Notes under the pieces: model-generated
What the model was told of the DNA's origin: nothing
Seen by the model: only the letters and a program-made list of their open reading frames with translations
The model's database searches: none
Position numbers and translations under genes: made by a program
Shown: one piece after another, positions 1 to 64,000 of the stretch
How positions within the stretch are numbered: position 1 is the stretch's first letter
How the letters are laid out: every line of letters starts with the position of its first letter
Virus record (IMG/VR): IMGVR_UViG_3300049460_000196
Location: 1 to 64,000 of that record
Direction: 5' to 3' (one strand)
DNA: 64,000 nt
Source of the DNA: a virus

Positions 1-2
1 TC

Positions 3-476
3 ATGCAAGTCAATCTGACCATCAACAAACCCGGCGCAACCCAATTCAACGACGACGCCAAGGGCCTGAAAATCAAAGTCGAAGACGGCAAAATCTCCGT
101 GAAATTCGTCAAGACCGACAGCGGCGCCGGCGTGTACCCGATGTTCGATCGCACCCGCGGCGGCGTGGGCGTGACCCTGACCGGCTCGATCGTCGAAAAA
201 CTGCTGGCCGTCAAGGGCGTCGAAGCCGACACCCACATGACCATGGAAGCAACGAGCTACGGCTGGTTGGTCGCCACCCCGCACGAGTCGAAACCGTCGA
301 AACTGGTGCCTACCCTGCGTCTGTGGAACGTGCGCGACGAAGTCGGCGACAAAGCCGAAGTGGCCCCGGTCGCCAAGAAAGCTGCACCGAAAGCATCGCG
401 CGGCGGCACCAAAGCCAAAGCCAAAGCAAAACCACGCGCCAAGAAAGCAGCCGTCGCTGAAGCCGCCGCTCAGTAA
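3..476 (+). CDS. hypothetical protein with Lys/Ala/Pro-rich histone-H1-like C-terminal tail
   Basis: 157-aa ORF, strong codon bias, tail KKAAPKASRGGTKAKAKAKPRAKKAA, followed by a terminator. Confidence 0.7.
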   Translation: MQVNLTINKPGATQFNDDAKGLKIKVEDGKISVKFVKTDSGAGVYPMFDRTRGGVGVTLTGSIVEKLLAVKGVEADTHMTMEATSYGWLVATPHESKPSKLVPTLRLWNVRDEVGDKAEVAPVAKKAAPKASRGGTKAKAKAKPRAKKAAVAEAAAQ

Positions 477-492
477 TCCTGGGCTGGCCGGT

Positions 493-531
493 AAAAAAGG
501 GGAGTGGTTCTCAGGACCATTCCCCTTTTTT
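493..531. terminator. bidirectional intrinsic terminator
   Basis: AAAAAAGGGGAGTGGTTC-TCA-GGACCATTCCCCTTTTTT between convergent genes. Confidence 0.85.
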
Positions 532-532
532 G

Positions 533-1792
533 TCACTTCTGCAAGTGTGACAACAGCTGATCGAAATATTTGTCGTCCGCACCAGACCCGCACATACTCA
601 AGGTTGGCCGTTTGGTGATCAGACGAGCAACGGCCGCCTTGATATCTTCAACCGTGACGCGGTTCACGCCGTCAACCATTTCCTGAATCTCAGTCTGTTT
701 GCCTTCGTGCAACAGATCAGCAGCGAAATTCTCCAACAAACTAAACGGGCGCTCTGGCATTTTCTGGTATGAAACCAGCAATTGGTTACGGGCACGCTCG
801 AAATCGATTGGATTGATCTCACTTACGTGCGAGTGCAATACTTGACACACTACCGCGAACAGTTCATCCAGATGCTCAGGCGTCGTTCCTGCATGAATGA
901 ACATCTGCCCGTGGGAGGCCTGGATGTCGTCGTGAGTTCCCACGCTGTACACCAAACCACGCTTCTCGCGTACTTCAGTGAACATTGGGGAACTCATGCC
1001 ATTACCCAACAGTGCAGTCATCATCATGTCAGCATAGTGATCTGGATGGTTGAAGCCGTGAATTGGGAAACCAATCATCACTTGTGTTTGATCGAAATCG
1101 TCATCTCTTGTCGCAACTCCACTTTGCAGCACCGGAGCAGCAACCGCCGTTGAAGTCCCGGCAGGCATCGTGGAGAAGTGTTTGGTGACAAGTTCGATCA
1201 ACTCTTGCTCGTCATACTTACCCACCACACCCACTACCGTGTTAGCACCAGTGTAATACTGATTCATGTACGAGATGAAATCTTCACGCTGGAACGATTC
1301 GATGTTGTGAATCTCTCCAAGGACTTTACGGCCACGCGAGGTATCACCATATGAAGCTTGCTGTTGCAAGTCATATGTAATGCTATCGGAGTCATCCTGG
1401 TAGGAATGGTATTCCTGAATAATCACCCCACGCTCGCGCTCAATTTCATCTTCTGGGAAGATGTTGTTTTGCACAATGTCGCCGATCAAATCAACGAATA
1501 CGCCCAGGTCTTCCTTACGACCTTTAACCAGGTATGCGGTCTCATCGTAACTCGTGTAGGCATTTACGTCAGCACCCAGACGCTCAACGCCGGAGATGAT
1601 TTCATAGCAGGTCTTGGTTTTGGTGCCCTTGAACGCCATATGTTCAAGGAAGTGGCTGATGCCGTTTTGTTCGGGTGTCTCGTTCTTGGCTCCGACTTTG
1701 ATGAAGGCCGCTACACTGACGGTTTCCATATGTGGCATAGGGATGTGCAGCAAGCGAACACCGTTCGCCAATGTTATTACTTTTCCAGTCAT
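533..1792 (-). CDS. M16 family zinc peptidase (pitrilysin/insulinase-like)
   Basis: inverted Zn motif HFLEH, NAYTS, and C-terminal VREKRGLVY. Confidence 0.95.
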   Translation of the reverse strand: MTGKVITLANGVRLLHIPMPHMETVSVAAFIKVGAKNETPEQNGISHFLEHMAFKGTKTKTCYEIISGVERLGADVNAYTSYDETAYLVKGRKEDLGVFVDLIGDIVQNNIFPEDEIERERGVIIQEYHSYQDDSDSITYDLQQQASYGDTSRGRKVLGEIHNIESFQREDFISYMNQYYTGANTVVGVVGKYDEQELIELVTKHFSTMPAGTSTAVAAPVLQSGVATRDDDFDQTQVMIGFPIHGFNHPDHYADMMMTALLGNGMSSPMFTEVREKRGLVYSVGTHDDIQASHGQMFIHAGTTPEHLDELFAVVCQVLHSHVSEINPIDFERARNQLLVSYQKMPERPFSLLENFAADLLHEGKQTEIQEMVDGVNRVTVEDIKAAVARLITKRPTLSMCGSGADDKYFDQLLSHLQK

Positions 1793-1793
1793 G

Positions 1794-2357
1794 TTACTCC
1801 GAAGGGTTAAAATATCCCATCAGCTTATACATCGTCATATCAGTCTCGAAGGCTTCCATATCACCGGAAGTCAAGAACGTGATTTCGATAGCAGAATGCC
1901 AACCGCCGTATACAGACACTGATCCTTGGTTGCGGTTTTGATACGTTGAATCAGCAGTCACACGAAAGCAAATAGACCATTCATCACCCTGTACACGGAA
2001 AAAATCCGGCGTAGCATCAGGGTAATATTGCCAACTATATGTCAATTCATCCGTGAAGTATTTCTGGAAGCAAAAGAATTGATCATCTTCCAGAAATGCC
2101 CACTCAGCACGCATCAAAGGTTCACGTGTTGCGGTCCATGGTGCATACTTGATTACATCACTTGGAATAGCGGCACGGTCCATCTTTTGGATAGACAATT
2201 GCTCGCCGCGTTTGCCTGAACGAATCTTGTCACACATCAGCACGATATCGGCAATCGTTGCACCGATATATGGCAAATGGTGTTCGTTTTCGGAATCGTT
2301 AATCCAGGTGAGCTTGATTGGCAATTGCATAAACGGTATAAGAAATGGGGAACACAA
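1794..2357 (-). CDS. hypothetical protein
   Basis: ORF packed in minus-strand run. Confidence 0.6.
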   Translation of the reverse strand: MCSPFLIPFMQLPIKLTWINDSENEHHLPYIGATIADIVLMCDKIRSGKRGEQLSIQKMDRAAIPSDVIKYAPWTATREPLMRAEWAFLEDDQFFCFQKYFTDELTYSWQYYPDATPDFFRVQGDEWSICFRVTADSTYQNRNQGSVSVYGGWHSAIEITFLTSGDMEAFETDMTMYKLMGYFNPSE

Positions 2358-2393
2358 TGTTCCCCACCAGTGTATTGCCAGTTTGGCTTGATG

Positions 2394-3578
2394 TCAAACA
2401 GTTTCGATCGAACAATGCGACACGATTGTCGACTTTACGTTGTTGTACTCGTTGTGATCTTTAACCTTGGCCTGAAGGCGAACCGATTGACCTTTGCGGA
2501 CATCCAGCTCAACGCCCGTAAACCAAACAACCAGGTTGCCATTCGCATCCTCGAATCCGTAACGCACACCTGGAAAACGACCGTTGGTTGGGCTGATCGT
2601 TTTCAGGGAAGCCACCAGATCGATTTTGGCACCCTTTTCACCCAGATAGTTGCTGGTCTTCTTCACATACTCAGGCAGCAGACCATGGGCTTTCTGGTAC
2701 GCGATAATCATGCTCGCGGCATAACCGCACGAACGATACTCAATCGTACCGCTTACGGCCAGCACGTTGATGTTGTGCTCGTAGTCATTCATGGGCTTGC
2801 CCGACTCGCTCAAGCCTGCTGCCCATTCGATGGCCTTCTCGGCCAGCTCTTCATCTCGAGCGGAGATTTCCTCCGAGTAGTCCATGTGAACATGATGCAA
2901 CAACCCCAGTGCTTTGCCGCTCGTGGACTCCATGCCCTTTTCCTGCGCCATCGAACGGCTGACGAAGTACCCTTGCATGCGAGTGGCCATGCTGACGAAT
3001 TGCAGGTATTCGTTCAGGACCAGGTAACGGCGATCTTCGCCCACGCTGTTCGTGTAGCCCTTCGCACATTCATTCGCATAGCTGAGTAACTCAGCCATTT
3101 TAGCCAGCTTCACTGGATCGTTGCCGCCCAGGAAGTCTTTCAGGCACGAGCTGCCAACCTGCTGGGTTTCCTGGGTTTCCACGTTCTGGAGGATGTACGT
3201 ATCGCGACGGAAGCGGTTGATGTTGCAGTGATCGCACTTGCAACCGGTGTGGCGATACTTCTCGGGGATTTCTTTGTTTGGCAGCGCACGGACGATATTG
3301 CCCAGCTCGCCGTTTGCATGATCAATACGACCGATGAACTCCCAGCCGTTGATCTGTGGAATAGTGCAGTCCAGCAGGACTTCGTAGACCTTAACTGCTT
3401 GGGCGCGGCCAACGTCGACCATTTTGTAGCTGAACACTACCGGCAGGAATGGATCGCCGCCCAGTTTGACCGCTTTGCGGGACAGTTTCTCCAGAGCAGC
3501 TTCAAACTTTTTCAGGTTGCCTTCAGGAATTTCGAAGATCCCCGAACCCATAACATTTACACGATCACGTTCAGTCAT
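2394..3578 (-). CDS. phage protein with CxxC Zn site and probable C-terminal OB-fold
   Basis: CDHC..RRD..VGSSCL motif; C-terminal FEDANGNLVVWF..KVKDHNEYN..T pattern; upstream promoter. Confidence 0.65.
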   Translation of the reverse strand: MTERDRVNVMGSGIFEIPEGNLKKFEAALEKLSRKAVKLGGDPFLPVVFSYKMVDVGRAQAVKVYEVLLDCTIPQINGWEFIGRIDHANGELGNIVRALPNKEIPEKYRHTGCKCDHCNINRFRRDTYILQNVETQETQQVGSSCLKDFLGGNDPVKLAKMAELLSYANECAKGYTNSVGEDRRYLVLNEYLQFVSMATRMQGYFVSRSMAQEKGMESTSGKALGLLHHVHMDYSEEISARDEELAEKAIEWAAGLSESGKPMNDYEHNINVLAVSGTIEYRSCGYAASMIIAYQKAHGLLPEYVKKTSNYLGEKGAKIDLVASLKTISPTNGRFPGVRYGFEDANGNLVVWFTGVELDVRKGQSVRLQAKVKDHNEYNNVKSTIVSHCSIETV

Positions 3579-3603
3579 TTGCGTTCTCCCATAAGATGTT
3601 CAT

Positions 3604-3632
3604 ATGGTAGCATCAAATGAATAAGAGATCAA
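3604..3632 (-). promoter_or_regulatory. sigma70-type promoter with TTCATTT spacer motif
   Basis: TTGATC-17 bp-TACCAT followed by ATGAACAT. Confidence 0.7.
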
Positions 3633-3908
3633 CTACTCTTTTGTACCAACTATCTTCATCATGAAATATGCGGTTTCGTAATCGTCGTATGGGCCTATGT
3701 CTTCCCATAAATGATCTTGATCACATCTACGATTTATGATCCACCATTTGTGATCTCTACGTAATTGCACGCAAAATACAGCCACGGAATCAATCGCATA
3801 TCTGGGGACATCTTCCAACACAGCAAAGCCAAAAGTGTCTCGATGTGAAAATGCCGGCCATTCGTATTTGTCGCCATAATACTTAACTATCACTATCGCC
3901 CCACACAA
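3633..3908 (-). CDS. hypothetical protein
   Basis: ORF; shares GP(Y/F)DDxE.A motif with 4126..4335. Confidence 0.55.
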   Translation of the reverse strand: MCGAIVIVKYYGDKYEWPAFSHRDTFGFAVLEDVPRYAIDSVAVFCVQLRRDHKWWIINRRCDQDHLWEDIGPYDDYETAYFMMKIVGTKE

Positions 3909-4126
3909 ACGACGCGAATATGAGCAGTTACGCCCGTTCGCACTTGCTCATCAAGTTTGTTCCAATATGCAACTGCATCTGCAATCAACATAGTCTCAGG
4001 AAGCTCTCCGCTTTCATAACCATTATTGAGAAATTGGCGAATGGTCACCATCCCCAATGATGCATTGTTTTGACGGAGGTCAATCATTAACTCTGGCCAA
4101 CCTTTACCTGAACTTTCTTCTTCCAT
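3893..4126 (-). CDS. hypothetical protein
   Basis: translationally coupled ORF. Confidence 0.55.
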   Translation of the reverse strand: MEEESSGKGWPELMIDLRQNNASLGMVTIRQFLNNGYESGELPETMLIADAVAYWNKLDEQVRTGVTAHIRVVCVGR

Positions 4127-4335
4127 TAATCTGCTCTCAACATAGCGAAGGCCATAGCTGCCTCCACATCATCAAATGGTCCATAGACTGGACTATTTTG
4201 TGCCATAAAATCAAGTGGTACCAAACTCCACTTGCCATTCACCGTTGCCGGAAAATACTTCTTTTCATCAATCAGGTATTCACGATCAACATATAATCCC
4301 TTTGGTGCTTGGAAGATTGTATACGGTGAAGTCAT
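4126..4335 (-). CDS. hypothetical protein
   Basis: coupled ORF. Confidence 0.55.
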   Translation of the reverse strand: MTSPYTIFQAPKGLYVDREYLIDEKKYFPATVNGKWSLVPLDFMAQNSPVYGPFDDVEAAMAFAMLRAD

Positions 4336-4760
4336 TCTCTAAAAATATCCCAAGTACCAGCCCCATGGCCAATGCAATACAGATGGTCATGGGAAATCCT
4401 GGAACGCAAACAACCATTTGGCCCAAACATGGCATGATTACTTTCCATGAAATGCTCCAAGTTACGGTAATTGCCAGATTTTATTTTAGTGTCAGGATAT
4501 ATTTTTCCCGAACGATTGGTTATGACGTCAATCATCTCAGCACATGGTATCTGGCGCTCGTATTCGTCCAGGATTATATTACGGCGATTTTTGAAGTGAC
4601 TATACCAGTCAGTCAATGACTCGATGCCATGTTCTGGATATGTCCAAAGGGAGAAACACCAGCCACCCGCACTGGTGCCAATTTTAAGACCTAGCGGTTC
4701 GACACCCCGCAGAGTGTCCATCAGGTTTGGGCGGATGGTTATATGGTATTCAGTGCTCAT
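4332..4760 (-). CDS. hypothetical phage protein
   Basis: IGTSAGGWCFS / IILDEY motifs; coupled ORF. Confidence 0.65.
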   Translation of the reverse strand: MSTEYHITIRPNLMDTLRGVEPLGLKIGTSAGGWCFSLWTYPEHGIESLTDWYSHFKNRRNIILDEYERQIPCAEMIDVITNRSGKIYPDTKIKSGNYRNLEHFMESNHAMFGPNGCLRSRISHDHLYCIGHGAGTWDIFRE

Positions 4761-4797
4761 GCCCGCATGGTATATTGGTGCCAGCTATGAAGCAATT

Positions 4798-5436
4798 TTA
4801 CTTGAAACCGCCGTCCTGATTCATGTAAACCACATAGGGCACAAATGCCTTCATGAGTTGTTTACGAATACCCGTAGAGGTCTTGGCCGTTTCGCGATGA
4901 TTGACGGCATGTTGTTCAATTTCATTTAAGCAAGACGTCACATAGTCATCAGTAAGCTTTTTGAACTTGTCTGTTACTTGGTCATCCAGATTGTCAATCA
5001 TGCGTACGAGCTTGTCTGCCTGACGTTGGATGACGCGTATGGTCTCTTCCATATCTTCACGGCTGCATTGCTGATGATGCCGGGCAATTTCCAAATCTTG
5101 GCAGATAAGATCAAGCGCCGCAAAGTCAGGTGAAACTACGATCAATTGAAGTCGAGGACGCTGTTCATTACGGAACTTGACGTCGTTCATAATTGAGTCA
5201 TTCAGGAGCTTTAGAATGGTGGCATCTTGCTCGCTATCGGTTTCGAGAATAATAGCTGAACCCAATCCATACATTTTCAGGTTTGTACCTATCTCATGTA
5301 TCTTATGTCTGGTGCCAGTATGAACTGTGACATTCTCACATGACTCATTCAAGATATCAACTTGCACGCATTCTTCCGCATTGAAATATGTTTGCCCATA
5401 CTTGGCATTCACGTAATAACAAAAGTACCAAACCAT
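4798..5436 (-). CDS. hypothetical protein
   Basis: GAGG RBS and upstream TAAATA. Confidence 0.65.
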   Translation of the reverse strand: MVWYFCYYVNAKYGQTYFNAEECVQVDILNESCENVTVHTGTRHKIHEIGTNLKMYGLGSAIILETDSEQDATILKLLNDSIMNDVKFRNEQRPRLQLIVVSPDFAALDLICQDLEIARHHQQCSREDMEETIRVIQRQADKLVRMIDNLDDQVTDKFKKLTDDYVTSCLNEIEQHAVNHRETAKTSTGIRKQLMKAFVPYVVYMNQDGGFK

Positions 5437-5510
5437 AGTTTCACCTCAGTCATGTATGCAGATATTTAGCTGACTGAAATGCAAATGAGCCGCATCAGCA
5501 GCTCATTCAA

Positions 5511-5852
5511 TTATTTGTACAGTGGGGTATTGTACCGATTGTCCATCAATGTCAATCGCAGTTCTTTCATGTTCCAGGCATTATATGTAAGTGGTATAAA
5601 CTCATTCACTTCGTTAAGCCAACCAACAGGCAGACCACGTTTACCGACCAACGGTGTACCATCAGGATATTTCCATTCAGTTGGCTTCTGAGTGCGCCAA
5701 TTCAATTCGGCTTTAGGTTCAGGCGAGGTCGCCGACTTGACGACCGGCTTAGCTTCTGGTTCAGGGCGTGGATTCTTACTGCGCGTGGCTTTCATCGACT
5801 GCACTTGCTGGTTCAGAGAGTCGAACTTCTTGTTGAATTCATCGAGACGCAT
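5511..5852 (-). CDS. hypothetical protein
   Basis: GGAG RBS, upstream TAAATA, MRLDEF start. Confidence 0.65.
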   Translation of the reverse strand: MRLDEFNKKFDSLNQQVQSMKATRSKNPRPEPEAKPVVKSATSPEPKAELNWRTQKPTEWKYPDGTPLVGKRGLPVGWLNEVNEFIPLTYNAWNMKELRLTLMDNRYNTPLYK

Positions 5853-5903
5853 AATAGCTCCAAGGTTTTCAGCTATTTATTATCCTTGGAGCCAGCAGTT
5901 CAG

Positions 5904-6497
5904 TTAGGCGTTGTGATCGCGAATGGCCTTGCGGGTCATTGCGTCCAGGCCCGCATCCAGGCTAGTGATGATGCTGTTGAGGCTTTCATCTTTCAGTGGT
6001 GCCGCCAGCTCCAGGGCCGTGGTTGGGTTGCCCGGACTCATCTCCGACAAGCGTTTGGCTTGTTTGATGAACGTGTGTGCCAGTTCGACGCGTTCCGTGG
6101 CAGCTTTTTGCTCGGCAGCAGCGGCAGCTTTATCGATCTTGGCTTGCTCGTTGGCTGCTTTCTGCTTATGCGCAGCGGCGATCACCAGCGGCTCGAGGAA
6201 GTTGTCCACCAGAGCGTAGGACATGGTGATGTACACCTCATCATTATCGCCTTGGCTGTAGCATTTGTATTTGAAGCTCACCGTCTCGGTCTTGTCGTCA
6301 CCGGAGATGTCTTCCAGGAAGTAGTCTTGATTGCGCCACAGTTCGAGCGCGCCTGCTGCTTTGAAGATCGCGAATGCCTGAGTGCCCAGGCTGTAGAAGT
6401 GGTCTTGATTTTTCTGGTGTTCGCTGTAGCTGATCATTTTGTGCTCCATGTCTGTGGTCAATACAAACATGGTAAGTTCATTTGAACAAAAGATCAA
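5904..6497 (-). CDS. hypothetical protein (true start probably downstream)
   Basis: ORF with phage-like codon bias. Confidence 0.6.
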   Translation of the reverse strand: MIFCSNELTMFVLTTDMEHKMISYSEHQKNQDHFYSLGTQAFAIFKAAGALELWRNQDYFLEDISGDDKTETVSFKYKCYSQGDNDEVYITMSYALVDNFLEPLVIAAAHKQKAANEQAKIDKAAAAAEQKAATERVELAHTFIKQAKRLSEMSPGNPTTALELAAPLKDESLNSIITSLDAGLDAMTRKAIRDHNA

Positions 6498-6509
6498 CCT
6501 TTTTTCACA

Positions 6510-6779
6510 TCAGCGTGCAACACCAGAAGTGATACGTTCGTTGCGAATGTTCACCAGCTGGAGCAGCGAAGCGTTTACCACAGGAGCATACTGGTGGATG
6601 ATGGCTTCTTTGTTGTCCTTGTAGTCGCCTTCAACGGCCTGGTTAGAGTGTGCGGCCACGGCAGCGATGACTTCGACCACACCATACTTTTGACACAGTT
6701 GTATCACAGCATCAACATCTCGATAGTTCATGTTTTGCCTCTTGGATAAAAGACCACATTGTAAAGACCGCAACACCAC
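6510..6779 (-). CDS. hypothetical protein
   Basis: ORF; likely start MNYRD after GAGG. Confidence 0.55.
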   Translation of the reverse strand: MVLRSLQCGLLSKRQNMNYRDVDAVIQLCQKYGVVEVIAAVAAHSNQAVEGDYKDNKEAIIHQYAPVVNASLLQLVNIRNERITSGVAR

Positions 6780-6803
6780 AAGTCAACTGAAAGTATGGTT
6801 TGG

Positions 6804-7097
6804 TTACACTTTAGTGGGAATGGGGAACAGGTGACAGCCATATACCGCCACCTTATCCTTATCGTAGCTGGTAGTCGACGGGCTTCCGCCGTAAACATAC
6901 TGGACGACGCCGGTCACGATCAAGGATACTTTGCCCGATTTCGTGATGGTTTCGGCTATGCCAGTCACCACGCGAGTAATGCCGCTGGTGGTATTAGAAT
7001 ACCCGTACGACTGACCCATGACGATATCGTTGCCCAGAGCGTCGTTTTTACTTACTTCGATTGCCATATTAACTCTCCATGATGACCAAATAGCCAT
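6804..7097 (-). CDS. hypothetical protein (DxLGN-type small phage protein)
   Basis: DALGNDIVMGQ resembles DMLGNDYKVGD of 54243..54476. Confidence 0.55.
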   Translation of the reverse strand: MAIWSSWRVNMAIEVSKNDALGNDIVMGQSYGYSNTTSGITRVVTGIAETITKSGKVSLIVTGVVQYVYGGSPSTTSYDKDKVAVYGCHLFPIPTKV

Positions 7098-7551
7098 CCT
7101 TGTATGGGGTGAATGCCACGATGATGCTGCGGTATTGACTGCCGCCCTGTTTCCACAGTTGTTCGGCTGCTTTCCACATCATCAACCAGGATGGATCTTC
7201 CAGCAACACCGCATCTTCTGCTTCGTAGTAGACCTTCACCTGGCCTTGCGTGAAGGTTTGACGGAAGCCATCCAGTGGGATTTCGAAGATGCCCCATTCA
7301 GTTTTCAGTTCCTGGCGGGCACGAACTTCCTTGTAATACTGGGACCGTTCGTTTTCACGCTTCTCGTCGGCGGCGTAGGTCGCGGCCATGGCTTCTTCCA
7401 TTTTGGAGAGGCTGGCCTTGAAGCGAGCATTAAGCTTGGCATTCAGAACGCCATCCAACTCTTGCTGGAGGAAATACAGCTCGCTCCTGGCATTGTGCAG
7501 GTTGCGGAATTCTTCGCGGGTCAGAACAACTTGGTCGCCAGTATCAGCCAT
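7069..7551 (-). CDS. hypothetical protein
   Basis: GGAG RBS, upstream promoter. Confidence 0.65.
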   Translation of the reverse strand: MADTGDQVVLTREEFRNLHNARSELYFLQQELDGVLNAKLNARFKASLSKMEEAMAATYAADEKRENERSQYYKEVRARQELKTEWGIFEIPLDGFRQTFTQGQVKVYYEAEDAVLLEDPSWLMMWKAAEQLWKQGGSQYRSIIVAFTPYKDGYLVIMES

Positions 7552-7629
7552 GTCACTACTCCAAAATATTCATAATAGCGACATGGTATATTCATTTGAC
7601 TAGTAAGTCAACTACTTGAGTTTTTCATT

Positions 7630-8031
7630 TTACCAGTCCCAGCTCCAAATGCCGATCAAGTTTTGCATCAGGTATTCACGTACCTGTTCGTGTTGTTCTG
7701 AGGTGACAAAAGTGGCATCAACCAGGGCATCATCTTCGTCATCGGGGATCCAATCTCCGACAATTCGATCGTCGATGTCTTTGGCGGTAATGCCCTGCCC
7801 ACGCGACATGTAGTAGTCATCATGCGGCGACCGTTGGCCAATGATATGATCGATGGGCGATCGCGCACTGGTGTGCGTTTTATGCCAGGAGACGGGAGCG
7901 ATAATGAACAATTCCCAACGGTCATTGACTGGAAATTCGGTATTGCGGACTGTATCTTGCCAGATTGAAACCATCATCTCACCTTGCTTCAGGTAAGCTT
8001 CAACCATACGGTGGACTGCTTTTGCAGACAT
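7630..8031 (-). CDS. hypothetical protein
   Basis: AAGGA RBS. Confidence 0.6.
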   Translation of the reverse strand: MSAKAVHRMVEAYLKQGEMMVSIWQDTVRNTEFPVNDRWELFIIAPVSWHKTHTSARSPIDHIIGQRSPHDDYYMSRGQGITAKDIDDRIVGDWIPDDEDDALVDATFVTSEQHEQVREYLMQNLIGIWSWDW

Positions 8032-8976
8032 GGCATTCCTTTTTGCTATTCGAAATGCCAGTCTATAGAGGAAATATGATGTGGTGTTGATTTACTTACC
8101 AGATTTCTTGGCTTCGGTTTTCAACTGTTTTTCGATTGCATCGATAAGATTTCGGGCCACTTCCATGCCTTCCCAACCATGTTGATCATGATTCAAGGAG
8201 GCAATTTCTTTGCCATTCATGGTGATAACCAATCGTTCTTCGTCATCATCTGGGTTGGTGTGGTCGAATACGGGTAGATTAATTTGTTTGGCCATTTGGT
8301 TTCTCGCGTTTAACAGCTTTCCATACTTGCCGGATTTGTTTGAGCGTGATATCACGACTACCATTCACCCACAACGTGCCGTCATACATGACAGACATAC
8401 CTATGACTGAACGACCAATACGCACCACGTAATCTTCATCACGAGTGAGATTCGTCCAGTCAGATTTAGGGATCTCGATCAAGTCTACGTCGTCACCCAA
8501 TGCTTCTTTACGACAGTGGGCGTACATTGCGTCAGCTTGCTCGTCGCTATAGCCTTCTTTGATCAAAAGACGCTTGGCTTTGCGTTTGTTGCTTTCACGA
8601 ACTGCTTCTGAAAAGTCATTCATCTCCATCTGCGAAAATGAATAGCCCAAATCTTCCAGCAAATCCTGAACGTCGTCGTCGCTGATACTCATTGTTGTGC
8701 TTCGACGGCATGAACATAGCGAAGGCCAGGCGGCGGGACGACCGCAGTCAACCCGCCAATTTGAGGTGGATGACTTTCCAGCCACATTTCAATACGAACG
8801 AAAGTGCCATCAGGCAACTTGATGTGATCGATATCAAACGGAATGGTGTCTGTTACATAGCGTACACCATTGTATCTAAAATATTCGCGCATTATGGTTC
8901 CTATAAAAAGCCCTGCCAATGTTACTTGGCAGGGCTTTTGGAGTCAAGGCTACTTGGTTAAGTGGCGTGGTTGGTC

Positions 8977-9297
8977 TTACTGACGTTCGAACATACCATC
9001 TTCGATGTCTGCACGCAGACATTCTGGGATCGCTTCAACACGGAAGGTTTCAGCTTGCTTGATGTCAGCCTGAAGGGCTTCACGCACGAACTTGCGCAGG
9101 TTGCCCGCTGGAGTGACAGAGTACGAACCACCGTAGAACTCGACCATTTGAATAACGATTGGCTTGTTGTTTTCACTACGCAGGAGCACGACACGTACTT
9201 TACCGTCAGTATTCAGGGCTTTGACTTTGGCAGCAATTTCTGGAAACTTGATCATCTCATTTACTCCGTGGCGTTCATCATGTAAAACATGATACAA
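8977..9297 (-). CDS. hypothetical protein
   Basis: ORF with promoter upstream and terminator downstream; true start likely MIKF. Confidence 0.6.
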   Translation of the reverse strand: MYHVLHDERHGVNEMIKFPEIAAKVKALNTDGKVRVVLLRSENNKPIVIQMVEFYGGSYSVTPAGNLRKFVREALQADIKQAETFRVEAIPECLRADIEDGMFERQ

Positions 9298-9319
9298 CCA
9301 AATGAATAAAAAGTCAAAA

Positions 9320-9351
9320 GAAAACCCGAAGATTTAGGTCTTCGGGTTTTC
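9320..9351 (-). terminator. intrinsic terminator of the TROVE/vWA gene
   Basis: AAAACCCGAAGA-TTTAGG-TCTTCGGGTTTT. Confidence 0.8.
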
Positions 9352-9367
9352 TACTATGAACAAGCTT

Positions 9368-10783
9368 TTAAGCTGCCAGCTTGTAGCGGTCAACCATCAC
9401 GGCTTCCAGCATCACGGACATTGGCGAGAAGTCCTTGGCACCCAGCACAGCTTTCAGGATGGCTGGCGAGAAACCAGATACCAGCGCAACGCCGCTGTCG
9501 TCATAGCGCGTTGGGGCGCTACCATGCGAGTTCAGGTTCCAGAACACGATGTTCGGTGCCTGGTAACCAGCTTCCGCGTACTTGGTGCGGATCATTTCCA
9601 TCGCTTGCACGGAACGGCCCTGGATGCAGTTGTTATCGAACTGCATATCCGACAGGATCAGGATGTTCTCTGGCATGTGCTCAGGTGCAACCTTCTGCGC
9701 CACCGCGATCTTCAGCACTTCCTCGAAAGCCGCCTGGATGTTGGTGTTGTACGCAACCTGCGAACCCATCTGATCCAGTTTCTGGAAGATGTCACCTTGC
9801 AGGTTGTACAGCTTAGGCACGTCAGTGAAGGTCATGAACGTGTCTTTGAACGCACCAGTGTTCTTTTCTGCCAGGTACAGACCCAGCGACATTGCCACAT
9901 TCATGCAGCTAACAGTACCGCTACCACCGGCAGGGCTACCCATCGAACCCGACACGTCAACCATCGGCAGGATAGACGCTTCACCGACGAAGTTTTCCAG
10001 GGCTTCCCACTGGGCAACCATCACCTTGCGAACGGCCTCGTCCATCGAACGACGTTCGTACGCCGTGAACGCACCTTTCAGCACATCGTATGGGTAAACG
10101 GCGCCGCTGTTGATCTTGGCTTCGCCAGTCGTCAGTGCTTCGGCGTACTTAGTGTAAGCGGCTTCAGCATTACGCTTGAACGCTTTCTTGTAGCGAGCAG
10201 CAGCCAGCGATGGCACGTGGCCGAAGTTGATGTTGTCCCAGTCTTTCGCGCACATCTGGGTTTCCACGACTTTCGTCAGGGTCACCAGAGTCTTGCGGTA
10301 GCGCTTAGGCGAGAAGCCCAGGTAGGCACGCAGCTCTTCAGCTACCTTGCCTTTACGTGGCATCCACTTTGCGCACAGGCCGTTACCAGCTTCCAGGCCA
10401 CCTTTGATCAGCTCAAAAGCGTGCTGGCGCAGGATTGGGTGCTTGACGGTCAGCAGGTCATCCCAACGACCGATTTCTGGGATCTTTTGCATGAGCTTCT
10501 GAGCCAGTGCGCTATCCTGGTTTTCCAGGTAACGCAGCACTTGCTTGAACAGCTCACGCTCGCCAGCACCACCGCGAACGTCACGCGCCCACTGCATGAT
10601 GCGCACAGCAACGTCGGCATCTTCCACGAAGGCCGATACAAACGCTGGGATCGGATCTTTACCGCGCATCGCGCCGATATGGAAGAACAGGTCAACACAC
10701 TTGTTCAGCGTGGACTTGTACGCCAGGGCGCCGTTGGTGGTGGTGGTTTCTTGCTCGTTGATTGCTTGTGCGAAAGTAGTCAT
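9368..10783 (-). CDS. TROVE/Ro60-related helical-repeat plus vWA protein (DUF2828-type)
   Basis: N-terminal TTNGA, RDVRGGAGER, GRWDDL, AKWMPR; vWA MIDAS DVSGSM, ILSDMQFD, VFWNL, SGFS. Confidence 0.88.
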   Translation of the reverse strand: MTTFAQAINEQETTTTNGALAYKSTLNKCVDLFFHIGAMRGKDPIPAFVSAFVEDADVAVRIMQWARDVRGGAGERELFKQVLRYLENQDSALAQKLMQKIPEIGRWDDLLTVKHPILRQHAFELIKGGLEAGNGLCAKWMPRKGKVAEELRAYLGFSPKRYRKTLVTLTKVVETQMCAKDWDNINFGHVPSLAAARYKKAFKRNAEAAYTKYAEALTTGEAKINSGAVYPYDVLKGAFTAYERRSMDEAVRKVMVAQWEALENFVGEASILPMVDVSGSMGSPAGGSGTVSCMNVAMSLGLYLAEKNTGAFKDTFMTFTDVPKLYNLQGDIFQKLDQMGSQVAYNTNIQAAFEEVLKIAVAQKVAPEHMPENILILSDMQFDNNCIQGRSVQAMEMIRTKYAEAGYQAPNIVFWNLNSHGSAPTRYDDSGVALVSGFSPAILKAVLGAKDFSPMSVMLEAVMVDRYKLAA

Positions 10784-10806
10784 CTTTTTGTCCTCTTGTT
10801 GTAGTT

Positions 10807-10930
10807 AACTGGATCAGTTGTGCTGAATTATTTGGTAACGTTCAGTATCGTTAGGTCCCGGAGCCACTGGGAGGTTGTAAGTCCCAGTCCTCACGGTAGC
10901 GCGTGTTTTTGAATTGCTGTATCTGATCCA
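10807..10930 (-). ncRNA. ACAGCAA-module RNA in the leader of the TROVE/vWA gene (Y-RNA-like)
   Basis: TGGATCAG-A-TACAGCAA ... CTGATCCA-GTT terminal helix enclosing two hairpins; same architecture as the 39-40 kb elements. Confidence 0.7.
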
Positions 10931-10971
10931 TCTATCTAGCGGCATCCGGGGATGTGCCAAACAGTGGTGTA

Positions 10972-11000
10972 ACTATATGGCAATGGCTTTCGCATTGCAA
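10972..11000 (-). promoter_or_regulatory. sigma70 promoter for the RNA + TROVE/vWA unit
   Basis: TTGCAA-17 bp-TATAGT. Confidence 0.7.
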
Positions 11001-11022
11001 GATGTTTTTACAACAATTTAGA

Positions 11023-11436
11023 TTATTTTTGGTATGGAAACATGTAGCGGAATTTGATGTAGTCCGCATCACGCAAGATAAGCCAGCAGTCATCTGGGTT
11101 ACCAGTTGTACGGTCAGTTGGGCGATGCTCAACAAACGGAAACTCACGCCGCATCCACGCCATAAAGGTAGAGAAGTGGGAATCGGGCATAGCTATGACG
11201 CGAATCTCCAATTCGTCAGCACAGCGAGTGAGGTCAATAACAGCCATACAATAGTTGGCATCACCCATAAATTTGAACATTGCTCGTTTGGCGGTCGTGA
11301 CCCCAGCTGTGGCATCCGCGGCCGCTCTCATACTCATGAACGTGGATTCACGAATTGCTTTTTCGTTCGCTATAAAAAATACAGCTTTGGCATCCAACGA
11401 AGGAAAACGCTGAATGTGTTCGGTCCAGATATTCAT
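11023..11436 (-). CDS. hypothetical protein
   Basis: ORF under a TTGACG..CATAAT promoter. Confidence 0.6.
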   Translation of the reverse strand: MNIWTEHIQRFPSLDAKAVFFIANEKAIRESTFMSMRAAADATAGVTTAKRAMFKFMGDANYCMAVIDLTRCADELEIRVIAMPDSHFSTFMAWMRREFPFVEHRPTDRTTGNPDDCWLILRDADYIKFRYMFPYQK

Positions 11437-11562
11437 TTAAGAGCCCAATGTAAAATACCATTATGCAAGTAAATGAATAAAACGTCAAGTCAATCAAGTT
11501 TAGGAAAAGTTAACAAAAAGTTATAAAATACTTGAGCTGCATTAACAACAACTATAATAACT

Positions 11563-12138
11563 ATGCAACTTATTGAAAACCTAAAACCTGTTTTTGAAAC
11601 CTACATGACTGGGACCTTCGCATACCGTCCTATTAGTCGCTCTGACGCTTTCCCACTATATGAAGCAGCCCAGGAGCCTCAATTCCTTTCCAAGCTGTGG
11701 TGGGGCCCACCTGACACCTATGCGGATGCAGTCGTGGAAGTTGATAAACTGCTGGGCGAACATACAACAAACACCTCGGTGGTGCTATCTGTGGTTGAAC
11801 GCACGACCGGTAAATGGATCGGATTTGTGAAATTCATGGAGTGGGAAGACACACTGATGATGACTCTCTGGACGCATCCTGATTATTGGCGCTCCACTAC
11901 ACCGTTCAGATGTGCTGAGACAGCAGTTGATATTGTGATTCAAAATACCAATCTGCCGTTCATTTATGCTCGCGTCACCAAAGACTATCCAGTGATGGAA
12001 AAGATGGTGATGAGCAATGGATTCATTCATGAAGGAGAATCAACTGGCATGCACACAAACGGGACAGTGATGCCCTGCAATGTGTTCAAGCTCACACGAG
12101 AGAATTGGACACGGACGCCCAAGTCATCTCGTTACTGA
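11563..12138 (+). CDS. GNAT acetyltransferase (RimJ/RimL-like)
   Basis: RPISRSDA..LYE, GKWIG, HPDYW, NGFIHEG pattern. Confidence 0.75.
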   Translation: MQLIENLKPVFETYMTGTFAYRPISRSDAFPLYEAAQEPQFLSKLWWGPPDTYADAVVEVDKLLGEHTTNTSVVLSVVERTTGKWIGFVKFMEWEDTLMMTLWTHPDYWRSTTPFRCAETAVDIVIQNTNLPFIYARVTKDYPVMEKMVMSNGFIHEGESTGMHTNGTVMPCNVFKLTRENWTRTPKSSRY

Positions 12139-12947
12139 TTCATTGCCAACTTAGCCGCACTCAGCATGTCGCTACCAGACAGAGTAGTGTCGAGGCAAAC
12201 CCCGTATGCCATTTCAACATTGATCGTTGCTTGGTCAATGGCAAATGGCTGGGAAATTGCACTTAGGGCACGGTGGACTTCTAGGTTCACGGCATTGGCA
12301 CCGAAATTGGTGGGGACCACCATAACAAACAGGTCCTCGTCTATCCGGTAAACCTGATTGATCGATGAGGTGCTGGACCGAATACGTGCCGCGATCTGCA
12401 TCAAGCAACGATCAACTACATGATCATCGTAGACGTCGGTGATTTGATTCAACGACTTGACCTTGAACAGCACCAGACCAAACTTGATCTTTTCGGCCAG
12501 CATGTCTTCGAGATCGACGTCCAGGGCGAAGATGTTCTTCAGCGACGTCATGGAGTCCAATTCTGACTCCAGAATGATATCCGTGTTGTGCAGCATGGGT
12601 TCGGCACTCAGCACCGGATAATCGCCGGCCATAAAGGTCTTCACCAACAACCACCGTTTGGTATTGCTTGAGTAGCCGATCCTTGCTGTTTTCTTGCCAC
12701 TCTGGATGGTGTCACGGGCGCCGTCGTAGAACACTGAGGTCTTGAATTGCGGGTAAAATTCAAACACAGAACGACCAATCAGGTCGCGTGCTTGCATACC
12801 ATAGAAGTCAGCCATCAGCTGGTTAGCGGCAATGAACGTATAATCTTCCGTGCAAGCGGCAATCGCGGCCTGATCATGGTTGACGGTGCTTGGTAGCACC
12901 AGAGGGACATTGGCAATCACTGTCGTTTGTGTGGACATTTTGTTCAC
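12132..12947 (-). CDS. PAS + degenerate GGDEF-domain protein
   Basis: PAS (FIAAN..DLIGRSVFEFYP); DSMTSLKN, YRIDEDLF replacing RxGGDEF. Confidence 0.8.
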   Translation of the reverse strand: MNKMSTQTTVIANVPLVLPSTVNHDQAAIAACTEDYTFIAANQLMADFYGMQARDLIGRSVFEFYPQFKTSVFYDGARDTIQSGKKTARIGYSSNTKRWLLVKTFMAGDYPVLSAEPMLHNTDIILESELDSMTSLKNIFALDVDLEDMLAEKIKFGLVLFKVKSLNQITDVYDDHVVDRCLMQIAARIRSSTSSINQVYRIDEDLFVMVVPTNFGANAVNLEVHRALSAISQPFAIDQATINVEMAYGVCLDTTLSGSDMLSAAKLAMNQ

Positions 12948-13004
12948 TTAGATTTTCAATTGTTCACATTATAGATTCAAGTGAACAAAATGTCAACAGC
13001 TTGA

Positions 13005-13532
13005 TTAATTTCCTGCGAGGACTTTCTGAACCTTGGCCATGTCTGCTTCAGTGAACACGTAGACGATGGGGGTAAATTTGGTGCTCAGGGTCTCGATCAA
13101 ACGAGCGATCACAAACCAGTCACCATTGGCCAGACCAGCGCCGATCAGTGGAAAGCCAACCTTCACATCGTGATCAATCGCTGGGTCAATCATGGAATCA
13201 ATCAACTCCACGACATTTGCGATTGCATCGTAGCTCACATAGCGAACATCATCTCGCCCTGCGAATTCTTGTGTGATGCCGTTCAGGATGATACGTTCTG
13301 GATATTCTTCACCCAGGTATTCTACTGCTGGTACAACAACCGGCACGATCGAGCCCATAGCCAGACCTGCCACGTCATACACAGCGCGGTATTCGTCGTA
13401 GACATTTGGGTACAGGTCACGGATGGTTTTTGCAATGCCACTGCCCATTGCCCCTTGAGCGTTGCAGCCCTGAACAATGTACTGACAGTCGCGGTTGGTG
13501 AGGACATCACCCAGACGATATTCGATTTTCAT
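13005..13532 (-). CDS. macrodomain (Appr-1''-p processing, Poa1p-like) protein
   Basis: GD, IVQGCNAQGAMGSGIA, PLIGAGLANGDW; start trimmed to MKIEY. Confidence 0.9.
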   Translation of the reverse strand: MKIEYRLGDVLTNRDCQYIVQGCNAQGAMGSGIAKTIRDLYPNVYDEYRAVYDVAGLAMGSIVPVVVPAVEYLGEEYPERIILNGITQEFAGRDDVRYVSYDAIANVVELIDSMIDPAIDHDVKVGFPLIGAGLANGDWFVIARLIETLSTKFTPIVYVFTEADMAKVQKVLAGN

Positions 13533-13586
13533 TAATACTCCCGTTGATAATACCAAAACTATAACGGGAGTACCTGAATCTAGCAA

Positions 13587-14009
13587 TTAGAAGTTGTGTT
13601 TCAGCGTGACAGTTTTTTCAAAAGTTTCCGTGCTGGTGCCGTCAGGATAGACAACCATCAGCTTAGTGCCAATGCGACCTTTGACCGGGTTGAAAATATT
13701 GTTGTTCACCAGCAGTACGGCAACATTCAACGAATGCTTATTTTGCCACATCTTGTTAAATTTGTAACCCCGGGATTCCTGTTGCGTAATACGCAAGCTT
13801 TGCGTATCAGTAAGACGTTCCAGGGCAGCAGCAAAACGTTGATTTTTGGCAATGGCACTACGACGCGAGCGCTCGGCACGCTGACGTGCTTGTGCCATGA
13901 TCTCATCGGCCGACAGACCGGTTAATGCGGTACCAAAAGCCAGGAACGCGTTAAGGAGATCTTTGTCAGCTTGTGCGTTTTGTGCCAGTTGCTCTTCGGT
14001 CAGTGCCAT
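13587..14009 (-). CDS. hypothetical protein
   Basis: AAGGAG RBS and own promoter. Confidence 0.7.
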   Translation of the reverse strand: MALTEEQLAQNAQADKDLLNAFLAFGTALTGLSADEIMAQARQRAERSRRSAIAKNQRFAAALERLTDTQSLRITQQESRGYKFNKMWQNKHSLNVAVLLVNNNIFNPVKGRIGTKLMVVYPDGTSTETFEKTVTLKHNF

Positions 14010-14065
14010 GATGTGCTCCTTAGTTCAGATGTTCCTATTATAGGTTCAAATGAACTAAGAATCAA

Positions 14066-14614
14066 CTATTCACGACAACTTTGATCAACTAATTTCAGAA
14101 GGGTTGGTAGACGGAACTCGCCGTGCATGTTTGCAACCGCAAGCTTTGCTGCTTCGTGATCCATGCCCAGAGCCGTCACATACAGCTCTTTGGTGCTACC
14201 GTTGCGCAATACTGCCTGGTTGTCTGGGGTTCCGTTGAAATACGTTTTGGCGACGCCAACGACTGGAATAGTACCCGCCAGTTCACGATACAGGTGGGCA
14301 CCCAAGCCGTAGTGTTGATCCTCACCCAAAGTCACGTAGCCATCAACCACGATAGTCTTATAACGCAATTGCTGGGTGGCATACAGGAGCGCAATGATGC
14401 ATGGCATTTCACGCCTGTAAAATGCCCCTGGTTCGTATGGTTCAACTTCTGGTACAATCGTGCTGTACACCACACACTTATTGCTGGTCCACGAATCAGT
14501 CACGACGCCGCTCACCTTGGCCGTACCATCAGCCCGGTAATCAACGTCAACAAACAGAATCAAATTGCTTTGATCCAGAGTAGTGATATCAACAATTTCG
14601 TGTATGGTTTTCAT
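14066..14614 (-). CDS. nfi: endonuclease V family protein
   Basis: VDVDY, YEPGAFYRREMP, VVDG, GLGAHL, VGVAK, RLP. Confidence 0.88.
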   Translation of the reverse strand: MKTIHEIVDITTLDQSNLILFVDVDYRADGTAKVSGVVTDSWTSNKCVVYSTIVPEVEPYEPGAFYRREMPCIIALLYATQQLRYKTIVVDGYVTLGEDQHYGLGAHLYRELAGTIPVVGVAKTYFNGTPDNQAVLRNGSTKELYVTALGMDHEAAKLAVANMHGEFRLPTLLKLVDQSCRE

Positions 14615-15021
14615 TATTTGTACAGTGACAGATGACCCGTAATTGGATCGATTTTATCAGGAGTGTGCGGACCGATACCAACACCAGTTACAGTTGGCTT
14701 TCCGAATTCGGTACGACCAGCGTCTTCAATCAGCACACAACGGAGACCAGCTTGCTTGGCCTTCTGGTAAATGTCCAGGACTTCGGCGATGCCGTTCGCT
14801 TGGAGTGTGACCTTCGTAAAGGCATTGTCACACCATGCTTCCAGATCTTGATCGTCGTCGAACGGAATGAAATAGCCAGCACGGCCTTCATGCACGATCT
14901 TCTCTTTGTCGCGGAGCACCAGGGCAACTGACTGGTGACTGCCTTGTGCCACCAGCTTGCCGCGACTCATCCCCAACGCTTTGTCGAGGATGATTACTTG
15001 TTTGGGTTCAGTTTTACTCAT
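14614..15021 (-). CDS. pth2: peptidyl-tRNA hydrolase, PTH2 family
   Basis: MSRGKLVAQGSH, DAGRTE, T..GIGP, IDPITGHL. Confidence 0.93.
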   Translation of the reverse strand: MSKTEPKQVIILDKALGMSRGKLVAQGSHQSVALVLRDKEKIVHEGRAGYFIPFDDDQDLEAWCDNAFTKVTLQANGIAEVLDIYQKAKQAGLRCVLIEDAGRTEFGKPTVTGVGIGPHTPDKIDPITGHLSLYK

Positions 15022-16462
15022 TTGGTTTCTCAGTTTCCAACACTTCCGTCATGGTAGTGAGGTTGATGACGTTTGCCTTCAACTTACCAGTATACATGAG
15101 TTTCATCCAAGCCGCAGTAGAAATATCTTTCACGCCGATCGCAAAGCCGGTCGTACTCTTGTGCGTCTTGATGTCTTTCTTATCCACCTGAGCGACCATG
15201 TCAGCAAATTCTGCTTTCTCTGCATCAGTCAACTCAATATCCCAGTAATACTTGGACGACACGTCGTCTTCGGTTTTGGTATAGACCATGATAGCCTGGA
15301 ATTCATCCAGCTTGTTCTTCTTGTCCAGGTCGCTGTAGATCGCACGCACGGCCGAACCATACTTAACAGTCAGGCCACGCAGACTCCAAGTACGATTGAA
15401 CGTATCAAGCAACTCGATGTTAGCAATCACATCCTTGGACAGCTTGTCGTACTTGACGATTTCCCAAGTATCGGGAATATCGAACATTTTGCCACCTTGC
15501 ATCCAATCTGGTACTTCACCCCAAAAAGACGGCAGATCATCATAGTAGCCAGATTGAACCAAGCAATGAACACGGGCGTCATTGAGACGTTTGAATTTCT
15601 TGGCCTTCGACAGTTTGTCGACCATCGTCAGAGACATCGCGGCCCGGGTGTGAGTCGTATAATCGTACGCACCGTATTCGTAGCCCGCGTAATATTTCTT
15701 CGTAACCTTGTCCTGGATTACGAATGCTGGTTCAGGCTCAGGTTTGCTCAGCTGCTCAACAACCGGAGTCAAGTCGGTGACACGCACATAGGTACGCTTG
15801 TCAACCATGCTTTCGCCGTTACGTTCACCTTTAGTAAACAGCACGTCAACCCACAGCCCTTCAGACTTAATTGGATGTGAAATGCGTGACGATGGATAGC
15901 CGATATCTGGGTGACCACTCACAGGCTTGGAGCGCACTTTGAATTCAACATCGGCTGGAATTTCACCTTCGAGTACCAGTGCATGTTCGGTCCACTTGTA
16001 ACCGTGGCCGTTGTCAAACGGCGTGCCAGCATCTTTCTTGTAGTGAGGAATGTTTTTGTTGATCTTCCACGTCGAATCTTCCACAAGCCGTTGGCGCAGC
16101 GGCGGTTCTTTGCTGGTCGCTTTTTCCACTGGGGCTTCAACTTTGGTGACATTGGCAATATAGGTCCACTTCTTCTTGGACCAGATTACAATTTGACCCT
16201 TGTCAACTTTGGTGAAGGTTTTGTCCTTGTGAGTGCGACCATAATTACCAGGATCATAGGCATGCACTTCGTTTGCATCAGCATCGTTGACCCAAACGGT
16301 CAGTGTTTGAATACTCTCAACATTGACTACCCGGGTCGACTTCGTGTCAGCTTGTTCATTACTGGCCGGATCCACCATGGCGCCATTATATGGCTTAGTG
16401 AAGACCGTGGTGCCCTTTGGGATTTCCACGTAGTCGCCGGATTTGATGTCTTGAGTGGTCAT
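15014..16462 (-). CDS. hypothetical protein
   Basis: 482-aa ORF. Confidence 0.75.
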   Translation of the reverse strand: MTTQDIKSGDYVEIPKGTTVFTKPYNGAMVDPASNEQADTKSTRVVNVESIQTLTVWVNDADANEVHAYDPGNYGRTHKDKTFTKVDKGQIVIWSKKKWTYIANVTKVEAPVEKATSKEPPLRQRLVEDSTWKINKNIPHYKKDAGTPFDNGHGYKWTEHALVLEGEIPADVEFKVRSKPVSGHPDIGYPSSRISHPIKSEGLWVDVLFTKGERNGESMVDKRTYVRVTDLTPVVEQLSKPEPEPAFVIQDKVTKKYYAGYEYGAYDYTTHTRAAMSLTMVDKLSKAKKFKRLNDARVHCLVQSGYYDDLPSFWGEVPDWMQGGKMFDIPDTWEIVKYDKLSKDVIANIELLDTFNRTWSLRGLTVKYGSAVRAIYSDLDKKNKLDEFQAIMVYTKTEDDVSSKYYWDIELTDAEKAEFADMVAQVDKKDIKTHKSTTGFAIGVKDISTAAWMKLMYTGKLKANVINLTTMTEVLETEKPNE

Positions 16463-16556
16463 AATGTTCTTTCATGAAAAAGGGCGAACAATTGTTCGCC
16501 CTCAGGGAATTGTTTGTGCCACTATAACACAAACGGTTACCAGATAGTTGAGGCAG

Positions 16557-16763
16557 TTATGCCATCCACTCAGCTCCAATTTCACGCGGAGTCACGGTAA
16601 CTGGCGTGTTGGTCGCAGCCTTTACGCTGATGGCACCTTGCGGCTTTTTGCTGTTCGGCTTGGTGACCGAAACAACTTTGAAGCCATGATCGACGCGCCC
16701 TGCAACCTTGACGTCGTCGCCGGCACGAACCGAACGACCGTTACTCGTATAAGCAAGATACAT
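16557..16763 (-). CDS. small hypothetical protein
   Basis: ORF with RBS and downstream hairpin. Confidence 0.55.
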   Translation of the reverse strand: MYLAYTSNGRSVRAGDDVKVAGRVDHGFKVVSVTKPNSKKPQGAISVKAATNTPVTVTPREIGAEWMA

Positions 16764-16885
16764 TTCACTACCCTTTCATTCAGTTAAGTGGAAAATTCCC
16801 TTTGCTGCACTGCCAGAACAAATATACATTCGTCCCAATGAACATGCAACGTAAATTCACATGATAATGCCATATGAATATTAGG

Positions 16886-17533
16886 TCAAGCAACCAATGG
16901 CAAATAGTGACGCAGCGTTTCACTGATACGAGGCAGGCAGATGTGTTTGCTGGACTTTGGGATGCGGTGATCATGCGTGAGCTGCATCCCTGGCTTCATT
17001 GCGAAGATACTGCCGTGCCCCAGCAACCACACCTGGGGCTTCCTGAACATCAGGAACAATTCCTTACGACGTTCAGGCGAGGCCTCGCCTTTTTCATGCT
17101 CAGTCACGTAGACATCCACCAAACGCCATGCTTCACGTTCATTTGCACGCGCCCAGATTTCACGCTCTTCTCCCAAGCTAATGGACACGATATAGTCGTC
17201 GTTATCCATCTCTGGCGAGTCATCTGCGTGATAACCCAACTGATCGTGCCCGTCCTCGTACATGTTGAGGAAGTTCACATCCAGGTTGGATCCCAAGAAC
17301 TCATTCACCTGATTGACATGCTCACGCATGATTGGGTGCCAAGGCTGTGGCATGTAGGTGCGGGCGAAACGCGGATCACCATAGGTATAAGGCGCGGCCG
17401 TGTCGTTCGAGTAGTATTCACTACGTGGTACTTTGTCGTGGCGGATCCATGCCAATTCTGCCCTCAGCGTCTTGAACGCATGGTCGGCATCACGGATAAA
17501 TTCCGGCACGTAAATTACAGGTGCATTATTCAT
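16886..17533 (-). CDS. AlkB-family 2OG-Fe(II) dioxygenase (ALKBH2/3-like)
   Basis: VPR, FLNMYEDG.DQLGYHAD, SISLG, H.IPK, PRIS.T.R. Confidence 0.9.
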   Translation of the reverse strand: MNNAPVIYVPEFIRDADHAFKTLRAELAWIRHDKVPRSEYYSNDTAAPYTYGDPRFARTYMPQPWHPIMREHVNQVNEFLGSNLDVNFLNMYEDGHDQLGYHADDSPEMDNDDYIVSISLGEEREIWARANEREAWRLVDVYVTEHEKGEASPERRKELFLMFRKPQVWLLGHGSIFAMKPGMQLTHDHRIPKSSKHICLPRISETLRHYLPLVA

Positions 17534-17540
17534 GTTTGAC

Positions 17541-18014
17541 TCACATTTGAGTATAGTTGCAATGCTTTTTCAGCTCTTTGATTGGTTCTTGGACTTGTTC
17601 GGTCAACCGATACAGAACACCTTCTGGAGTGTCCCAGCCCTTATGACCATCATGTTTCATCCAAGCTTCAATCTTCTCTTTTGATCCACTGCATGGCTTT
17701 GGGAAAAAGTATTTGACAAGCTTTACCATGTTTCCCATCGTGTGCTTGGAATGCTCATGTGCTTTCCGTGTAGCCAAGTCAACGTCGTGCATCAAAACCG
17801 CCATCCCACAACTACCCGGATCAAGTCCAAAGTCGAAGTAGACAAGCAATGCTTCCAGGAGAGTCAGATCTACCGCTGTATCATCCATATAATCTCCATT
17901 GAACAACAGAATGGTATATTCATTTGTTCGTGAGATCAAGCAAATAATCGCGGCAATGAAAAAGGCCAGCAACTGCTGGCCTCGTTGAACTACGCTTTCA
18001 CGTAGTAATTCCAC
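17541..18014 (-). CDS. hypothetical protein (probable start MDDTAV)
   Basis: GGAG RBS before MDD. Confidence 0.55.
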   Translation of the reverse strand: MELLRESVVQRGQQLLAFFIAAIICLISRTNEYTILLFNGDYMDDTAVDLTLLEALLVYFDFGLDPGSCGMAVLMHDVDLATRKAHEHSKHTMGNMVKLVKYFFPKPCSGSKEKIEAWMKHDGHKGWDTPEGVLYRLTEQVQEPIKELKKHCNYTQM

Positions 18015-18433
18015 TTGTCTTCGACGGGGTCGTAAATCCTGTCCGTGATGACACGGAAACCGGCTCTAACGTATGTGGGCAACGCAGAGTCCTTGGGATA
18101 GCTCCAGAGACAACGGCCTGGCTTACGACAGGCAATCGTCGCCTTGAGCAGTTTGGTGGCAATGCCATTGCTGCGGAATTCTGGAAGCACAAACAATCCA
18201 CGACTACGCTGTTGATTCTCATCAACATCATGGATGCTGTTGACGCCAACCAACTGTTCATTCACGAAGGCACCCAAGAAGGTTGGTGTCCCAACATTAG
18301 TTGTATATGAACGTTGGCTAGTATGACTGAATGTCATTGCTGAAGTGGGTTCAATGGGCGACACGCGATTAGCCCAAAGTTGATTCCAGAGCGTCAAACA
18401 TTGCTCGTAAGTGATTTCTTGAATTGTTACCAT
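17990..18433 (-). CDS. GNAT acetyltransferase
   Basis: RGLFVLPEFRSNGIATKLL (motif A), Y.RAGF. Confidence 0.85.
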   Translation of the reverse strand: MVTIQEITYEQCLTLWNQLWANRVSPIEPTSAMTFSHTSQRSYTTNVGTPTFLGAFVNEQLVGVNSIHDVDENQQRSRGLFVLPEFRSNGIATKLLKATIACRKPGRCLWSYPKDSALPTYVRAGFRVITDRIYDPVEDKWNYYVKA

Positions 18434-18841
18434 AGCTGCCTCGAGTTGCGTGGTTTTATTTATCACTTGCGAGTGAGGAATTTGTAAAGTTGGCGCATAG
18501 TTTGAACCAACCCAATACAACAGACTACAAGTGCGATGCAGCACAGGCCAAAAATACTAACACGGACCATTTGATTCCAGTTACCATCAGTCAGCCAATA
18601 CATGAACAAAAACGAACTCATCGCCCAACCTTTCTCAGGAATTCTTTACAACGAATTGCACGACGAACATAGAATTGAATCTTTGGTGTCACCAAGTGAT
18701 CAGTCCCATATTTCTTATACAGAGTTTCCAGCCAGTGCAATCGAGTGATGATTAAACCACACTCCATCATACGATGTTCCAGACGAGCAATTCGCGCCGG
18801 ACCTTTGAACCATTTAATGAGTTTGCGCATATGAATGTGAG

Positions 18842-18954
18842 TGGTCCGTCCAAAGGGATTCGAACCCCCATTGATCCGCTTACTCGACTACCGCTTAGAA
18901 GACGGTTGAGATACGGGCGGTTATACGTGCTCTATCCATCTGAGCTATGGACGG
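18842..18954 (-). tRNA. aberrant tRNA-Arg(UCU)-like RNA: D-armless core plus an extra upstream 5' half
   Basis: T-arm GGGGTTCGAATCCC, TGGACGG-A-CCA end, ACCGT-CTTCTAA-GCGGT arm; upstream CCGTCCA-TAGCTCAGATGGATAGAGCA. Confidence 0.7.
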
Positions 18955-19006
18955 CCTTAATTAGTAGAGTGTAAAGAGTGGCAACCAGATAGTCAATACA
19001 AAGTGG

Positions 19007-19225
19007 TTATTTGTGGGTCACCACTTTGTATTTCCAGTCGTTGTTTTCTTCGTAGAGGCGTGCTTCGCCATGTTTTCTCAACTCGGCACGAAGGGAGGAT
19101 TTGGTCATCGGACGTTCGCAATATTCATCCAAAAATGTATCAGCATTTTCGTAACGGCGCCACAGGTCGTCAAACTTGCGGAATACATCAACGTCATAGC
19201 CTTCATCAACAACCGTATAGATCAT
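19007..19225 (-). CDS. hypothetical protein
   Basis: coupled ORF. Confidence 0.55.
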   Translation of the reverse strand: MIYTVVDEGYDVDVFRKFDDLWRRYENADTFLDEYCERPMTKSSLRAELRKHGEARLYEENNDWKYKVVTHK

Positions 19226-19980
19226 GAATGCACCAGTTTAATCAAGTCTTCAGAGAATTTCTGGATAGTATCATTATCCAGCTTATTGGGCACATTATCG
19301 AAGATCGAAGTGATCTCATGTTTCCGCGCCAACCCAGCGAGTTCTGTTGTTGTGAGCAACCGTGGCAACGAACGATACTTGATCGCCGCTGCCTTCCAGG
19401 CATCACGCATTTGATCAACTTCCAGATTGCTTAGACCCCGGCAACCATCAGTCTGCTCATCGTAAGCCAGCCATGCTTCGAACTGAGCAACGATGCGACC
19501 TTCGTGTTCAATCGGCAACTCAAATTCAGGTTGTTGATACAACACGGCACCCATTGAATGCAGTCGCTTGATGCGTATCATTGCAAGCGACATCACATTG
19601 GACAGCCCTTGATTATCTGAAACCGTCAGGGTATCGCGCAATTGCTTGAATGCCGCCAGTTCATGCTTGTTCAGCACGGCGTAGTCGGACGGCTGTTCCT
19701 CTTGTATCACCGATTGGACGTCACCAAGTGTCACCAGCGCGTCGCTAATAAGTTTTGCGTCGCTGAGCATGAAGCGGCCAGTGGCTTGATTGCGTGACAG
19801 GAGAATCAAGGTCTCCTTCAGCGATTGCAGGGCGGCGTCAAGATTCATTAATCGTATTCCCGATTGGTGCGCGTGGATGGATAACGGCGAGTGCTTGCTG
19901 CACTGTCCACCATCATGATGCTTTCGCCAGTTTGAACCGCAGTCACACGCTTGCGCGACGGGCATTCTACTTGACCGCAA
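19222..19980 (-). CDS. hypothetical protein (start probably MNLD near 19848)
   Basis: ORF. Confidence 0.6.
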   Translation of the reverse strand: MRSSRMPVAQACDCGSNWRKHHDGGQCSKHSPLSIHAHQSGIRLMNLDAALQSLKETLILLSRNQATGRFMLSDAKLISDALVTLGDVQSVIQEEQPSDYAVLNKHELAAFKQLRDTLTVSDNQGLSNVMSLAMIRIKRLHSMGAVLYQQPEFELPIEHEGRIVAQFEAWLAYDEQTDGCRGLSNLEVDQMRDAWKAAAIKYRSLPRLLTTTELAGLARKHEITSIFDNVPNKLDNDTIQKFSEDLIKLVHS

Positions 19981-20068
19981 CGATCACCATAACTTGCATA
20001 GTGGTTGCAATTCTCCTTGGCACAGCGAGGAGCCTTGGGGCTCTCTTTCTTGGTTTCGTTTTCGACAC

Positions 20069-20500
20069 TCATGATTTTATCCCTTCAATTGCCAGGTATT
20101 CCGAGTAGAATTGGAAACGGCGACCGTCAACGTCACACACGAAGATTGGTTTGCCAAATTCCATCGCATGCTTGATTTCATCTTGAACACCAGTGCTGAC
20201 TTTCCAACCGTCTAGCATCACGACAATCAGTGCGTCACAACGACGCAGCAGGTTGATGCTGTATGGGCCCCAGTATTCGTAGGTGCCTGGAGTTTGACGA
20301 CGACCTAGGTATGGGTGATTCATCAACGGCGACACTGCATGAATGCCCAGGCTCATCAGCAGCGAGAAGAAGTCCCCCATATTGTCCATACGGGCCTCGA
20401 TGACTTCTGGATCTTGATGGCCATACGGGGCAGCAATGTATGCCAGGTTGGAATGAATGCCACCAAGCATTGCGGGAAAATCGGCCAGATACATGATCAC
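20069..20500 (-). CDS. DUF1937 / nucleoside 2-deoxyribosyltransferase-like protein
   Basis: YIAAPY, SP..H, CDAL.V..DGW..STGV..E...A...GKP. Confidence 0.8.
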   Translation of the reverse strand: MIMYLADFPAMLGGIHSNLAYIAAPYGHQDPEVIEARMDNMGDFFSLLMSLGIHAVSPLMNHPYLGRRQTPGTYEYWGPYSINLLRRCDALIVVMLDGWKVSTGVQDEIKHAMEFGKPIFVCDVDGRRFQFYSEYLAIEGIKS

Positions 20501-20706
20501 GTCCTTGACAGAGTTGGGAACACTTCTTCGATGCGGACAATGTGGTGAACACAGTACGAGCTGTCCTGTTGCGTGTAGTGCTTCTCCAGGATGTCCCGAG
20601 CATCTTCTTCGTCCACACCTTCAACCGGATACATGAAGTCTTCACGCTCGTGATCGTCTTGCATGTAGTGGTGTTTCTCCACGTACCCTTTAATGATGAA
20701 TAACAT
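20497..20706 (-). CDS. hypothetical protein
   Basis: coupled ORF. Confidence 0.55.
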   Translation of the reverse strand: MLFIIKGYVEKHHYMQDDHEREDFMYPVEGVDEEDARDILEKHYTQQDSSYCVHHIVRIEEVFPTLSRT

Positions 20707-20885
20707 TACATGATCTCTTCAAAAATTTCCAACTCGTCGACATCACGACGCTGTTTCTCGTAATGTGCGATAACCTTTTGACGAGCTTCTTCTTTGCTGT
20801 CAGCACGCACCACATGATGAAACTTCTCACCACCGGCTGGTTCGGTAAAGAAACCGCTCGAGGTTCCCACGGCAAAGTATAACAT
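20706..20885 (-). CDS. 59-aa hypothetical protein, paralog-like to 20497..20706 (below ORF-track cutoff)
   Basis: MLYFAVG..VRADSKEEARQKVIAHY..IFEEIM versus VEGVDEEDARDILEKHY; GAGG RBS. Confidence 0.55.
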   Translation of the reverse strand: MLYFAVGTSSGFFTEPAGGEKFHHVVRADSKEEARQKVIAHYEKQRRDVDELEIFEEIM

Positions 20886-20896
20886 AGCAACCTCGA

Positions 20897-21184
20897 CTAT
20901 TTCTTCATGGATTCATCGACCGAACATTTGATGGGCTTGGCCGGCTTCATCATGAAGCTGCTCCAGGTCCATTCACCCTTGGTCGCACAGGAGGCGTAAA
21001 CATCAGTGGTTGCTAGGTGGAAAGCCGTGAACGAACCGGCGAACAGCGCGAATACAACCAGCAGCGTCAGCAGCCACATGGGCACCAGACTTTGCGGGTT
21101 GGTGCTATGACGCACGGGCATGGCGGGGAGATGTTTCGGAGGCTTCACCTTGAAGCCTTTGATGCTTTTTTTACGCCAGTTCAT
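20897..21184 (-). CDS. small membrane protein
   Basis: one hydrophobic segment. Confidence 0.55.
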   Translation of the reverse strand: MNWRKKSIKGFKVKPPKHLPAMPVRHSTNPQSLVPMWLLTLLVVFALFAGSFTAFHLATTDVYASCATKGEWTWSSFMMKPAKPIKCSVDESMKK

Positions 21185-21685
21185 TGTTTTCCACCAGTTC
21201 AGCGAGTTCCATGTTCCGCATGACGCGCAGCATCAGCGGGCTAATTTCGGCCTTGTTGGCCGGCTCAGGAGGGGCAAGAACGATCCGCTCAGTTACGGAT
21301 TCACGTGCGTTCAGGACCAACACAGTCTTTGCAGTATTCATCACACCCTCCTGTTGTTCATGTACCAATTATATGGCAACTTGTTCAAATGAATCAAGCA
21401 GTTTCTGGAAAGAATGCTTGATACATCGTTGCCAGATCAGCTTCGGTGCGGCCACGCCAGTATTCAACTGGACGGCCGTAAGTGGACCAGCAGATGATGC
21501 CCTGGCTATCACCAACACCCATAGTCGAACCTTCGTCGGATTGTTGAGCCATATGACCATTAAGGTCCCAGTGGTCTGCACTCCAGATACCGCCCATGCG
21601 ATGGTTGGCCTCGCGTAGTTTACCATGTTCGCGAATATGGTCATACAGCTTTTGCAGTTGATCGAGGGTGGTCATGTTGATCTCC

Positions 21686-22060
21686 TTAAATGGTAGCGGC
21701 CAAGTGGGACAGAGTGCGCACCATAGCGGCACCAGGTGCAAAGTCGGGACGTTTCATCGCATATACTTCGTAGAAGTCAGCAGCAAGTTCCAGGAAGGCC
21801 ACAACGTCAGCTTTGGGGCCGTAAATTTCCATCGTGTGCTCGCCGCCATTGTGCGGGTAACCGGAACTGGAAAGCTCGGCGCCAGCCGGCTTGTTTTCGT
21901 AGACAAAAGACGGCAGAAGGTCACTGAGGATGCGATTGCTGTAGTAGAGGTGTCCAACGATCAGACCCAGGGGATCACGTTGAGCGTCGGTCATGGTGAC
22001 GCCAATACTACCACGGACATTGTTCAGCTTGCGTACACGATCTTGACCACGATATTGCAT
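21686..22060 (-). CDS. hypothetical protein
   Basis: AGGAG RBS and promoter. Confidence 0.65.
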   Translation of the reverse strand: MQYRGQDRVRKLNNVRGSIGVTMTDAQRDPLGLIVGHLYYSNRILSDLLPSFVYENKPAGAELSSSGYPHNGGEHTMEIYGPKADVVAFLELAADFYEVYAMKRPDFAPGAAMVRTLSHLAATI

Positions 22061-22115
22061 AACTGCTCCTGTTCATTTAACCATGTTCCTATTATGTAGC
22101 TAAATGAACAAAAAA

Positions 22116-22667
22116 TCAACTATAGAATAGGTCAGTTCGAAGGACGAATTTCTCGCCGGCTGTCACTTGCCGACCCTCATGCCAAACATTGTGTTCAAAC
22201 AACAACACATCGCCAGCTCGGGGTTGAATAACAATGTGAGACCAAGCTTGCGAGACACCATATGGCATCAACACAGTTTCGCCACCCTGCGCATCATTGA
22301 GGTAGAAAAGCACCGTGATCTCACTCTCAAACTCACCATCCTGGAATGATCCATCTTTGTGTGGTTTGAAGTACTGACCCGGCGTATAGCGGTACATGCG
22401 GAAATGCGTACCAGCTTTCGCGTAATCTTTGTTGGCAAATACATGAGGGAAATCATCCCCAAGTGCAATCATGAGCTTATTCTGGAGTTCGACAGCCAAT
22501 ACATGATCATCAAACTCCAGACGCTCATTATTCCTGACTTGCGTCATCATGGTCTGATCGCCATAGTGATTCACCTTCGCGGCCTCAAACCCTTGCTTGA
22601 GACCACGATCAATAAGACGCTGACACTCTTCAGCGCTTAATAGTCCGGTGATATGACGATGCCACAT
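22116..22667 (-). CDS. 2OG-Fe(II) prolyl-hydroxylase-like oxygenase
   Basis: RMYRY..GQYFKPHKDG, FYLND..GGET, HEG, K.VLRTD. Confidence 0.9.
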   Translation of the reverse strand: MWHRHITGLLSAEECQRLIDRGLKQGFEAAKVNHYGDQTMMTQVRNNERLEFDDHVLAVELQNKLMIALGDDFPHVFANKDYAKAGTHFRMYRYTPGQYFKPHKDGSFQDGEFESEITVLFYLNDAQGGETVLMPYGVSQAWSHIVIQPRAGDVLLFEHNVWHEGRQVTAGEKFVLRTDLFYS

Positions 22668-22669
22668 GA

Positions 22670-23371
22670 TTACACGCTCAGCAGTTCAACGTCAAAGATC
22701 AACGTGGCATCTGGTGGAATAACACCACCAGCACCACGCGAACCGTAACCCAGTGCTGAGGGGATAATCAGCTGACGTTGACCGCCGACTGCCATACCCT
22801 GCACACCTTCATCCCAGCCACGAATAACAAAGCCGGCACCCAAGGTGAAGGCAAAAGGATCGTTGCGATCTTTGCTGGAGTCAAACTTGCGACCTTTGCT
22901 GCCATCGGCATTTTGCAGCCAGCCCGTATAATGCACGGTCACATTCTGACCCGAACGAGCAACCGGGCCGCTGCCTGTGACCATATCCTTGATGCCTAGA
23001 CCCGATTGCAGGATCAACACACCGTCTTCCGCTGGACCCGACGTTTCATCCTGGATGCCGTTGTGTTTCTTCAACGACGAAATCCATTTGCCGCCCTTAG
23101 CACGAGCGATTTCGATCAGGTCTTCTTCCGTGATGTCTGGGTTATGGCGGTAGATCAGATCCAATACAGCCAGGATGGTATCCACGCCTTCGCCCACTAC
23201 GCCGTCAGAACTTGGTTGCTTGTATGAATGACCTTCAACGATGGCCACTTCCTGAGCCAGTTCACCCAGTTCCGAAGTGGCATGAGCCAAAACAGAATAA
23301 CGAGTACGATTGGGATCGTACTTGTCGCCCTGATGGCATGCTTCCAGAATGGTGGTAACTAGAGTAGTCAT
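22670..23371 (-). CDS. MazG-like NTP-PPase domain fused to FKBP-type peptidyl-prolyl isomerase
   Basis: SELGELAQE..GEGVD; VHYTGWL, FDSS, VIRGWDEG, IPSALGYG, IPPDATLIFDVELL. Confidence 0.9.
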   Translation of the reverse strand: MTTLVTTILEACHQGDKYDPNRTRYSVLAHATSELGELAQEVAIVEGHSYKQPSSDGVVGEGVDTILAVLDLIYRHNPDITEEDLIEIARAKGGKWISSLKKHNGIQDETSGPAEDGVLILQSGLGIKDMVTGSGPVARSGQNVTVHYTGWLQNADGSKGRKFDSSKDRNDPFAFTLGAGFVIRGWDEGVQGMAVGGQRQLIIPSALGYGSRGAGGVIPPDATLIFDVELLSV

Positions 23372-23416
23372 ATGCGTCCTTGTAAAACCACAGTATAGTG
23401 GTAAATGAAAATTAAA

Positions 23417-23770
23417 TCAAGTCCTGGTCCCAAACCAAATATCAATGTTTGGACTGTCACTCCAGGTATAGCCTTTTTTGAGAGCCGTGGTCTTACGAAT
23501 CCCACTCGATAGCTCGTCAAAGGAAAACACATCTGTGAGGAAACGCAATTTGAAGATGCAAGCGAGACCATCATCCTTAAATGTGACTGCACTGTATTGC
23601 ATCTTGGGCTTATATTCTGGTGGAACTGGTGCTGATGCGAATGAACAAGCGGTGAGCGTCCATTCGTCCGGATCGCAAGTCTCGCGCAACCATTTGAGCA
23701 TGGGCTTGGCAGTCTTGCGTTCTAAAGCTATGATGAATTGTGGGGCACAGCTAAGTGATATCTTGCTCAT
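23417..23770 (-). CDS. hypothetical protein
   Basis: GGAGG RBS. Confidence 0.6.
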   Translation of the reverse strand: MSKISLSCAPQFIIALERKTAKPMLKWLRETCDPDEWTLTACSFASAPVPPEYKPKMQYSAVTFKDDGLACIFKLRFLTDVFSFDELSSGIRKTTALKKGYTWSDSPNIDIWFGTRT

Positions 23771-23800
23771 ACAACCTCCGTGAGGCCATATTATACAACA

Positions 23801-24955
23801 TCACCCCACTTTAGTCATGGTGAATATGGCTTCCCGGCAACCATATAATTCAATGTTCCGCTCACCAGCAATCTCAGTGAAATCCTTGTCACGAAGGCCA
23901 TACGAAATGCGATAACGGCCAGGTGTCACATCAAGCTCGAAGCCCTCCATTTCATTTTCGATCCACTCTTCAATCACATCATCAGTCTTGTCACCATGGT
24001 GAGATTGCAACAATCCACTCAATACCTGATAGTCAATGACACTTACGGCCCACATTTCACAACACACTGTACCCTGATCACAGGCAGTCATGTCGTAATG
24101 CTCAGTGTCAGTCTCGTTATCCCACCACGAACCATCACCAATGTTGAACACTAGGTGATCCGTATTCTCTTCCTCGGCACTGAATACATGGACGGAACAA
24201 TTGCCACTTGGCAACAAGATCCAACCCTGACTGGCATAATGCTTAACACGCTCATTATGACTCCACGACGTATCTATGGAGAAATCCTTTGTGTCGACTG
24301 CTTCCCGGAAACCGGGAATACGGAACCAATCATTCATCAACAGACGACCCGTTGGAAGGTCGATCTCAAACTCCCGGTAACCAGACTCTGGTGGCAAATC
24401 AGGCATGGCCTTGAAGACATTGCCCTCATTGGTACCCCAAACAGGAACCCAATCCTGTATGTCAAGCCAAATAACTTCACCAGTACGATCACACTTACTA
24501 CTGAGCGATGTGGTGAACCACGTGTAATTGCCACTATCCATACTTGCAATCAACGACTGGTATTTGTCCTTGAATGGATTCTTGGTGTGATGCGACACCA
24601 TCAATTCATAACGCAAATACTTGATGAACGCAGACAATACCGGTTTGGTCAACTCCGAGTTGAGGCTCTCTTCCCAAGCATAACCGATATGCCGCTCGCG
24701 ATCACAATGATTGGCAATGGGTTTAAACACCTTGTCAGCAAACAATTGACTGATGAAAACCCGTACGGGCTCTCGACAAGTCTCATCCCAATTCTTACTC
24801 ATCGCATCATACCAAACTTGCATGGCAGGATCATTAGACGGAACTGTCGGACGAGGATTGAAGTCCTCAAAGGTGATCACACGCACAAATTGCAAATACG
24901 AAAAATACTCACCAAATGATTTCATCGCTTGATCGCTATCATGATAACAACACAA
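23801..24955 (-). CDS. hypothetical protein
   Basis: long ORF; start probably MKSF. Confidence 0.7.
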   Translation of the reverse strand: MCCYHDSDQAMKSFGEYFSYLQFVRVITFEDFNPRPTVPSNDPAMQVWYDAMSKNWDETCREPVRVFISQLFADKVFKPIANHCDRERHIGYAWEESLNSELTKPVLSAFIKYLRYELMVSHHTKNPFKDKYQSLIASMDSGNYTWFTTSLSSKCDRTGEVIWLDIQDWVPVWGTNEGNVFKAMPDLPPESGYREFEIDLPTGRLLMNDWFRIPGFREAVDTKDFSIDTSWSHNERVKHYASQGWILLPSGNCSVHVFSAEEENTDHLVFNIGDGSWWDNETDTEHYDMTACDQGTVCCEMWAVSVIDYQVLSGLLQSHHGDKTDDVIEEWIENEMEGFELDVTPGRYRISYGLRDKDFTEIAGERNIELYGCREAIFTMTKVG

Positions 24956-25377
24956 CCACTCTCCTGATCACTTACCGTCATACCATGCGTACTCGTATGT
25001 TCAAACGAATACACGGCACCAACCTCTACTACCTGATGATCTATACGACCCGGCGAAGACTCACAGGTGATAATATTCAACCCAGGTGGCAAAATAACTG
25101 GCACAATATAAGTCGTGGTCTCAAAGACTAACGGATCCAATAAGTCAACATGCGGCTCCGCTCCACGACACACAGAAAAATACACGTAGTCCAAACGAGT
25201 TGATTCAATGCCAATCAACTCACTGATGTCTTTCATCAACTGGCTGGCTATAGCATCAGTCAATGTACGCTTCTGGAAACGAGCAGGCGAACTTGTACGG
25301 TAATTCAATAACTTGATCGAATCAGCCGCAATAGTCACGGCCTCAGGAATAACCACTTGACCGTGACTGGTAATCAT
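24922..25377 (-). CDS. putative cupin/2OG-Fe(II)-like protein
   Basis: PHVD ... F.H...HG facial-triad-like pattern. Confidence 0.5.
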   Translation of the reverse strand: MITSHGQVVIPEAVTIAADSIKLLNYRTSSPARFQKRTLTDAIASQLMKDISELIGIESTRLDYVYFSVCRGAEPHVDLLDPLVFETTTYIVPVILPPGLNIITCESSPGRIDHQVVEVGAVYSFEHTSTHGMTVSDQESGCVVIMIAIKR

Positions 25378-25820
25378 TTGGCAATCAACCCAACAACCAT
25401 CTCGTTGACCTGAGCACCATCAAACCGACCCTTGAACTCCTGCTTGATGAAGCCCATCACAACACCACGATCCTTGGCCGTAATCACCTCGCCAAACTTG
25501 GCAACAACCGCCGCACGAATAACCGCAATGTCTTCCATGACCACACGGTACAAAGCATACACGGCAACCTCAGCACGCTTAACCTCGATCTCCGCTGCAT
25601 TGGTAATGTCCTGCTCCAATACAGCAATAACCTCATGGCACGAATCGGTAAACGACTTCAACTTGCCCTGGATTACTTCCACCTCAGGCAACGACTTCGC
25701 CTGCGATAACGCATTCTGCACGTCACCAATCAATGGACGCAATGTGTCACGCTTAAACACATCCTTGGCTAACATGGCTTGCTTCAACTCATCTTTCAAC
25801 TGCTGTAACGTAACACTCAT
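25374..25820 (-). CDS. GatB/YqeY domain protein
   Basis: LKDELKQAMLAKD..RDTLR, KDRGVVMG..K..FKGRFDG. Confidence 0.85.
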   Translation of the reverse strand: MSVTLQQLKDELKQAMLAKDVFKRDTLRPLIGDVQNALSQAKSLPEVEVIQGKLKSFTDSCHEVIAVLEQDITNAAEIEVKRAEVAVYALYRVVMEDIAVIRAAVVAKFGEVITAKDRGVVMGFIKQEFKGRFDGAQVNEMVVGLIAK

Positions 25821-26013
25821 ATTCTTCCCCCTTAAAATCATTACTCTAATACAACCAATGATCCAACCCATCAAGAGATGTTCGATATCATAAAATACCA
25901 TTCTTCACGAATTCTTGAGGAAATGTGTCAAAAACAATGACCTCTATGTCGTAAACTCCAGGTAGGTTTTTTAAAACTTGATTGATTTCTGACACATTCC
26001 ACAATTCCGCATA

Positions 26014-26280
26014 TCAGGCCAATGCGGTCAATCCCCACATCAAAATGCACTCGACGAGTAATCCCTCATCGTCGAATCGAATCTTGATCCCATGACGATA
26101 TGACGCGGTATCAACACTAGCCCAACAGCCTCGCTCCTGTATCCAATCGGTAACTTCTGGCAGCAACTTGGCGGTCACCATTTCCCGCGTGGCGCCAGTC
26201 ATTATGTCACGAGTCCGAACAAAGTAGTTCCCTGTATATTTCCTTGGGAACTCGTACCACTTTGTCCAGACCCGCTCCAT
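26014..26280 (-). CDS. hypothetical protein
   Basis: coupled to rpoZ. Confidence 0.55.
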   Translation of the reverse strand: MERVWTKWYEFPRKYTGNYFVRTRDIMTGATREMVTAKLLPEVTDWIQERGCWASVDTASYRHGIKIRFDDEGLLVECILMWGLTALA

Positions 26281-26504
26281 TACTTGATGTTGCGCAGCAG
26301 TTCACGGCCCACATTGCCAGCGGCGATTTCGCGCAGGGCGGTGACTGGTTCACGGCTGGTGGTGGTGATGGTGGCCTTGTGGCCATTGTACAGCTGACGT
26401 ACACGCTGGCCAGCAGCCAGGATGAGTTCGAAGCGGTTAGGAATTTTTTCGATTGCGTCTTCGATTTTCAGACGGTCGTATTCGTGTTGGGTAACTGGTT
26501 CCAT
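26280..26504 (-). CDS. rpoZ: RNA polymerase omega subunit
   Basis: IEDAIEKIPNRFELILAAGQRVRQL..G, PV.ALREIAAG. Confidence 0.92.
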   Translation of the reverse strand: MEPVTQHEYDRLKIEDAIEKIPNRFELILAAGQRVRQLYNGHKATITTTSREPVTALREIAAGNVGRELLRNIK

Positions 26505-26585
26505 AATTGCTCCTTGTTGTAGAAGCCATATGGTAACAGCTATGGTGCCAGTTATCAGCCTGGCTTTTTCAAGTATTGTGATTTC

Positions 26586-26936
26586 TCACTTAGGAGCTGG
26601 GCGCTTTGCCTTTTTCCCAAGTGGCCTTGGGACAGTGTAGTCATGCAACCAGAATGCGGTCTTGTAACAACGCATCCAAACCAGGATGTGCATGAGAGGA
26701 TGAGCCACGATATTATGGAATGCCCAGACGAATTTGGGCCAGTGCATTCTAAGCCCTTCAAACGCGCTAGGCTTGACACTCATCACGAGTTCGATAGCTC
26801 GTAGCTCCGTGGCTTCAAAAGACGCACCATTGACAAGCTCGCCCCTTACAATCAAGTCCTGGAGTTGGGAGATATCCAGAACTCGAATGTCTTCTGGACG
26901 AAAGACCAACTTGTCACTCATCAGCCACTGGTTCAT
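26586..26936 (-). CDS. hypothetical protein
   Basis: HNIVAHPLM..WLHD.T motif. Confidence 0.65.
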   Translation of the reverse strand: MNQWLMSDKLVFRPEDIRVLDISQLQDLIVRGELVNGASFEATELRAIELVMSVKPSAFEGLRMHWPKFVWAFHNIVAHPLMHILVWMRCYKTAFWLHDYTVPRPLGKKAKRPAPK

Positions 26937-27303
26937 TTACATCTTTCAGGAAGAGAGCCCGGAACAAACATGCGAAGATCAGACCACCCACTATACCGTA
27001 AGCACCTGACCCAATGAGCATAGCTGGATCTTGGTACAGGTCGGGTATCTGCTCTTGAACCTGATGTCCGAATGTGATCATGATTGTACCAAGCACCATC
27101 ACGCAGGAGCTCATGATTATAAGTGTGTCGTATGGGAGGTTCACGAACGAAATCACCCGCAAGAGCAACATGGGCATCACGCCCAACACCACCAGGAAGA
27201 ACCCCAAGGGCTTGTCTGTATCACAGATGTGTGCGCCCAACATGACAACCACCATGCAGATCCACCAGATGATTTGATAATGATTTTCGTTATACTTTAG
27301 CAT
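26914..27303 (-). CDS. membrane protein (~4 TM)
   Basis: hydrophobic segments. Confidence 0.6.
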   Translation of the reverse strand: MLKYNENHYQIIWWICMVVVMLGAHICDTDKPLGFFLVVLGVMPMLLLRVISFVNLPYDTLIIMSSCVMVLGTIMITFGHQVQEQIPDLYQDPAMLIGSGAYGIVGGLIFACLFRALFLKDVNEPVADE

Positions 27304-27649
27304 CGGCTGGGCTCAGAAAAGATTTGTCGGTTGGTAGTAAGCTGGGGTTGATATCCTGAAACGCAATCAATTCGCCCCTGCCAGTTTTGTGCTTGTCGAT
27401 GAAGTCGTTGATGCACCGAAAAATGCCGCGACTTTTCTGCATGACCTGCAACAGAGTGATCTTATTGTCCATGAACAATTTCAAGTTTTCACTCGAAATT
27501 TCAATAGCATGCCAGATGATCATTTTCGGTTCGTCATCAACCCAGGACACGATGTAGTGAGCATCCTGGGCCGTATAATGACTTAGCACTGGACCGTCAT
27601 ACCATATCAGTATTTCGGCCTCGTGCATATTCTTGGCGAACAGGATCAT
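27290..27649 (-). CDS. hypothetical protein
   Basis: YDGP motif; coupled ORF. Confidence 0.6.
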   Translation of the reverse strand: MILFAKNMHEAEILIWYDGPVLSHYTAQDAHYIVSWVDDEPKMIIWHAIEISSENLKLFMDNKITLLQVMQKSRGIFRCINDFIDKHKTGRGELIAFQDINPSLLPTDKSFLSPADAKV

Positions 27650-28914
27650 GCTGAAACCAGGCCGCCCGTTTTCTGTTTCAGATCGAAGCGCTCGTTGATG
27701 AAGTGAATGACCTTCAGTGCTGGAGTATTACGATTGAACACGATGTTCGGGCCGTGTTTGTCCAAGTACACCATCTTCAACTTGTCGCCGTCACCCAGGT
27801 CAAACTCTTGCAGGTGACCGCTGGTGTTCTTGCCGCACTCATGGCTACCACATTCGTTCGGCCACTGATCCGCCTTGGGCACGTCAGCCTCGTCTTTTGG
27901 TGGGCAGTGGAAGTGAACGATGCAGTCCGCTTCCTGATGCTCACTGAAGATGATACGTTGGCTCTGACCACCAACCGACGGTTTGCGGCCATAGGCCAGC
28001 ACCGTGTTGGCATCCTTGCTGACGACTTTCACCAGGCCGATTTTGTTCAGCTCGTTGAAGTTAGTTTTGCGGGCCGAGGTCAGGAACGTGGTGTCATCCA
28101 CCTTGACCGCAAAGTGACCAGCAGTTTTGCCCAAGAATGGCTTGTATGCGCCGTTGTTGATGCAGTGGTTCACAACTTGACGCAAATTCTGCGGGACATC
28201 TTCGCTATTCCAAGGCACAGCGGCCCCGTCGACCACCGTGCTGCGGGTGAACGTGTTTTGCATCCGGGAGATCATCATCTCCACCAGGATGTTCAACGCA
28301 CCTGTGCGGTCGGTGCTGTTAGCGTATTGGGTTTCTTCGGGCGCGATCACGATGTTATTGCGGGTCGTGAGGTCGTTTGCGAGCACCAGGTTCAGGCTGT
28401 TTTCTTTCAGTAGCTTGAGGCCCAGGGCGTATTGATCTTCTGGGGCTTTGCCCGTCGTGGTCTTGAAGCCGACGACGAAGATGTCTTTGCGCTTTTCACG
28501 AATGCGCGAGATCAGCTTGGGCTTTGCCGTCAGGTTGATGGTCAGGTCACCGCGTTTGCTTTGCAGGCGTTCCGCACGTTGGCCGCTGGGCTGGTTGTCA
28601 ACCATACCTTCGAAGTCTGCGAGGGCGACGTTGAACATGATCGCCTTGGTGTCCGGATCAGCGATCAGCTTGGTCAGCAGTGCATCGACGTCTTCGTTGG
28701 TCGTCATCGTGCTGTTGCGCGGATCCGCCATCTTGGTCAAGTGCAGCTTGACGTCGAAGTTTTCATTGCCGATTGGCAGATGTTTGAGTTCACTTTTTAC
28801 CAGTTCATGGAGCTGGATGGCCGTGTTGCCGAAAGCTGGCATAGCCAGAGCGAGGTGGGCACGAACATGACTGAACGTACCGCCGCCGAGAATGTGAATG
28901 GTTTTCATGTTCAC
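27646..28914 (-). CDS. CoaB/DFP-like domain fused to class II aldolase/adducin-like domain
   Basis: ILGGGT..VR, ALADF, PKLI, VVGFK, LVLANDL; then GHFAVK..FLTS, KPS, IVHFH, HG. Confidence 0.75.
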   Translation of the reverse strand: MNMKTIHILGGGTFSHVRAHLALAMPAFGNTAIQLHELVKSELKHLPIGNENFDVKLHLTKMADPRNSTMTTNEDVDALLTKLIADPDTKAIMFNVALADFEGMVDNQPSGQRAERLQSKRGDLTINLTAKPKLISRIREKRKDIFVVGFKTTTGKAPEDQYALGLKLLKENSLNLVLANDLTTRNNIVIAPEETQYANSTDRTGALNILVEMMISRMQNTFTRSTVVDGAAVPWNSEDVPQNLRQVVNHCINNGAYKPFLGKTAGHFAVKVDDTTFLTSARKTNFNELNKIGLVKVVSKDANTVLAYGRKPSVGGQSQRIIFSEHQEADCIVHFHCPPKDEADVPKADQWPNECGSHECGKNTSGHLQEFDLGDGDKLKMVYLDKHGPNIVFNRNTPALKVIHFINERFDLKQKTGGLVSA

Positions 28915-28917
28915 TCC

Positions 28918-29160
28918 TTAGTAATCAGGGCCGGTGATTTGGCATTCAGTAAGCTTGTGGGAATCCAGGAAGGCGACGAGCATCTTGTCCAGCTCTGCTT
29001 CGCTATCCTGATAATCAACTCGCTTGAACGTCAGGAGCGGTTCGCACTCAGGGAAGAATTCGTCTTCGACCTGCATGCGTGCTTCTGCTTCGTCAACGTT
29101 CAGAAAGGTTTGGGCGAACTTTGACAGCTCGTCCACGCCAGTTGTGTTCGTTTTCCGCAT
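28918..29160 (-). CDS. hypothetical protein
   Basis: AGGAG RBS and promoter. Confidence 0.6.
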   Translation of the reverse strand: MRKTNTTGVDELSKFAQTFLNVDEAEARMQVEDEFFPECEPLLTFKRVDYQDSEAELDKMLVAFLDSHKLTECQITGPDY

Positions 29161-29246
29161 AATTACTCCTTGAATGAAGAACTGATACTATACAGGAGTC
29201 CTTCATTTAAGTCAAACGAACATGGTTATCAGTTATTCAGTGAATG

Positions 29247-29609
29247 TTATATCAAATCCACAACCGCATAGTGCGGCGCGGCTGGTTCACAGATGAGATC
29301 AAACTGTTCAATGATGGTATCATCATTTACATAGAGCCGTAGGCTCACATTACCGTCATGTACTCCGCTGGTCCATATCGAATCTTTCACGAAGCCGAAA
29401 TACCAAGGACGTTGATCTTTGACGCCGTTGCCTGCCAATTCCAACATAGGATGTTGAATTGGTCCCAACTTAGCTTGAAGGTCAGCCACCACTTGAAATA
29501 ACAGGTGTGCGGGAATCGTTATGCCAAATGCCCGCTTGGTTTTTGCACTACGCTCGATTCTGAATATGTGATATTGCTTCAGGATGTTTTCCGCACAAGC
29601 GTCATTCAT
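29247..29609 (-). CDS. hypothetical protein
   Basis: similar to neighbour (AFG..LYVND). Confidence 0.6.
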   Translation of the reverse strand: MNDACAENILKQYHIFRIERSAKTKRAFGITIPAHLLFQVVADLQAKLGPIQHPMLELAGNGVKDQRPWYFGFVKDSIWTSGVHDGNVSLRLYVNDDTIIEQFDLICEPAAPHYAVVDLI

Positions 29610-29908
29610 GCAGTCACCTCAATGCAGTGATTAGCAGTCAGGCTATCGGCCAATGTCACGTCATTAACATACACTTTAAAGTTGCAGGTATTTGCACCAG
29701 CTCCACCACCAAAGCGACTAGTGACGGTCTCGAGTGCTATGAAATAGTTGGGCATTTTCACACCTGGATACTTGGCTGTCTCCACCAGAGTTTCATCGCC
29801 CAGCATGGCAATCAGGGCATTGACTTCTGTGAAGAAGTTATCACCAGTCAGAGTTCCTTTGAAGCCGAAGAGTGCCTTTTGGCAGCGTTTCATTTTAGTA
29901 AGTTGCAT
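29606..29908 (-). CDS. hypothetical protein
   Basis: LFG..VYVND; tandem paralog-like. Confidence 0.6.
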   Translation of the reverse strand: MQLTKMKRCQKALFGFKGTLTGDNFFTEVNALIAMLGDETLVETAKYPGVKMPNYFIALETVTSRFGGGAGANTCNFKVYVNDVTLADSLTANHCIEVTA

Positions 29909-29929
29909 GGGTTCTTATTGTTGTTATTG

Positions 29930-30289
29930 TTACCACTTGCCATCAGTCACATGCTGGGCCCATTCGTCAAGCGCTTTCTTGAATTCTTTTTCCGCCAGAT
30001 CACGTTTCTCATTCGAGCTAAACACCATCGAACCTGAACGCGAATCTTTGGCATTGCCAATCAACCATAGACGTTCGGTTTGAATGTCCATACGCGAGTC
30101 AGAGATGATATCGTAACCATTGCTGGCCTCGAAGGTATGTCTCCCCTGATATTCATCAGTGTGTGGTTCATTGATGGTGTCTGGGTCTTGATACGGGATA
30201 TCAAATGTGAGGCGGCGAGTAGTCTTGATCAGATGATATTGCATCAAGATCTTGCTACCGTCAGGAGAAAGAAGATATGTCGGGTGCAT
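29930..30289 (-). CDS. hypothetical protein
   Basis: ORF. Confidence 0.55.
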   Translation of the reverse strand: MHPTYLLSPDGSKILMQYHLIKTTRRLTFDIPYQDPDTINEPHTDEYQGRHTFEASNGYDIISDSRMDIQTERLWLIGNAKDSRSGSMVFSSNEKRDLAEKEFKKALDEWAQHVTDGKW

Positions 30290-30458
30290 GTGTTATCAAG
30301 TAGATGACTGGCAATATGCCATATCATGCAGCCACGATAACAAGGAAACTTGATTGACACAAAATACAACAAAGAGGATATTTCAACTCCCCTAGTACCT
30401 GTTGTCATACTAGATGTCATACGACGCACTGGTGACGAACCATGACGTCTATAGTCGT

Positions 30459-30488
30459 AAAAAAGCCCGGGACGTCCCGGGCTTTTTT
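30459..30488 (-). terminator. intrinsic terminator
   Basis: AAAAAGCCCGGGACGTCCCGGGCTTTTTT. Confidence 0.85.
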
Positions 30489-30501
30489 ATCACCGAAGTG
30501 A

Positions 30502-30936
30502 TTAGCCGAGCAGTGCAGCCAGCTCAGCTTTCAGGTCAGCTTCCGAAGCGGTGGTGATCTTCTCGCCATCGCGTTTCGCCAGCTCAGCCATGATGGCCTG
30601 GGCGCGTTCGCGTTTGGTTGCAGCAGCGGCAGCAGCATCACGTTCAGCGATCTTCTCGTCCAGGATGGCCTTGACCAGATCGAATTTCACCTGGGTGAAG
30701 TCGGTTTTGGTTGGCGTTGGTTTCACGAACGAAACCACTTTACCGGTGCTGGCTTCCAGCTCTGCGTTCAGCGACAGCGCGATAGCATCCAGCGACGCGG
30801 CGTTGGCGCGGGTGCTGGTCAGTGGCAGACCGAACAGGTCTTGTGGCAGCAGGTCGCCGGTGGTCGACTTGAAGGTCAGGTTGTTACGGACAGCGATTTC
30901 GATCAGTTGAGCCAGAGTTTTGGTAGTCATGTGCAT
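30502..30936 (-). CDS. conserved phage coiled-coil protein
   Basis: F.STTG.L...DLF.LPL motif, strong codon bias. Confidence 0.75.
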   Translation of the reverse strand: MHMTTKTLAQLIEIAVRNNLTFKSTTGDLLPQDLFGLPLTSTRANAASLDAIALSLNAELEASTGKVVSFVKPTPTKTDFTQVKFDLVKAILDEKIAERDAAAAAATKRERAQAIMAELAKRDGEKITTASEADLKAELAALLG

Positions 30937-31009
30937 TTTCCTTTATCAATTATAGGAGTTCATTATAAGGTCAAGTATGCTGATATTCAATACATACTTG
31001 ACCTTATTG

Positions 31010-33094
31010 TTAGAACACGATTTTTACAGTACGGGTGACGTTACCCGACACACGGGCAATCACGGTCTTTTTCAGCGTCGACGATACGCCGATACCACTC
31101 AGCTGCGCGGTAGCGTCGTCTACCGTCATTTTGGCGCCCACCACTTCGAACACTTTGCGGTGTTCGTTGAGTTCTTGTTTCAGGAACTCGTTGTAGAAGC
31201 CGCGTGCCGAATCGTCGTTCACGCAACCTTCCAACATGAAGAAGTAGTGCTTGTTACCGACTTCGTTGTCGTCCCAGAAGTTAGGCGACAGCATCATCGC
31301 ATTCACTTTGTGGAACGTCTGGGTTGGCAGACCCCAGATAGTCTTGCTTGCTTGCGTCATCGGCAGCGAGGAGATGATCTTCAGGCCGTCCTTGTGCGTG
31401 TACTCGAACTTGGCCACTTCGATCTTGGCTTTGTTCGCCACCGCTTGCGGGAAAGCGAAGTTGTAGCGCGTGCCCATGAAGTCGATTTCAACTTCAAAGC
31501 CCACGTCCTTGGTCTCGCGCTTGCTGAACTGGTTCACCAGCAGCGTGTACACACCTTCCTTCATGGTCTTGCGCGACTCGTAGAAGATGTTTTCCACAGG
31601 CTCGCGGGTGGTACCCGTACCGGCGTTCATGTCAACGTCCAGGCGCCCACCGTTCGGCGACTTGCTGGTGCGCGTGCCGAAGTAGATCTCGTAGCCGTTA
31701 GGCTCGATCATGTGGAAGTCCAGGTCATCGTGGTTGTACCAGGCCAAACGGCAGCACAGGTCACCGGTCACGTTACCGCCGGCCTTCTTCACGCGCTCGA
31801 TGATCGAATCCGTGACTTCGCCGGTGTACGACCAGCTGAAGTTGTTGTTCCACTTGAACAAGTTGCCGGCCGTTGGATCTTCTGGGGCGATCAAGCTGAC
31901 GAGGTTGTTCGACAGGTTGTTGTCCAGCATGATCTCGATATTCGAGGCCGTCGGTACGATGTTCGCGATGAAGTTTTCGATCGAGACTTCTTCGACCTTG
32001 TCCAGCTTACGCGAGTTCAGCTTGTCGCCCATGCCGGACATCAGGTCGTCAAAGACGTCGCCTTCGATGATCTTACGGGTGGCGCGGTTCACATAGATCA
32101 GGTTGTTCACCGTGATATCGTTCACGTTAGCGTAACGACGACGCAGTGCCGAGGTCAGGCCCAGTTCTTCCAGCTTTGCCTTGGCGTTGGCGATCATGGA
32201 TTTGGTCACAAGCGCGGTCGGGCGCTTGTACTTGCTGCCGTGGACTTTGTCTTCGAACTTGGCGACGGCCACTTCCAGGTCGACGCCGTCGGTCAGGTCT
32301 TCAACCAGCGTACCGATCACGTCGTTGCGGAATTTGGCCAGCGCACCGTGCAAACCCTTGGTTTTCTGCCAGGCGAACAGGCGTTTGCCATCGGCGTCCA
32401 GCTTCAGGTATTCTTTTTGCAGCTTCGCGAACTGGTCGAGCAGCGGTTTCTTTTCGGCGCCCTTGTACAGGGAGTTGCTATTGACCAGATCTTGCACGGC
32501 CGAAACAGCGTCAGGCGCCAGCTCTGCCAGGCCGCGAGCAAACACGTCGCGGTGAGCGCGCAGATCACCCAGACGGCTTTCACGGCTTGGGGTGCTGTTC
32601 TTCGGCACGTGGTAGGCCGCAGGAATGTTCACGAAGAAGTGTTCCCACGTTTTCACGCCGTCGGTCAGTTGTTCGAAGTTCTTGTCGGTGCCGGCGGTGC
32701 GCTCTTCGTGCAGGAAGTAATCCGCAATTGCGCGTGGCTCGATGGCGCCGGTCAGTTCGCCTGCTTCGTTTTTCACAGCGGCGTTTTTGATCAGTTTGGA
32801 CATCGCATCCACGACTGCCTGGTATTCAGGCTCGTTCTTGACCACGATGTCCCACAGGCTCACGACCTTGTTGTCGATGATCGCTACCACATCGCCGACG
32901 GCGCGGATGAACTGCTTGCAGCACGAACAGTCGTGCGAGGTACGTTCGCGGTAATGCGGATTGGAACCGGTTGGGAAGCTGTTCAGGTAAGTGTCCCACA
33001 GCTCGTCTTTCTCGACGGCTACGCGGAACATCTCATATTTTTGCATGGCCGCAAATTGCGTTGCCACGGCTGTTTTTAATGCGTGAAAGTGCAT
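31010..33094 (-). CDS. large conserved phage protein with C-terminal DLDxH/LDVD..ENI (YfaP/TerD-like) domain
   Basis: HDCSCCKQFI, LAWYNHDDLDFH, LDVDMN, PVENI; high-expression codon bias. Confidence 0.75.
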   Translation of the reverse strand: MHFHALKTAVATQFAAMQKYEMFRVAVEKDELWDTYLNSFPTGSNPHYRERTSHDCSCCKQFIRAVGDVVAIIDNKVVSLWDIVVKNEPEYQAVVDAMSKLIKNAAVKNEAGELTGAIEPRAIADYFLHEERTAGTDKNFEQLTDGVKTWEHFFVNIPAAYHVPKNSTPSRESRLGDLRAHRDVFARGLAELAPDAVSAVQDLVNSNSLYKGAEKKPLLDQFAKLQKEYLKLDADGKRLFAWQKTKGLHGALAKFRNDVIGTLVEDLTDGVDLEVAVAKFEDKVHGSKYKRPTALVTKSMIANAKAKLEELGLTSALRRRYANVNDITVNNLIYVNRATRKIIEGDVFDDLMSGMGDKLNSRKLDKVEEVSIENFIANIVPTASNIEIMLDNNLSNNLVSLIAPEDPTAGNLFKWNNNFSWSYTGEVTDSIIERVKKAGGNVTGDLCCRLAWYNHDDLDFHMIEPNGYEIYFGTRTSKSPNGGRLDVDMNAGTGTTREPVENIFYESRKTMKEGVYTLLVNQFSKRETKDVGFEVEIDFMGTRYNFAFPQAVANKAKIEVAKFEYTHKDGLKIISSLPMTQASKTIWGLPTQTFHKVNAMMLSPNFWDDNEVGNKHYFFMLEGCVNDDSARGFYNEFLKQELNEHRKVFEVVGAKMTVDDATAQLSGIGVSSTLKKTVIARVSGNVTRTVKIVF

Positions 33095-33186
33095 TCCCGT
33101 TTCTCCTTCGTTTTAAAGTAACGCAATTATACACAAAATTTCATTAGTGTGGCACAATTTTTCAAATATTTTTGCCATGTGGTATT

Positions 33187-33534
33187 TCATAGCACATAGA
33201 CGCGCTTGCCATGAAAACTTACCCACTGCACGTCATGCACTGGAGCAAGAGTTCGCCTGTTAACAAATGAATCGTACTTATATGGATCATACGTGATTTG
33301 CTCTTTGAACACCAGAAGGGGCGTGGTATCAACTATGGTCCCCACTATACCAGCATGAACATTCTTTCGACGTTCAGCCAACACTCGTTTGCGACCGGCC
33401 ATCGATACCTTGCAAGTACAGTCGGTCAAGGTCAACATGTTGGTATGGCGAATGACTTTACCTTTCATCTCGCCTTCTAGTGCTTTGACGGACCAGACCT
33501 TCTTGTGAAGGTTGTAATAGACGAATACTTTCAC
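33187..33534 (-). CDS. conserved phage protein
   Basis: VYYNLHK..WSV, GRKRVL.E.RKNVHA, Y.PYK. Confidence 0.75.
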   Translation of the reverse strand: MKVFVYYNLHKKVWSVKALEGEMKGKVIRHTNMLTLTDCTCKVSMAGRKRVLAERRKNVHAGIVGTIVDTTPLLVFKEQITYDPYKYDSFVNRRTLAPVHDVQWVSFHGKRVYVL

Positions 33535-34043
33535 ACGCGGTTTTGCCAGCTGCGCATCAACTCATACACGAGAAGTTGTGTGGACGTCGTGACTTCACGT
33601 GATTTGGTAAGGTCTTGTTCAACCAACATTTCCAAGCTTACGTATTCTGGTGGACGAGTGTTACGCAGTTCGGCATCGAACCATTGCATCATGAATTCGT
33701 TAACGGCTTCTTTGAGAATGAATGGGCGCTCAGCCGCTCGTTTGCGTTGTTCAATCCGCCATTCATTTTGTCGTTCCAAAACTTCACCCAATGGCGTATC
33801 TGGATATTTGCGCCATGGTGCAGGAACCTGACCCTTTACTTGATTGTCAAGTTCAGCCAATTGATCCTCGTTGCTGGGATCAGGCAGTTTGTGCAGGAGA
33901 TTGTCTTGACGATGGCGGTTGCGACGATGCGCTTTTGCCTTGCGCAAAGGGATGCCAGTACGTGATGACTTGTTGTTTTCGCCGTATGTGTTACGACGAT
34001 CTTTCTTGAGACTGAGACGTTTCTTTTCTTGTGGTGTTTTCAT
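33531..34043 (-). CDS. hypothetical protein with very basic N-terminus
   Basis: PQEKKRLSLKKDRRNTYGENNKSSR. Confidence 0.7.
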   Translation of the reverse strand: MKTPQEKKRLSLKKDRRNTYGENNKSSRTGIPLRKAKAHRRNRHRQDNLLHKLPDPSNEDQLAELDNQVKGQVPAPWRKYPDTPLGEVLERQNEWRIEQRKRAAERPFILKEAVNEFMMQWFDAELRNTRPPEYVSLEMLVEQDLTKSREVTTSTQLLVYELMRSWQNRV

Positions 34044-34056
34044 ACGTCACCTATCG

Positions 34057-34144
34057 TGGTCCGGGAAGCGGGATTCGAACCCGCAATCCTCTAAGGGCGG
34101 GAGATTTTAAGTCTCCAGTGTATAGCCATTTCCACCATTCCCGG
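34057..34144 (-). tRNA. tRNA-Leu(UAA)
   Basis: full cloverleaf, GGAGA-CT-TAA-AA-TCTCC, long variable arm, CCA. Confidence 0.92.
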
Positions 34145-34146
34145 AT

Positions 34147-34374
34147 TTACCATTTACCTACTGGACATTTTTCATTCTTAAGCCAAGTTTTGGCATGAAC
34201 AAAACAACCACATTTCATACATGATGCAGTTGGCTTAAACAGCTCGGGACACGCACGACAAATATCCATACGTGCTTCTCGATCTGGAGCATCTAACTTC
34301 AGCTCGATGATTTTTTGTTCAGCGACATCTTTGACTTCTTCAACGCGCTTTTTCAGTTTGTCGATGAATGACAT
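34147..34374 (-). CDS. small Cys-rich protein (DUF6171-like)
   Basis: R..IC..C..C..CGCF..K....CP..KW. Confidence 0.7.
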   Translation of the reverse strand: MSFIDKLKKRVEEVKDVAEQKIIELKLDAPDREARMDICRACPELFKPTASCMKCGCFVHAKTWLKNEKCPVGKW

Positions 34375-34375
34375 A

Positions 34376-34963
34376 TTACAACCAGTTTACTACATATTGG
34401 ACTGGACCAGTACGCATTGCCATACCAGGCAAGTTCATTACTTGGCAGTGCTTCATTTCCCAGTCTCCAATGCGATCGTAGCCGCCATCAGCACTGTTTT
34501 GGACCAAGCAAGGGAAGGTGACGTCTGTCAGGAAATCATCCCGGTATACAATAGCAGCAGGCTTTCTGACTTCCATGGTAGCTTTGGTGACATGCAGACG
34601 CTGATCGAAGTCATAGAATTCATTAAACTTGATTGTGCGAACTTCACGTGTTTCCCAACCAGCTTCCTGGCTTTCGATCCAGGCCTCGTTTGACTCGAGT
34701 TCATCATCGTCGTCATACTTCACGTAGACGTCTTTCACCACTTGATTCCATGCACTCAAGTCTTCAATCTTACACAGGAAGGCCGTCAGCTCTTCAAGAT
34801 TGTTGGCCACGATATAGTAGCCACCACGAGCTGGTAAAATGGTAGACGGTTCTGAGGCTATCCGTCCAAACTCACTCAACGGAAGTTGTTCGGTATCAGC
34901 TTGCCATTTCTTATAAGCGGCAAGCTCTTGAGCACGATATTCTCCATCAGTCATGTCTACCAT
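34376..34963 (-). CDS. hypothetical protein
   Basis: ORF. Confidence 0.65.
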   Translation of the reverse strand: MVDMTDGEYRAQELAAYKKWQADTEQLPLSEFGRIASEPSTILPARGGYYIVANNLEELTAFLCKIEDLSAWNQVVKDVYVKYDDDDELESNEAWIESQEAGWETREVRTIKFNEFYDFDQRLHVTKATMEVRKPAAIVYRDDFLTDVTFPCLVQNSADGGYDRIGDWEMKHCQVMNLPGMAMRTGPVQYVVNWL

Positions 34964-34970
34964 CTTTCAA

Positions 34971-35354
34971 TTAATGCGCGGCTGCTGCCAGGGTTGCTTT
35001 GTAGAAGCTGGCAGTCTCGTGGAAGTGATGCGACCACTGCCATTCGTTCTTGAAGTACGCCTTGAATGCATCGCGATCCAGCACCAGCGAATCCTCAACG
35101 CCATATGACAGCATTTCCAGAATGTCGGAGTATTCAGCGCTGTGATCTTGTGGGGCGGTTATATGAATGGTAACTTCGGCAAAGTTACCAGCGGCGATCT
35201 GGTTACGGATACGGGTGAACTCGCTCAGCAGAACTGCTTCGTAGTCTGCTTTGGCTTCCGCATATGCGGCCAGGTGTTTTGCCTGACCTTCTTTGATTGC
35301 TTCGATGATATCGAGGCGTTTGACCGACAGTTGTTGTTGACGCAGGGTAATCAT
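34971..35354 (-). CDS. hypothetical protein
   Basis: AAGGA RBS. Confidence 0.65.
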   Translation of the reverse strand: MITLRQQQLSVKRLDIIEAIKEGQAKHLAAYAEAKADYEAVLLSEFTRIRNQIAAGNFAEVTIHITAPQDHSAEYSDILEMLSYGVEDSLVLDRDAFKAYFKNEWQWSHHFHETASFYKATLAAAAH

Positions 35355-35363
35355 ATGGTTTCC

Positions 35364-35783
35364 TTACCAGTAGTGTGTAGGCTTAAATGGTATGGTATTT
35401 TTGTGCGCCTTACTAGTTTTCTGCCAGTATGGTTTATCATCTTTTACCGGTCGAATATGAATCTTGAATCCATCAATTCCATGCAGGCACAAAAGGGTAG
35501 CATCGACATCTGAATACAGCCGGAATATGAACGTATACTTGGCTTCATCTCTTTTGAAATTATGCGTCAGATTCAAATCATGAAGATAATATCGGTCAGT
35601 CGGCAATATCCCTTTCATCGCATCAGCTATTGCATGTATGACCTGAGAATCATACATGCGAATATATGGATATGTGGGATGGATATGTGACCGTACATAA
35701 GTGATGATGGCAAGATGCTTATTGGGGCATGAATTCCATTTTTGAGAAATCTTGGCTTTCGTCAGCAGTTCATTGATGTTCAT
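35364..35783 (-). CDS. hypothetical protein
   Basis: ORF. Confidence 0.55.
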   Translation of the reverse strand: MNINELLTKAKISQKWNSCPNKHLAIITYVRSHIHPTYPYIRMYDSQVIHAIADAMKGILPTDRYYLHDLNLTHNFKRDEAKYTFIFRLYSDVDATLLCLHGIDGFKIHIRPVKDDKPYWQKTSKAHKNTIPFKPTHYW

Positions 35784-36153
35784 GGTGCTTTGAGCTAATC
35801 GTTATATCTCCTGGAAGCACAAGTCGTATGAGGACTTCAGCTGCCTCATCTTCGACCTGCATCACCATTATGGATTCGCCCTGCTTGTTGCCCACTGCTT
35901 TCCATTCCATGCCAATTTCAAACCATGCTTCGCCCAACTGTTCAATTGCCAATTGATTTACTTTACGTCGCAGCAGACCAGGAGTACCAGATTTGGTGAA
36001 GGTCAGGAAACGAGTGTGCTCAGTTACGGGTGGTTGGCCCGGCTTTGCCTTCGTGGCGAATGGCATGCCATGCGTTGCAAGAGCATCCTGCATCTCATCA
36101 TCTGTTATTGAATTGATGCGCTCCATAGCATGCTTGAAAAACGCCTGGTTCAT
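35770..36153 (-). CDS. hypothetical protein
   Basis: ORF. Confidence 0.6.
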   Translation of the reverse strand: MNQAFFKHAMERINSITDDEMQDALATHGMPFATKAKPGQPPVTEHTRFLTFTKSGTPGLLRRKVNQLAIEQLGEAWFEIGMEWKAVGNKQGESIMVMQVEDEAAEVLIRLVLPGDITISSKHHEHQ

Positions 36154-36474
36154 TATCCTGGACCAAAGCTGTTGGTATGGCCTGGTGGGAGATGGCCATT
36201 GCTTGATGGTGCGACAATACCGCTTGGCCGCGCCAATTGCATCCGTTCATGTTTCTGATCACGAAGATGCTGATTCAACTCTTGCAATTCAATCAATATT
36301 CGACGGTTGATATCAACCAGGTCTTCCGATATTAATTGCATTTCGCGATCGTGATTTCTCATAGTATTGGGGCAAGTGGTAAGGTGCAGGATTCCCATAC
36401 GCACCAAGCACAGAAGGCAAGGAGGATGGTAGTGATGATGGAGAGTTTGAGTTTAGACATAAGTGTCCGAAAAG

Positions 36475-36568
36475 TGGTCTTTGAGTTGACGCCTACAAAT
36501 GAACCGGATTCGAACCGATGCACACGCCTCTCAGCGTAGCTCTGCCAACTGAGCTTACCAACCGTCAA
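36475..36568 (-). ncRNA. tRNA-like RNA with anticodon loop replaced by a GAGA tetraloop
   Basis: D-arm AGCTCAGTTGGCAGAGCT, ACGCT-GAGA-GGCGT, T-arm ATCGG-TTCGAAT-CCGGT; irregular acceptor stem. Confidence 0.6.
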
Positions 36569-36719
36569 GCATCACATCCGTAATTATTGGCATGGCTTCG
36601 TCTAGAATTCCGCCATGTTTTCACTAGTTCAATTAATGCTGCCCGTCAAGCGTCAACTCAAAAACAACTGGCACCATAATACGCATATGGTGCCAATCTT
36701 TCAAGCTAGTGTTGCCAGC

Positions 36720-37106
36720 TTATTTGGCGAGTTTCTCGAACTCCAGACGTGCGGCCACTTCGGCGTCGTGCAGGTTGGAGCGAGCTTGTTTGACCTGCAT
36801 GGACGCGCCAACGATGGCTTCCATCTGCGCCTGGGTGAGTATAACGAACGGCCAATTCTCCAGCGTATAATCGCCAGCCGCTGTCATTCGAGTTTTTGCA
36901 TGACCTTCGTCGTTGTGCATCAGAGCCGAATGAACTTCTTCGGCGTTTTTGCAAAAGCGAGGGTTGTAGTAATAGAACGACATACCAGCAGGGGCGGTGA
37001 TAGTGGTGGTGCCTTCACCGATTTCGTTGCTGGCTACAGTGAACTGATTATCTTGGAAAATTCGTTGCATGTTGATCTCCTTGTAATGAACATATGGTAC
37101 GTTCAT
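36720..37106 (-). CDS. hypothetical protein
   Basis: AAGGAG before MQRIF. Confidence 0.6.
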   Translation of the reverse strand: MNVPYVHYKEINMQRIFQDNQFTVASNEIGEGTTTITAPAGMSFYYYNPRFCKNAEEVHSALMHNDEGHAKTRMTAAGDYTLENWPFVILTQAQMEAIVGASMQVKQARSNLHDAEVAARLEFEKLAK

Positions 37107-37129
37107 TCGCCAAAGAGATCAAGGCAAAG

Positions 37130-37336
37130 TCATTGCGCCTTTACGTCTGTGGCGTCATGGATCGTCGTACTAAGGTCATGAATAGTAGAACAGTTACCAC
37201 ACTTGATAAAAACTGCTGGTTTGAATTCCACGACCTCGTCTGACACGTCATGGCCCTTCGGATCAATCTGGAAGGTGAATTGATTGTTGCAGCCACAGTT
37301 TCCACATATGACGTGTAGTCTAGCGTTAGCCATCAA
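37130..37336 (-). CDS. small Zn-ribbon protein
   Basis: CGNCGC ... CGNC. Confidence 0.65.
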   Translation of the reverse strand: MMANARLHVICGNCGCNNQFTFQIDPKGHDVSDEVVEFKPAVFIKCGNCSTIHDLSTTIHDATDVKAQ

Positions 37337-37781
37337 GTTCTACCATGGGAAAAGAAATGAAGCGACACATGATCGCTGGGCCAAATGCGAAACGACTGGA
37401 ACTAGTGACCACCGCTATCCGTTTGAATGGGGTCGCATTGGCAATCATCATCCCAAGCCGATTCGACAACCAAACAATGATATGATTGGTTTCCACACAA
37501 TCACGAACCGATACCAGCAATGTGTCCTGGCGTGTTTCTTGCGCATGTTCAATGATCAGATCAAACAAGGTATGGAATTCACTTGCCGTGTAATCGCAAT
37601 GCTGAGAAAAATCCAAGCGCACTGCATGATGTACTTTGTCAAGCAACAAATCCCATACCTGATTGGCTACCGTCATGCCATCGCATTGAATGATGGGATT
37701 GAACACGGGCACGTTGGTGCTCGCCACGGCCATGACAAGGTCGTCGATTGTGACTTGGAGTGTGGGATGCCGGATCATCAC
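37326..37781 (-). CDS. hypothetical protein
   Basis: coupled ORF. Confidence 0.55.
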   Translation of the reverse strand: MMIRHPTLQVTIDDLVMAVASTNVPVFNPIIQCDGMTVANQVWDLLLDKVHHAVRLDFSQHCDYTASEFHTLFDLIIEHAQETRQDTLLVSVRDCVETNHIIVWLSNRLGMMIANATPFKRIAVVTSSSRFAFGPAIMCRFISFPMVELDG

Positions 37782-38314
37782 AGATTCATGTGGATCATAC
37801 GGTTGGTCAGCGGGGTTGGCACGCCATCGAAGACGATTTTGTGTTTGGAGATGAACACGAAACTGCCGCCATTTTGCACAATGCGCATCAGGCTAGGCCA
37901 CATCGCATAGTTGACTTTGAACGTCGCATCGTGGATGTCGAGGATCAACGTGTGCTCTGGTTGCATGATGGTCACGACTTCATCCAGCTCGTGCAGGAAC
38001 TCGTCATCCGTTTGGAAGCAGTTCAGGACTGGGTTGGCACGACCCAGTATTTCGCGAGTGAACCAAAGGGCGCCGCAGCCAGGTTTGGTCTGAATGGCCA
38101 CGCCGATGAACTGATTGGGCGACATTTGTTTGAACGCCTGCTCCAGGGTTGTGCGAATTTCCGAGCCCTTGTTCATGTTATCGATATTCTCACGGAAGCG
38201 AGTATTGCGGATGCCATACTGTTGGGAGGGATTCACGTCAAACTCCTGAATTTGTAATACCACAATATTACAAGCAAGTGAACGAAAAATCAACAAGAAG
38301 GTGGCCTGAGCCAC
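37778..38314 (-). CDS. hypothetical protein
   Basis: ORF; start uncertain. Confidence 0.55.
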   Translation of the reverse strand: MAQATFLLIFRSLACNIVVLQIQEFDVNPSQQYGIRNTRFRENIDNMNKGSEIRTTLEQAFKQMSPNQFIGVAIQTKPGCGALWFTREILGRANPVLNCFQTDDEFLHELDEVVTIMQPEHTLILDIHDATFKVNYAMWPSLMRIVQNGGSFVFISKHKIVFDGVPTPLTNRMIHMNL

Positions 38315-38321
38315 CTTTTTA

Positions 38322-38741
38322 CTACAGACGGAAGATTTCGTTCAACCAGTCACGTGCTTCCGTGGACTCGTTGATCTTGTATGGGCCATGGATACGAGCG
38401 AAGCAGCCACGGCTATCAACTTTTTTCTGCATGTTGTCCTTGACCCAGTTAACATAGATGCGGTAAAGGTCTTCATCCAGGGCAGTGACGATGCCGATGG
38501 CCATAATGACCACTTTGTCAGAGCCCATGCCGTTCATGCGTTTGATGGCAATGCGGTCGCCTACTTGGATCTTGCTGTAACGATCGATTGATTTTTCATC
38601 CAAGGCACCTTTGATGCCGGGGCGGGATGGTTTGAGGCGGTCATCCATTTCCCAGTAACCACGAGAAATGAACTTTTCGGAGAGATCGAGATTTTGGTCG
38701 TCATTGGAAGACGCACCGACTACGAAGTATTGACGGGCCAT
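38322..38741 (-). CDS. stand-alone PUA/EVE-like domain resembling the N-terminus of McrB-type proteins
   Basis: YFVVGA..F...GYW, IQVGDRIAIK, IMAIGIV, VNW; own promoter and terminator. Confidence 0.5.
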   Translation of the reverse strand: MARQYFVVGASSNDDQNLDLSEKFISRGYWEMDDRLKPSRPGIKGALDEKSIDRYSKIQVGDRIAIKRMNGMGSDKVVIMAIGIVTALDEDLYRIYVNWVKDNMQKKVDSRGCFARIHGPYKINESTEARDWLNEIFRL

Positions 38742-38816
38742 AGATGATCCTTTGTGTTACGTTGTGGTAAAAAGCGACCTAACGGTTCGCGACACAATTA
38801 TAACACAAAAGATCTT

Positions 38817-39374
38817 TTATGCTTCGCTCAAATACTTGTATGGGACACAGTCAACCAACCACACGCCGTTAGTTGACAAGTAGAAGGTGTGGCCATTTTC
38901 GACCATGCGATGAGCATCGACCTTATACATGAACAGTTCACCATGCCGTGTGCCGACATTGCTGGCAGTTTCCTGATTGGAACTGAGATGCACATAGTGG
39001 CGAGTTTTTGGAATCAAACCCATCTTGTTGATTTCAGATACGAACTTGGTTGCGGTGCCATGATACAGCGTATCTGGAGGTTCCGCGACATCGAACGTGA
39101 GGTCAACTTGTGGTGTTGAGTGGCCTTGATTGCAGCGAATTTGCAGTGTGTGTTGTTCACCGCGCATCGAGTAACGAGTCTTGGTGTCGCTGGCCACAAT
39201 TTGCAGCAGCTCTTCCATGGTAAGCGGGTGTTTATCCGCTGCCATCTTCGACAGCAGGGTATCAACATAGACCCAGCCCTGGATGTCCAGGATAATGTTG
39301 AGTTTTTCAGGAAAATGACGCAGGACGCCACTCATGTACACACTGAATTTTTCTAGTTCTTTTTGACTACGCAT
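38817..39374 (-). CDS. kptA: RNA 2'-phosphotransferase (Tpt1/KptA)
   Basis: S..MS.VLRH.P, D.QGW, D.K.RY, IRCNQGHS, LYHGT, R.YVHLS, RHG, NGVWL. Confidence 0.96.
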   Translation of the reverse strand: MRSQKELEKFSVYMSGVLRHFPEKLNIILDIQGWVYVDTLLSKMAADKHPLTMEELLQIVASDTKTRYSMRGEQHTLQIRCNQGHSTPQVDLTFDVAEPPDTLYHGTATKFVSEINKMGLIPKTRHYVHLSSNQETASNVGTRHGELFMYKVDAHRMVENGHTFYLSTNGVWLVDCVPYKYLSEA

Positions 39375-39387
39375 GATATTTCCATTT

Positions 39388-39489
39388 AACAGAATCGTTG
39401 CCCACTAACCATTGGAGCAGTCAGAGCCGGCTTTCACCAAGCCCCGACAGGAGTCGAACCTGCGATATTTTATTTGCTGTAACGATTCT
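39388..39489 (-). ncRNA. circularly permuted tRNA-like RNA 1 with ACAGCAA module
   Basis: AGAATCGT-TACAGCAA..T-arm GCAGG-TTCGACT-CCTGT, loop-closed acceptor stem, D-like GCTCCAATGGTTAGTGG..ACGATTCT-GTT. Confidence 0.8.
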
Positions 39490-39495
39490 ATGAAT

Positions 39496-39623
39496 AACAG
39501 GATGGTGGTTTTTGCTGCTCTTACGAGCGATGCTGTCCTAACTTAGACTACAGCCCACAGGCCGACGGGATTCGATACCCGCACACACACCTTGAAATAG
39601 CGGTAAATTGCTGTGACCATCCT
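39496..39623 (-). ncRNA. circularly permuted tRNA-like RNA 2 (Glu-like) with ACAGCAA module
   Basis: AGGATGGT-CACAGCAA..ATTTCAA-GGTGT, T-arm GCGGG-TATCGAAT-CCCGT, CGGCC..GGCTG, D-arm GTCT-AAGTTA-GGAC, GCATC..ACCATCCT-GTT. Confidence 0.8.
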
Positions 39624-39673
39624 ACAAACTTTAGACCACATGGTAGCACGTTTTTGCCACCATGCAACCTTTA

Positions 39674-39994
39674 TTACTTCCAGATGTTAACCGTGATTTC
39701 AACTACTGGATCCGTACAGTCACGATATGGCTTCAAGGGCAAATACCAGTCCTCGCAGTCGCCAAAGCTATATTTGCTCGACGTCCGCTGCACGAGTTTA
39801 TCCTCAAGCGCGTCTTTGACCAGATGATCGATGTAGCCATATTCTGATCCATAGGCATCTTCGAATTTCTCTATTCGGCGAGTGCTTACTTCTTGCACAT
39901 GACGACTATACTCTTCTTCGATGCCAGTTTCGTAATCGGTCAGGTATGTTACCTCAGTGAAACGCAGTATTTTGTGAACCATGTTATCAAGCAA
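39674..39994 (-). CDS. hypothetical protein
   Basis: ORF. Confidence 0.55.
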   Translation of the reverse strand: MLDNMVHKILRFTEVTYLTDYETGIEEEYSRHVQEVSTRRIEKFEDAYGSEYGYIDHLVKDALEDKLVQRTSSKYSFGDCEDWYLPLKPYRDCTDPVVEITVNIWK

Positions 39995-40181
39995 TGCTGA
40001 GCAATACCCTGGTTACCGATTGTGCGATTTCGGCAGTGCTCATGCCAACAGTGGTGACGTTTTGTTCGCCAGCATGGGCCAGATGATAGACCGAACGATA
40101 GATCAGGTCACGTTCATCTTCCGTTTTAGCAGCGGACAGGGCGGAGCGGTATTCGTGGATTTGTTTGGCCGAGATAGTCAT
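39987..40181 (-). CDS. hypothetical protein
   Basis: AAGGA RBS. Confidence 0.55.
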   Translation of the reverse strand: MTISAKQIHEYRSALSAAKTEDERDLIYRSVYHLAHAGEQNVTTVGMSTAEIAQSVTRVLLSIA

Positions 40182-40206
40182 GTTGTTCCTTGTTGTTTTT
40201 ATTCAT

Positions 40207-40233
40207 GAAAAGGGCCCACCGAAGTGAGCCCTT
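40207..40233 (-). terminator. terminator after the permuted-RNA pair
   Basis: AAGGGCTCAC-TTCG-GTGGGCCCTTTT. Confidence 0.75.
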
Positions 40234-40375
40234 GCGGGTTGTTTTGCCTTTAGGCCAGTGCATTAGACCACTCTGCCATCCTTGGGACGAAGCCTGAGGA
40301 GTGGGATTCGAACCCACGAAGTAAGCCTTGGCGAGGCTCCTTGCCGGCTTGTGTATTGTTTGCTGTACACAACCC
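40234..40375 (-). ncRNA. circularly permuted tRNA-like RNA 3 (Ser-like) with ACAGCAA module
   Basis: GGGTTGTG-TACAGCAA..AA-GCCGG, long variable arm, GTGGG-TTCGAAT-CCCAC, closed acceptor, TGGCAGAGTGGTCTAATGCA, CTGGC-CT..ACAACCC. Confidence 0.85.
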
Positions 40376-40381
40376 AAAATT

Positions 40382-40529
40382 AACAGGATCGCGATGGATT
40401 GAACCATCTTTTAGTCGGGCGCGTCTACCGGTTTCGCCACAGACGAAAGATTTCGCTTTCGCCCGGGAGGGCTCGAACCTCCATGCCTTGCGGCACCTGA
40501 TTTCCGTTTAGTGTTGCTGCATCGATCCT
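40382..40529 (-). ncRNA. circularly permuted tRNA-like RNA 4 (Leu-like) with GCAGCAA module
   Basis: AGGATCGA-TGCAGCAA..AA-TCAGG, TGCC-GCAA-GGCA arm, GGAGG-TTCGAGC-CCTCC, closed acceptor, TGGCGAAACCGGTAGACGCG, CCCGA-CT..CGATCCT-GTT. Confidence 0.85.
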
Positions 40530-40549
40530 AAAACTTGTTACTTGTCTGT

Positions 40550-40578
40550 ATTAGAACACGGCGTTTCTGGAGTGTCAA
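40550..40578 (-). promoter_or_regulatory. sigma70 promoter for permuted RNAs 4 and 3
   Basis: TTGACA-17 bp-TCTAAT about 20 nt upstream of RNA 4. Confidence 0.65.
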
Positions 40579-40752
40579 CCTGTGCGACAACTGGTTTTTC
40601 ATCTTTGTTATCATCTTTCTTACCAAAGATAGCATCCCAACCAGTACGATACTTGTCGCTTGATGGTTTCGTCACCAGTGCTTCGCCAGTCACATCATTA
40701 TAGTGCATGTCAGTTCCTTAAAACCCATATGATACATGACGATCTCGTGTCG

Positions 40753-41286
40753 TCAATATGTATCAAATACCAGATGTATTCGTGTTTGATCACTGGCATT
40801 TACTGCGGTGTGCATTTCATTTGTCTTAAAACGATACAAACGCCCCACCGTTACCATACGTTCAATCTTATCGGCATTTACGAAAAAGCATCTGGGATTA
40901 GTATCGATGGGAATATGATACCGGAACTCTTCAACATCACGATGCAATGTATAGCAAGTCTTTGGTTGCAAATACATGAAGCGAATACGCCCAATATTCA
41001 CATTGTCAATTACCGCTTGTGCTTTCACGGCATCAATCACAGTTTCCATATAGGTGCCATGGAAGTGTTGATTCAATATCGCGAAGTCATGTGTGAACCG
41101 ATCAAAGACATTCAAGTCGTAGTTAAACAGCGGGCCTACACTTGAGAACCATCCTGAATCAGTTTGGGAATGTGTTACTGATAATTGCTGCCAGGTTTGG
41201 AATTCTGGCAGCAATGTAATATCTGGAATCGTACTTTTGATTCGTTGAGCAGCAAAAGTATTGGGGGTGGCGGTGATTGATTTCAT
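40753..41286 (-). CDS. aspartyl/asparaginyl beta-hydroxylase-like 2OG-Fe(II) oxygenase
   Basis: GRIRFM.L.P...YTLHRD, RYHIPI.TN, HTAVN.S...RIHLV. Confidence 0.85.
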   Translation of the reverse strand: MKSITATPNTFAAQRIKSTIPDITLLPEFQTWQQLSVTHSQTDSGWFSSVGPLFNYDLNVFDRFTHDFAILNQHFHGTYMETVIDAVKAQAVIDNVNIGRIRFMYLQPKTCYTLHRDVEEFRYHIPIDTNPRCFFVNADKIERMVTVGRLYRFKTNEMHTAVNASDQTRIHLVFDTY

Positions 41287-41307
41287 ACGGGTATTTACCC
41301 GCTGGTA

Positions 41308-41565
41308 CTATTGCATTACCAGAACCTCGAAACCCAACTGCATCTTGTTCAACTCTGCAATCACATACGTGACGTAATCGAAATTTGGAACATTACGCAT
41401 TTGCGCCACCCGGGCGGCATCATCTGCGAATTTTACCAAACTATTGGCATCGCCGTCACTTACCTCATCAGGTATAGCCACCAAGACAAATTGTGGCGCA
41501 CGGCCCACCATTATGATACGCCGTACTGGCGTAATAGTGGCTTGGGGAATGTCTTTCAATTTCAT
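41308..41565 (-). CDS. hypothetical protein
   Basis: ORF. Confidence 0.55.
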   Translation of the reverse strand: MKLKDIPQATITPVRRIIMVGRAPQFVLVAIPDEVSDGDANSLVKFADDAARVAQMRNVPNFDYVTYVIAELNKMQLGFEVLVMQ

Positions 41566-41618
41566 TTTATCTTTCCGGCATTCAGGAAATCACATATTAC
41601 ATGGCACCAACCCAAAAA

Positions 41619-42224
41619 TCAAGTCTTAAATGAAAGATCATGTTCGACCTGTCTTGTCGCCCAAGCTCGTTCACTGCAATGAAAGCATTGACCACATGCT
41701 GGAATTGAGTCATGTTTCGGGCACGACCGAGTCAATTCCAATAATTCAGATAAGCCCAATGTCTCGTACAGGTAAATGGTTGCACGCTTATCGAAGGTAA
41801 CAAATGGAGTGGCATAACCACGATACTTATTATCCATCGCAGTTAAGGGACGAGATGGAGCTGGCCCCGTGTAATCCCAGTCAAACGGATTCTGGGTTAC
41901 ACCTGTGTACAGCCAATCCATAGTTTCCATCGTTTGATAGATGTCACGACGCAGCTTATTGTCGATCAACACGAACTCATGTTCACGAGACTTCAACTCT
42001 ACGTTGAATTGATTTTCTAACCAACCCAACGTATTGCTGATACTTGCATTCTTGAGACCATTACGGAAAACTGTATAGATCTTATCAGGCACCAACCCAT
42101 TTGCCAACAGTAGATACATGAGGATCACACTGTCAGCGCCACCGGAATACGAAATACCCGTTTGTCCTTCATGGATGGGTATTATCACATTCCGGTATGG
42201 AGTTGGATAAATGACTTCGCGCAT
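41619..42224 (-). CDS. QueC-like PP-loop ATPase
   Basis: SYSGGADS, PF...DK, TRSC, CGQCFHCSER. Confidence 0.8.
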   Translation of the reverse strand: MREVIYPTPYRNVIIPIHEGQTGISYSGGADSVILMYLLLANGLVPDKIYTVFRNGLKNASISNTLGWLENQFNVELKSREHEFVLIDNKLRRDIYQTMETMDWLYTGVTQNPFDWDYTGPAPSRPLTAMDNKYRGYATPFVTFDKRATIYLYETLGLSELLELTRSCPKHDSIPACGQCFHCSERAWATRQVEHDLSFKT

Positions 42225-43819
42225 TACGATTTGATACCTTTACTTTGCACCGATTCTTGGTCAACCTCTTCCAAGAATGTGAAAGACGAACTCGCACTCA
42301 ATTCATCCAACAGTGGTTTAATATCGCTACCGGTGGCTTCCTTCGTTGCCAGGAAGAAGTAGATGGGTGGCGACACGAAGGTAATACCTGGGCATTCCAG
42401 CGTAACTCGGAACCACATTTGTTTCACCAGTACACCAACTCCCAAATCTGCATTTGGGTCAATACGAATTTGAACCACGCCCGTGTTAGTCACGAATGAT
42501 TTACTCATGATTGCTTCGATGGACTCGTTACCATACGATAACGAGAAGACTGCATTTTCGCCATTGGCTTGTGCCAACGTACTGGCCGGCATCAACATCT
42601 TGATGTCAACAAACATGCTATCATCCATTCCCAACACTTCAACACCCAGATATTGAATATTGTCATCTGGTAATGAGCTAGTATCTGGACGGTGCAAAAG
42701 CTTATTCTCAGCTTGCGACACATTGGTTTGCAAAATCAACGCATTCAATGTTGCGTCGTCGATGATGGCTTTGGTAACATCAGCTGACAATGGAGCACTT
42801 GAACGCAAACTATACAAGACACTTGCGACACCACTAACAAAAGCTGCCGAGAACGACGAACCAGTATTGGTGCTATATTGATTCGTTGTATTGATAGTTG
42901 GCACCGCAACCATGTCACCTGGTGCATATATGTCAATCTTTTTATTCACGCCATATACGTTGTAGAGCGCACGATCATCTTTCGAACTGGCGGCTACCGT
43001 AAACACACCTGGAATACCAGCTGGGGTAACATCGTCAATGTTGAGATCACTATTGCCAGCCGCAGCTACCACCGTGATACCAGCAGCCAAGAGGGCTGCG
43101 ATCTTTTCATCCAAGTAGGCACTACGCGGAATAGCCCAGCTCAGATTGACTACCTTTGGCACTGTTAGGGTGCTTGTGTGGTGAGATAAGATGGCGTCAA
43201 AGATGTCACCCAATTCACCAAGGGTTGGTTTGCGATCTTTGCTGCTGATCTTAACATTGCTGATTGTTGCGTGTGGATTCATACCCAATGTCGCACCTGC
43301 CACCAATGCCGCGATGGCGGTGCCGTGACCCAAGTCATCAGTGCCATCAGTATAGAAAGGCACGGAGAACAAGTCTTCAATAGCTGTATTGGCAAATTCA
43401 GCATGGGTGGCATCGATACCACTGTCCACGATGATCACTTCGACGGGACGTTGAGGTGTGATGTCGGCAAAATATGGATTAGGGATGAATGGACGATATC
43501 GATTTGCGATGCGATTTTCTGCCCATTTGTTAACTGTGTCATCAGCCAACATCTTGATAGGAGCATCAAATGGCTCCATCACTTCGCCTGCTTTGATGCG
43601 TGGAACTGGATCTGCTTCTTCCTCGGTGACCCAGGTACCGTCATCTTTACGGACGTGGAATTGAATGGCGTCGCCTTCAGTTTCCACTGTATCGATCCCA
43701 TCAAATTGTAGAGCAAGATTGATTAAGCCAATGTTTACTTTGTCAATAGATACTTCTCCGGTCATTGCCAGAAAAGCTGCTTCACGTTCCGATGTTTTGA
43801 ATGTGAGTTTTAAGAACAT
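42224..43819 (-). CDS. S8 subtilisin-like serine protease
   Basis: IVDSG, GHGT, VNLS, AAAGN, TGSSFSA; start trimmed to MFLK after GAGGA. Confidence 0.92.
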   Translation of the reverse strand: MFLKLTFKTSEREAAFLAMTGEVSIDKVNIGLINLALQFDGIDTVETEGDAIQFHVRKDDGTWVTEEEADPVPRIKAGEVMEPFDAPIKMLADDTVNKWAENRIANRYRPFIPNPYFADITPQRPVEVIIVDSGIDATHAEFANTAIEDLFSVPFYTDGTDDLGHGTAIAALVAGATLGMNPHATISNVKISSKDRKPTLGELGDIFDAILSHHTSTLTVPKVVNLSWAIPRSAYLDEKIAALLAAGITVVAAAGNSDLNIDDVTPAGIPGVFTVAASSKDDRALYNVYGVNKKIDIYAPGDMVAVPTINTTNQYSTNTGSSFSAAFVSGVASVLYSLRSSAPLSADVTKAIIDDATLNALILQTNVSQAENKLLHRPDTSSLPDDNIQYLGVEVLGMDDSMFVDIKMLMPASTLAQANGENAVFSLSYGNESIEAIMSKSFVTNTGVVQIRIDPNADLGVGVLVKQMWFRVTLECPGITFVSPPIYFFLATKEATGSDIKPLLDELSASSSFTFLEEVDQESVQSKGIKS

Positions 43820-43820
43820 G

Positions 43821-44762
43821 TTATTCCTCTTTATTAATTTGGGCAAGCGCATGGCGCTCGCGTAGAACTTCCGTGATCTCTTCTGGAAGCTCCAATAAAC
43901 TATCGTATTCTGGATACTTACTGTGATGCGGTAATCTGAAAAACTTTTCAAATGCCCAGCCATCACCAGTCATATTGGCAAAATGTTCTTTCACCAATTC
44001 AAACCCTGTATACTTCTGTTGCTGTGGAATAACACTCAAACCCAATCTGTGCATACCGGTCACCTTCGCGATGTAGCGAAGTGCGATATCGGTTGGCATA
44101 TCGGGCTGAAACAGCATGAAAGGTAAGGCGATGTCAAGTGTATATCCAAGGAAATTTCCTACCAAAGGATATTTATTGATTTCAGCAAACGTCATCCAGA
44201 CACTATGACTGCGATTGGAAATGAACTCCCATTTGCCATCTCTTATACATGGTGGATTGCCGCCGCAAATAATAGCTGATGGAGCAAACCGTTCAATCAG
44301 CATTTCGTAGAAACGGCAATGGGCAGATAGCTGTGGCGATGGACAGTTGTATTTGACCACATAGGATGGAAGGTCGCGGCCCAGAAAACTCAATATGTTG
44401 AAGTCAACCAGCGTGTACTTGAATCTATGTGTTGTGCAAAAGGTGATGGCGGAAGAAACGTCATGGATATTCAGGTCATCACGAAATTGCATAATCACAA
44501 TGGTGAATTTCACATTAGCTCGTCGCAGCAAAAGGCATGCCGCCTGACTGTCAATCCCACCACTCAAGGCAACATATATGTTTGGCCCCAAAGATGCGGA
44601 AACGCTTGCTATTGACGCCTGCTGACGAGCCAGGAGTTCGGAAGGGATATAAGCACCAGTAAGTATATCAAATTGAGCGCCAGCTGACATCCGCCAAACC
44701 AGTTTGTTGACTGGTTCGACCGTGGGGGACAACCATTTTTCATGAAAAATACCTGGGGTCAT
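43821..44762 (-). CDS. PP-loop (asparagine-synthase-like) adenine nucleotide alpha-hydrolase
   Basis: VALSGGIDS, KYTGFE. Confidence 0.7.
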   Translation of the reverse strand: MTPGIFHEKWLSPTVEPVNKLVWRMSAGAQFDILTGAYIPSELLARQQASIASVSASLGPNIYVALSGGIDSQAACLLLRRANVKFTIVIMQFRDDLNIHDVSSAITFCTTHRFKYTLVDFNILSFLGRDLPSYVVKYNCPSPQLSAHCRFYEMLIERFAPSAIICGGNPPCIRDGKWEFISNRSHSVWMTFAEINKYPLVGNFLGYTLDIALPFMLFQPDMPTDIALRYIAKVTGMHRLGLSVIPQQQKYTGFELVKEHFANMTGDGWAFEKFFRLPHHSKYPEYDSLLELPEEITEVLRERHALAQINKEE

Positions 44763-44809
44763 TATGATATTTATAATACTTTATTAGCATATTATTGTAC
44801 TAATGCAAC

Positions 44810-45472
44810 ATGATAAATATGAATATGATAAATCTCAATAACTTTAAGGGCATTATTGACTGGCCCACCTTTGGTTTCCTGCATAATGACAACATGCTGA
44901 GTGACGAAGATTTCGCACTCTTGAACGCATATGACTTCCGCAATTGCCAATTACCAGCAGCTGAAGGCAATCGACGAATGAAACAATTCTGGTTGAATCA
45001 ACCGTTCGACGAAAGTGATCCGGTTGAAATGCTGATCAAGCGATTGCTGACTCAACTCAATAGTTGGGACGTACTAAAAAAGTTGATTGAAGATTCTTTG
45101 GCGGCAAACAATCTGGTACCAAGTGATGTCTGGAATGGCACTATCGAGGACGTCGAATCACATTATCTGGGTGTCTTCTGTGCATTCAATGAAGACTCAG
45201 ATGCCTATTACCTGAAGCCACATCGAGACTCTCGCCCAGTAATGCAGCTTTACATCAGCCCAGATGGAGCACCGGTTGGTACACGTTTTCATGTGATGGA
45301 AGATCACAGTATAATGAAACAATTACCATTCAAGGCCAATACGGGATATTTTCAGCTACCATTGAAGCGCGGGGTTCATAGTGCCATGGGTGCGGACGGA
45401 GTCACGCGGCGGTCATTGCTGTTCGGTTGGAACATGATGTATAGCAATAATCTACACCATCGAAATATATGA
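44810..45472 (+). CDS. 2OG-Fe(II) oxygenase-like protein
   Basis: YYLKPHRD, QLYI, GTRF, PFKANTGY, HS, RRSL. Confidence 0.75.
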   Translation: MINMNMINLNNFKGIIDWPTFGFLHNDNMLSDEDFALLNAYDFRNCQLPAAEGNRRMKQFWLNQPFDESDPVEMLIKRLLTQLNSWDVLKKLIEDSLAANNLVPSDVWNGTIEDVESHYLGVFCAFNEDSDAYYLKPHRDSRPVMQLYISPDGAPVGTRFHVMEDHSIMKQLPFKANTGYFQLPLKRGVHSAMGADGVTRRSLLFGWNMMYSNNLHHRNI

Positions 45473-45551
45473 AGAAAGCCCGGAATTTGCTGAGTGGTTA
45501 ACCAGTCATGCGATCCAGTTCAAAACTGAGGTACCGTTCAAGAACCATCTA

Positions 45552-45779
45552 TTGGGAGTCACATATTATGCTGATTTTGTTTTTGACCATCTGAAGTTGA
45601 TTATTGAACTTGATGGTCGGCAACATCACCAAACTGTTGAATATGATTCCCGACGAGATGCGTATATTACCGCCAACTACGGGCTAAATGTGATTCGCAT
45701 AACTGCAAAGGAATATTTCAATAAAACAAGGGTCTCAGAGATTGAGACCCTTTTGATGCTACGCGGGGCAGGTCATTAG
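45552..45779 (+). CDS. DUF559/Vsr-like PD-(D/E)xK endonuclease, possibly N-truncated (frame open to ~45438 without ATG)
   Basis: YADF..LKLIIELDGRQH..YD.RRD..G.NVIR. Confidence 0.75.
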   Translation: MGVTYYADFVFDHLKLIIELDGRQHHQTVEYDSRRDAYITANYGLNVIRITAKEYFNKTRVSEIETLLMLRGAGH

Positions 45780-45877
45780 ACCGTCCGAGGGGATTCGAAC
45801 CCCTATTCCCAGCTCCAATTACGCTTCATGAGGTAGAAGCTCACGGCGGCTACAGACGGTCTAATGACCCGCTCCCG
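45764..45877 (-). ncRNA. D-armless tRNA-Arg(UCU)-like RNA with long extended acceptor helix and no CCA
   Basis: GTGAG-CTTCTAC-CTCAT, AGGGG-TTCGAAT-CCCCT, >20-bp terminal inverted repeat. Confidence 0.7.
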
Positions 45878-45898
45878 ATGTGGGAACAGGTCGGAGGA

Positions 45899-46231
45899 TT
45901 ACGATCCCAGGCGTTGATCCTTGTAGCACTCTGGGCAGTACGGAATATGACGAGTCTTGCCAGTCACAGCCAGATGATACGGATCGGCCACCACGTCATC
46001 AGTCGTGACGCTATGTGTTTTGCAGTGATGGGCAGTTGGCAGAGTATCGCCGCGGATAACTTTAGCCACCGTACCTGGGGTGACCAGATATTGTTCACGT
46101 GGGCCACCGTTAACGATGAAGTTACCGATTTTGGAATTTTCGAACAGGCCGAAGCCTTTGATTTTCAGATGGGTCTTGCCGATGACGTACTCGTAAGTTT
46201 TTTCGTCGACAGTAATTTTGCGATAAGACAT
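45899..46231 (-). CDS. hypothetical protein
   Basis: GAGG RBS; C-terminal CPEC. Confidence 0.6.
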   Translation of the reverse strand: MSYRKITVDEKTYEYVIGKTHLKIKGFGLFENSKIGNFIVNGGPREQYLVTPGTVAKVIRGDTLPTAHHCKTHSVTTDDVVADPYHLAVTGKTRHIPYCPECYKDQRLGS

Positions 46232-46268
46232 TGTGATACCTCACTAAAAAGTGGTTGGGGTGAAACAT

Positions 46269-46348
46269 TGGTGCGCTTGTGTGGACTTGAACCACAGTGC
46301 GGGTGCAGCAAAAAACCGCCCCTGTTCTACCAGTTGAACTACAATCGC
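46269..46348 (-). tRNA. atypical tRNA with lengthened anticodon arm and U-run loop (Lys-like or undetermined)
   Basis: D-arm GTTC-AACTGGTA-GAAC, GGGGCGG-TTTTTT-GCTGCACCC, T-arm, ACCA. Confidence 0.65.
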
Positions 46349-46387
46349 CATATACAACAAAAGCCGCTTGCGCGGCTTAGTTATTTA

Positions 46388-47575
46388 GTACCACTGAGAT
46401 TACATGGTCCTCGTTGACGCTTCGAACATTATTAGCCAGGATTGCGTCCCAACCTTCTTTCGATATCCACTAGAGCCCCTTTCGGGTAATCTAGTACGCC
46501 AACATCATCGCCGTTTTAAGTCAGGCAGTAGACTTGACACAGGGTGCTATTCTACGACTTTCCATCCGTTGACATTCGACTGCCATTAGAGCTTGCGGGC
46601 CCTACGAACTTCTTTTCATAAACCAACTAGGCCTTGCGAGCTTCGCTGAACTTGATTAACTTTCGTCTCAAGTATTAGATGATTTTCACACCCTGCCGAG
46701 GTAGACTTTGCATTTTGTATAAGTAAACGGTTTGATCGTTCGCTCTTTCTCCAATGAAAGTGCCATTTCTGGCGTGCAACTCACTGCGACGTGCTACCTC
46801 AGCTGCTCCAAAGTCTTTTGGACTCCAGAATACAACACGCCACGTATCTTTCGCCTCGCGGGCTACCGGATCGTCTTTCTCGACTAATGTCCACACCCTT
46901 GCGGATAGTCCACCAACCGATAAAACTGCATCATACCTCTTGGGTGCGACCCCTCGAAACATAACACTACCTTTCCCCGTACAAGATGGCAAGTTGGATT
47001 TGTGATGAGACTCGGCTCCCGCCATGTTCTCCCTCAACTGATGTTCCCTAACGAGCAAGCCCGCTAGGCATCTAAGCCAAGGTTCTTTCCATCACTCTTG
47101 CGTCCCAATTATCTCCAGGATAACCTGAAGTGCTTCCTTTCGGAAGCCGGGTCGGCTTGCATAACAGAACCACTTGCATGGCGCGGCTGCGTGAGCTTGA
47201 CCGCTTTCCCCGGGTTGCCCCGGCTCTTCCTTCCAATATACGGCAAGCCGTATACCGTGGAGCTATGCCCCCAAAACTTGTTTTACTCATAAATTCTACA
47301 AATACCCATTAAAGGAACGGCTGATACTAATGGAGCGACCATTATAAGGTTGCGAACCTCGCAGTGAACAAGTCACCGGCATATCAACTATGCGTTAGTA
47401 TCGTCAGGCAGCCGCACTGGCTGTTACTCCCTATTGTCCACCCGCACACGGAACAATCAACTACCGCGGTCAGGTCGCGTGCCATCAGGCAGTAGGTAAT
47501 TGACGGCTAGGATTTACACCTAGTACGTTCCATTAATGAATACTCAGAAAACACATGAGTAAAACAAATTGCTTA
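46388..47575 (-). ncRNA. large structured ncRNA, GOLLD-like
   Basis: ~1.2 kb with no credible ORF, many GNRA-capped hairpins, long-range helices 47278-90/47556-68, 3' GTAATCTCAG, next to a tRNA, own promoter. Confidence 0.65.
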
Positions 47576-47590
47576 AATTGTCCAAGAACA
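47575..47590 (-). promoter_or_regulatory. boxA-like antitermination element
   Basis: TGTTCTTGGACAATTT versus rrn boxA TGCTCTTTAACAATTT. Confidence 0.55.
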
Positions 47591-47643
47591 TTTTGTTACG
47601 TTGCTTTGTAACCAGTGCTGCGTTGTGCATCACCACAGAACGT

Positions 47644-47672
47644 ATTCTAAAGAAGCCATTTACATCCGTCAA
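47644..47672 (-). promoter_or_regulatory. strong sigma70 promoter of the large ncRNA
   Basis: TTGACG-17 bp-TAGAAT with AT-rich UP-like region. Confidence 0.75.
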
Positions 47673-47735
47673 TACTTTTTTAGAAATAATTTACTTCTTT
47701 TTGCCAACTTATCAAAACACTAGTAACCACGAGCA

Positions 47736-48101
47736 TTAGTCCATGCCTGGATCTGGTGGCCTGTTGGGATCAGCATAGAACACATGGCGATCTTCAGCAA
47801 ATTTCCAAGCCTGAACATTACACACTAGACGAAGCATTACTACATCCGCAGGTGCCAAATCTTCTATGATGTAATAGTGGGTGTTGATACTGCGTGGATC
47901 AACACCTGCTAACTGGACACGTTGCTCGCGCCACAGTTTGCGAATATCATCCACACTCCAGTGGTCTAACCGATCACCCAGATAGCACGTTGAGTAGGCA
48001 TAATACCAGCGATCAGGAAACAGCCCGTCAAGGATTTCATGCAAACGCACGCACTCCACATAGGTGTGCTTGGCAGTGACACGGTTGTTGAGTAATGACA
48101 T
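47736..48101 (-). CDS. hypothetical protein
   Basis: ORF. Confidence 0.55.
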   Translation of the reverse strand: MSLLNNRVTAKHTYVECVRLHEILDGLFPDRWYYAYSTCYLGDRLDHWSVDDIRKLWREQRVQLAGVDPRSINTHYYIIEDLAPADVVMLRLVCNVQAWKFAEDRHVFYADPNRPPDPGMD

Positions 48102-48299
48102 CAGCCCAGCTTATTGTAGGCCATGAACAGTTCAGCGGCCAGCTCACATGCAGCCAAGATCAGGATGAAGATGCTCTCGTCAAAACTGACGAGACTTTTG
48201 GTGTTCATGTAGAGGTAGACGAATGCGAACAACATATTATTCTTATTCTTATCGTGTGAAGATGTTCAAGGGCCACTATGGGTGTGGCCCTTCTCAAAA

Positions 48300-48692
48300 T
48301 TATTCAAATTCCTGGTAGCATACAACCCGCTGCACAACACCATCGATAAACACAACAGCATCATCGCCATGTTTTGCTTTCCACAGTTGGGCGAAAGCAT
48401 CAAGGCTCAGATTGGTGGCATTGCGGGCATTATGAATATGAGTTGCATGCGACAAACTCAAAGTGCGTTCATGTATCCAGTCACGGGTGATGGGCAATTC
48501 CACTAACCCATTGACTTGCTGTTTCAGCTCAAGAAAATGAACTTGATACGCATCACCAAGAACATATTGTTTGATGCATGCCACCAGTTGCGGATTGTGC
48601 CGAAACGCTTTCCCTGCCTGCTTATGTCGGGTCAACTCACTAATCAATACGGGCACTACTTCATTAGGTATACGTTTTTGCTCAGTATTCAT
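48300..48692 (-). CDS. hypothetical protein
   Basis: start trimmed to MNTEQ, directly after the RNase P RNA. Confidence 0.55.
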   Translation of the reverse strand: MNTEQKRIPNEVVPVLISELTRHKQAGKAFRHNPQLVACIKQYVLGDAYQVHFLELKQQVNGLVELPITRDWIHERTLSLSHATHIHNARNATNLSLDAFAQLWKAKHGDDAVVFIDGVVQRVVCYQEFE

Positions 48693-48693
48693 G

Positions 48694-49054
48694 GTTTCCA
48701 ACGCCTCATAGCCGGGGTTCTGGTTCTCTTCCATCATTCATCTATGAGCATTACTGCTCATCCTCGCCGCCTTTCAAAACGGGTCATAGGTGCTACAACC
48801 CAGGCACTCGTCAGGTGGAGTCAACATGCCCTGTTTGTATTGCTGCGGAATCGTTGTGGTACAAGCGAAGCTTTTCCGTTCCCTATCTGATATCGAGTCG
48901 TTCAACACGGAGAACGGGGCACCGCAGAAGACACTTAGGCACATATATCAGTCAGTTTATCATTACTAGCTTCTCCCAACAGAGCGATAGCCCTACCTTG
49001 TGCAGCCCCGAACTTCCTCAAGCTTTCGCCTGCGATGGATCGAGCGTTGGAAAC
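48694..49054 (-). ncRNA. rnpB: RNase P RNA
   Basis: P1 GTTTCCAACGC/GCGTTGGAAAC; GAGGAAGTTCGGGGCT (P4 5'), TAGATGAATGAT, CAGAACCCCGGCTAT (P4 3'); ~360 nt. Confidence 0.88.
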
Positions 49055-49159
49055 TGTCGCCAGTATAAATGCTTTCCAGATTCGTATCAAGGATTATTTG
49101 ACGCCATGTGAAAACTTGATTACAAGGCTTTCGATAAATACTGTTTTAATGAGGTATTC

Positions 49160-49624
49160 ATGCGAGCTATCGAAATCTTCCAAAATTCAGTATTGAACGA
49201 ATCAGTTACTGAACAAATAATCGCCAAAGCACAGTCATTTGTTAATGCGGTAAAACGCATGAGTGGTATGGAGACCGCAATGGTGCAAGCTAATAGCTAT
49301 CAGCAAGAATTGTTGAATATTTTTGAGAACTGCGTAGATGCCGAAGATCTCAAAATGAAGATTCAGCAACTTGGTCAAACCATCACGATGTCACAAGTAC
49401 ATGAAGGTGTGGGATCCAAGATTGCCAAGGCATCACTGTTGACTCTGGCTGGTGTTGGTGCGGTAGTATGTGCCAAACTGGTCGGCATCTACAATCAAAT
49501 GGGCCAACCAGATGTTATTGACGGCAGTCATTTGAACATGGTTGGAGGTGTACTGTTTGGTGTTATTCCAGCCGTGTTATGTGCGATGCTGGCTATCTTT
49601 ATCGCCCTTGACAGCCGGGCTTGA
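49160..49624 (+). CDS. membrane protein (2 TM), probable late gene
   Basis: TAAATA upstream, GAGG RBS. Confidence 0.65.
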   Translation: MRAIEIFQNSVLNESVTEQIIAKAQSFVNAVKRMSGMETAMVQANSYQQELLNIFENCVDAEDLKMKIQQLGQTITMSQVHEGVGSKIAKASLLTLAGVGAVVCAKLVGIYNQMGQPDVIDGSHLNMVGGVLFGVIPAVLCAMLAIFIALDSRA

Positions 49625-49737
49625 TGGCAAACAACCAATAAAATCAGGACACACTTGTTCTTCTTTTGGTGGATGAGTGGCCGAAAAATTAGTGCGGAAG
49701 ATCATTGGTCGTCCGCACTTGATGCAAGTATAACCCA

Positions 49738-50112
49738 TTAAATGGATACCGCCAACAGGTCAGTGGCCACAACATGTGGCGGCACGTTTGCACGTACATG
49801 ATGCTGAATCAACAGCATACCAATGTATTTGTCGAAGTTGCCGTCATCCGCGTCGTCTACCCAGCCGTTGTAAGGATACGTGGTTTCGTCGTATCCCTCT
49901 TCACCTTCCTGAAACTTCACTAATTCACTTACTGGCGTGGGATCGTCAATCTTCAGACTCAGCTTGTACTTAAAGTCACCGTCCTGATAGTCCAGCATCT
50001 TGTAGTCGTACTCCAATGCATCATCACGAAGCATCTGATACATCCAATCTGGCAAGTCATAGCCACGGATAGTGTGAATATAAGCTGGGCTGTGATCAGT
50101 TATTGCCAACAT
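49738..50112 (-). CDS. hypothetical protein
   Basis: ORF. Confidence 0.6.
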   Translation of the reverse strand: MLAITDHSPAYIHTIRGYDLPDWMYQMLRDDALEYDYKMLDYQDGDFKYKLSLKIDDPTPVSELVKFQEGEEGYDETTYPYNGWVDDADDGNFDKYIGMLLIQHHVRANVPPHVVATDLLAVSI

Positions 50113-50115
50113 GAA

Positions 50116-50724
50116 TTATCCTTCAGATATTAAGCGCTTGATGGTCGCTGTGACCAATTGTGGATCGGCCTTCATTTGACGCATAACTTGCCCCATGAGC
50201 GAGCCGATTGCTTTGTCCTTACCAGACTTAAATTCCTGGACTGCCTTGGCATTCTGCGCCAAGACTGTTTTTACAATCGCATCCAGTTCACTCGTATCTG
50301 CCTCATCCAGTGCCGTAGAGGTCACCAAAACGTCTTCCAGCAAAAGTCCGATGTTGGACGTCAGCAGCACATCTTTCAGCAGCAAACGCGCCTGGTCTTT
50401 GCGAATCAGGTTTTTGTCGAGGAGCTGGGCAATTGCGAACAACGAACGCCCAGCACCATAGTGGTATTCTGGAATGTCGGTCAAGACCAAACCTGATTGA
50501 CTCAGTTGGCCTGACACGTCGTTGATCATGAACTTGTGGAAAACATCCAGATCAGAACTGAGGGTGAAACTTGCCGCATCTTTGCCGTGGAGATTAGCCA
50601 TGACAGCACGGTACATGAGTTCCTGATCTTTCATCACATTGATGTTTTGGTACAGTTTCAGCACCTCGGTATCATCAATGTGGGCAATACTGGCCACAAC
50701 AGCGGCAATTTCTAATTGTTTCAT
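50116..50724 (-). CDS. GatB C-terminal/YqeY tRNA-binding domain protein
   Basis: IVKTVLAQN..AV.EFKSGK.KAIG.LMGQVMR..KADP; start trimmed to MKQL. Confidence 0.85.
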   Translation of the reverse strand: MKQLEIAAVVASIAHIDDTEVLKLYQNINVMKDQELMYRAVMANLHGKDAASFTLSSDLDVFHKFMINDVSGQLSQSGLVLTDIPEYHYGAGRSLFAIAQLLDKNLIRKDQARLLLKDVLLTSNIGLLLEDVLVTSTALDEADTSELDAIVKTVLAQNAKAVQEFKSGKDKAIGSLMGQVMRQMKADPQLVTATIKRLISEG

Positions 50725-50737
50725 ATACGTTAAATTC

Positions 50738-50968
50738 TGGTGGACGCGACGGGACTTGAACCCGCGTATTTCCTTGTACCCGGGCATTACTCCGGGATCT
50801 AACACAACTTGGAAAATCCGCTTCCCTTGCTGTTTATCGCCACCTGTTGCCAGGCCGCTATAGGTGCGGGGTAAAACCATGCGTTATGCCAGACTTGCGA
50901 CTTGGAACCCATTTTATTGGAACCCCTGCCTATTTTTAGGAGTGCATCGCCCTCTTTGCTACGCGCCC
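50738..50968 (-). ncRNA. 231-nt tRNA-like RNA with ~160-nt structured insertion in the anticodon arm
   Basis: GGGCGCG/CGCGTCC-A-CCA (G3:U70), D-arm, T-arm GCGGG-TTCAAGT-CCCGT; insert contains ACAGCAA; own promoter TTGACT-17-TACCAT. Confidence 0.75.
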
Positions 50969-51145
50969 ATGTTCATATGGTATTGCCAGTTTACCGGGAA
51001 GTCAAGCGATCTATTACCGCCCAAGCTTTTAGCCGATCAATCTCGAGTGAAATTTCAAGATCCGTGTAACCTTCCAGTTCCATCACGGTGGCGATGTAGA
51101 AATATGGATCAGGCTGTAACGAAGCCCAGATTTTCTTGAGCCAAT

Positions 51146-51370
51146 TCATGATATCAACACTGCATTGGTGGAGATAACTTCGTTAATCAGTTCACGCTGT
51201 TTATCAGCCAAAGCCAAGGGAAACATGGGCGAATCGTATTGCTTCTGGGTTAAGTTGAAGGTTAGCTCAGCGGTCATCAACACACCAACACCCAACCCTT
51301 CCTGAAATTCTTTGGTGGCCCCGTTTACCACTACGGATAGCTTGTAGACTCGCTTGATCGTTTCGGTCAT
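51146..51370 (-). CDS. hypothetical protein
   Basis: GGAG RBS. Confidence 0.55.
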   Translation of the reverse strand: MTETIKRVYKLSVVVNGATKEFQEGLGVGVLMTAELTFNLTQKQYDSPMFPLALADKQRELINEVISTNAVLIS

Positions 51371-51379
51371 AGCCAGCTC

Positions 51380-51628
51380 CTAGTGAACAGTGTTGTTGCC
51401 AGGCATTACCAGCGCATGATTGTTCCGGTACAGCAAGCCAGCATGAATCATATTCACTTCTTCCACAAACGCACGGATCTTTTCAGGCGATACCATGTCC
51501 TCTTCATGCGACTTGATATCTAGGACAAAAACTTCGACATCAAAGTCTGGTTTAGGCGGAAGAACTTCAGTCCGCTCACTCATGAATTTTTTCAACAGGT
51601 CACGCCATTCCAATTTCTTGTCGTCCAT
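51380..51628 (-). CDS. hypothetical protein
   Basis: AAGGAG RBS. Confidence 0.6.
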   Translation of the reverse strand: MDDKKLEWRDLLKKFMSERTEVLPPKPDFDVEVFVLDIKSHEEDMVSPEKIRAFVEEVNMIHAGLLYRNNHALVMPGNNTVH

Positions 51629-51682
51629 GATTGCTCCTTTTCTGATGTTTCATTTTACACGCAAGTGAACAATCATGCAAGC

Positions 51683-52057
51683 CTATTCTGGGAGATCGCT
51701 TGGGTGCATGCCATAGAGGTCAGCTACTGGTTCACGTAAGACAGTTTTGAGGTTGGCAACCAAATCTTCCAGATAAGCGAGGCGAGCTTCCAACTCGCTC
51801 TTTTGCTCTTTGTGCATGGCATGAGCAGTTGCATAAGTGTAGTCATCAGCATACGATAAACTACCGTAACCAGAAAGACTGTAACCAATCAATTGTGCGA
51901 ACTGATTTTGATCATCTTTGTCAACATCATCCATACAGGCGATGTCATTGAGGTTGATCACGTTGGTGTCAACTAACTGACGAATGATCTTATTGGCTTT
52001 GAAGCGAAGGGTGCCGTGCTGGTCGAGTTCCAGCGGCTGAATTGGATGTTTGGACAT
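51683..52057 (-). CDS. conserved phage protein
   Basis: HPIQP..D..G.LRFK.N, QFAQLIGYSLSGY; start trimmed to MSKH. Confidence 0.7.
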   Translation of the reverse strand: MSKHPIQPLELDQHGTLRFKANKIIRQLVDTNVINLNDIACMDDVDKDDQNQFAQLIGYSLSGYGSLSYADDYTYATAHAMHKEQKSELEARLAYLEDLVANLKTVLREPVADLYGMHPSDLPE

Positions 52058-52062
52058 GTTTT

Positions 52063-52134
52063 TGGTCCCTCGTACTGGAGTCGAACCAGTCAAGCACGCT
52101 TAGGAGGCACGCTGCTCAATCCCTGAGACGAGAG
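52063..52134 (-). tRNA. atypical tRNA-Arg(CCU) with shortened D region
   Basis: CTCTCGT/ACGAGGG-A-CCA, CT-CCT-AA loop, ACTGG-TTCGACT-CCAGT. Confidence 0.7.
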
Positions 52135-52214
52135 GTAATGGTTAAGATATTGCCACTCTACTGGCAATACTTGATGCACACAATAATCTAAATACCAGTC
52201 ATTGGAGACATTAT

Positions 52215-52757
52215 ATGAAAATTCTTATCACAGGTGCAAGTCGGGGTATTGGTCTTGCCACAGCGTCTTTGCTGACGTCTATGGGGCATACCGTGATTGA
52301 TGCTAGTCGGAGTACCGGCCATGACATTCGTCGCCCACAATCATTCTTGAATCTACTGCGCGACTGCGATGTATTCATCAACAACGCATATTCATTCCAG
52401 GCACATTTCGCACAAACGGAAGTGCTATATGGCGCATATGATCTCTGGAAGGATACCAATAAACACATCATCAGTATTGGATCAAACTCAGCAGATGGCA
52501 TTAAGAATCATCCGCACCTATACGCCGTAGCCAAACATGCGTTGGATAAAGCATCCGAGCAATTGGCCAACACTGGATCGAAATGCCGTGTGACCAATGT
52601 GAGGTTTGGATTAGTTGACACCCAAATGAGTGCCAGTATTGTGGGATATCCTGGGCAGCGTCGTATCACTCCCCAGGAAGCCGCAGAGACGATTGTGTGG
52701 GCTACGAATCAGCCAAGTGGATTGCTGATGAAAACCACTACAGTGCAACCGTGTTGA
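52215..52757 (+). CDS. short-chain dehydrogenase/reductase
   Basis: ITGASRGIG, NNA, YAVAK, G.VDT. Confidence 0.92.
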   Translation: MKILITGASRGIGLATASLLTSMGHTVIDASRSTGHDIRRPQSFLNLLRDCDVFINNAYSFQAHFAQTEVLYGAYDLWKDTNKHIISIGSNSADGIKNHPHLYAVAKHALDKASEQLANTGSKCRVTNVRFGLVDTQMSASIVGYPGQRRITPQEAAETIVWATNQPSGLLMKTTTVQPC

Positions 52758-53129
52758 ATTACTGACGTGGCATTTTGCTGGTTTTGGTAGGCCAGGCAGC
52801 GGGATTACGGGCGGTATTGTACTTCTGTTCAGGAGCTGATTCGCGGATCATATTGATCGTCGTTGTCAGTGGAGATTCATGGCCGGGGGCAAACAACTTG
52901 CTAACTTTTACAACAACCGAGTTAATAAAGTTTTGTTTGGAAGTGTTTGGCATGATGGTCATCCAGCTAGTTAAGATAACGCAGTATAGTACCAAATGAA
53001 CAAAAGATCAACTTCTATTTGAAGACAGCCACCAACCCTGATCACAAAGTTGGTGCTGCGGAGAATCAGACCACCATCCAGAATAAACCAGATAGCCTGG
53101 GGAACGAGTGCTCCCGGGTCATTGAATTT

Positions 53130-53207
53130 TGGTGGTGATAGGCGGGATCGAACCGCCGACCTGCGGGTTATGAATCCGCCGCTCTAACCAGTCTGAGCTA
53201 TATCACC
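53130..53207 (-). tRNA. tRNA-CAU (Met or Ile2)
   Basis: canonical cloverleaf, TT-CAT-AA, CCA. Confidence 0.92.
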
Positions 53208-53209
53208 TT

Positions 53210-53294
53210 TGGTGTCCTGGGCGGGACTCGAACCCGCACGCCTTTCGGCACCACCCCCTCAAAGTGGCGAGTCTACCAATTTCTCCACCAGGAC
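53210..53294 (-). tRNA. tRNA-Leu(GAG)
   Basis: CCACT-TT-GAG-GG-GGTGG, long variable arm, CCA. Confidence 0.92.
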
Positions 53295-53339
53295 ATTTTG
53301 TATTGCATGTATTATAGAACCTATTTACTAGTCTTGCAA

Positions 53340-53735
53340 CTACAGCCGTTTGAAAATTCCTTCCAGGGCCTGATATTCAGTACCCTTCAGATCTTTTGTT
53401 GCCTTATTGGCTGCACGAATTGCTGAACGGCTACTCTTAACCTGATTGATCAACTCTGCCAATACCTTCGGATCCAAGCATTCAAATTCATGAAGAGCCA
53501 TGATACGGCTGCACCCATATTTACCCGTGAAAGAAGTGGTAACATGCAGATGCACGGCATCCAGATTTGCATTATAGCCAGCGAGGAAAATCCGGAAGAC
53601 GACATCGTGATTCTTTTTCGTTCTCGCAAGCAGGTATGGGCTCCATTGTGTTGGCTCAGTGACGGCGAGGTTCAACATATTGGCTTTCGCGACAAAGCGA
53701 TTCGCAACATCTTGTTGCACAGGATTGAGAATCAT
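53340..53735 (-). CDS. hypothetical protein (tandem paralog A)
   Basis: similar along its length to 53744..54199. Confidence 0.7.
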   Translation of the reverse strand: MILNPVQQDVANRFVAKANMLNLAVTEPTQWSPYLLARTKKNHDVVFRIFLAGYNANLDAVHLHVTTSFTGKYGCSRIMALHEFECLDPKVLAELINQVKSSRSAIRAANKATKDLKGTEYQALEGIFKRL

Positions 53736-53743
53736 GTTGTACC

Positions 53744-54199
53744 TTAAATCAGCTTATTGATCAAGTCGTTGATCTTCACACCTTCAGCGCCGATGGCAAC
53801 CTGTAGGGCTTTCTTGGCTGCACGGTGAGCCGTACGACTGTCAGTGATTTGTTGGTGGAGCGCAGCCAAAGCCTTGGGATCAATGCGCTCAAATTCTTCA
53901 ATCGTGATGTACTTGATCGACTCATGGATGCCCGAAATACTTGATTGGACATGCTGGGTGATCTTTGGGCCGTTCGCACTCAATGGATCAGCACTCACAT
54001 TGAATTGGAACAGGATAGAACGGTTCTTGGCATGCCGGGCTTCGTGCGTCCAAGTATTCCACCAATTCATGGTTGATGTTGGATTACGAAAATCCAGAAC
54101 GAAGCCAATGTGTTCAGCTTTAAGGATAAAGCGATCGGCTAGTGCCTGCATGGCGGGATGAATGTTCATGTGAATACAAAAAGATTGACAATACCACAT
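53744..54199 (-). CDS. hypothetical protein (tandem paralog B)
   Basis: ADRFILKA..EFERIDPKALA..SR.A.RAA.KA. Confidence 0.7.
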   Translation of the reverse strand: MWYCQSFCIHMNIHPAMQALADRFILKAEHIGFVLDFRNPTSTMNWWNTWTHEARHAKNRSILFQFNVSADPLSANGPKITQHVQSSISGIHESIKYITIEEFERIDPKALAALHQQITDSRTAHRAAKKALQVAIGAEGVKINDLINKLI

Positions 54200-54242
54200 G
54201 GTACTGCCAATCTGGCAACTACTCTACTGGGGAGTTTTCACA

Positions 54243-54476
54243 TTATTGGAAAACTTTGGTGACGATCAGCATACGACCTGGATACTTGACCGAGCGAGTG
54301 GCGCCATCCAGATAGACTTTGCCATTTTTGATCTCAGTTACTTCCTTGATCTCGATGTCATACGACGTTGCGATTTTACCCAACACAACGCCACGGACGA
54401 CTTTGTCGCCAACCTTGTAGTCGTTACCCAGCATGTCTTTGGCTTCGGTACCGAGGAAATCGCTCTGGATGGTCAT
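54243..54476 (-). CDS. hypothetical protein
   Basis: GGAG RBS and promoter. Confidence 0.6.
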   Translation of the reverse strand: MTIQSDFLGTEAKDMLGNDYKVGDKVVRGVVLGKIATSYDIEIKEVTEIKNGKVYLDGATRSVKYPGRMLIVTKVFQ

Positions 54477-54539
54477 CTGCTACTCCGTGTTCGTTTATCT
54501 TGTTCCTATTATAGGCGTAGATGAACAAACAATCAAGTA

Positions 54540-54752
54540 TTAGTCACGTTTGTTTGCCAGTTCGTTCAACTGTTTGCTGAGGTCGGCGTCGGTTTCGGCG
54601 GTGATCACGCCCAGCTTAACCATGTTGTTCATGGTACCACGATACACTTCAAACTCGCGGTTATCGAACGACTCAACCATCACGTGCTCGCGACCAGTGT
54701 CGCTGTCGAAGGTGTCGTAGTTGTGTTTGATCTGCGCGTTGATGATATACAT
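54540..54752 (-). CDS. hypothetical protein
   Basis: AGGAG RBS and promoter. Confidence 0.6.
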   Translation of the reverse strand: MYIINAQIKHNYDTFDSDTGREHVMVESFDNREFEVYRGTMNNMVKLGVITAETDADLSKQLNELANKRD

Positions 54753-54817
54753 GGTCGCTCCTGCATTTGTGTAGAATCACATTATAGACGCAGATGAACA
54801 GAAAATCAAGTAATATT

Positions 54818-54901
54818 TGGTGGACCAGAGCGGAATTGAACCGCCACGACGTCGCGAACGTCTTTCCCAGTGCGGAGGACTTGTACTCACCTGAGTAGCC
54901 C
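54818..54901 (-). ncRNA. degenerate tRNA-like RNA
   Basis: GGCGG-TTCAATT-CCGCT, ACCA end, variable-arm hairpin; D and anticodon arms irregular. Confidence 0.5.
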
Positions 54902-54926
54902 AGCGAAGCACCAATACATGATGCTT

Positions 54927-55003
54927 TGGTGGACTATGGGGACTCGAACCCCCTCTCCCTGGCCCGTAATGATCAGCCTCGTGGGGCTTGTCCCACAATC
55001 TCC
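54927..55003 (-). ncRNA. degenerate tRNA-like RNA (UAC-like loop)
   Basis: GGGG-TTCGAGT-CCCC, TAGTCC-ACCA; non-standard D region. Confidence 0.5.
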
Positions 55004-55095
55004 GCCATTAGATGTAGCGGTGCTGAATCACGCTTCTGAAGCTACTCGCTTGAAGCCGATCATTACGAGCGACTGTTGCCAGTCACCCAGCTGGT

Positions 55096-55380
55096 TTAAT
55101 GGTCTTTGCAGTGACTCAGGTCGCCACGTGATGGCTTTGCACCAGCACGATGTTGTTTCGACCAGTCGTAATCTGCACCCGCGGAGGTAGCACCAGCTTT
55201 ACCAACGCTGTTTGGGTTCTCGGATACCATAGTCACGAAACGAATCTTACCCGTTTCTTCACCTTCGCGGCGCAGAGCAGCCTGAAACTCCAGTGGCTCT
55301 GCCAACAGTACGGTATCAAACACGCGGGATTTTGCTTCCAGGCCGTCTTCGTGAACTTCCGACCAATAAATCATAAACAT
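55096..55380 (-). CDS. hypothetical protein
   Basis: FVTMVSENPNSVGK.G..DY.W.K. Confidence 0.65.
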   Translation of the reverse strand: MFMIYWSEVHEDGLEAKSRVFDTVLLAEPLEFQAALRREGEETGKIRFVTMVSENPNSVGKAGATSAGADYDWSKQHRAGAKPSRGDLSHCKDH

Positions 55381-55496
55381 TTTACTTCCTCTCTCTTTTC
55401 ATCTTTATATTTACAAGAGAGTATATGGTAAAATGGCCACATTTTCAACTGTTATTTCAGATGGGTGGGGAAAGTTGACTTTCCCCAGTTTACGCA

Positions 55497-56144
55497 CTAT
55501 GCAGCCTCACGCTCCAATTCGGCCATAGCCGTCTGGTATTCGTCATCGCTGTAGTAATGATTGCCCAGAACGTCTATCCAAACATTGGTAGTAGCATACT
55601 GATTGTTGTCGCAGAATTGAGCATCGACTTTGAATTGTTCACCATCAACCGAATAGGTTTTCGGTACAGTCACGTTATTGCAATAACGATCGACATGAAG
55701 GAACATTTGAGACAAGCGGGCATGACTTGCGACACGCGCTTTGGTGATGTCGCGAGTGAACTCAGTTACCTTCGCATCAACGGCATAAATGGGCTCCACG
55801 CCTTTATGATAAAACTTGACCAAGTATGCAGTCTTGGCTGGCTCGTAACGGAGTCGAGCATCGCGTCCGAGAACTTTCGTTTGACGAAACATGGTGGACA
55901 CACATTCGATAACCTCTGGTTTGAATCCTTCAGGGCCCACCAGTTTAACGTTCATCAAAAGCTCGCCTTTGTATTGGAGCCCGACCATATTATGACCGTG
56001 GGTATCAAGCAGCTTGCGAACGGCTTTGGCATGATGCTTGGTGCCCGTATATAGCGTCAATAGCGTATTGGGTTTGAACCCACGCTCCATCAATGCTGTA
56101 ACGGCCCGAACTGGATCTGAATCTACAATACGATGCGAAATCAT
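55497..56144 (-). CDS. hypothetical protein
   Basis: ORF. Confidence 0.65.
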   Translation of the reverse strand: MISHRIVDSDPVRAVTALMERGFKPNTLLTLYTGTKHHAKAVRKLLDTHGHNMVGLQYKGELLMNVKLVGPEGFKPEVIECVSTMFRQTKVLGRDARLRYEPAKTAYLVKFYHKGVEPIYAVDAKVTEFTRDITKARVASHARLSQMFLHVDRYCNNVTVPKTYSVDGEQFKVDAQFCDNNQYATTNVWIDVLGNHYYSDDEYQTAMAELEREAA

Positions 56145-56205
56145 GTGCTTCCCCGGTGCGTTAAAAAAAACACACTATACTGTAATTAATACAATGTTCA
56201 AAGCT

Positions 56206-56508
56206 CTACACTACTAAAACATCAATGAAGGCAGTTGGGGTATTGGTGGGTTCAGGAGGAAAGACGGCGGCCCATTGTGCGGCATAGCGCTCAATAGATT
56301 CGCCTAGAATGAATTTATAGCCAACCACACAACCATCACCAGTAAACGCATTCAGCGTCGTGATCAGGAGTTCATTGGTTGGTGTTTCTTCGTAGTCATC
56401 ACTCAATGAATATGAGTCGATGTTGTGTGATTCGAGCCATGACTTTGCTTCCGGGTAATCACCGAACCAGAGTCCGTAAATGGCAATGCCCGTGTATGCA
56501 ACTGTCAT
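56206..56508 (-). CDS. hypothetical protein
   Basis: ORF. Confidence 0.55.
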   Translation of the reverse strand: MTVAYTGIAIYGLWFGDYPEAKSWLESHNIDSYSLSDDYEETPTNELLITTLNAFTGDGCVVGYKFILGESIERYAAQWAAVFPPEPTNTPTAFIDVLVV

Positions 56509-56519
56509 AGTCTTTTATG

Positions 56520-56552
56520 TGGTAGGGAGAGGGGGACTTGAACCCCCACGCC
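56520..56552 (-). pseudogene. orphan 3' half of a tRNA-Leu
   Basis: GGCGT-GGGGG-TTCAAGT-CCCCC-TCTCCCT-A-CCA. Confidence 0.75.
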
Positions 56553-56557
56553 ACTAT

Positions 56558-56642
56558 TGGTACCCTGAGCCGGAATCGAACCGGCACGCCTCACGGCGCT
56601 TGATTTTGAGTCAAGTGCGTCTACCAGTTCCGCCATCAGGGC
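56558..56642 (-). tRNA. tRNA-Leu(CAA)
   Basis: CTTGA-CT-CAA-AA-TCAAG, CCA. Confidence 0.93.
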
Positions 56643-57091
56643 TCATTCTGTTTATATTGACTGCGTTTCTTACCAGTAAGAGCTTGAGCAATTTTCGCTC
56701 TATGTTCGGGAGATTTTGGCTTCCCTGCATTACCCTTACCAGCTTTACGTGCTTGCTCTACACCTCTACTCTGTGAGGCACATGCAGCTTCGTATCCATT
56801 CTTAGCGACATTCTGTTCCCAAAGCGTCATACCCGTATGGTCTACACGATCAATATAATTGTCTTTGTGCGTACCCCAATACAAATGATTGGGGTTACTG
56901 CATTTTTCATTATTGCAAGCATGACACAACAAAGTTGTGTGAGTTTCGGGTATGGTAGTTCCCAAAGTTGCTGCCAACAATCCGCGAAATTCAACTGATT
57001 TGCCACCACGTTCAACACATGGAAGTTCAAGAGCTAAATGACTACGGCGTTCTTCTCTACTCAGAAGCATATGGTCGATGATATTCATCAT
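56636..57091 (-). CDS. HNH homing endonuclease with NUMOD3-like tail
   Basis: LCHACNNEKCSNPNHLYWGT.KDN; GKPKSPEHRAKIAQALTGK. Confidence 0.88.
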   Translation of the reverse strand: MMNIIDHMLLSREERRSHLALELPCVERGGKSVEFRGLLAATLGTTIPETHTTLLCHACNNEKCSNPNHLYWGTHKDNYIDRVDHTGMTLWEQNVAKNGYEAACASQSRGVEQARKAGKGNAGKPKSPEHRAKIAQALTGKKRSQYKQNEP

Positions 57092-57107
57092 CTATTTAGT
57101 AAACACG

Positions 57108-57139
57108 GCTGCTGTGTCTACCAATTCCACCATCCCCCA
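57108..57139 (-). pseudogene. orphan 5' half of a tRNA-Leu
   Basis: TGGGGGA-TG-GTGGAATTGGTAGACAC-AGCAGC; acceptor strand pairs with the 56520 half. Confidence 0.75.
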
Positions 57140-57152
57140 TAAGCGTATATTT

Positions 57153-57237
57153 TGGTGCCCAGAGCCGGAATCGAACCGGCACGCCTTGCGGCAGCGGATT
57201 TTGAGTCCGCCAAGTCTACCAGTTTCATCATCTGGGC
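57153..57237 (-). tRNA. tRNA-Leu(CAA)
   Basis: GCGGA-CT-CAA-AA-TCCGC, CCA. Confidence 0.92.
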
Positions 57238-57310
57238 GACAAAATATAAGTTCACGTGCTGCTAGTGCTCCGCATTATACATATCGGAGCCCAGTATGCC
57301 AAATGTTTTT

Positions 57311-57389
57311 TGGTGGATGCGGTGGGCATCGAACCCACAAAGCCCAAGATTTTAAGTCCCGGAGGTATGCCATTTCCCGTCACGCATCC
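57311..57389 (-). tRNA. tRNA-Leu(UAA), short variable region
   Basis: GGATGCG/CGCATCC-A-CCA, CGGGA-CT-TAA-AA-TCTTG. Confidence 0.85.
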
Positions 57390-57415
57390 ATGGGATGACG
57401 CACGTCATCCATGTA

Positions 57416-57814
57416 TTACAGATACAGCCTGGTGTTCCAGTCGTTGTACTGGTCACCATCATAGGTGGTATTCCACCTAAACGAACGTTTAACCAGCTTC
57501 TTGTCCCACGTATATTCCACGCGATCAAAACTGTATTCAAACGAACTTACTACCGACTCGCCATCAACCAATACTGCTTGGCCATAGCGAACCTTATTGA
57601 GCATCTGATCAGGCTCAAAGAAAATTGTTCTCACTTCGTTATGCCAATCCGCAGGCACATAAAGGTCAATCAACTTCTGGACATTCTCAAATGTTGCATC
57701 CCATTGTTCAGGTATGCGAATGGTCTCCATGGCCATGTGTGTGCCATTCCAAGCCGCATACCGTATCTCAACGGACGGTTTGATTCTATATTGGGGAAGG
57801 GTTATGGGAAACAT
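57416..57814 (-). CDS. hypothetical protein (tandem paralog)
   Basis: ITLPQY..KPSV similar to 57822..58235. Confidence 0.7.
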   Translation of the reverse strand: MFPITLPQYRIKPSVEIRYAAWNGTHMAMETIRIPEQWDATFENVQKLIDLYVPADWHNEVRTIFFEPDQMLNKVRYGQAVLVDGESVVSSFEYSFDRVEYTWDKKLVKRSFRWNTTYDGDQYNDWNTRLYL

Positions 57815-57821
57815 CGTCTAT

Positions 57822-58235
57822 TTACCGAACATAGAAATACTTGGCATGATCTTCACCATTTGCACCAGTTCGACGTGAGCGTTTGGTGATCTTACCTGCA
57901 ACTCCCTTATTCATCGCAACATCAACTTGTTCATACGAGTATGACTCAACGTGCATAACCAGATCACCATCGTCGCTCAAATAGGCTTGATCATATTGAA
58001 GCTTGGGAATCAACTGGTCAGAAATGAAGGCCACATACGATACGGTATCATGAAATTGTGGAGGAACATGCTTGTGCATGAATGCTACTGCATTGTCGCG
58101 TGTTGGCGCAAGCTCAACGTCCTCGGACACCAGGATAGCCATGTTGCCACGAGTGTGCGACAAGCCATCGTCATACACCAGAAAAACGCTTGGCTTGTAG
58201 GCATACTTGGGTAAAGTGATCGACAAATCCATCAA
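57822..58235 (-). CDS. hypothetical protein (tandem paralog)
   Basis: ITLPKY..KPSV..DQ...K..Y.QA. Confidence 0.7.
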   Translation of the reverse strand: MMDLSITLPKYAYKPSVFLVYDDGLSHTRGNMAILVSEDVELAPTRDNAVAFMHKHVPPQFHDTVSYVAFISDQLIPKLQYDQAYLSDDGDLVMHVESYSYEQVDVAMNKGVAGKITKRSRRTGANGEDHAKYFYVR

Positions 58236-58609
58236 ACACCCTTTGCGATGTCAGGATGTTTTGCCAGCAAAGTAGCCAACAGTTCTTTCTCTGCCGCCTC
58301 GTCTTTGGCTTTCTTCTTCAGTGCCTTTTCCTTACGGGTGAGATCAGCTTTTGCTTTACGTTGACGTTCTGCTTCTTCTTCCTTAGCAATAATATCCACG
58401 TAGTCGCGAACAGTTTTCTTGATGAAAGCTGCTTCGTCTGCTGGACGTTCAATGATCGAAAAGTTCATACGATGCGATGCACCATACAGCTTGTTATAGG
58501 TATCTTCGTCAACTTCAGTCCACTCAGTGATTGAATTTACGATCTGATCGCAATCATCACCATAATTATAGTAGAAGTCGCGAGTGGTTATAATGGCAAT
58601 TTTTCTCAT
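58232..58609 (-). CDS. hypothetical coiled-coil protein
   Basis: ORF. Confidence 0.65.
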   Translation of the reverse strand: MRKIAIITTRDFYYNYGDDCDQIVNSITEWTEVDEDTYNKLYGASHRMNFSIIERPADEAAFIKKTVRDYVDIIAKEEEAERQRKAKADLTRKEKALKKKAKDEAAEKELLATLLAKHPDIAKGV

Positions 58610-58625
58610 TTGCTCTTGTTATTGT

Positions 58626-58696
58626 TGGACCCACCTGCTGGGCTCGAACCAGCCTCACAGAGGTCGGAGCTCTGTGGCGTCTCCCTACGAGGTGAG
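58626..58696 (-). tRNA. atypical tRNA-Arg(CCG) with truncated D-arm
   Basis: ACAGAG-CT-CCG-AC-CTCTGT, GCTGG-TTCGAGC-CCAGC, CCA. Confidence 0.7.
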
Positions 58697-58703
58697 TTAT
58701 GTT

Positions 58704-58787
58704 TGGTCTCGGTGACAGGAGTCGAACCTGCAAAAGCCTGGGGTCTAGACCCAGTAGGTGTACCTGATTTCCATGAGCCACACCGAG
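58704..58787 (-). tRNA. atypical tRNA-Leu(UAG): enlarged D region, short variable arm, C33
   Basis: CTCGGTG/CACCGAG-A-CCA, CTGGG-TC-TAG-AC-CCCAG. Confidence 0.75.
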
Positions 58788-58796
58788 GTAATTCTA

Positions 58797-59045
58797 TTAT
58801 TCAACTATTTGATTTGCAGCCATCGTGGCATCGATTTTTCGTTGTTGATCCTGATCATATAATCGAACAAAAATTAGTTCAATACGTTGACTCCATTGCT
58901 GATCACGAATTTCCTTTTCAGTCTTCTCCGCTGAAGCAATGGCGAGATCAACAGCACGATCATCTGGAAAAATATGGACCACAGATGACGAAGCAAAATC
59001 ACCACCATTGACATGCTTGGTTATAATCAATACCGGACAAGTCAT
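58797..59045 (-). CDS. hypothetical protein
   Basis: coupled ORF. Confidence 0.5.
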   Translation of the reverse strand: MTCPVLIITKHVNGGDFASSSVVHIFPDDRAVDLAIASAEKTEKEIRDQQWSQRIELIFVRLYDQDQQRKIDATMAANQIVE

Positions 59046-59220
59046 TTTCGTTTTTGTTGTTGATAAGCCAGGGTCATCACGTGTGTGATTTCGTCATCGT
59101 CGGTGTGATATACCTCACTACCATCTGCATACTTGACTTTACAATATTTCTTGCGGGAATCAAGTAAGTGGAGATCACCATACTCAACTGAAAGCATGAT
59201 GCGATTGCTCGTGATTTCAA

Positions 59221-59427
59221 TCATACCGGATAGCGGATGACTTCACCTGCCGCCAAGGCTTTAACTTGCTCAGCCAACTGTTCTTGAATCAGCAACAGCT
59301 CTGCTTTTGTGGTGATGTGTTTTTTGCTGTCGTCAGCAAAGATCACCATACAATCAACATTTTCTGGATGATCGTAATTGTAGTCTACCGACTTGATGTA
59401 CAGCGGATATTTGTCCATGTAAGCCAT
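59221..59427 (-). CDS. hypothetical protein
   Basis: GAGGAG RBS. Confidence 0.55.
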   Translation of the reverse strand: MAYMDKYPLYIKSVDYNYDHPENVDCMVIFADDSKKHITTKAELLLIQEQLAEQVKALAAGEVIRYPV

Positions 59428-59489
59428 TCAAATGCTCCTCGAAAGCATTATGGTAACAAGACAAATACTTGATGTCTAATTATGAATTC

Positions 59490-59565
59490 TGGTGCTGATG
59501 AAGGGGATCGAACCCTTGACCTCTTCCTTACCGAGAAAGTGCTCTTCCAACTGAGCTACATCAGC
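59490..59565 (-). tRNA. tRNA-Thr(GGU)
   Basis: GCTGATG/CATCAGC-A-CCA, CTTTC-TC-GGT-AA-GGAAG. Confidence 0.9.
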
Positions 59566-59596
59566 GTTGAAGGGACGGGAAGAACTCCCGTCCCTT

Positions 59597-60166
59597 TTAG
59601 TTACCTGGCAACAGGCGACTTTTCTTCTGCACACCAGCCAGCAAAAATTCCATCTGGTCAGCCAGGATGTTGCGGTTACGCATGATCAATCCTTCGTTAC
59701 GGTCAGGTACGTATGGTACGTACAAGAGTGGCATTTTTGCTTCTTCAGGAGTACGGTCAGCTTTACGACTGTTGCATGGCTCGCAAGCCGCAACAATGTT
59801 CTGCCATGTGAATGGACCACCACGCGAGTCTGGCATGATGTGTTCCATGCGCAGGTCATCTTTATGGAACTGACCACCGCAGTAAGCACAGGTGTGACGG
59901 TCACGAAGAACCAGAGCATCCTTGCTCAAAGCAATCGACAAGCGGTGACGCTGATCGCTCTTGCCCTTTACTGCGATAATGGTTGGCACTCGCATGGTGG
60001 ACTGGTCACCATCACGATTGTGACCTCCGCGCAGAGTGATCTGCTCATCGCCCATTTCCCAAAGAATCTTACCCAGCGATTGCAGGTAAGCGTAGTGTTC
60101 AATATCTGACCACTGGGTTGGCGTACCATACGCATCCAGTGTCAATATCCGTATCCGATCCAACAT
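59597..60166 (-). CDS. HNH endonuclease (McrA/HNH_5-like)
   Basis: RDRHTCAYCG, EHIMP.SRGG..WQN.V.AC..CN.RK.DRTPEEA.M.L. Confidence 0.92.
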   Translation of the reverse strand: MLDRIRILTLDAYGTPTQWSDIEHYAYLQSLGKILWEMGDEQITLRGGHNRDGDQSTMRVPTIIAVKGKSDQRHRLSIALSKDALVLRDRHTCAYCGGQFHKDDLRMEHIMPDSRGGPFTWQNIVAACEPCNSRKADRTPEEAKMPLLYVPYVPDRNEGLIMRNRNILADQMEFLLAGVQKKSRLLPGN

Positions 60167-60204
60167 ATCGTACCTCCTTTCAGTTATCAGTTATTTAATC
60201 AAAC

Positions 60205-60232
60205 AAAAGGCCCAGGAATTCCTGGGCCTTTT
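60205..60232. terminator. intrinsic terminator
   Basis: AAAAGGCCCAGGAATTCCTGGGCCTTTT. Confidence 0.8.
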
Positions 60233-60248
60233 CAATTGTGTGTATCGC

Positions 60249-60653
60249 TTAGAGTGCAAGTAAGGGTGGTAAACCTATTCCTGCTCGCAACCTCTGACAA
60301 TCTGGATTCGGCGTACCATCATCCATCCAGACTGGAAATTCCCTACATACTGATGGACGGTTGGTGTAAATTGCACAACCGATACCACCGACACCAATCT
60401 CACCCTGGAGTGCAGAGCAGCGACCATTACCACATTCAGTACCAGTCATGCACGCCATGAAATCATTGACCTTAGATGTCAATGCAACGGGCACCGTACC
60501 ACCAACATCAGTCGTTTCACCCTGGTAGAATGAAACCCGGTAATGGGAGCAGCAAATGCCGCAAGTCAAGCATGGATTGTCTGGGCCGTCAGGCATGTCA
60601 ATAAAGACCTTGCCGTCATCCTGAACCCTGGATATTTGTTTGATCGTTTCCAT
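60249..60653 (-). CDS. YkgJ-family cysteine-cluster (Zn/Fe-chelating) protein
   Basis: NPCLTCGICC, RC.AL.G, C.IY.NRPSVCREF. Confidence 0.88.
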   Translation of the reverse strand: METIKQISRVQDDGKVFIDMPDGPDNPCLTCGICCSHYRVSFYQGETTDVGGTVPVALTSKVNDFMACMTGTECGNGRCSALQGEIGVGGIGCAIYTNRPSVCREFPVWMDDGTPNPDCQRLRAGIGLPPLLAL

Positions 60654-60663
60654 GACGGCCTCG

Positions 60664-60966
60664 TCAGACCTTAATAGCAATGTTGACGTTATCCATTTCC
60701 ATAAGACCCTGGTGATACACATCTTCGCTATCGATGTACAGGCGAATTTCTTGGTTGTTCATGTTTGTGTCAACTTCCATCCACCAAGCTTCTTGGTCGC
60801 GTGGTGGATAACCAAATACACGAACAATCTCATGACTGATTTGCAGAATGTTGTGGGTATAAAAGTTGAAGCGGAAACCGAATTTGGATTTCTTGGGCTT
60901 GAATTCGTGCATGGCAACCTCGTGATTAGAAGTTGCCAGTTTAACTGGCAGAATGCTATTTTGCAA
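60664..60966 (-). CDS. hypothetical protein
   Basis: ORF. Confidence 0.5.
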   Translation of the reverse strand: MQNSILPVKLATSNHEVAMHEFKPKKSKFGFRFNFYTHNILQISHEIVRVFGYPPRDQEAWWMEVDTNMNNQEIRLYIDSEDVYHQGLMEMDNVNIAIKV

Positions 60967-60986
60967 ACGGCATTCTTCAGGTATAC

Positions 60987-61547
60987 TTAGATATATGCCG
61001 AACGAATCTGATCGTACAATTCAGCTTTGGCCTTTTGCTTACCGATTGGTCCAAGCTTGTTGATGGTGCGCAGATATGCGTTGAATGGCTGCAATACCGA
61101 TTCATATTTGTCTTCCACGTCCGGGCCTGGATTCGTCAATGCTTCAATGAGGACGGACAATACGGCATCTGCACCAGTGCCAACATGGTTGATCAAGGCA
61201 GTCATTACCGTATTTGGAGTTACACCCGCCATATCACCAACATAATCGGAAACGTTATCTGGGTTTGCAACCAAGAAGTCATACATTGAATCGCAGTAGT
61301 CTTTCATGAACGCTGGCAGATCAATACCGAACGACTCAAAAGTTCTCGGCTCAAAATTCTTTCGATCACCACGACGTTCAGCTGCTGCTTGTTTGTTACG
61401 GGTTCTGATGTTTTCAATCTCGCGGAATGCCGCATCGCGTGCTTTCGCATTTACTTCAGGACTGAATTCATCACTGTATTGCCACAAGCTCGAGAGCTTT
61501 GGGACTGGTTCAGCTTCCATTAATTGTTTGATTTCGTTGAATCGCAT
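60987..61547 (-). CDS. hypothetical protein, probable late gene
   Basis: GGAG RBS, upstream TAAATA, MRFNEI start. Confidence 0.7.
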   Translation of the reverse strand: MRFNEIKQLMEAEPVPKLSSLWQYSDEFSPEVNAKARDAAFREIENIRTRNKQAAAERRGDRKNFEPRTFESFGIDLPAFMKDYCDSMYDFLVANPDNVSDYVGDMAGVTPNTVMTALINHVGTGADAVLSVLIEALTNPGPDVEDKYESVLQPFNAYLRTINKLGPIGKQKAKAELYDQIRSAYI

Positions 61548-61582
61548 AAGATACTCCCATTAAGAGAGTATTTATCTTGTGG

Positions 61583-61658
61583 TGGTGCCCATTACCAGAA
61601 TCGAACTGATGGCCTCCTGATTACGAAACAGGCACTCTTCCAACTGAGCTAAATGGGC
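61583..61658 (-). tRNA. tRNA-Thr(CGU)
   Basis: GCCCATT/AATGGGC-A-CCA, TT-CGT-AA loop. Confidence 0.9.
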
Positions 61659-61659
61659 T

Positions 61660-61980
61660 TTAAACTTTGGCGCGAGCTACAAAGAGCTGCATGGCTTTCT
61701 GAATATCAATGCTGTACAGGTTAGGCCCAATCAACTCACTCATTGGTAAGTTGCGGCCAGGAGCCCGGTAGGCTTTGATCTGATGTACGTTATTGGCACT
61801 GAGGAATTGAATCAACTCAGCCAACAATCGACGAGTGATTACACCGTGAAGACCAGTCACCCAGACTACATGGGGTGTTTCCCACATGAGCGTACAAATG
61901 GCGTCATATGGTGCATACGGGTCGGTGGATGACTCGTTGAAGAATCGAACTTGCGAGGTTACCGTAGTGTGTCGAATCAT
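61660..61980 (-). CDS. hypothetical protein
   Basis: ORF with TAAATA upstream. Confidence 0.55.
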   Translation of the reverse strand: MIRHTTVTSQVRFFNESSTDPYAPYDAICTLMWETPHVVWVTGLHGVITRRLLAELIQFLSANNVHQIKAYRAPGRNLPMSELIGPNLYSIDIQKAMQLFVARAKV

Positions 61981-62024
61981 ATTTCACCATAAATGTATTC
62001 CTGTATTTATGGTGAATCTATGGT

Positions 62025-62300
62025 TCATTTACTACATGTAATTGGCTGAACTGGATTGCCACGGAAACCTGGTTGATACACTTGCACCAAGGCCACGCCA
62101 CCAGCACCATTACTGGTATTCGACTTTTCCTGCGAAGCAACAGCAAACACGAAGCCACTCAAGCATACCGTGTTGACTGTTACCGTTGCATTGTTGTTAG
62201 TCTTAGTTGATACCGACTCTGGGCGAAACACAGGAGCAACGGCATCAGCCGCAAATGCGGTACTGGCGAGCAACAGGGTAGTGAGGATTACTTTTTTCAT
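62025..62300 (-). CDS. small secreted protein
   Basis: signal peptide MKKVILTTLLLASTAFA; two Cys; start trimmed. Confidence 0.7.
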   Translation of the reverse strand: MKKVILTTLLLASTAFAADAVAPVFRPESVSTKTNNNATVTVNTVCLSGFVFAVASQEKSNTSNGAGGVALVQVYQPGFRGNPVQPITCSK

Positions 62301-62413
62301 ATTTGATATTATTGGGGGCGGGTGGAGGACTCGAACCTCCGACAACGTCCTTACAAGGGAATTGAGGGTTATGCTGTGACTATCCTGATCAGGATCGTGC
62401 CTTTCGGCTTCTA

Positions 62414-63035
62414 CAGCTAAATAAGGTCGCGAGATTGCAGTCTCCACCTTTCTAACGCTTTCAAGGAGCATCAGCATGGATATTTATCCGCCAACTTTTC
62501 TTTATATAAAACAACACGCAATTACTGGCAAACTTTACTTTGGCAAAACCGCAAAGGACCCAGAAACTTATTTGGGATCAGGCACTTATTGGCGCAAGCA
62601 TATCAAAAAACATGGAACAGAACATGTCATTACTGTGTGGTATTGTTTGTTTTATGACACGACAACAATAAGTGAATTTGCATTATCATTTTCGGCAATG
62701 CACAACATTGTTGAATCTACAGATTGGGCAAATCTTAGGCCTGAAAATGGTCTAGATGGTAACCTTCCTGGAAATGTCCCGTGGAATGTCGGACTAGAAG
62801 CACACAATAAAGGCACAACCAGTCCAAACAAAGGGCGAACTTTGTCAGTTCGTTCTCAAGAACATAAAGACAAAATATCAGCAAGCTTAACTGGTAAAAC
62901 CAAGTCTAGTAAACCTCAACCCAATCGAAAAGCACGGGTACATGTAAAACACGACACCGTAATCTGCCCTCATTGCGGAAAAACTGGCGGAAGTAATATA
63001 ATGGGTAGGTGGCATTTTTCTAATTGTCCAGCTAA
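62414..63035 (+). mobile_element. endonuclease cassette with 7-bp direct repeat CAGCTAA
   Basis: CAGCTAA at 62414-62420 and 63029-63035 flanks the leader and most of the ORF. Confidence 0.7.
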
Positions 63036-63054
63036 GACGTGCTCTACCAACTGA
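62476..63054 (+). CDS. GIY-YIG-like (Seg-type) homing endonuclease with NUMOD3-like repeats and C-terminal Zn finger
   Basis: FLYIKQH..TGKLYFGKT..Y.GSG.YW, WAN; PWN.G, EHKDKISASLTGK, CPHCGK..RWH..NC. Confidence 0.82.
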   Translation: MDIYPPTFLYIKQHAITGKLYFGKTAKDPETYLGSGTYWRKHIKKHGTEHVITVWYCLFYDTTTISEFALSFSAMHNIVESTDWANLRPENGLDGNLPGNVPWNVGLEAHNKGTTSPNKGRTLSVRSQEHKDKISASLTGKTKSSKPQPNRKARVHVKHDTVICPHCGKTGGSNIMGRWHFSNCPAKTCSTN

Positions 63055-63075
63055 GCTAACCCGCCCAAAAACTGT

Positions 63076-63447
63076 TTAGCAGCCTGCCGCAGGGCCGCGA
63101 TGTGCCATGCCGTAGGCAATGTGATCGGAATTACTACCCGCCTCTGCAAGCATTTTGGCCATGCGAGCGCGAGTCATATCATCTTCGAGACGTTTAGCTT
63201 CAGCTTCAGTCTGGATGGCAAGTTGCAGGTGATTGCCGATGATGTTCAGCTTTTCTTGAGTAATGCCGGTCGGTTTACTGACTTCCAGATAACCACGGAG
63301 CCAGTAAACGAAATCGCGAGAATTCATTGGAGTTAATCCTTGTTGTTGTTCAATAGCTAGACGTCGAATCCCGTCTACCAGTGCCTGTAATAAGACTTGT
63401 TTGCTCATCATGTGGCAACTATACAACAACAAGGTGGTACCATGCAA
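63076..63447 (-). CDS. hypothetical protein (probable start MNSRDF)
   Basis: FVYWLRGYLE..I.NHLQL. Confidence 0.6.
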   Translation of the reverse strand: MHGTTLLLYSCHMMSKQVLLQALVDGIRRLAIEQQQGLTPMNSRDFVYWLRGYLEVSKPTGITQEKLNIIGNHLQLAIQTEAEAKRLEDDMTRARMAKMLAEAGSNSDHIAYGMAHRGPAAGC

Positions 63448-63449
63448 GC

Positions 63450-63911
63450 TTACATGATATCCAGATAATCAAACCGTTCGTCAGGAGACATTGGCGCTTC
63501 TTCGCTCAACATCTTGGGATTGAACGCCTTCAGGAAAGCCTGAATGTCGGCTTGGGAAATGCTTGTGATCTCGTCGTAAACCTTGTACTGCCATTCCACG
63601 AGTTCACGCTCGGAGAGGCGATCAGGCATGACCACAACGTCGCAAGCATCGAAGCTCGACGCTGGGTTGCTCCAACCGAAGTCGTTTATCCTAGGACGAA
63701 TCTCGGCGAGAACGCTCGCAACATCGGACAGCTTAACGTTGCAGACCACAAGCTCGGTATGCGAACCTTTTGGACGCCAGCTTTGAGGCACTTCTCCGGT
63801 GCCGTCCCAATCCTCAACACCCTTGTTGATCCAGTACTGACCCGTTATCGCGATTTGAACCAGCATCGAGTGCTCCTTAAGATTGGAAGATCGTGGTGCC
63901 GTACAGTTCAT
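63450..63911 (-). CDS. hypothetical protein (probable start MLVQI)
   Basis: WDGTGE.PQ.W.PKG; AAGGAG RBS. Confidence 0.65.
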   Translation of the reverse strand: MNCTAPRSSNLKEHSMLVQIAITGQYWINKGVEDWDGTGEVPQSWRPKGSHTELVVCNVKLSDVASVLAEIRPRINDFGWSNPASSFDACDVVVMPDRLSERELVEWQYKVYDEITSISQADIQAFLKAFNPKMLSEEAPMSPDERFDYLDIM

Positions 63912-64000
63912 CGATGGTAAGGAAATCTACCACTGGCCGTCGGCCATTAACGAAGCCAAAAATCAGGCTGATGTATTTGAAACCGTTGACCAGTTCGCGG

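What the first reader, a model, noticed from the sequence alone, without database searches (positions are those of the whole stretch)
10784..11000. Leader copy of the module upstream of TROVE/vWA contains an anticodon-arm-like hairpin instead of a tRNA elbow
Between the promoter and the RBS lies the module enclosing ACTGGGA-CTTACAACC-TCCCAGT (CTTACAA is a Val-UAC-like loop) and CTGAA..TTCAG. It ends about 10 nt before the RBS. This position is typical both of autoregulatory operators and of Y RNA genes next to rsr.
Basis: partly seen in the sequence, partly recalled or inferred. Interest (0 to 1): 0.7.

Follow-up and report, generated by a model that had tools for sequence, protein, structure and literature searches.

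The report
Partner-RNA handle in Ro60-like gene leader
The untranslated leader of a phage gene for a ring-shaped, Ro60-like RNA-binding protein carries a conserved copy of the short "handle" found on that protein's presumed partner RNAs, most likely so that the protein can bind its own message and limit its own synthesis, although no binding has been shown.

Summary
The element is real. On the minus strand, 10930-10810 is an 8-bp terminal helix (TGGATCAG/CTGATCCA) followed by AT-ACAGCAA. It encloses two hairpins and ends 12 nt before the Shine-Dalgarno sequence of a 471-aa DUF2828/DUF7788 gene. That gene's model folds as a Ro60 (TROVE + vWA) ring.

A module of this kind ends 9-28 nt before the start codon in 54 of 61 distinct relatives, against about 1 of 61 in shuffles. 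It also does so in a second, more distant clade, where the helix abuts the ribosome-binding site. The helix covaries strongly.

The long hairpin is genuine. Its 9-nt loop CUUACAACC is identical in the one relative that carries the same module, and its stems covary. It is not a canonical anticodon arm.

The same handle flanks YrlA-like RNAs beside a mycobacteriophage Ro-like gene, so this is a phage variant of the Ro60/Y-RNA system.

My best reading, at about 0.45, is that the leader copy is a cis site through which the protein represses its own translation. The main rival is a co-transcribed YrlB-like partner RNA that is cut off the message.

Earlier agents of this scan reported leader copies in at least 17 other genomes.

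The parts
10972..11000 (-). Sigma-70-like promoter TTGCAA-17 nt-TATAGT for the leader and gene
   Evidence: Consensus scan, 9 of 12 matches. L069 and L117 show the same layout of promoter-like hexamers, 5' hairpin and module. Inferred only: no transcript ends are known.
10932..10964 (-). 5' hairpin between the presumed transcription start and the module
   Evidence: Present in the MFE folds. L069 and L117 also have a hairpin at this place, with unrelated sequence.
10923..10930 (-). Handle helix, 5' strand TGGATCAG
   Evidence: Pairs with 10817-10810. Pair probabilities are 0.63 for the outermost pair and 0.85-0.86 for the other seven. A-U becomes G-C in L117. Aligned to the family model R1.
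10914..10920 (-). Unpaired ACAGCAA motif, 2 nt after the helix
   Evidence: Read directly. The C-GCA core of CAGCA is invariant in 44 aligned modules of relatives; the second base is A, C or U. The motif is shared with five other minus-strand modules in the window.
10858..10896 (-). Two-part hairpin (outer CCG.GAG/CUC.CGG, inner ACUGGGA/UCCCAGU) with 9-nt loop CUUACAACC (10881-10873)
   Evidence: Pair probability of the inner stem is 0.89-1.0. The loop is identical in L117, with four compensatory pair changes in the stems.
10836..10853 (-). Second cargo hairpin UAACG-AUACUGAA-CGUUA
Evidence: Present in the MFE folds. Conserved in L117 as CGGGG/CCUCG with three compensatory changes.
10807..10817 (-). 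Handle helix 3' strand CTGATCCA plus GTT tail
   Evidence: The same ..TCCA-GTT ending is seen in mycobacteriophage Douge modules and in L117; L069 has ..TCCA followed by GAA.
10781..10797 (-). Shine-Dalgarno AAGAGGA (10797-10791) and start codon ATG (10783-10781)
   Evidence: Read directly. Mean unpaired probability of the SD is 0.65. Homologs align from residue 1.
9368..10783 (-). Gene for the 471-aa Ro60-like protein (DUF2828 + DUF7788)
   Evidence: Pfam hits at E 2.5e-28 and 6.4e-43. AF2 model has pLDDT 95.2. The top 12 listed PDB fold matches are all Ro60/TROVE. The MIDAS residues D276, S278 and S280 are invariant.
9319..9352 (-). Intrinsic terminator after the gene
   Evidence: 14-bp stem followed by a T run.

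Best explanation
The 121-nt element at 10930-10810 (minus strand) is a genuine, positionally conserved member of the 'terminal helix + ACAGCAA' handle RNAs that travel with phage Ro60-like (DUF2828/DUF7788) genes. These are a phage variant of Y RNAs. It is transcribed as part of the gene's own 5' leader.

The encoded ring protein is expected to bind this handle as it binds the free-standing modules elsewhere in the genome (39-44 kb of the window). The helix ends 12 nt before the Shine-Dalgarno sequence (-3 to 18 nt in relatives), so a bound 52-kDa protein would hinder 30S loading. Synthesis of the protein would then be throttled once it exceeds its pool of partner RNAs. This is feedback by mimicry of the primary RNA ligand.

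Shown: the element, its fold, its family membership, its conserved position and the Ro60 fold of the protein.
Inferred: binding, and repression of translation.
For: 1. Position is conserved.
- A module with at least 7 bp plus C(A/C)GCA ends within 45 nt of the start codon in 54 of 61 distinct upstream regions of homologs. The figure is 1.2 of 61 in dinucleotide shuffles and 22 of 628 in control windows.
- Stem end to ATG is 9-28 nt. Stem end to SD is -3 to 18 nt, median 7.

2. An independent, more distant clade not used for the model shows the same thing.
- R1 finds leader modules in 9 loci. The helix runs straight into the SD (..AACUU|GGAGA).
- All 49 hits lie on the gene strand.

3. The helix covaries: 97% of cells are paired, 6 of 8 pairs have changes on both sides, there are 73 compensatory cells, and 0 of 500 shuffles do as well.

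4. Leader copies form a distinct subclass (Fisher tests).
- Median length is 56 nt against 117 nt for other modules.
- The T-arm motif occurs in 2/57 against 23/101 (p = 0.001).
- The CAGCA motif is altered in 17/57 against 13/101 (p = 0.012).

5. In 12 of 57 loci a near-consensus promoter fires 6-14 nt before the leader module, against 8 of 285 control positions. There the module is the very 5' end of the mRNA.

6. In this window the leader copy is the only module near the gene. The other copies lie about 29 kb away.

7. No terminator separates the module from the SD, and the SD itself is mostly unpaired. Any control must therefore come from a bound factor.

8. The protein is Ro60-like by fold. 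Thermus phage phiLo Ro60 binds small stem-bulge RNAs encoded upstream of its gene with a KD of about 17 nM (PMC12135203).
Against: - No binding or expression data exist for any member.
- In this window the helix ends 12 nt before the SD and 26 nt before the AUG, at the far end of the family's range, so steric block is less certain here.
- In many relatives the leader copy is simply the last of a tight tandem array with 8-12-nt spacers. Compact packing could explain that.
- Relatives such as RSP15, the FelixO1-like phage dune, Aeh1, nt-1 and mycobacteriophage Douge have no leader module, and some carry their modules downstream. Leader control is therefore not universal.
- In M. smegmatis the small Y RNA YrlB lies between YrlA and rsr and is processed from a precursor (PMC4201824). 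This is a direct precedent for the rival reading.
- The usual closing U·G pair is an A·G mismatch here.
- The R1 score is marginal on its own (E 0.54).
Confidence: 0.45

Rival explanations
1. The leader copy is just another partner RNA: a small YrlB-like Y RNA without a tRNA-like body. It is co-transcribed with the gene for co-expression and released by processing between the helix and the SD. It has no role in controlling translation.
For: - Tandem arrays with short conserved spacers run directly into the gene in many relatives.
- M. smegmatis YrlA and YrlB lie upstream of rsr and are processed from one precursor. D. radiodurans Y RNAs are also upstream of rsr and polycistronic (PMC4201824).
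- phiLo Yrl1 and Yrl2 lie upstream of its Ro60 gene (PMC12135203).
- In L117 the ortholog of this very module is not the last one. Another module follows it before the gene.
- Some leader copies carry full tRNA-like cargo (L072, L076).
Against: - In the distant clade the helix abuts the SD with 0-nt spacing. Release of an intact RNA would leave an mRNA that starts at its SD.
- Leader copies are systematically stripped down and more often carry an altered motif.
- Dedicated promoters fire at the leader module in 12 of 57 loci.
- No processing signal or terminator is visible here.
Confidence: 0.3
2. The leader is a protein-independent structure, for example a 5' stabiliser against RNase E or 5'-end-dependent decay, or a folding insulator. 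Its likeness to the handle would be only a relic of duplication.
For: - The leader is strongly structured (z = -3.1).
- A 5' hairpin precedes the module in the window, L069 and L117.
- Where a promoter fires at the module, the module forms the 5' terminus of the mRNA.
Against: A mere stabiliser would not keep the invariant C-GCA core, the GG/CC core of the helix and the CUG(UU) ending across clades whose proteins share only about 40% identity.
Confidence: 0.08
3. The cargo hairpin is the active part. Its conserved loop CUUACAACC, and the Y-U-NNN-A-A loops of relatives, mimic an anticodon arm. The loop would be displayed on the handle as a decoy or sensor for a tRNA-directed enzyme, such as an anticodon nuclease of a defence system or a modification enzyme.
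For: - The loop is identical in L117 while the stems covary.
- 21 of 49 distinct leader cargos hold a hairpin of at least 4 bp with a 7-nt loop matching Y-U-NNN-R-(A/C/U), against 0.7 expected in shuffles.
- Other modules carry tRNA elbows.
- The Bas63 Ro60-like gp130 counters the Ppl defence system (PMC11482910).
Against: - The loop here has 9 nt.
- L069, which has the same handle subtype, has different loops.
- ARAGORN places the equivalent hairpin of L076 as a variable arm, not an anticodon arm.
- The sequences are related, so the count is inflated.
- Whether gp130 of Bas63 itself is a DUF2828 homolog was not checked here.
Confidence: 0.1
4. The helix and motif are a chance match in an ordinary intergenic region.
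For: The R1 E-value for the whole window is only 0.54. There is no sequence-level repeat in the window.
Against: Positional conservation in 54 of 61 relatives, an orthologous module with 8 compensatory pairs in L117, and the third-best hit in 128 kb falling exactly in the leader of the cognate gene.
Confidence: 0.02

Closest known systems
Bacterial and phage Y RNAs with Ro60/Rsr: YrlA and YrlB (Rfam RF02553; Chen et al. 2014, PMC4201824)
   Same: - Small RNAs closed by a helix of their 5' and 3' ends, with a short conserved motif just after the 5' strand.
- Encoded on the same strand next to a Ro60-type ring protein, often upstream and polycistronic. YrlB lies between YrlA and rsr.
- In mycobacteriophage Douge the RNA that Rfam YrlA hits (32 bits, tRNA-like part only) is flanked by this same handle, TGGAC..ACAGCAA..GTCCA-GTA, and its two neighbouring modules end in GTCCA-GTT.
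   Different: - The motif is ACAGCAA, not GNCGAAN0-1G.
- Rfam YrlA gives no hit on the leader and no hit above its cut-off anywhere in the 113-kb record.
- The leader copy has no T or D arm.
- By sequence the protein is DUF2828/DUF7788 rather than Pfam TROVE.
- The copy sits inside an mRNA leader next to the SD.
Thermus phage phiLo Ro60 with Yrl1 and Yrl2 (PMC12135203; PDB 9KOP, 9L5Y)
   Same: - A phage Ro60-fold protein. 9KOP is the best fold match to this model.
- It binds small stem-bulge-stem RNAs encoded just upstream of its gene.
   Different: - The phiLo RNAs carry a CGAA motif and were defined as separate RNAs.
- No role in the mRNA leader or in autoregulation was proposed ('autoregul' does not occur in the text).
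Translational operators that mimic the repressor's primary RNA ligand: the E. coli thrS operator (anticodon-arm mimic next to the SD) and the ribosomal-protein operators of L1, S8 and L20 (textbook knowledge, not tested here)
   Same: - A copy of the protein's normal RNA target is placed beside the ribosome-binding site of its own mRNA.
- The copy is often a weaker or stripped-down version of the target.
   Different: - Repression is demonstrated for those systems. Here it is inferred from position and conservation only.
- The helix ends 12 nt upstream of the SD in this window.
Dictyostelium Class I RNAs (Rfam RF01414; Kjellin et al. 2021, PMC7919456)
   Same: - Same design. The Rfam consensus is a 6-bp terminal helix, then CUUACAGCAAU, a variable body, the 3' strand and UG.
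- The paper notes a conserved 3' CUGU.
- Pfam DUF2828 also occurs in eukaryotes.
   Different: - The family is reported only from dictyostelids and is bound by the RRM protein Rnp1A.
- The leader copy gets no RF01414 hit on its strand. Another window module scores 16 bits against a cut-off of 41.5.
- Common descent is not shown.

Membership tests
Phage 'helix + CAGCAA' handle RNAs that accompany DUF2828 Ro60-like genes (uncatalogued) | Terminal helix of 7-8 bp joining the 5' and 3' ends, with a GG/CC core, conserved in structure but not in sequence | tested here: met
   TGGATCAG/CTGATCCA, pair probability about 0.86. One compensatory change against L117. The family helix is 97% paired with 73 compensatory cells.
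Phage 'helix + CAGCAA' handle RNAs that accompany DUF2828 Ro60-like genes (uncatalogued) | Unpaired (A)CAGCAA 0-4 nt after the 5' strand | tested here: met
   AT-ACAGCAA at 10922-10914. The C-GCA core is invariant in A2.
Phage 'helix + CAGCAA' handle RNAs that accompany DUF2828 Ro60-like genes (uncatalogued) | Closing U·G pair and a ..CCUG(UU) 3' ending | tested here: not met
   Here the ending is ..UCCA-GUU, with A·G at the closing position (alignment). U·G is present in 33 of 43 aligned modules. The ..UCCA ending is a recurrent subtype: L117 and two Douge modules continue GUU, the middle Douge module GUA and L069 GAA.
Phage 'helix + CAGCAA' handle RNAs that accompany DUF2828 Ro60-like genes (uncatalogued) | Significant score with a covariance model built from other members | tested here: inconclusive
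   R1 gives 14.5 bits and E 0.54 over the window, rank 3, a full-length alignment with an 89-nt insert. If only the leader is counted as search space, E would be about 0.002 (my scaling).
Phage 'helix + CAGCAA' handle RNAs that accompany DUF2828 Ro60-like genes (uncatalogued) | Same strand as, and next to, a DUF2828 gene | tested here: met
   The module lies directly upstream of 9368-10783 (-). All 49 R1 hits in other loci are on the gene strand.
YrlA (Rfam RF02553) | Score at or above the gathering cut-off (69 bits) | tested here: not met
   No YrlA match at E <= 10 in 10600-11200. There is none above the cut-off in the window or in the whole record.
YrlA (Rfam RF02553) | tRNA-like T and D arms | tested here: not met
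   No tRNA or T-arm signal in the leader cargo. The cargo is two plain hairpins.
YrlA (Rfam RF02553) | GNCGAAN0-1G motif near the 5' end (PMC4201824) | tested here: not met
   The sequence at that place is ACAGCAAU.
YrlB-type small Y RNA (between YrlA and rsr; PMC4201824) | Bound by the Ro60 ortholog and released from a precursor | not testable with these tools
   No RNA run was listed for this DNA. Binding needs experiments.
Autoregulatory operator that mimics the protein's RNA ligand | The operator resembles the protein's primary RNA target | tested here: met
   It shares the helix + ACAGCAA handle with five free-standing modules of the same window.
Autoregulatory operator that mimics the protein's RNA ligand | The site overlaps or abuts the ribosome-binding region | tested here: inconclusive
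   In the window the helix ends 12 nt before the SD and 26 nt before the AUG. In relatives the distance to the SD is -3 to 18 nt, and 0 nt in the distant clade.
Autoregulatory operator that mimics the protein's RNA ligand | The protein binds the site and represses its own translation | not testable with these tools
   Needs EMSA, toeprinting and reporter assays.
Ro60 / TROVE + vWA ring proteins (for the encoded protein) | Ring of HEAT-like repeats closed by a vWA domain with a MIDAS motif | tested here: met
   The AF2 model has pLDDT 95.2 and pTM 0.93. The top 12 listed Foldseek PDB matches are all Ro60/TROVE over the full length, TM 0.41-0.64. D276, S278 and S280 are invariant.
Ro60 / TROVE + vWA ring proteins (for the encoded protein) | Match to Pfam TROVE (PF05731) by sequence | tested here: not met
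   Pfam reports only DUF2828 and DUF7788. A profile search against PDB reaches TROVE chains only at E 0.008, over the start of the vWA domain.
Dictyostelium Class I RNA (Rfam RF01414) | Score at or above the gathering cut-off (41.5 bits) | tested here: not met
   No minus-strand hit on the leader. The design resemblance rests only on the consensus shown.
tRNA anticodon arm (as a mimic) | 5-bp stem and 7-nt loop with U33 and a purine at position 37 | tested here: not met
   The stem has 7 bp (13 if extended) and the loop 9 nt, CUUACAACC. The first seven loop bases fit C-U-NNN-A-A.

The most novel reading that the evidence does not exclude
Phage Ro60-like rings use one universal handle to display interchangeable pieces of tRNA, either elbows or anticodon-arm-like hairpins, as decoys or sensors against tRNA-directed host defences. 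The copy in the protein's own mRNA leader would serve both as the anticodon-arm-type cargo carrier and as the operator that matches protein output to the RNA pool. The strictly conserved loop CUUACAACC would then be a recognition site for a host or phage factor.
Probability: 0.1. Interest if true: 0.85.

Novelty: new variant of a known kind. Interest (0 to 1): 0.55.

Why it matters
Ro60 and its Y RNAs are known from animals, bacteria and a few phages, but how the amount of protein is matched to its RNAs is not known. I found no report of a Ro60-family protein controlling its own message.

The protein family here is very large. It comprises 6204 clusters at 50% identity and 710 cultured-phage records, including FelixO1-like, T4-like, Listeria, Staphylococcus and mycobacterial phages. 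One Felixounavirus, phage dune, carries a DUF2828 homolog, and the Ro60-like gp130 of the Felixounavirus Bas63 is reported to counter a defence system (PMC11482910). I did not check that gp130 itself belongs to this family.

A handle copy placed against the ribosome-binding site in most members of two clades gives a simple experiment: protein plus leader RNA, followed by toeprinting. That experiment would at once test whether these RNAs are the protein's ligands and whether the system regulates itself.

For this window in particular, the conserved 9-nt loop offers a second, separable element to mutate.

Tried and rejected
- In-window blastn with the 217-nt leader found no other copy by sequence. 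The 'copies' share only the handle.
- Rfam at gathering and at E <= 10 gave nothing on the leader's strand. The only hit nearby is a plus-strand Class I RNA match at 11001-11096 (E 0.26), which I take as chance.
- A single-sequence AF2 model was useless (pLDDT 46). It was replaced by a model built with 100 homologs.
- phmmer against PDB gave no meaningful hit.
- A look-up for RNA sequencing runs holding this DNA listed none.
- I tried to read the handle part of the Rfam YrlA consensus through weak hits in the own genome. Only the tRNA-like part aligned, so the comparison with GNCGAAN0-1G rests on the paper's text.
- Scanning IMG/VR for the 15-mer around the conserved loop gave 26 hits. All were unrelated, mostly coding sequence.
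- The complement of the loop (GGTTGTAAG, up to 1 mismatch) gave 12 matches against 11.2 expected, so no target is evident in the window.
- I first read the cargo hairpin of L076 as a true anticodon arm of a permuted tRNA. ARAGORN on rotated cargo instead places it as a variable arm, and rotations of five other long cargos gave no tRNA call.
- Leader modules are absent upstream of the homologs in phage dune, RSP15, Aeh1, nt-1 and Douge.
- No closer relative than 68% protein identity was found in IMG/VR or in the metagenome contigs.

Full report
WHAT IS THERE. The finding lies on the minus strand, in the 239-nt gap between a 137-aa ORF (11436-11023) and a 471-aa gene (10783-9368). In transcript order the features are:
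- A sigma-70-like promoter, TTGCAA-17-TATAGT, at 11000-10972.
- A 5' hairpin at 10964-10932.
- The module, 10930-10810. It opens with TGGATCAG, then AT, then ACAGCAA. The cargo is 96 nt. It closes with CTGATCCA, followed by GTT.
- Nine more bases, then the SD AAGAGGA (10797-10791), then ATG (10783).

No terminator lies between the module and the gene. The gene ends in a strong terminator at 9352-9319.

IS IT MORE THAN CHANCE?
- The 182-nt leader folds at -46.1 kcal/mol against -34.9 ± 3.6 for shuffles (z = -3.1, 0 of 200 as good).
- In the ensemble the terminal helix has pair probability 0.85-0.86 and the long hairpin 0.89-1.0. The SD is mostly open (0.65).
- There is no sequence-level repeat of the leader in the window and no Rfam family matches it.
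- A descriptor search does find the same design (helix, then 0-2 nt, then RCAGCAA ... helix, then (G)TT) at five further minus-strand sites: 44035-43818, 40530-40384, 40376-40235, 39625-39497 and 39491-39389.

The protein has 337 relatives in IMG/VR, 710 cultured-phage records and 6204 clusters at 50% identity.
- In the 80 best IMG/VR loci (53-68% identity), 58 of 62 distinct upstream regions carry such a module ending within 45 nt of the start codon.
- Under a stricter definition the count is 54 of 61, against 1.2 of 61 in dinucleotide shuffles and 22 of 628 in control windows.
- The helix end lies 9-28 nt from the ATG and -3 to 18 nt (median 7) from the SD.
- On 44 aligned modules, none from this window, the 8-bp helix is 97% paired. 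Six pairs have changes on both sides and there are 73 compensatory cells. None of 500 shuffles reaches this.
- A covariance model built from that alignment (R1) was run over the whole window with filters off. It returns the two tRNA-like modules at 39.4-39.6 kb first and the leader copy third (10933-10805, 14.5 bits, E 0.54), aligned end to end with an 89-nt insert.

AN INDEPENDENT CLADE. I fetched loci for a representative that is only 41% identical to the window protein.
- R1 gives 49 hits there and in five cultured phages, all on the gene strand.
- In nine of the new loci a module ends right at the gene. The 3' strand ..AACUU runs directly into GGAGA, so the closing G is the first base of the SD.

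LEADER COPIES ARE A SUBCLASS (Fisher tests).
- They are short, with a median of 56 nt against 117 nt for other modules.
- They rarely carry a T-arm motif (2/57 against 23/101, p = 0.001).
- They more often have the altered motif CCGCA or CUGCA (17/57 against 13/101, p = 0.012).
- In 12 of 57 loci a near-consensus promoter ends 6-14 nt before the leader module, against 8 of 285 control positions. There the helix is the 5' end of the mRNA.

THE CARGO IN THIS WINDOW. The closest relatives are L069/L118 (68%), L117 (67%) and L001 (65%). No closer one was found.
- L117 carries the ortholog of this module: TGGATCGG-AT-ACAGCAAT ... CCGATCCA-GTT.
- RNAalifold on the pair predicts 23 pairs, 8 of them with compensatory changes.
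- These pairs cover the handle, a two-part hairpin whose 9-nt loop CUUACAACC is identical in both sequences, and a second hairpin (UAACG/CGUUA here, CGGGG/CCUCG in L117).
- In L117 this module is followed by a further, degenerate leader module.
- L069 has the same layout (promoter, hairpin, TGGATCA module) but different loops.
- The loop's complement has no above-chance partner in the window. The 15-mer around the loop occurs elsewhere only in unrelated sequence.

Across relatives, 21 of 49 distinct leader cargos hold a hairpin of at least 4 bp with a 7-nt loop of the form Y-U-NNN-R-(A/C/U), against 0.7 expected. This pattern recalls anticodon loops. However, the sequences are related, and ARAGORN on a rotated tRNA-like cargo (L076) treats that hairpin as a variable arm. 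This matches the 'V' stem-loop of YrlA (PMC4201824). So 'anticodon-arm-like' is a resemblance, not a demonstrated mimicry.

THE PROTEIN. Pfam gives DUF2828 and DUF7788. With 100 homologs AF2 reaches pLDDT 95.2. The 12 best listed PDB matches are all Ro60/TROVE rings: phiLo Ro60, Xenopus and human Ro60, and D. radiodurans Rsr. The MIDAS residues are invariant. Mycobacteriophage homologs are annotated 'Ro-like RNA binding protein'.

RELATION TO KNOWN SYSTEMS.
- In mycobacteriophage Douge three tandem modules follow the Ro-like gene and end in a terminator. All have TGGAC..ACAGCAA..GTCCA, followed by GTT in the outer two and GTA in the middle one. The middle module is the RNA that Rfam YrlA hits in its tRNA-like part. 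The handle is therefore the phage form of the Y-RNA stem.
- Chen et al. 2014 reported YrlA-like RNAs in 22 phages. They also reported that M. smegmatis YrlB lies between YrlA and rsr and is processed from a precursor.
- phiLo Ro60 binds two small RNAs encoded upstream of its gene.
- Neither paper describes a copy acting in the mRNA leader.
- A full-text search for DUF2828 gives nothing relevant.
- The Rfam consensus of Dictyostelium Class I RNAs has the same design: a 6-bp terminal helix, then CUUACAGCAAU... then UG.

MECHANISM. Shown so far are the element, its fold, its family, its conserved place against the ribosome-binding site and the Ro60 fold of the protein.

What I infer is that the protein binds the handle in its own leader and so hinders 30S binding. 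This would be feedback tuned by the pool of free partner RNAs, analogous to the thrS and ribosomal-protein operators (textbook knowledge). I put this at about 0.45.

The main rival, at about 0.3, is a co-transcribed YrlB-like partner RNA that is cut off. It has direct precedent. It is also favoured by the tandem arrays and by L117, where this module is not the last one. The two readings are not exclusive.

In this window the helix stands 12 nt from the SD, at the far end of the family's range. The case for steric repression is therefore weaker here than in relatives whose helix touches the SD.

OTHER WORK OF THIS SCAN. After I had formed this reading, a look-up showed that other agents reported leader copies of the same handle in at least 17 other genomes, with the same tentative interpretation. 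That is not independent evidence.

Noticed in passing
L081:3709-3783 and L081:3876-3938 (Escherichia phage dune, Felixounavirus): R1 finds two handle modules (AGAAGACC..CAGCAA..GGTCTGG) between annotated tRNA genes downstream of the DUF2828/vWFA gene (22 and 28 bits). Felixounaviruses have no leader copy. This may bear on the report that the Ro60-like gp130 of Bas63 counters the Ppl defence system and sits next to tRNA genes (PMC11482910). I did not check that gp130 is this gene.
   Followed up: partly
L087:4462-4722 (Mycobacterium phage Douge): Three tandem handle modules lie downstream of the Ro-like gene and end in an intrinsic terminator. Only the middle one has a tRNA-like body (Rfam YrlA, 32 bits). 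The outer two are minimal modules.
   Followed up: partly
window 39448-39488 (-) and Rfam RF01414: The Rfam consensus of Dictyostelium Class I RNAs (terminal 6-bp helix, CUUACAGCAAU, variable body, 3' strand, UG) has the same design as the phage handle. A window module scores 16 bits against a cut-off of 41.5.
   Followed up: partly
L072 and L076, leader modules just upstream of the gene start (about 1380-1500): In these two relatives the leader copy itself carries a full circularly permuted tRNA-like body (hairpin, T arm, closed acceptor, D arm) directly before the SD. ARAGORN calls a tRNA for L076 after rotation, but not for L072.
   Followed up: partly
L084:1151-1479 (Synechococcus phage BUCT-ZZ01): A cultured cyanophage with a tractable host carries three tandem modules. 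The last ends 21 nt before the ATG of its DUF2828 gene. This is a practical system for experiments.
   Followed up: no
window 3603-54809, ten sites on the minus strand (for example 11488-11459 and 9317-9288): A family of phage promoters, TTGAC-N17-TATnAT with conserved flanks, recurs before minus-strand genes (repeat families D1 and D2). The leader's own promoter, TTGCAA-17-TATAGT, is a weaker match and is not a member of that repeat family.
   Followed up: no
window 30963-31007 (-): R1 gives a weak hit (11.9 bits, E 2.1) to a helix AAGGUCAAG/UUGACCUU without a CAGCAA motif. It is probably chance.
   Followed up: no
window 54538-55017 (-): ARAGORN calls a permuted tmRNA-like gene with tag peptide ASLKCIVVP inside the tRNA-rich region. 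Rfam at gathering threshold did not report a tmRNA there.
   Followed up: no
L083:1440-1500 (Cronobacter phage S13), L085:1460-1500 (Aeromonas phage Aeh1) and L069:1430-1500: These leaders keep a handle-like 3' ending (..AACCTG or ..CACCCG followed by the SD), with or without a partner strand, but lack CAGCAA. They may be degenerate leader copies.
   Followed up: no

What the first reader, a model, noticed from the sequence alone, without database searches (positions are those of the whole stretch)
38817..39670. Two permuted tRNA-like RNAs co-transcribed directly upstream of Tpt1/KptA
A promoter-like TTGCAT..TG-C-TACCAT (~39640-39668) precedes RNA 2, RNA 1 and, 13 nt later, the kptA start codon. 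RNA 2 is Glu-like: D-arm GTCT-AAGTTA-GGAC, with a potential ATTTCAA (UUC) loop kept on its 3' half. Tpt1 removes 2'-phosphates left at RNA ligation junctions (established for fungal tRNA splicing). This linkage suggests that the RNAs are ligated or repaired, or that they belong to an RNA-repair regulon like bacterial rsr-yrl-rtc loci (inference).
Basis: partly seen in the sequence, partly recalled or inferred. Interest (0 to 1): 0.8.

Follow-up and report, generated by a model that had tools for sequence, protein, structure and literature searches.

The report
Phage Y-like tRNA mimics before KptA
Two small RNA genes just upstream of this large phage's RNA 2'-phosphotransferase gene are re-ordered tRNA look-alikes on a conserved "handle", probably partner RNAs of a Ro60-like phage protein and not broken tRNAs awaiting ligation, and their link to the enzyme was not seen in any other phage I could check.

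Summary
RNA 2 (39624-39494, minus strand) and RNA 1 (39490-39386) each consist of a closing stem, ACAGCAA, a T-arm, a closed acceptor-like hairpin and a D-arm. This is the layout of the tRNA-like domain of bacterial YrlA. A covariance model built only from other copies finds both (E 1e-5 and 5e-5).

They belong to a "CAGCAA-handle" RNA family that this scan has already noted in at least 41 other genomes. I found it neither in Rfam nor in the papers I searched.

The handle tracks a DUF2828/DUF7788 protein, encoded here at 9368-10783. Its predicted fold matches Ro60. There were 56 model hits in 1.23 Mb around 80 such genes, and none in 1.17 Mb around 94 other Tpt1/KptA genes.

The kptA gene is intact, with its catalytic Arg-His-Arg-Arg tetrad present. 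It starts 11-15 nt after RNA 1. A sigma-70-like promoter precedes RNA 2 and no terminator intervenes, so co-transcription is likely. This recalls Salmonella rsr-yrlBA-rtcBA.

However, 20 other DUF2828 phage records lack Tpt1, and the 113-kb fragment holds no ligase, kinase, 2H or splicing-endonuclease gene. The ligation reading is not supported, and functional coupling to KptA remains open.

The parts
39640..39667 (-). Sigma-70-like promoter candidate: TTGCAT, 16 nt, TG-c-TACCAT. It starts 7 nt after the stop codon of the upstream ORF.
   Evidence: Read directly from the sequence. Similar elements lie upstream of other handle RNAs of this genome: TTGCAT-N17-TATATT, TTGCAA-N17-TATAGT, TTGACA-N17-TCTAAT and TTGATG-N17-TATACT. 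The generic scan did not call it.
39494..39624 (-). RNA 2. In order: handle stem, CACAGCAA, a weak hairpin with an AUUUCAA loop, a T-arm with an 8-nt loop, a 5-bp acceptor-like hairpin, UA, a Glu-like D-arm, a GNRA hairpin, the 3' handle strand and GUUAU.
   Evidence: R1 hit of 42.4 bits, E 1.2e-5. MFE fold. Weak Rfam YrlA match over model positions 23-86, 15.7 bits.
39386..39490 (-). RNA 1. In order: handle stem, ACAGCAA, an A-rich linker, a canonical T-arm, a 7-bp acceptor-like stem capped by a GAAA hairpin, a D-like arm, the 3' handle strand and GUUAA.
   Evidence: R1 hit of 39.3 bits, E 4.8e-5. Fold. Its T-arm is identical over 18 nt to the phage tRNA at 58704-58787.
38817..39374 (-). kptA/tpt1, an RNA 2'-phosphotransferase of 185 aa.
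   Evidence: PF01885 E 2e-42. PHROG 5470 E 2e-61. Aligns end to end with chain 7KW8 (E 1e-40); query R19, H20, R67 and R125 fall on chain positions 16, 17, 64 and 119, which are the numbers of the Runella Tpt1 catalytic tetrad (PMC6333775).
38769..38790 (-). Weak terminator-like hairpin (6 bp with one bulge) followed by five U, downstream of kptA.
   Evidence: Sequence. The fold is only modestly stable, so read-through into the next ORF is possible.
38322..38741 (-). 139-aa ORF, possibly in the same transcript. The Atlas model resembles the N-terminal reader domains of McrB-type ATPases.
   Evidence: No Pfam or PHROG hit. Atlas structural neighbours with TM 0.74-0.83; this is a lead only.
38298..38317 (-). 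Strong intrinsic terminator, and the first strong one downstream of the RNA 2 promoter.
   Evidence: Terminator scan: 8 pairs followed by a T-rich tail.
40231..40530 (-). A neighbouring second tandem pair of handle RNAs with Leu-type and Ser-type permuted tRNA bodies. It has its own promoter-like site and its own terminator.
   Evidence: R1 hits of 48.3 and 43.1 bits. Terminator hairpin of -17.3 kcal/mol, z -3.5. Promoter-like site.
10810..10930 (-). A handle RNA that ends 26 nt before the start codon of the Ro60-like gene.
   Evidence: Descriptor scan and fold. The same arrangement occurs within 400 nt upstream in 32 of 76 other DUF2828 loci.
9368..10783 (-). DUF2828/DUF7788 protein with a Ro60-like predicted fold, the presumed protein partner of the handle RNAs.
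   Evidence: Pfam DUF7788 E 6e-43 and DUF2828 E 2.5e-28. AF2 model with pLDDT 80.7. The top 13 PDB matches are all Ro60/TROVE, E 7.5e-10 to 9e-6.

Best explanation
RNA 1 and RNA 2 are two members of a phage family of Y-RNA-like small RNAs. Each has a conserved handle: a closing stem that begins with a U-G pair, single-stranded (A)CAGCAA after the 5' strand, and GUUA after the 3' strand. The handle holds out a circularly re-ordered tRNA body (T-arm, closed acceptor-like hairpin, D-arm), as in bacterial YrlA. By inference, the handle is the docking site for the phage's Ro60-like DUF2828/DUF7788 protein, encoded 28 kb away.

In this phage the two RNAs are most likely made from a sigma-70-type promoter as one precursor that runs on into kptA. 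That gives an arrangement like yrlB-yrlA-rtcB in Salmonella. The RNAs are not split or permuted tRNA genes that need ligation.

Whether KptA works with the RNA-protein particle, for example in handling damaged tRNAs during infection, or is only a neighbour in the phage's RNA-gene island, is not settled.

Shown here: the RNA architecture, family membership, covariation, the co-occurrence of the handle with DUF2828 genes, and an intact Tpt1.
Inferred: protein binding, co-transcription, and any joint function.
For: Architecture and membership:
- R1 was built without these two RNAs and hits both over their full length.
- The family alignment of 56 RNAs is 96.2% paired. Its covariation score is 0.62, against 0.17 for shuffles (0 of 500 reach it) and 0.03-0.16 for slid partners. 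All four helices show compensatory changes.

Link to the Ro60-like protein:
- 56 R1 hits, all on the gene's strand, in 1.23 Mb around 80 DUF2828 genes.
- No R1 hit in 1.17 Mb around 94 other Tpt1 genes.
- A handle lies within 400 nt upstream of the gene in 32 of 76 loci.
- The predicted fold is Ro60-like.

YrlA likeness:
- Rfam YrlA positions 23-86 match RNA 2 weakly.
- The 105.8-kb copy matches at 34.6 bits, E 7e-4.

Operon:
- A promoter-like site of the same style as those before other handle RNAs.
- A 3-nt gap between the two RNAs and 11-15 nt to the ATG.
- No hairpin plus U-tract between them.
- By contrast, the neighbouring RNA pair ends in a strong terminator.

KptA is intact.

Precedents: the rsr-yrlBA-rtcBA operon (PMC7790460), and Thermus phage phiLo Ro60 with two Y-like RNAs upstream of its gene (PMC12135203).
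Against: - There are no expression, processing or binding data.
- The Pfam TROVE model does not hit this genome, and a profile of the DUF2828 protein finds no Ro60 by sequence. The Ro60 link therefore rests on a predicted fold.
- The handle lacks the GNCGAA motif of YrlA (PMC4201824).
- The promoter is weak by consensus. A second promoter-like site inside RNA 1 (39494-39467) could drive kptA on its own.
- Tpt1 is absent from 80 DUF2828 loci and from 20 whole DUF2828 phage records, three of them complete. KptA is therefore not a regular part of the system.
- In those same 20 records RtcB is absent, and an Rnl2-type ligase is present in only 2, each about 13-14 kb from the DUF2828 gene.
Confidence: 0.6

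Rival explanations
1. The adjacency means nothing functionally. kptA is an independently acquired accessory gene that landed between RNA genes in a tRNA-rich region. Any co-transcription is incidental.
For: - No handle RNA lies near 94 other Tpt1 genes.
- No Tpt1 occurs in 80 DUF2828 loci or in 20 whole DUF2828 phage records.
- In cultured phages Tpt1 sits among unrelated hypothetical genes.
- The 113 kb held carries 55 tRNA genes and at least a dozen handle RNAs, so many genes have RNA neighbours.
- A possible internal promoter lies at 39494-39467.
Against: Among the protein genes checked, only the Ro60-like gene and kptA have a handle RNA ending within 30 nt of the start codon with no terminator between. 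The neighbouring RNA pair is insulated by its own terminator. KptA is an RNA enzyme known to act on tRNA (PMC9095486).
Confidence: 0.25
2. The RNAs act in cis as a leader that controls kptA. The Ro60-like protein bound to RNA 1's handle, or cleavage at the end of RNA 1, would set access to the ribosome-binding site 6-11 nt downstream.
For: The handle ends 11-15 nt before the ATG, and a GGA lies 6 nt upstream of it. The Ro60-like gene itself has a handle RNA in its leader here and in many phages.
Against: Most family members stand free among tRNA genes or end in terminators. Two full tRNA-like bodies are more than a protein-binding operator needs. The arrangement has not been seen at another kptA.
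Confidence: 0.1
3. They are permuted or split tRNA genes. Cleavage in the acceptor loop and joining of the handle ends would yield working tRNAs, and Tpt1 would remove the junction 2'-phosphate.
For: - The order of the arms is that of a permuted tRNA.
- RNA 2 has a Glu-like D-stem and a UUC-containing 7-nt loop.
- ARAGORN finds no tRNA-Glu and no tRNA-Tyr among the 55 tRNAs of this fragment.
- M. smegmatis YrlA can be cut by RNase P and receive CCA (PMC4201824).
Against: - Joining the ends would give a long stem with a CAGCAA bulge, not an anticodon arm.
- RNA 1 has no anticodon-like loop.
- RNA 2's T-loop and D-loop are abnormal.
- The fragment holds no ligase, kinase, 2H esterase, CCA enzyme or splicing endonuclease.
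- The same handle carries non-tRNA cargo.
- The architecture is common in phages without Tpt1.
Confidence: 0.04

Closest known systems
YrlA/YrlB Y RNAs with Rsr (Ro60) in the Salmonella rsr-yrlBA-rtcBA operon (Rfam RF02553; PMC4201824, PMC7790460)
   Same: A terminal stem closes a domain ordered T-arm, closed acceptor-like stem-loop, D-arm. Two such RNAs are encoded in tandem directly upstream of an RNA-repair enzyme gene. A Ro60-type protein is encoded in the same genome.
   Different: The handle is a stem plus CAGCAA with a GUUA tail, not the GNCGAA motif. The Rfam score is far below the family threshold. The protein is DUF2828/DUF7788, not a Pfam TROVE match, and lies 28 kb away. The enzyme is KptA, not RtcB/RtcA.
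Thermus phage phiLo Ro60 with Yrl1 and Yrl2 (PMC12135203; PDB 9KOP, 9L5Y)
   Same: A phage-encoded Ro60-fold protein with two Y-like RNA genes in tandem. PDB 9KOP is the best structural match of this phage's DUF2828 model.
   Different: The phiLo RNAs carry the CGAA motif and lie upstream of the Ro60 gene. No tRNA-like body and no KptA link are reported there.
Class I RNAs of dictyostelid amoebae (Rfam RF01414; PMC7919456)
   Same: A short covarying terminal stem. An unpaired motif after the 5' strand whose last conserved letters are C-A-A and whose conserved positions are T, C, C, A, A. A 3' end that reads CUGU. Variable cargo.
   Different: Those are eukaryotic RNAs of 42-65 nt with no tRNA body. 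The Rfam scans returned no RF01414 match in this genome (E up to 10 at 38.5-40.2 kb; E up to 1 at 64-113 kb).
Permuted tRNA genes of Cyanidioschyzon merolae and split tRNAs of Nanoarchaeum (from my own knowledge, not checked here)
   Same: The 3' half of the tRNA precedes the 5' half. The ends are held together by a helix.
   Different: Those retain a full anticodon arm with a bulge-helix-bulge splice site and depend on a splicing endonuclease and a ligase. None of these was found here.
Tpt1/KptA RNA 2'-phosphotransferases (PF01885; PMC6333775, PMC9095486, PMC9503650)
   Same: A full-length match with an intact catalytic tetrad. Jumbo-phage KptA has been proposed to take part in tRNA repair.
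   Different: No partner 2H esterase or ligase is in view. A direct fusion of its transcription unit to Y-like RNAs was not mentioned in the papers I read.

Membership tests
CAGCAA-handle phage RNAs with a permuted tRNA body (family defined in this scan; not in Rfam) | A full-length match to a covariance model built from other members | tested here: met
   R1: RNA 2 at 42.4 bits, E 1.2e-5; RNA 1 at 39.3 bits, E 4.8e-5. No hit in the 1.17 Mb control.
CAGCAA-handle phage RNAs with a permuted tRNA body (family defined in this scan; not in Rfam) | A closing stem that starts with U-G then a covarying pair, (A)CAGCAA 0-4 nt after the 5' strand, and GUUA after the 3' strand | tested here: met
   Both RNAs meet it.
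CAGCAA-handle phage RNAs with a permuted tRNA body (family defined in this scan; not in Rfam) | A DUF2828/DUF7788 gene in the same genome | tested here: met
   ORF 9368-10783, minus strand, with its own handle RNA as leader.
YrlA (Rfam RF02553) | A score at or above Rfam's gathering threshold of 69 bits | tested here: not met
   RNA 2 scores 15.7 bits, E 6.7. RNA 1 gives no match.
YrlA (Rfam RF02553) | Topology: closing stem, T-arm, acceptor-like stem-loop, D-arm | tested here: met
YrlA (Rfam RF02553) | A GNCGAA(N0-1)G motif near the 5' end (PMC4201824) | tested here: not met
   ACAGCAA occupies that position.
YrlA (Rfam RF02553) | Encoded within about 4 kb of a TROVE Ro60 gene on the same strand | tested here: not met
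   PF05731 is absent from the 113 kb. The Ro60-fold DUF2828 gene is on the same strand but 28 kb away.
Y RNA in the functional sense | Bound by a Ro60-type protein | not testable with these tools
   Only genomic co-occurrence and a predicted fold are available.
Class I RNA (Rfam RF01414) | A match to the Rfam model | tested here: not met
   No match at E up to 10 in 38.5-40.2 kb, nor at E up to 1 in 64-113 kb.
Permuted or split tRNA gene | A complete anticodon arm restored by joining the ends, plus cleavage and ligation enzymes | tested here: not met
   Sequence and folds. No RtcB, Rnl1, Rnl2, 2H or EndA in the fragment. The fragment is only 27% of the genome by CheckV's estimate.
Tpt1/KptA (PF01885) | [quoted passage not shown] | tested here: met
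   145.6 bits against a cut-off of 26. R19, H20, R67 and R125 align with chain positions 16, 17, 64 and 119 of 7KW8, the numbers of the Runella Tpt1 tetrad (PMC6333775).
Tpt1/KptA (PF01885) | NAD-dependent removal of an RNA 2'-phosphate | not testable with these tools
   This needs an enzyme assay.

The most novel reading that the evidence does not exclude
The Y-like RNAs and KptA form one working unit. In one version, the Ro60-like particle uses its tRNA-shaped RNAs to bring 2'-phosphate-bearing tRNAs to KptA; these would be tRNAs cut and partly healed, or marked by a host kinase. This would resemble the way a Y RNA tethers Ro60 to PNPase. In another version, KptA modifies the processed RNAs themselves, for example by ADP-ribose capping of their 5'-phosphate ends, an activity shown for some Tpt1 enzymes (PMC6182162). 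Either version would give bacterial-type Tpt1 a natural substrate and give this RNA family a biochemical role.
Probability: 0.1. Interest if true: 0.85.

Novelty: new variant of a known kind. Interest (0 to 1): 0.6.

Why it matters
The natural substrates of bacterial and phage Tpt1/KptA are largely unknown, and the job of bacterial Y RNAs with tRNA-like domains is also open. This locus places two tRNA-shaped, Ro60-type partner RNAs and a KptA gene in what looks like a single transcription unit. That offers a concrete and cheap experiment on both questions.

More broadly, the RNAs belong to a widespread phage RNA family that I found neither in Rfam nor in the papers I searched. Its covariation is strong, and it is tightly linked to a very abundant protein (more than 8000 homologues). 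The family appears to be a second, uncatalogued branch of the Ro60/Y-RNA system.

Tried and rejected
- **Synteny in close relatives.** This check was therefore not possible.
- **Phage database.** DNA of the locus has no match at blastn sensitivity.
- **tRNA with a 65-nt insert.** Rfam paired RNA 2's D-arm with RNA 1's T-arm at 15.7 bits. I rejected this because the acceptor strands do not pair.
- **Whole-region fold.** The fold of the 271 nt is not unusually stable (z -1.3). The support comes from comparison with other copies, not from folding energy.
- **RNA-repair island.** None of the eight repair-related families searched is present in the fragment. Twenty other DUF2828 phages showed no RtcB and only 2 Rnl2-type ligases.
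- **Sequence-level link of DUF2828 to Ro60.** None was found. Only the predicted fold links them.
- **Class I RNA membership.** The Rfam scans returned no RF01414 match.

Full report
**Setting.** The window is the first 64 kb of a 113,103-nt IMG/VR virus record that CheckV rates 27% complete. It is therefore a piece of a very large phage. Nearly all genes lie on the minus strand. The record holds 55 tRNA genes by ARAGORN and a GOLLD RNA.

**The observation.** Reading the minus strand gives the following order:
- TTGCAT (39667-39662), 16 nt, then TG-c-TACCAT (39648-39640).
- RNA 2 at 39624-39494.
- A 3-nt gap.
- RNA 1 at 39490-39386.
- The ATG of a 185-aa ORF at 39374.

The ORF is a Tpt1/KptA enzyme: PF01885 E 2e-42 and PHROG 5470 E 2e-61. 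It aligns end to end with chain 7KW8. [quoted passage not shown] No minus-strand ORF of 40 aa or more lies between 39375 and 39673.

**Anatomy of the RNAs.** Both RNAs fold with a 9-11 bp closing stem.
- RNA 2 contains CACAGCAA, a weak hairpin with an AUUUCAA loop, a T-arm with an 8-nt loop, a 5-bp acceptor-like hairpin, UA, the D-arm GUCU/AAGUUA/GGAC, a GNRA hairpin, and the 3' strand followed by GUUAU.
- RNA 1 contains ACAGCAA, an A-rich linker, a canonical T-arm (identical over 18 nt to the phage tRNA at 58704-58787), a 7-bp acceptor-like stem capped by a GAAA hairpin, and a D-like arm.

[quoted passage not shown] Rfam's YrlA model aligns its positions 23-86 to RNA 2, but only at 15.7 bits.

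**A family, not a pair.**
- A descriptor scan found twelve minus-strand copies of the same handle in this genome. The handle is 5' U-N-G-R-A-U... pairing with ...A-U-Y-C-N'-G, then UUA, with (A)CAGCAA 0-4 nt after the 5' strand. Cargo ranges from about 35 to 290 nt. Notes from first-stage readers of this genome pointed me to this.
- One copy (10930-10810) ends 26 nt before the start of a 471-aa protein with DUF7788 and DUF2828 domains.
- This protein has more than 8000 homologues.
- Its AlphaFold model (pLDDT 80.7) has Ro60/TROVE structures as its 13 best PDB matches, E 7.5e-10 to 9e-6. Neither Pfam TROVE nor a sequence profile search of the PDB sees the relationship.
- In 80 IMG/VR loci with this protein, the descriptor found 111 handles, nearly all on the gene's strand. 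In 32 of 76 loci one ends within 400 nt upstream of the gene.

**An independent test of membership.** I aligned 12 handle RNAs with T-loop cargo from other phages plus the copy at 105.8 kb.
- RNAalifold recovered the handle, T, acceptor-like and D helices.
- The resulting model R1 finds RNA 2 (42.4 bits, E 1.2e-5), RNA 1 (39.3 bits, E 4.8e-5) and the neighbouring pair at 40530-40231.
- Across the DUF2828 loci it finds 56 RNAs.
- Their alignment is 96.2% paired, against 70.4% in shuffles.
- Its covariation score is 0.62, against 0.17 for shuffles (0 of 500 reach it) and 0.03-0.16 for slid partners.
- All four helices show double changes.
- Because this alignment was fitted to the model, these counts lean somewhat towards the model's structure.

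**Is KptA part of the system?**
- R1 finds nothing at E up to 0.1 in 1.17 Mb around 94 other Tpt1/KptA genes of phages and bacteria. The descriptor found nothing convincing there either.
- The 80 DUF2828 loci hold no Tpt1 (tblastn).
- Twenty whole DUF2828 phage records, three of them complete, hold no PF01885 and no RtcB. Only two hold an Rnl2-type ligase, about 13-14 kb from the DUF2828 gene.
- In cultured phages Tpt1 lies among unrelated genes.
- This genome fragment has no RtcB, Rnl1, Rnl2-type ligase, AAA_33 kinase, 2H esterase, CCA enzyme or splicing endonuclease.

**Transcription (inferred).** Similar -35/-10 pairs precede other handle RNAs of this phage, which makes the weak site before RNA 2 credible. 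The neighbouring RNA pair ends in a strong terminator (-17.3 kcal/mol, z -3.5). Nothing comparable lies between RNA 1 and kptA. Only a weak hairpin plus U5 follows kptA. The first strong terminator is at 38317-38298, after a 139-aa ORF. A promoter-like site inside RNA 1 leaves room for independent kptA transcription.

**Reading.** The RNAs are Y-like tRNA mimics of the CAGCAA-handle family. The likeness to rsr-yrlBA-rtcBA (PMC7790460) and to phage phiLo Ro60 with Yrl1 and Yrl2 (PMC12135203) is one of design, not of family membership. The Rfam score, the GNCGAA motif and TROVE adjacency were all tested and not met.

The handle also resembles dictyostelid Class I RNAs in its stem, its motif ending in CAA and its CUGU end. 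Neither Rfam scan returned a Class I match.

The ligation idea fails on anatomy and on gene content. KptA acts on tRNA in other settings: it removes the 2'-phosphate of Up47 (PMC9095486) and has a proposed repair role in jumbo phages (PMC9503650, PMC7824862). Joint action is therefore plausible, but nothing here shows it.

This scan has already noted the RNA family in at least 41 other genomes. None of those notes mentions Tpt1.

Noticed in passing
window 46391-46843 (-): A GOLLD RNA scoring above Rfam's threshold (203 bits against 150), 7 kb from the locus and next to a tRNA gene.
   Followed up: no
window 38322-38741 (-): A 139-aa ORF downstream of kptA with no Pfam or PHROG hit. Its Atlas model resembles the N-terminal reader domains of McrB-type restriction ATPases (TM 0.74-0.83). 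It may share the kptA transcript.
   Followed up: partly
   Followed up: no
window 54538-55017 (-): ARAGORN calls a permuted tmRNA with an implausible tag peptide. This is probably a false call triggered by tRNA-like pieces in the region.
   Followed up: no
G000 34-112 kb: ARAGORN finds 55 tRNA genes on the minus strand covering 18 amino acids. It finds no tRNA-Glu and no tRNA-Tyr in this fragment. RNA 2 has a Glu-like D-stem and a UUC loop.
   Followed up: partly
window 39513-39508 (-): RNA 2 carries a second CAGCAA in its 3' linker, 5 nt before the 3' handle strand.
   Followed up: no
window 40420-40392 (-): The Leu-type handle RNA at 40530-40380 has, after its D-arm, a 5-bp hairpin with the 7-nt loop UUCAAUC (CAA is a Leu anticodon). 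Some members may therefore display an isotype-matched anticodon-like loop as well as the tRNA elbow.
   Followed up: no
window 41619-42224 (-) and 40753-41286 (-): A short QueC-like PP-loop protein (E 5e-6) and an Asp/Asn hydroxylase-like protein (E 5e-11) lie just upstream of the RNA pairs.
   Followed up: no

What the first reader, a model, noticed from the sequence alone, without database searches (positions are those of the whole stretch)
40234..40529. Tandem circularly permuted Leu- and Ser-type tRNA bodies in their own transcription unit
Each reads 3' anticodon strand, long variable arm, T-arm, acceptor stem closed by a short loop, D-arm, 5' anticodon strand. The D-arms are isotype-typical (TGGCGAAACCGGTAGACGC for Leu; TGGCAGAGTGGTCTAATGC for Ser). 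The anticodon stems (CCCGA/TCAGG; CTGGC/GCCGG) and the flanking CT...AA are retained, while the anticodon triplet is replaced by the module. The pair has a dedicated promoter (40550-40578) and terminator (40207-40233). Leu and Ser synthetases do not rely on the anticodon (established), so these bodies could still be recognised. Permuted tRNA genes are known from red algae and some archaea. Independent derivation from different isotypes implies a repeatable permutation mechanism (inference).
Basis: partly seen in the sequence, partly recalled or inferred. Interest (0 to 1): 0.88.

Follow-up and report, generated by a model that had tools for sequence, protein, structure and literature searches.

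The report
Phage Y-RNA-like Leu/Ser tRNA mimics
The two "permuted tRNAs" are real, but they are most likely not tRNA genes: they belong to a widespread, uncatalogued family of small phage RNAs that copy tRNA bodies and share a handle that travels with a Ro60-like RNA-binding protein.

Summary
Observation confirmed. On the minus strand, M1 (40380-40529) and M2 (40236-40375) each read anticodon-stem 3' strand, long variable arm, T arm, loop-closed acceptor, D arm, anticodon-stem 5' strand. Rotated in silico, ARAGORN calls both tRNAs; their nearest relatives among the phage's 55 tRNAs are Leu and Ser.

The reading as permuted tRNA genes is not supported. Both are closed by an outer helix followed by CAGCAA, a handle shared by at least 12 same-strand cassettes in this 113-kb jumbo-phage fragment and by hundreds of other viral contigs. 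A covariance model built only from foreign cassettes hits M1 (52 bits, E 8e-8) and M2 (45 bits, E 2e-6) end to end.

The handle travels with a DUF2828/DUF7788 gene (here 9368-10783), whose predicted fold matches Ro60 (Z 12-15). Phages with a classical TROVE Ro60 have the same tRNA-like core but a different handle.

Best reading: Y-RNA-like partner RNAs of a phage Ro60-like protein, laid out like YrlA, with class II tRNA cargo. Leu-type cassettes recur in more than 100 contigs, so M1 was inherited. No Ser-type counterpart was found.

This scan had already met this handle family in other genomes.

The parts
40550..40578 (-). Sigma-70-like promoter candidate, TTGACA-17-TCTAAT
   Evidence: Read from the sequence. 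The scan did not list it because the -10 has C at position 2. Similar TTGCAx-17-TATNNT sites precede other cassettes. Unverified.
40380..40529 (-). M1, a Leu-type cassette. Outer helix AGGATCG (40529-40523) pairs with CGATCCT (40391-40385). CAGCAA at 40519-40514. Permuted tRNA-Leu-like body at 40500-40415. Extra T-loop-like hairpin at 40408-40393. GTTAA tail at 40384-40380.
   Evidence: Model R1: 52.2 bits, E 8e-8, end to end. ARAGORN calls a tRNA after rotation. Closest phage tRNAs are Leu. Fold keeps the outer helix, V, T and acceptor hairpins.
40236..40375 (-). M2, a Ser-type cassette. Outer helix GGGTTGT (40375-40369) pairs with ACAACCC (40242-40236). CAGCAA at 40365-40360. Permuted tRNA-Ser-like body at 40348-40254. 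No GTTAA tail; it runs into the terminator.
   Evidence: Model R1: 45.1 bits, E 1.9e-6, end to end. ARAGORN calls a tRNA after rotation. Closest phage tRNA is Ser(GCT).
40206..40233 (-). Intrinsic terminator: 10-bp stem with a UUCG loop, then UUUU
   Evidence: Rfam partial matches to sRNA terminators fall at 40210-40233.
39494..39623 (-). M3, a sister cassette (AGGATGGT ... ACCATCCT GTTAT) with a permuted tRNA-like core
   Evidence: R1 53.3 bits, E 5e-8. Rfam YrlA 15.7 bits, not significant.
39386..39489 (-). M4, a sister cassette (AGAATCGTT ... AACGATTCT GTTAA), directly upstream of kptA
   Evidence: R1 44.9 bits, E 2e-6. Fold.
38817..39374 (-). Tpt1/KptA RNA 2'-phosphotransferase gene, downstream of M3 and M4
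   Evidence: PF01885, E 2e-42. The linkage to cassettes is not conserved elsewhere: 0 of 37 records and 0 cassette hits in 379 kb of KptA-anchored loci.
9368..10783 (-). Gene for the presumed partner protein, DUF2828 + DUF7788 with a Ro60-like fold
   Evidence: Pfam. PHROG 850 'RNA-binding protein'. AlphaFold2 model pLDDT 80.8. The top 13 Foldseek matches and top 10 VIA-align matches are all Ro60.
10805..10930 (-). Handle cassette directly upstream of the Ro60-like gene (TGGATCAG ... CTGATCCA GTTAA); its cargo is not tRNA-like
   Evidence: R1 21.5 bits, from the handle only. The same position is occupied in 37 of 45 foreign loci with full flanks.

Best explanation
M1 and M2 are two small non-coding RNAs of a phage family that works like bacterial Y RNAs of the YrlA type.

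Each RNA is closed by a 7-9 bp helix formed by its two ends (consensus WGGAU.../...AUCCW). The sequence CAGCAA follows the 5' strand. An A-rich strand precedes the 3' strand, and usually a GUUAA tail follows it. This handle is the likely binding site of the phage's Ro60-like ring protein (DUF2828/DUF7788, window 9368-10783).

The handle holds out a cargo that varies between cassettes. In M1 and M2 the cargo is a complete class II tRNA body (anticodon stem, long variable arm, T arm, D arm) whose acceptor end is sealed by a loop and whose anticodon loop is opened into the handle. It cannot decode. As made, it cannot be charged.

The cargo most likely presents a tRNA-Leu-shaped or tRNA-Ser-shaped elbow to a protein that recognises tRNA bodies: a synthetase, a modification or repair enzyme, or a host nuclease. 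It would either tether that protein to the Ro60-like ring or soak it up.

Shown here:
- the structure
- membership of the family
- covariation
- linkage of the handle to the gene
- the Ro60-like predicted fold
- that handle type follows protein type

Inferred:
- physical binding of M1 and M2 to the protein
- the identity of the protein that reads the tRNA body
- the benefit to the phage
For: 1. Family. At least 12 cassettes with the handle lie on the minus strand of this genome and none on the plus strand. A pattern scan of IMG/VR gave 92 loci, most of them true cassettes, often several per contig.

2. Covariation in 39 foreign cassettes. 93.5% of cells are paired against 62.9% in shuffles. 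The covariation score is 0.785 against 0.187. 20 of 23 pairs show double changes, and slid controls score about 0.13.

3. Membership. Model R1, built without this genome, scores M1 at 52.2 bits and M2 at 45.1 bits, full length. It gives 0 hits in 379 kb of unrelated loci.

4. Linkage.
- 31 of 37 RNA-anchored records hold DUF2828, against 1 of 12 records that matched the pattern by chance (Fisher p = 4e-6).
- 78 of 80 protein-anchored loci hold a same-strand cassette, 217 on the gene's strand against 19 opposite.
- 79 of 79 R1 hits are on the gene's strand.
- 37 of 45 loci have a cassette ending within 150 nt of the start codon.

5. Fold. Foldseek gives E 1.5e-7 to 3e-5 and TM 0.42-0.58 to Ro60 chains. 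VIA-align gives Z 11.9-15.0 over 321-406 of 471 residues. The next tier matches the vWA domain only, with Z at most 9.5.

6. Specificity. Mycobacteriophage Nicholas has the DUF2828-type protein and a CAGCAA cassette beside the gene (88 bits). Mycobacteriophage ET08 has the TROVE type and is the published phage YrlA. It has the same T-acceptor-D core but no CAGCAA, AGGAU or GUUAA.

7. Precedent. YrlA has the same V-T-AS-D order and binds Rsr (PMC4201824). Thermus phage phiLo Ro60 binds two RNAs encoded upstream of its gene (PMC12135203).
Against: - No expression, end-mapping or binding data.
- M1 and M2 lie 29 kb from the Ro60-like gene, not beside it.
- M2's handle departs from the consensus: GGGUUGU in place of WGGAU, and no GUUAA.
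- The protein resembles Ro60 by predicted fold only. A sequence profile against PDB sequences is not significant (E 2.3), and the Pfam vWA_Ro60 match is below cut-off.
- The genome is about 27% complete, so other partners cannot be excluded.
- The outer helix was used to pick the training cassettes, which inflates its pair counts. The T, acceptor and D helices were not selected for in this way.
Confidence: 0.68

Rival explanations
1. True permuted tRNA genes. The transcript would be circularised or ligated across the anticodon loop and opened at the acceptor cap, giving functional tRNA-Leu and tRNA-Ser.
For: The arm order matches permuted tRNA genes, and ARAGORN accepts the rotated bodies. M. 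smegmatis YrlA is cut by RNase P and receives CCA (PMC4201824). The phage carries an RNase P RNA-like gene at 48692-49052 (48.7 bits, E 2.6e-13) and a Tpt1/KptA gene 1 kb away.
Against: - There is no anticodon triplet. Joining the flanks to a 7-nt loop gives GGA, AGA or AAA on the Leu body and CAC, AAC or AAA on the Ser body. None of these fits the body (read).
- No CCA follows the acceptor 3' strand, while the phage's own Leu and Ser genes encode CCA.
- M2's acceptor helix has two mismatches.
- No splicing endonuclease, RtcB, Rnl1, Rnl2 or CCA-adding enzyme is found in the 113 kb.
- The phage already has 9 Leu genes, and 3 genes that ARAGORN calls Ser.
- The same handle encloses cargo that is not tRNA-like.
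Confidence: 0.04
2. Free-standing tRNA-body decoys or sponges that act without the Ro60-like protein. They would titrate LeuRS or SerRS, tRNA-modifying enzymes, or a host nuclease that recognises class II tRNA bodies. The handle would serve only for stability or processing.
For: The bodies are faithful class II mimics with a covarying anticodon stem. Leu-type cargo is conserved in more than 100 contigs, which points to a specific reader of that shape. From general knowledge, LeuRS and SerRS do not read the anticodon.
Against: The handle sequence is conserved far beyond what stability needs. It tracks the DUF2828 gene, and it changes when the protein is of the TROVE type. This rival overlaps the best explanation, because decoy action and Ro tethering can coexist.
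Confidence: 0.18
3. Processing or punctuation elements: tRNA-like structures that direct RNase P or RNase Z cleavage of the operon transcript, or that stabilise neighbouring mRNAs.
For: The cassettes sit between genes and inside tRNA arrays. An RNase P RNA-like gene is present.
Against: M1 and M2 have their own terminator and a promoter-like site. Short cassettes with unstructured cargo keep the handle. The sealed acceptor lacks the free 3' end that such enzymes use. This reading does not explain the strict link to the Ro60-like gene.
Confidence: 0.06
4. Decayed or rearranged tRNA pseudogenes without function.
For: None beyond M2's weak acceptor helix and its atypical handle.
Against: There are compensatory changes in all helices across phages, significant model scores and a strict strand bias.
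Confidence: 0.01

Closest known systems
YrlA Y RNAs with Rsr/Ro60 (Rfam RF02553; Chen et al. 2014, PMC4201824; tRNA-like domain structure, bioRxiv 10.1101/312249)
   Same: The ends pair into a protein-binding stem. The rest is a tRNA mimic in the order V, T arm, loop-closed acceptor, D arm. The RNAs are encoded on the same strand as a Ro60-type gene, often in several copies. They occur in phages as well as bacteria.
   Different: The handle differs: WGGAU helix + CAGCAA + A-rich strand + GUUAA, in place of GNCGAAN0-1G. The partner is DUF2828/DUF7788, which no TROVE model detects. The Rfam model does not reach its cut-off: nothing at all for M1 or M2, 15.7 bits for M3. M1 and M2 add a full class II variable arm and a true anticodon stem. 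There are many cassettes per genome, and some have cargo that is not tRNA-like.
Thermus phage phiLo Ro60 with Yrl1/Yrl2 (PMC12135203; PDB 9KOP, 9L5Y)
   Same: A phage-encoded Ro60-fold ring whose partner RNAs are encoded just upstream of its gene. It is the best structural match of the protein model here (Z 15.0).
   Different: phiLo's protein is a recognisable TROVE protein. Its RNAs are stem-bulge-stem Y RNAs with a CGAA motif and are not described as tRNA mimics.
Bas63 gp130 (PhageMaP preprint, bioRxiv 10.1101/2024.10.10.617714)
   Same: Per the preprint, gp130 is a Ro60-like protein encoded directly upstream of the phage's tRNA array, the same layout as in the Felix O1-like locus L356. Felix O1-like phages carry homologues at 39-40% identity. 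An unannotated cassette lies in the tRNA array of a Felix O1-like phage (L356:5355-5485, 74.9 bits). The authors guessed that some annotated tRNAs may be Y RNAs, and they report that gp130 counters the Ppl defence system.
   Different: No RNA was identified there. I did not check that Bas63 gp130 itself is the DUF2828 homologue.
Circularly permuted tRNA genes of Cyanidioschyzon merolae and some archaea (from general knowledge; reviewed in PMC3400036)
   Same: The 3' half of a tRNA lies upstream of the 5' half, joined through the acceptor ends.
   Different: Those genes keep every tRNA nucleotide including the anticodon. They are processed at a bulge-helix-bulge motif by the splicing endonuclease and mature into working tRNAs. 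Here the anticodon is missing and the break is occupied by a conserved protein-type handle.

Membership tests
Circularly permuted tRNA genes (red-alga / archaeal type) | 3' half upstream of 5' half, joined at the acceptor ends | tested here: met
   Sequence. ARAGORN calls tRNAs after rotation.
Circularly permuted tRNA genes (red-alga / archaeal type) | All tRNA positions present, so that processing restores a 7-nt anticodon loop with an anticodon that fits the body | tested here: not met
   No triplet lies between the stem strands. All possible junctions give GGA, AGA or AAA (M1) and CAC, AAC or AAA (M2), none of them a Leu or Ser anticodon for that body (read).
Circularly permuted tRNA genes (red-alga / archaeal type) | Bulge-helix-bulge motif at the transcript ends, and a splicing endonuclease | tested here: not met
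   The ends form a 7-bp helix with a 13-22 nt junction strand, not a 3-4-3 bulge-helix-bulge. No PF01974 in the 113 kb. The fragment is only about 27% of the genome, so the absence of the enzyme is weak evidence.
Circularly permuted tRNA genes (red-alga / archaeal type) | A free, CCA-bearing acceptor end after processing | not testable with these tools
   No CCA is encoded after the acceptor 3' strand, although the phage's true tRNA genes encode it. Processing needs RNA data.
YrlA (Rfam RF02553) | tRNA-like domain in the order V, T arm, closed acceptor stem-loop, D arm | tested here: met
   The same order appears in the Rfam consensus shown.
YrlA (Rfam RF02553) | Score at or above the Rfam gathering cut-off (69 bits) | tested here: not met
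   No YrlA match for M1 or M2 even at E up to 10. M3 scores 15.7 bits, lower than tandem-tRNA false positives at 20-27 bits.
YrlA (Rfam RF02553) | GNCGAAN0-1G motif near the 5' end (the proposed Rsr site, PMC4201824) | tested here: not met
   Absent from M1-M5. CAGCAA stands at the corresponding place.
YrlA (Rfam RF02553) | Within about 4 kb of a TROVE-domain Ro60 gene, on the same strand | tested here: not met
   No TROVE match in the 113 kb. The Ro60-like DUF2828 gene is on the same strand but 29 kb away.
CAGCAA-handle phage Y-like RNAs (uncatalogued; defined here by model R1) | Terminal helix WGGAU.../...AUCCW that covaries beyond the conserved bases | tested here: met
   M1 has AGGATCG/CGATCCT. 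M2 has the variant GGGTTGT/ACAACCC.
CAGCAA-handle phage Y-like RNAs (uncatalogued; defined here by model R1) | CAGCAA 1-3 nt after the 5' strand of the helix | tested here: met
   M1 at 40519-40514, M2 at 40365-40360. The motif is invariant in 39 of 39 and 22 of 22 aligned cassettes.
CAGCAA-handle phage Y-like RNAs (uncatalogued; defined here by model R1) | A-rich 3' junction strand and a GUUAA tail | tested here: inconclusive
   M1 has CUAAAA and GUUAA. M2 has CUAAAGGCAAA but GCAAG in place of GUUAA.
CAGCAA-handle phage Y-like RNAs (uncatalogued; defined here by model R1) | Significant end-to-end score with a model built from other phages | tested here: met
   M1 52.2 bits, E 8e-8. M2 45.1 bits, E 1.9e-6.
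CAGCAA-handle phage Y-like RNAs (uncatalogued; defined here by model R1) | A DUF2828/DUF7788 Ro60-like gene in the same genome, on the same strand | tested here: met
   Window 9368-10783, minus strand.
CAGCAA-handle phage Y-like RNAs (uncatalogued; defined here by model R1) | Physical binding to the Ro60-like protein | not testable with these tools
   Inferred from linkage and from handle type following protein type.

The most novel reading that the evidence does not exclude
The class II bodies are working parts rather than mere shapes. The phage RNase P-like RNA or the host enzyme would open the acceptor cap, CCA would be added as in M. smegmatis YrlA, and LeuRS or SerRS would bind or even charge an anticodon-less tRNA body tethered to a Ro60-like ring. 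Alternatively, the sealed bodies are specific baits for a host defence nuclease that recognises long-variable-arm tRNAs. Either way, a phage would be using isotype-specific tRNA mimics on a Ro particle in the contest over the host's translation apparatus.
Probability: 0.12. Interest if true: 0.85.

Novelty: new variant of a known kind. Interest (0 to 1): 0.62.

Why it matters
Y RNAs and Ro60 are known from animals, about 5% of bacteria and a few phages, and what YrlA's tRNA-like part binds is still unknown.

What this locus adds:
- A second, much larger phage branch of that system. The protein occurs in 710 cultured phage genomes (Felix O1-like, cluster-L mycobacteriophages, Listeria P100, Vibrio nt-1 and others) and in thousands of metagenomic proteins.
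- Its RNAs are neither in Rfam nor annotated. Some lie unnoticed inside tRNA arrays.
- The cargo can be an isotype-specific class II tRNA body (Leu-type, conserved in more than 100 contigs; Ser-type here).
- Handle type follows protein type, which gives a direct test of the binding site.
- For annotation, such "permuted tRNAs" in phages should be filed as Y-like RNAs, not as tRNA genes.

Tried and rejected
- Native-order ARAGORN and Rfam at gathering and at E up to 10: nothing for M1 or M2.
- blastn of the locus against 50,697 phage records: no match.
- Close relatives through the KptA and hydroxylase-like neighbours in IMG/VR: none.
- Resemblance of the handle to Dictyostelium class I RNA (CUUACAGCAA after a terminal stem): seen only at M4, E = 3, and not repeated at other cassettes. 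Rejected as coincidence.
- A conserved link between cassettes and Tpt1/KptA: 0 of 37 records and 0 cassettes in 379 kb of KptA-anchored metagenome loci. Rejected.
- Ser-type counterparts in other phages: none by regex on fetched loci or by a dedicated scan, whose one real cassette was Leu-like.
- TROVE, RtcB, Rnl2-type and Rnl1-type ligases, CCA-adding enzyme and tRNA splicing endonuclease in the 113 kb: none. The fragment is about 27% of the genome, and the Rnl1 control rang nowhere.
- Sequence-level link of the protein to Ro60: not significant. Only the fold comparison shows it.
- Whether M1 is nearer to the phage's own tRNA-Leu genes or to foreign Leu-type cassettes: about 75% against 80% identity by hand count on the arms, too close to decide.
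- Supplementary tables of Chen et al. 2014 are not held.
So there is no expression evidence and no syntenic loci from the closest relatives.
Full report
THE OBSERVATION

The window is the first 64 kb of a 113,103-base IMG/VR virus record that CheckV rates 27% complete. It has 47.6% G+C, at least 55 tRNA genes and a GOLLD RNA. It is therefore a fragment of a very large phage.

The finding lies on the minus strand, in the 356-nt gap between two small ORFs.

- ARAGORN and Rfam see nothing in the native order.
- I rotated each module in a script and put any triplet between the stem strands. ARAGORN then called both as tRNAs.
- Among the phage's own 55 tRNAs, the best global matches of M1 are three tRNA-Leu genes (up to 60 of 75 aligned positions). 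Its variable arm matches one Leu(CAA) gene at 13 of 14 positions. The best match of M2 is tRNA-Ser(GCT), at 63 of 83.

So the isotype labels hold. M2's acceptor helix is poor: 4 bp, a 2x2 internal loop, then 2 bp.

Each module is enclosed by a further helix made of its outermost bases. In M1 this is AGGATCG with CGATCCT. In M2 it is GGGTTGT with ACAACCC. CAGCAA follows one to three bases after the 5' strand.

Two more units with the same frame lie 0.7 kb downstream, directly before a Tpt1/KptA gene: M3 and M4.

A script that asks only for CAGCAA preceded by a strand whose complement lies downstream found at least 12 such cassettes on the minus strand of the 113 kb. It found no full cassette on the plus strand. 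Their frame is W-GGAU-nnn, N1-3, CAGCAA, insert of 38-293 nt, nnn-AUCC-W', GUUAA. The variable part of the helix changes in a compensatory way from copy to copy.

The inserts differ:
- permuted tRNA-like cores (M1-M5)
- a D-then-T arrangement
- short A/U-rich stretches, two of which sit between tRNA genes in the array
- two large structured inserts

THE FAMILY ELSEWHERE

A pattern scan of IMG/VR for the frame with a 95-125 nt insert returned 92 loci. Most are true cassettes with complementary outer strands, often several per contig.

I aligned 39 foreign cassettes with a T loop in the first half. All four helices are supported:
- 93.5% of cells are paired, against 62.9% after shuffling.
- The covariation score is 0.785, against 0.187 after shuffling and about 0.13 for slid partners.
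- 20 of 23 pairs show changes on both sides.

The outer helix was used to pick the sequences, so its counts are inflated. The T, acceptor and D helices were not selected in this way.

A covariance model (R1) built from this alignment alone was run on this genome. All of the following hits are end to end and on the minus strand:

| Cassette | Bits | E-value |
|---|---|---|
| M5 | 89.6 | 5.3e-15 |
| M3 | 53.3 | 5.1e-8 |
| M1 | 52.2 | 8.2e-8 |
| M2 | 45.1 | 1.9e-6 |
| M4 | 44.9 | 2.1e-6 |

The model gave no hit at E up to 0.01 in 379 kb of unrelated metagenome loci.

THE PARTNER PROTEIN

My first guess was a YrlA-like RNA, but the 113 kb holds no TROVE protein and no RtcB. Earlier notes of this scan on other genomes named DUF2828 as a companion of the same handle. 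I treated this as a lead and tested it.

The genome encodes a 471-residue DUF2828 + DUF7788 protein at 9368-10783, on the minus strand, with a cassette directly upstream.

Linkage, from the RNA side:
- 31 of 37 records picked by the RNA pattern alone, with a true cassette, hold the gene. Most are fragments of 2-30% completeness, and some are only 4-6 kb long.
- 1 of 12 records that matched the pattern by chance holds it (Fisher p = 4e-6).

Linkage, from the protein side:
- 78 of 80 loci picked by the protein hold at least one same-strand cassette within 3 kb.
- There are 217 cassettes on the gene's strand against 19 opposite. Shuffled sequence gives 12 on both strands together.
- All 79 R1 hits in these loci are on the gene's strand.
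- 37 of 45 loci with full flanks have a cassette ending within 150 nt of the start codon.

Fold:
- An AlphaFold2 model has pLDDT 80.8 and pTM 0.74.
- Its 13 best Foldseek matches in the PDB are all Ro60: Xenopus, human, Deinococcus Rsr and Thermus phage phiLo, with E 1.5e-7 to 3e-5.
- VIA-align gives Z 11.9-15.0 over 321-406 of 471 residues. The next tier covers only the vWA domain, with Z at most 9.5.
- By sequence the link is not significant.
- PHROGs calls the family 'RNA-binding protein'.
- 710 cultured phage records carry it. Some mycobacteriophage records label it 'Ro-like RNA binding protein'.

HANDLE TYPE FOLLOWS PROTEIN TYPE

- Mycobacteriophage Nicholas has the DUF2828-type protein. 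A CAGCAA cassette lies just downstream of the gene (88 bits).
- Mycobacteriophage ET08 is the phage example in the YrlA paper (PMC4201824). It has a TROVE protein and no DUF2828.
- The RNA upstream of the ET08 gene aligns to R1 in the T arm, closed acceptor and D arm. The CAGCAA, AGGAU and GUUAA positions are deleted or mismatched there. Rfam YrlA matches its core at 37.4 bits.

This is what one expects if the handle is the protein's binding site. It also shows that the published phage YrlA and the present family share the core but not the handle.

THE CLASS II CARGO

39 distinct full cassettes were recovered.
- In an alignment of M1 with 21 of them, the anticodon stem has changes on both sides at all 5 pairs. 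Examples are TCAGG/CTTGA, TCTGG/CTAGA, ACCGG/CTGGT, ATCAC/GTGAT and ACAGT/ACTGT. It is 83% paired.
- A variable-arm hairpin is usually present.
- Some cassettes are close to M1 over the whole segment. For example, L265 has GGAAACUGG UGCCGCAAGGCUUG GAGGUUCGAG.

So the Leu-type body, with its anticodon stem, is an inherited and selected subtype. It is not a fresh permutation in this phage. No Ser-type counterpart of M2 turned up, so M2 may be rare or local.

Of the 'CT...AA' flanks, the A-rich run after the stem and a GAAA before it recur across the subfamily. The CU itself is peculiar to M1.

TRANSCRIPTION

The scan tool skipped it because the -10 lacks A at position 2.
- Similar sites (TTGCAT-17-TATATT, TTGCAA-17-TATAGT, TTGATG-17-TATACT, TTGCGG-17-TATACT, TTGCAT-16-TACCAT) precede other cassettes.
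- The terminator after M2 is clear.

WHY NOT TRUE PERMUTED tRNA GENES

- There is no anticodon, and every possible junction gives a triplet foreign to the body.
- There is no encoded CCA, though the phage's tRNA genes encode it.
- There is no bulge-helix-bulge motif at the ends.
- No splicing endonuclease or RNA ligase is found in the fragment.
- The frame is shared with cargo that is not tRNA-like.

Two facts keep a small door open. M. smegmatis YrlA is cut by RNase P and receives CCA (PMC4201824). This phage also carries an RNase P RNA-like gene (48692-49052, 48.7 bits, E 2.6e-13, below the cut-off of 100).

The KptA gene next to M3 and M4 is not a conserved neighbour of cassettes.

COMPARISON WITH WHAT IS KNOWN

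The architecture and the logic are those of YrlA with Rsr, and of phiLo Ro60 with its upstream Yrl RNAs (PMC12135203). Membership in Rfam YrlA fails on score, on the 5' motif and on the TROVE neighbour.

I found no paper on the CAGCAA handle. 'DUF2828' occurs in five held papers, none about phages. A 2024 preprint reports that Bas63 gp130 is Ro60-like and counters the Ppl defence system, and it guesses that some of its 'tRNAs' are Y RNAs. A Felix O1-like record does hold an unannotated cassette in its tRNA array.

I therefore rate this a new variant of a known kind. Within it, M1 is a member of a conserved Leu-type subtype, and M2 is the only Ser-type example I could find. The scan had already met this handle family in other genomes. 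I scored on what I tested here.

Noticed in passing
window 48692-49052 (-): Full-length match to bacterial RNase P RNA class A at 48.7 bits, E 2.6e-13. This is below Rfam's cut-off of 100, so it was missed at the gathering threshold. It is probably a divergent phage-encoded RNase P RNA, and it bears on whether tRNA-like RNAs here are processed.
   Followed up: partly
window 46391-46843 (-): GOLLD RNA, 203 bits against a cut-off of 150, inside the same RNA-rich region.
   Followed up: no
window 40393-40408 (-): M1 carries an extra hairpin, GATGG-TTCAAT-CCATC, with a T-loop-like but 6-nt loop, between the anticodon-stem 5' strand and the outer helix. Other cassettes have an optional hairpin at the same place (M3: GCTC-GTAA-GAGC).
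   Followed up: partly
genome 66,592-66,657, about 71,941-71,990 and 100,797-100,867 (minus strand; L002, L003): Short cassettes keep the full handle, but the insert is only about 35-45 nt of A/U-rich, apparently unstructured sequence. Two of them sit between tRNA genes in the array.
   Followed up: partly
genome about 73,700-73,951 and 74,020-74,334 (minus strand; L002): Two adjacent cassettes with the handle enclose 227-nt and 293-nt structured inserts of unknown kind.
   Followed up: no
genome 105,765-105,889 (minus strand; L004:5765-5889): M5 is the best family member in this genome (89.6 bits). It has a canonical class I D arm (TAGCTCAGTTGGTAGAGC) and a TTGCGG-17-TATACT promoter-like site upstream.
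   Followed up: partly
window 62270-62386 (-): A cassette-like element with CAGCAT in place of CAGCAA, a good T arm and an imperfect outer helix (32.7 bits). It may be a decayed or divergent member.
   Followed up: no
window 54538-55017 (-) and 50738-50826 (-): ARAGORN calls a permuted tmRNA at 54538-55017. Rfam gives a weak tmRNA match (20.5 bits) at 50738-50826, next to an ACAGCAA at 50827-50833. Neither was examined.
   Followed up: no
window 18845-18954 (-): Rfam calls a tRNA spanning 110 nt (37.8 bits) that ARAGORN does not report. It is probably a tRNA-like gene with an insertion.
   Followed up: no
L356:5355-5485 (Escherichia typing phage 1, NC_041979.1) and L355:4044-4176 (Mycobacterium phage Nicholas, MF140421.1): Cultured, annotated phages carry unannotated CAGCAA-handle cassettes beside their 'RNA-binding protein' or 'Ro-like' gene (74.9 and 88 bits).
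   Followed up: partly
window 41619-42224, 43821-44762, 40753-41286 (-): The neighbours of the RNA cluster include a QueC-like protein, a protein with a weak match to the tRNA methyltransferase (PP-loop) HUP domain, and an Asp/Asn beta-hydroxylase-like protein. This suggests a region devoted to RNA and tRNA metabolism.
   Followed up: no
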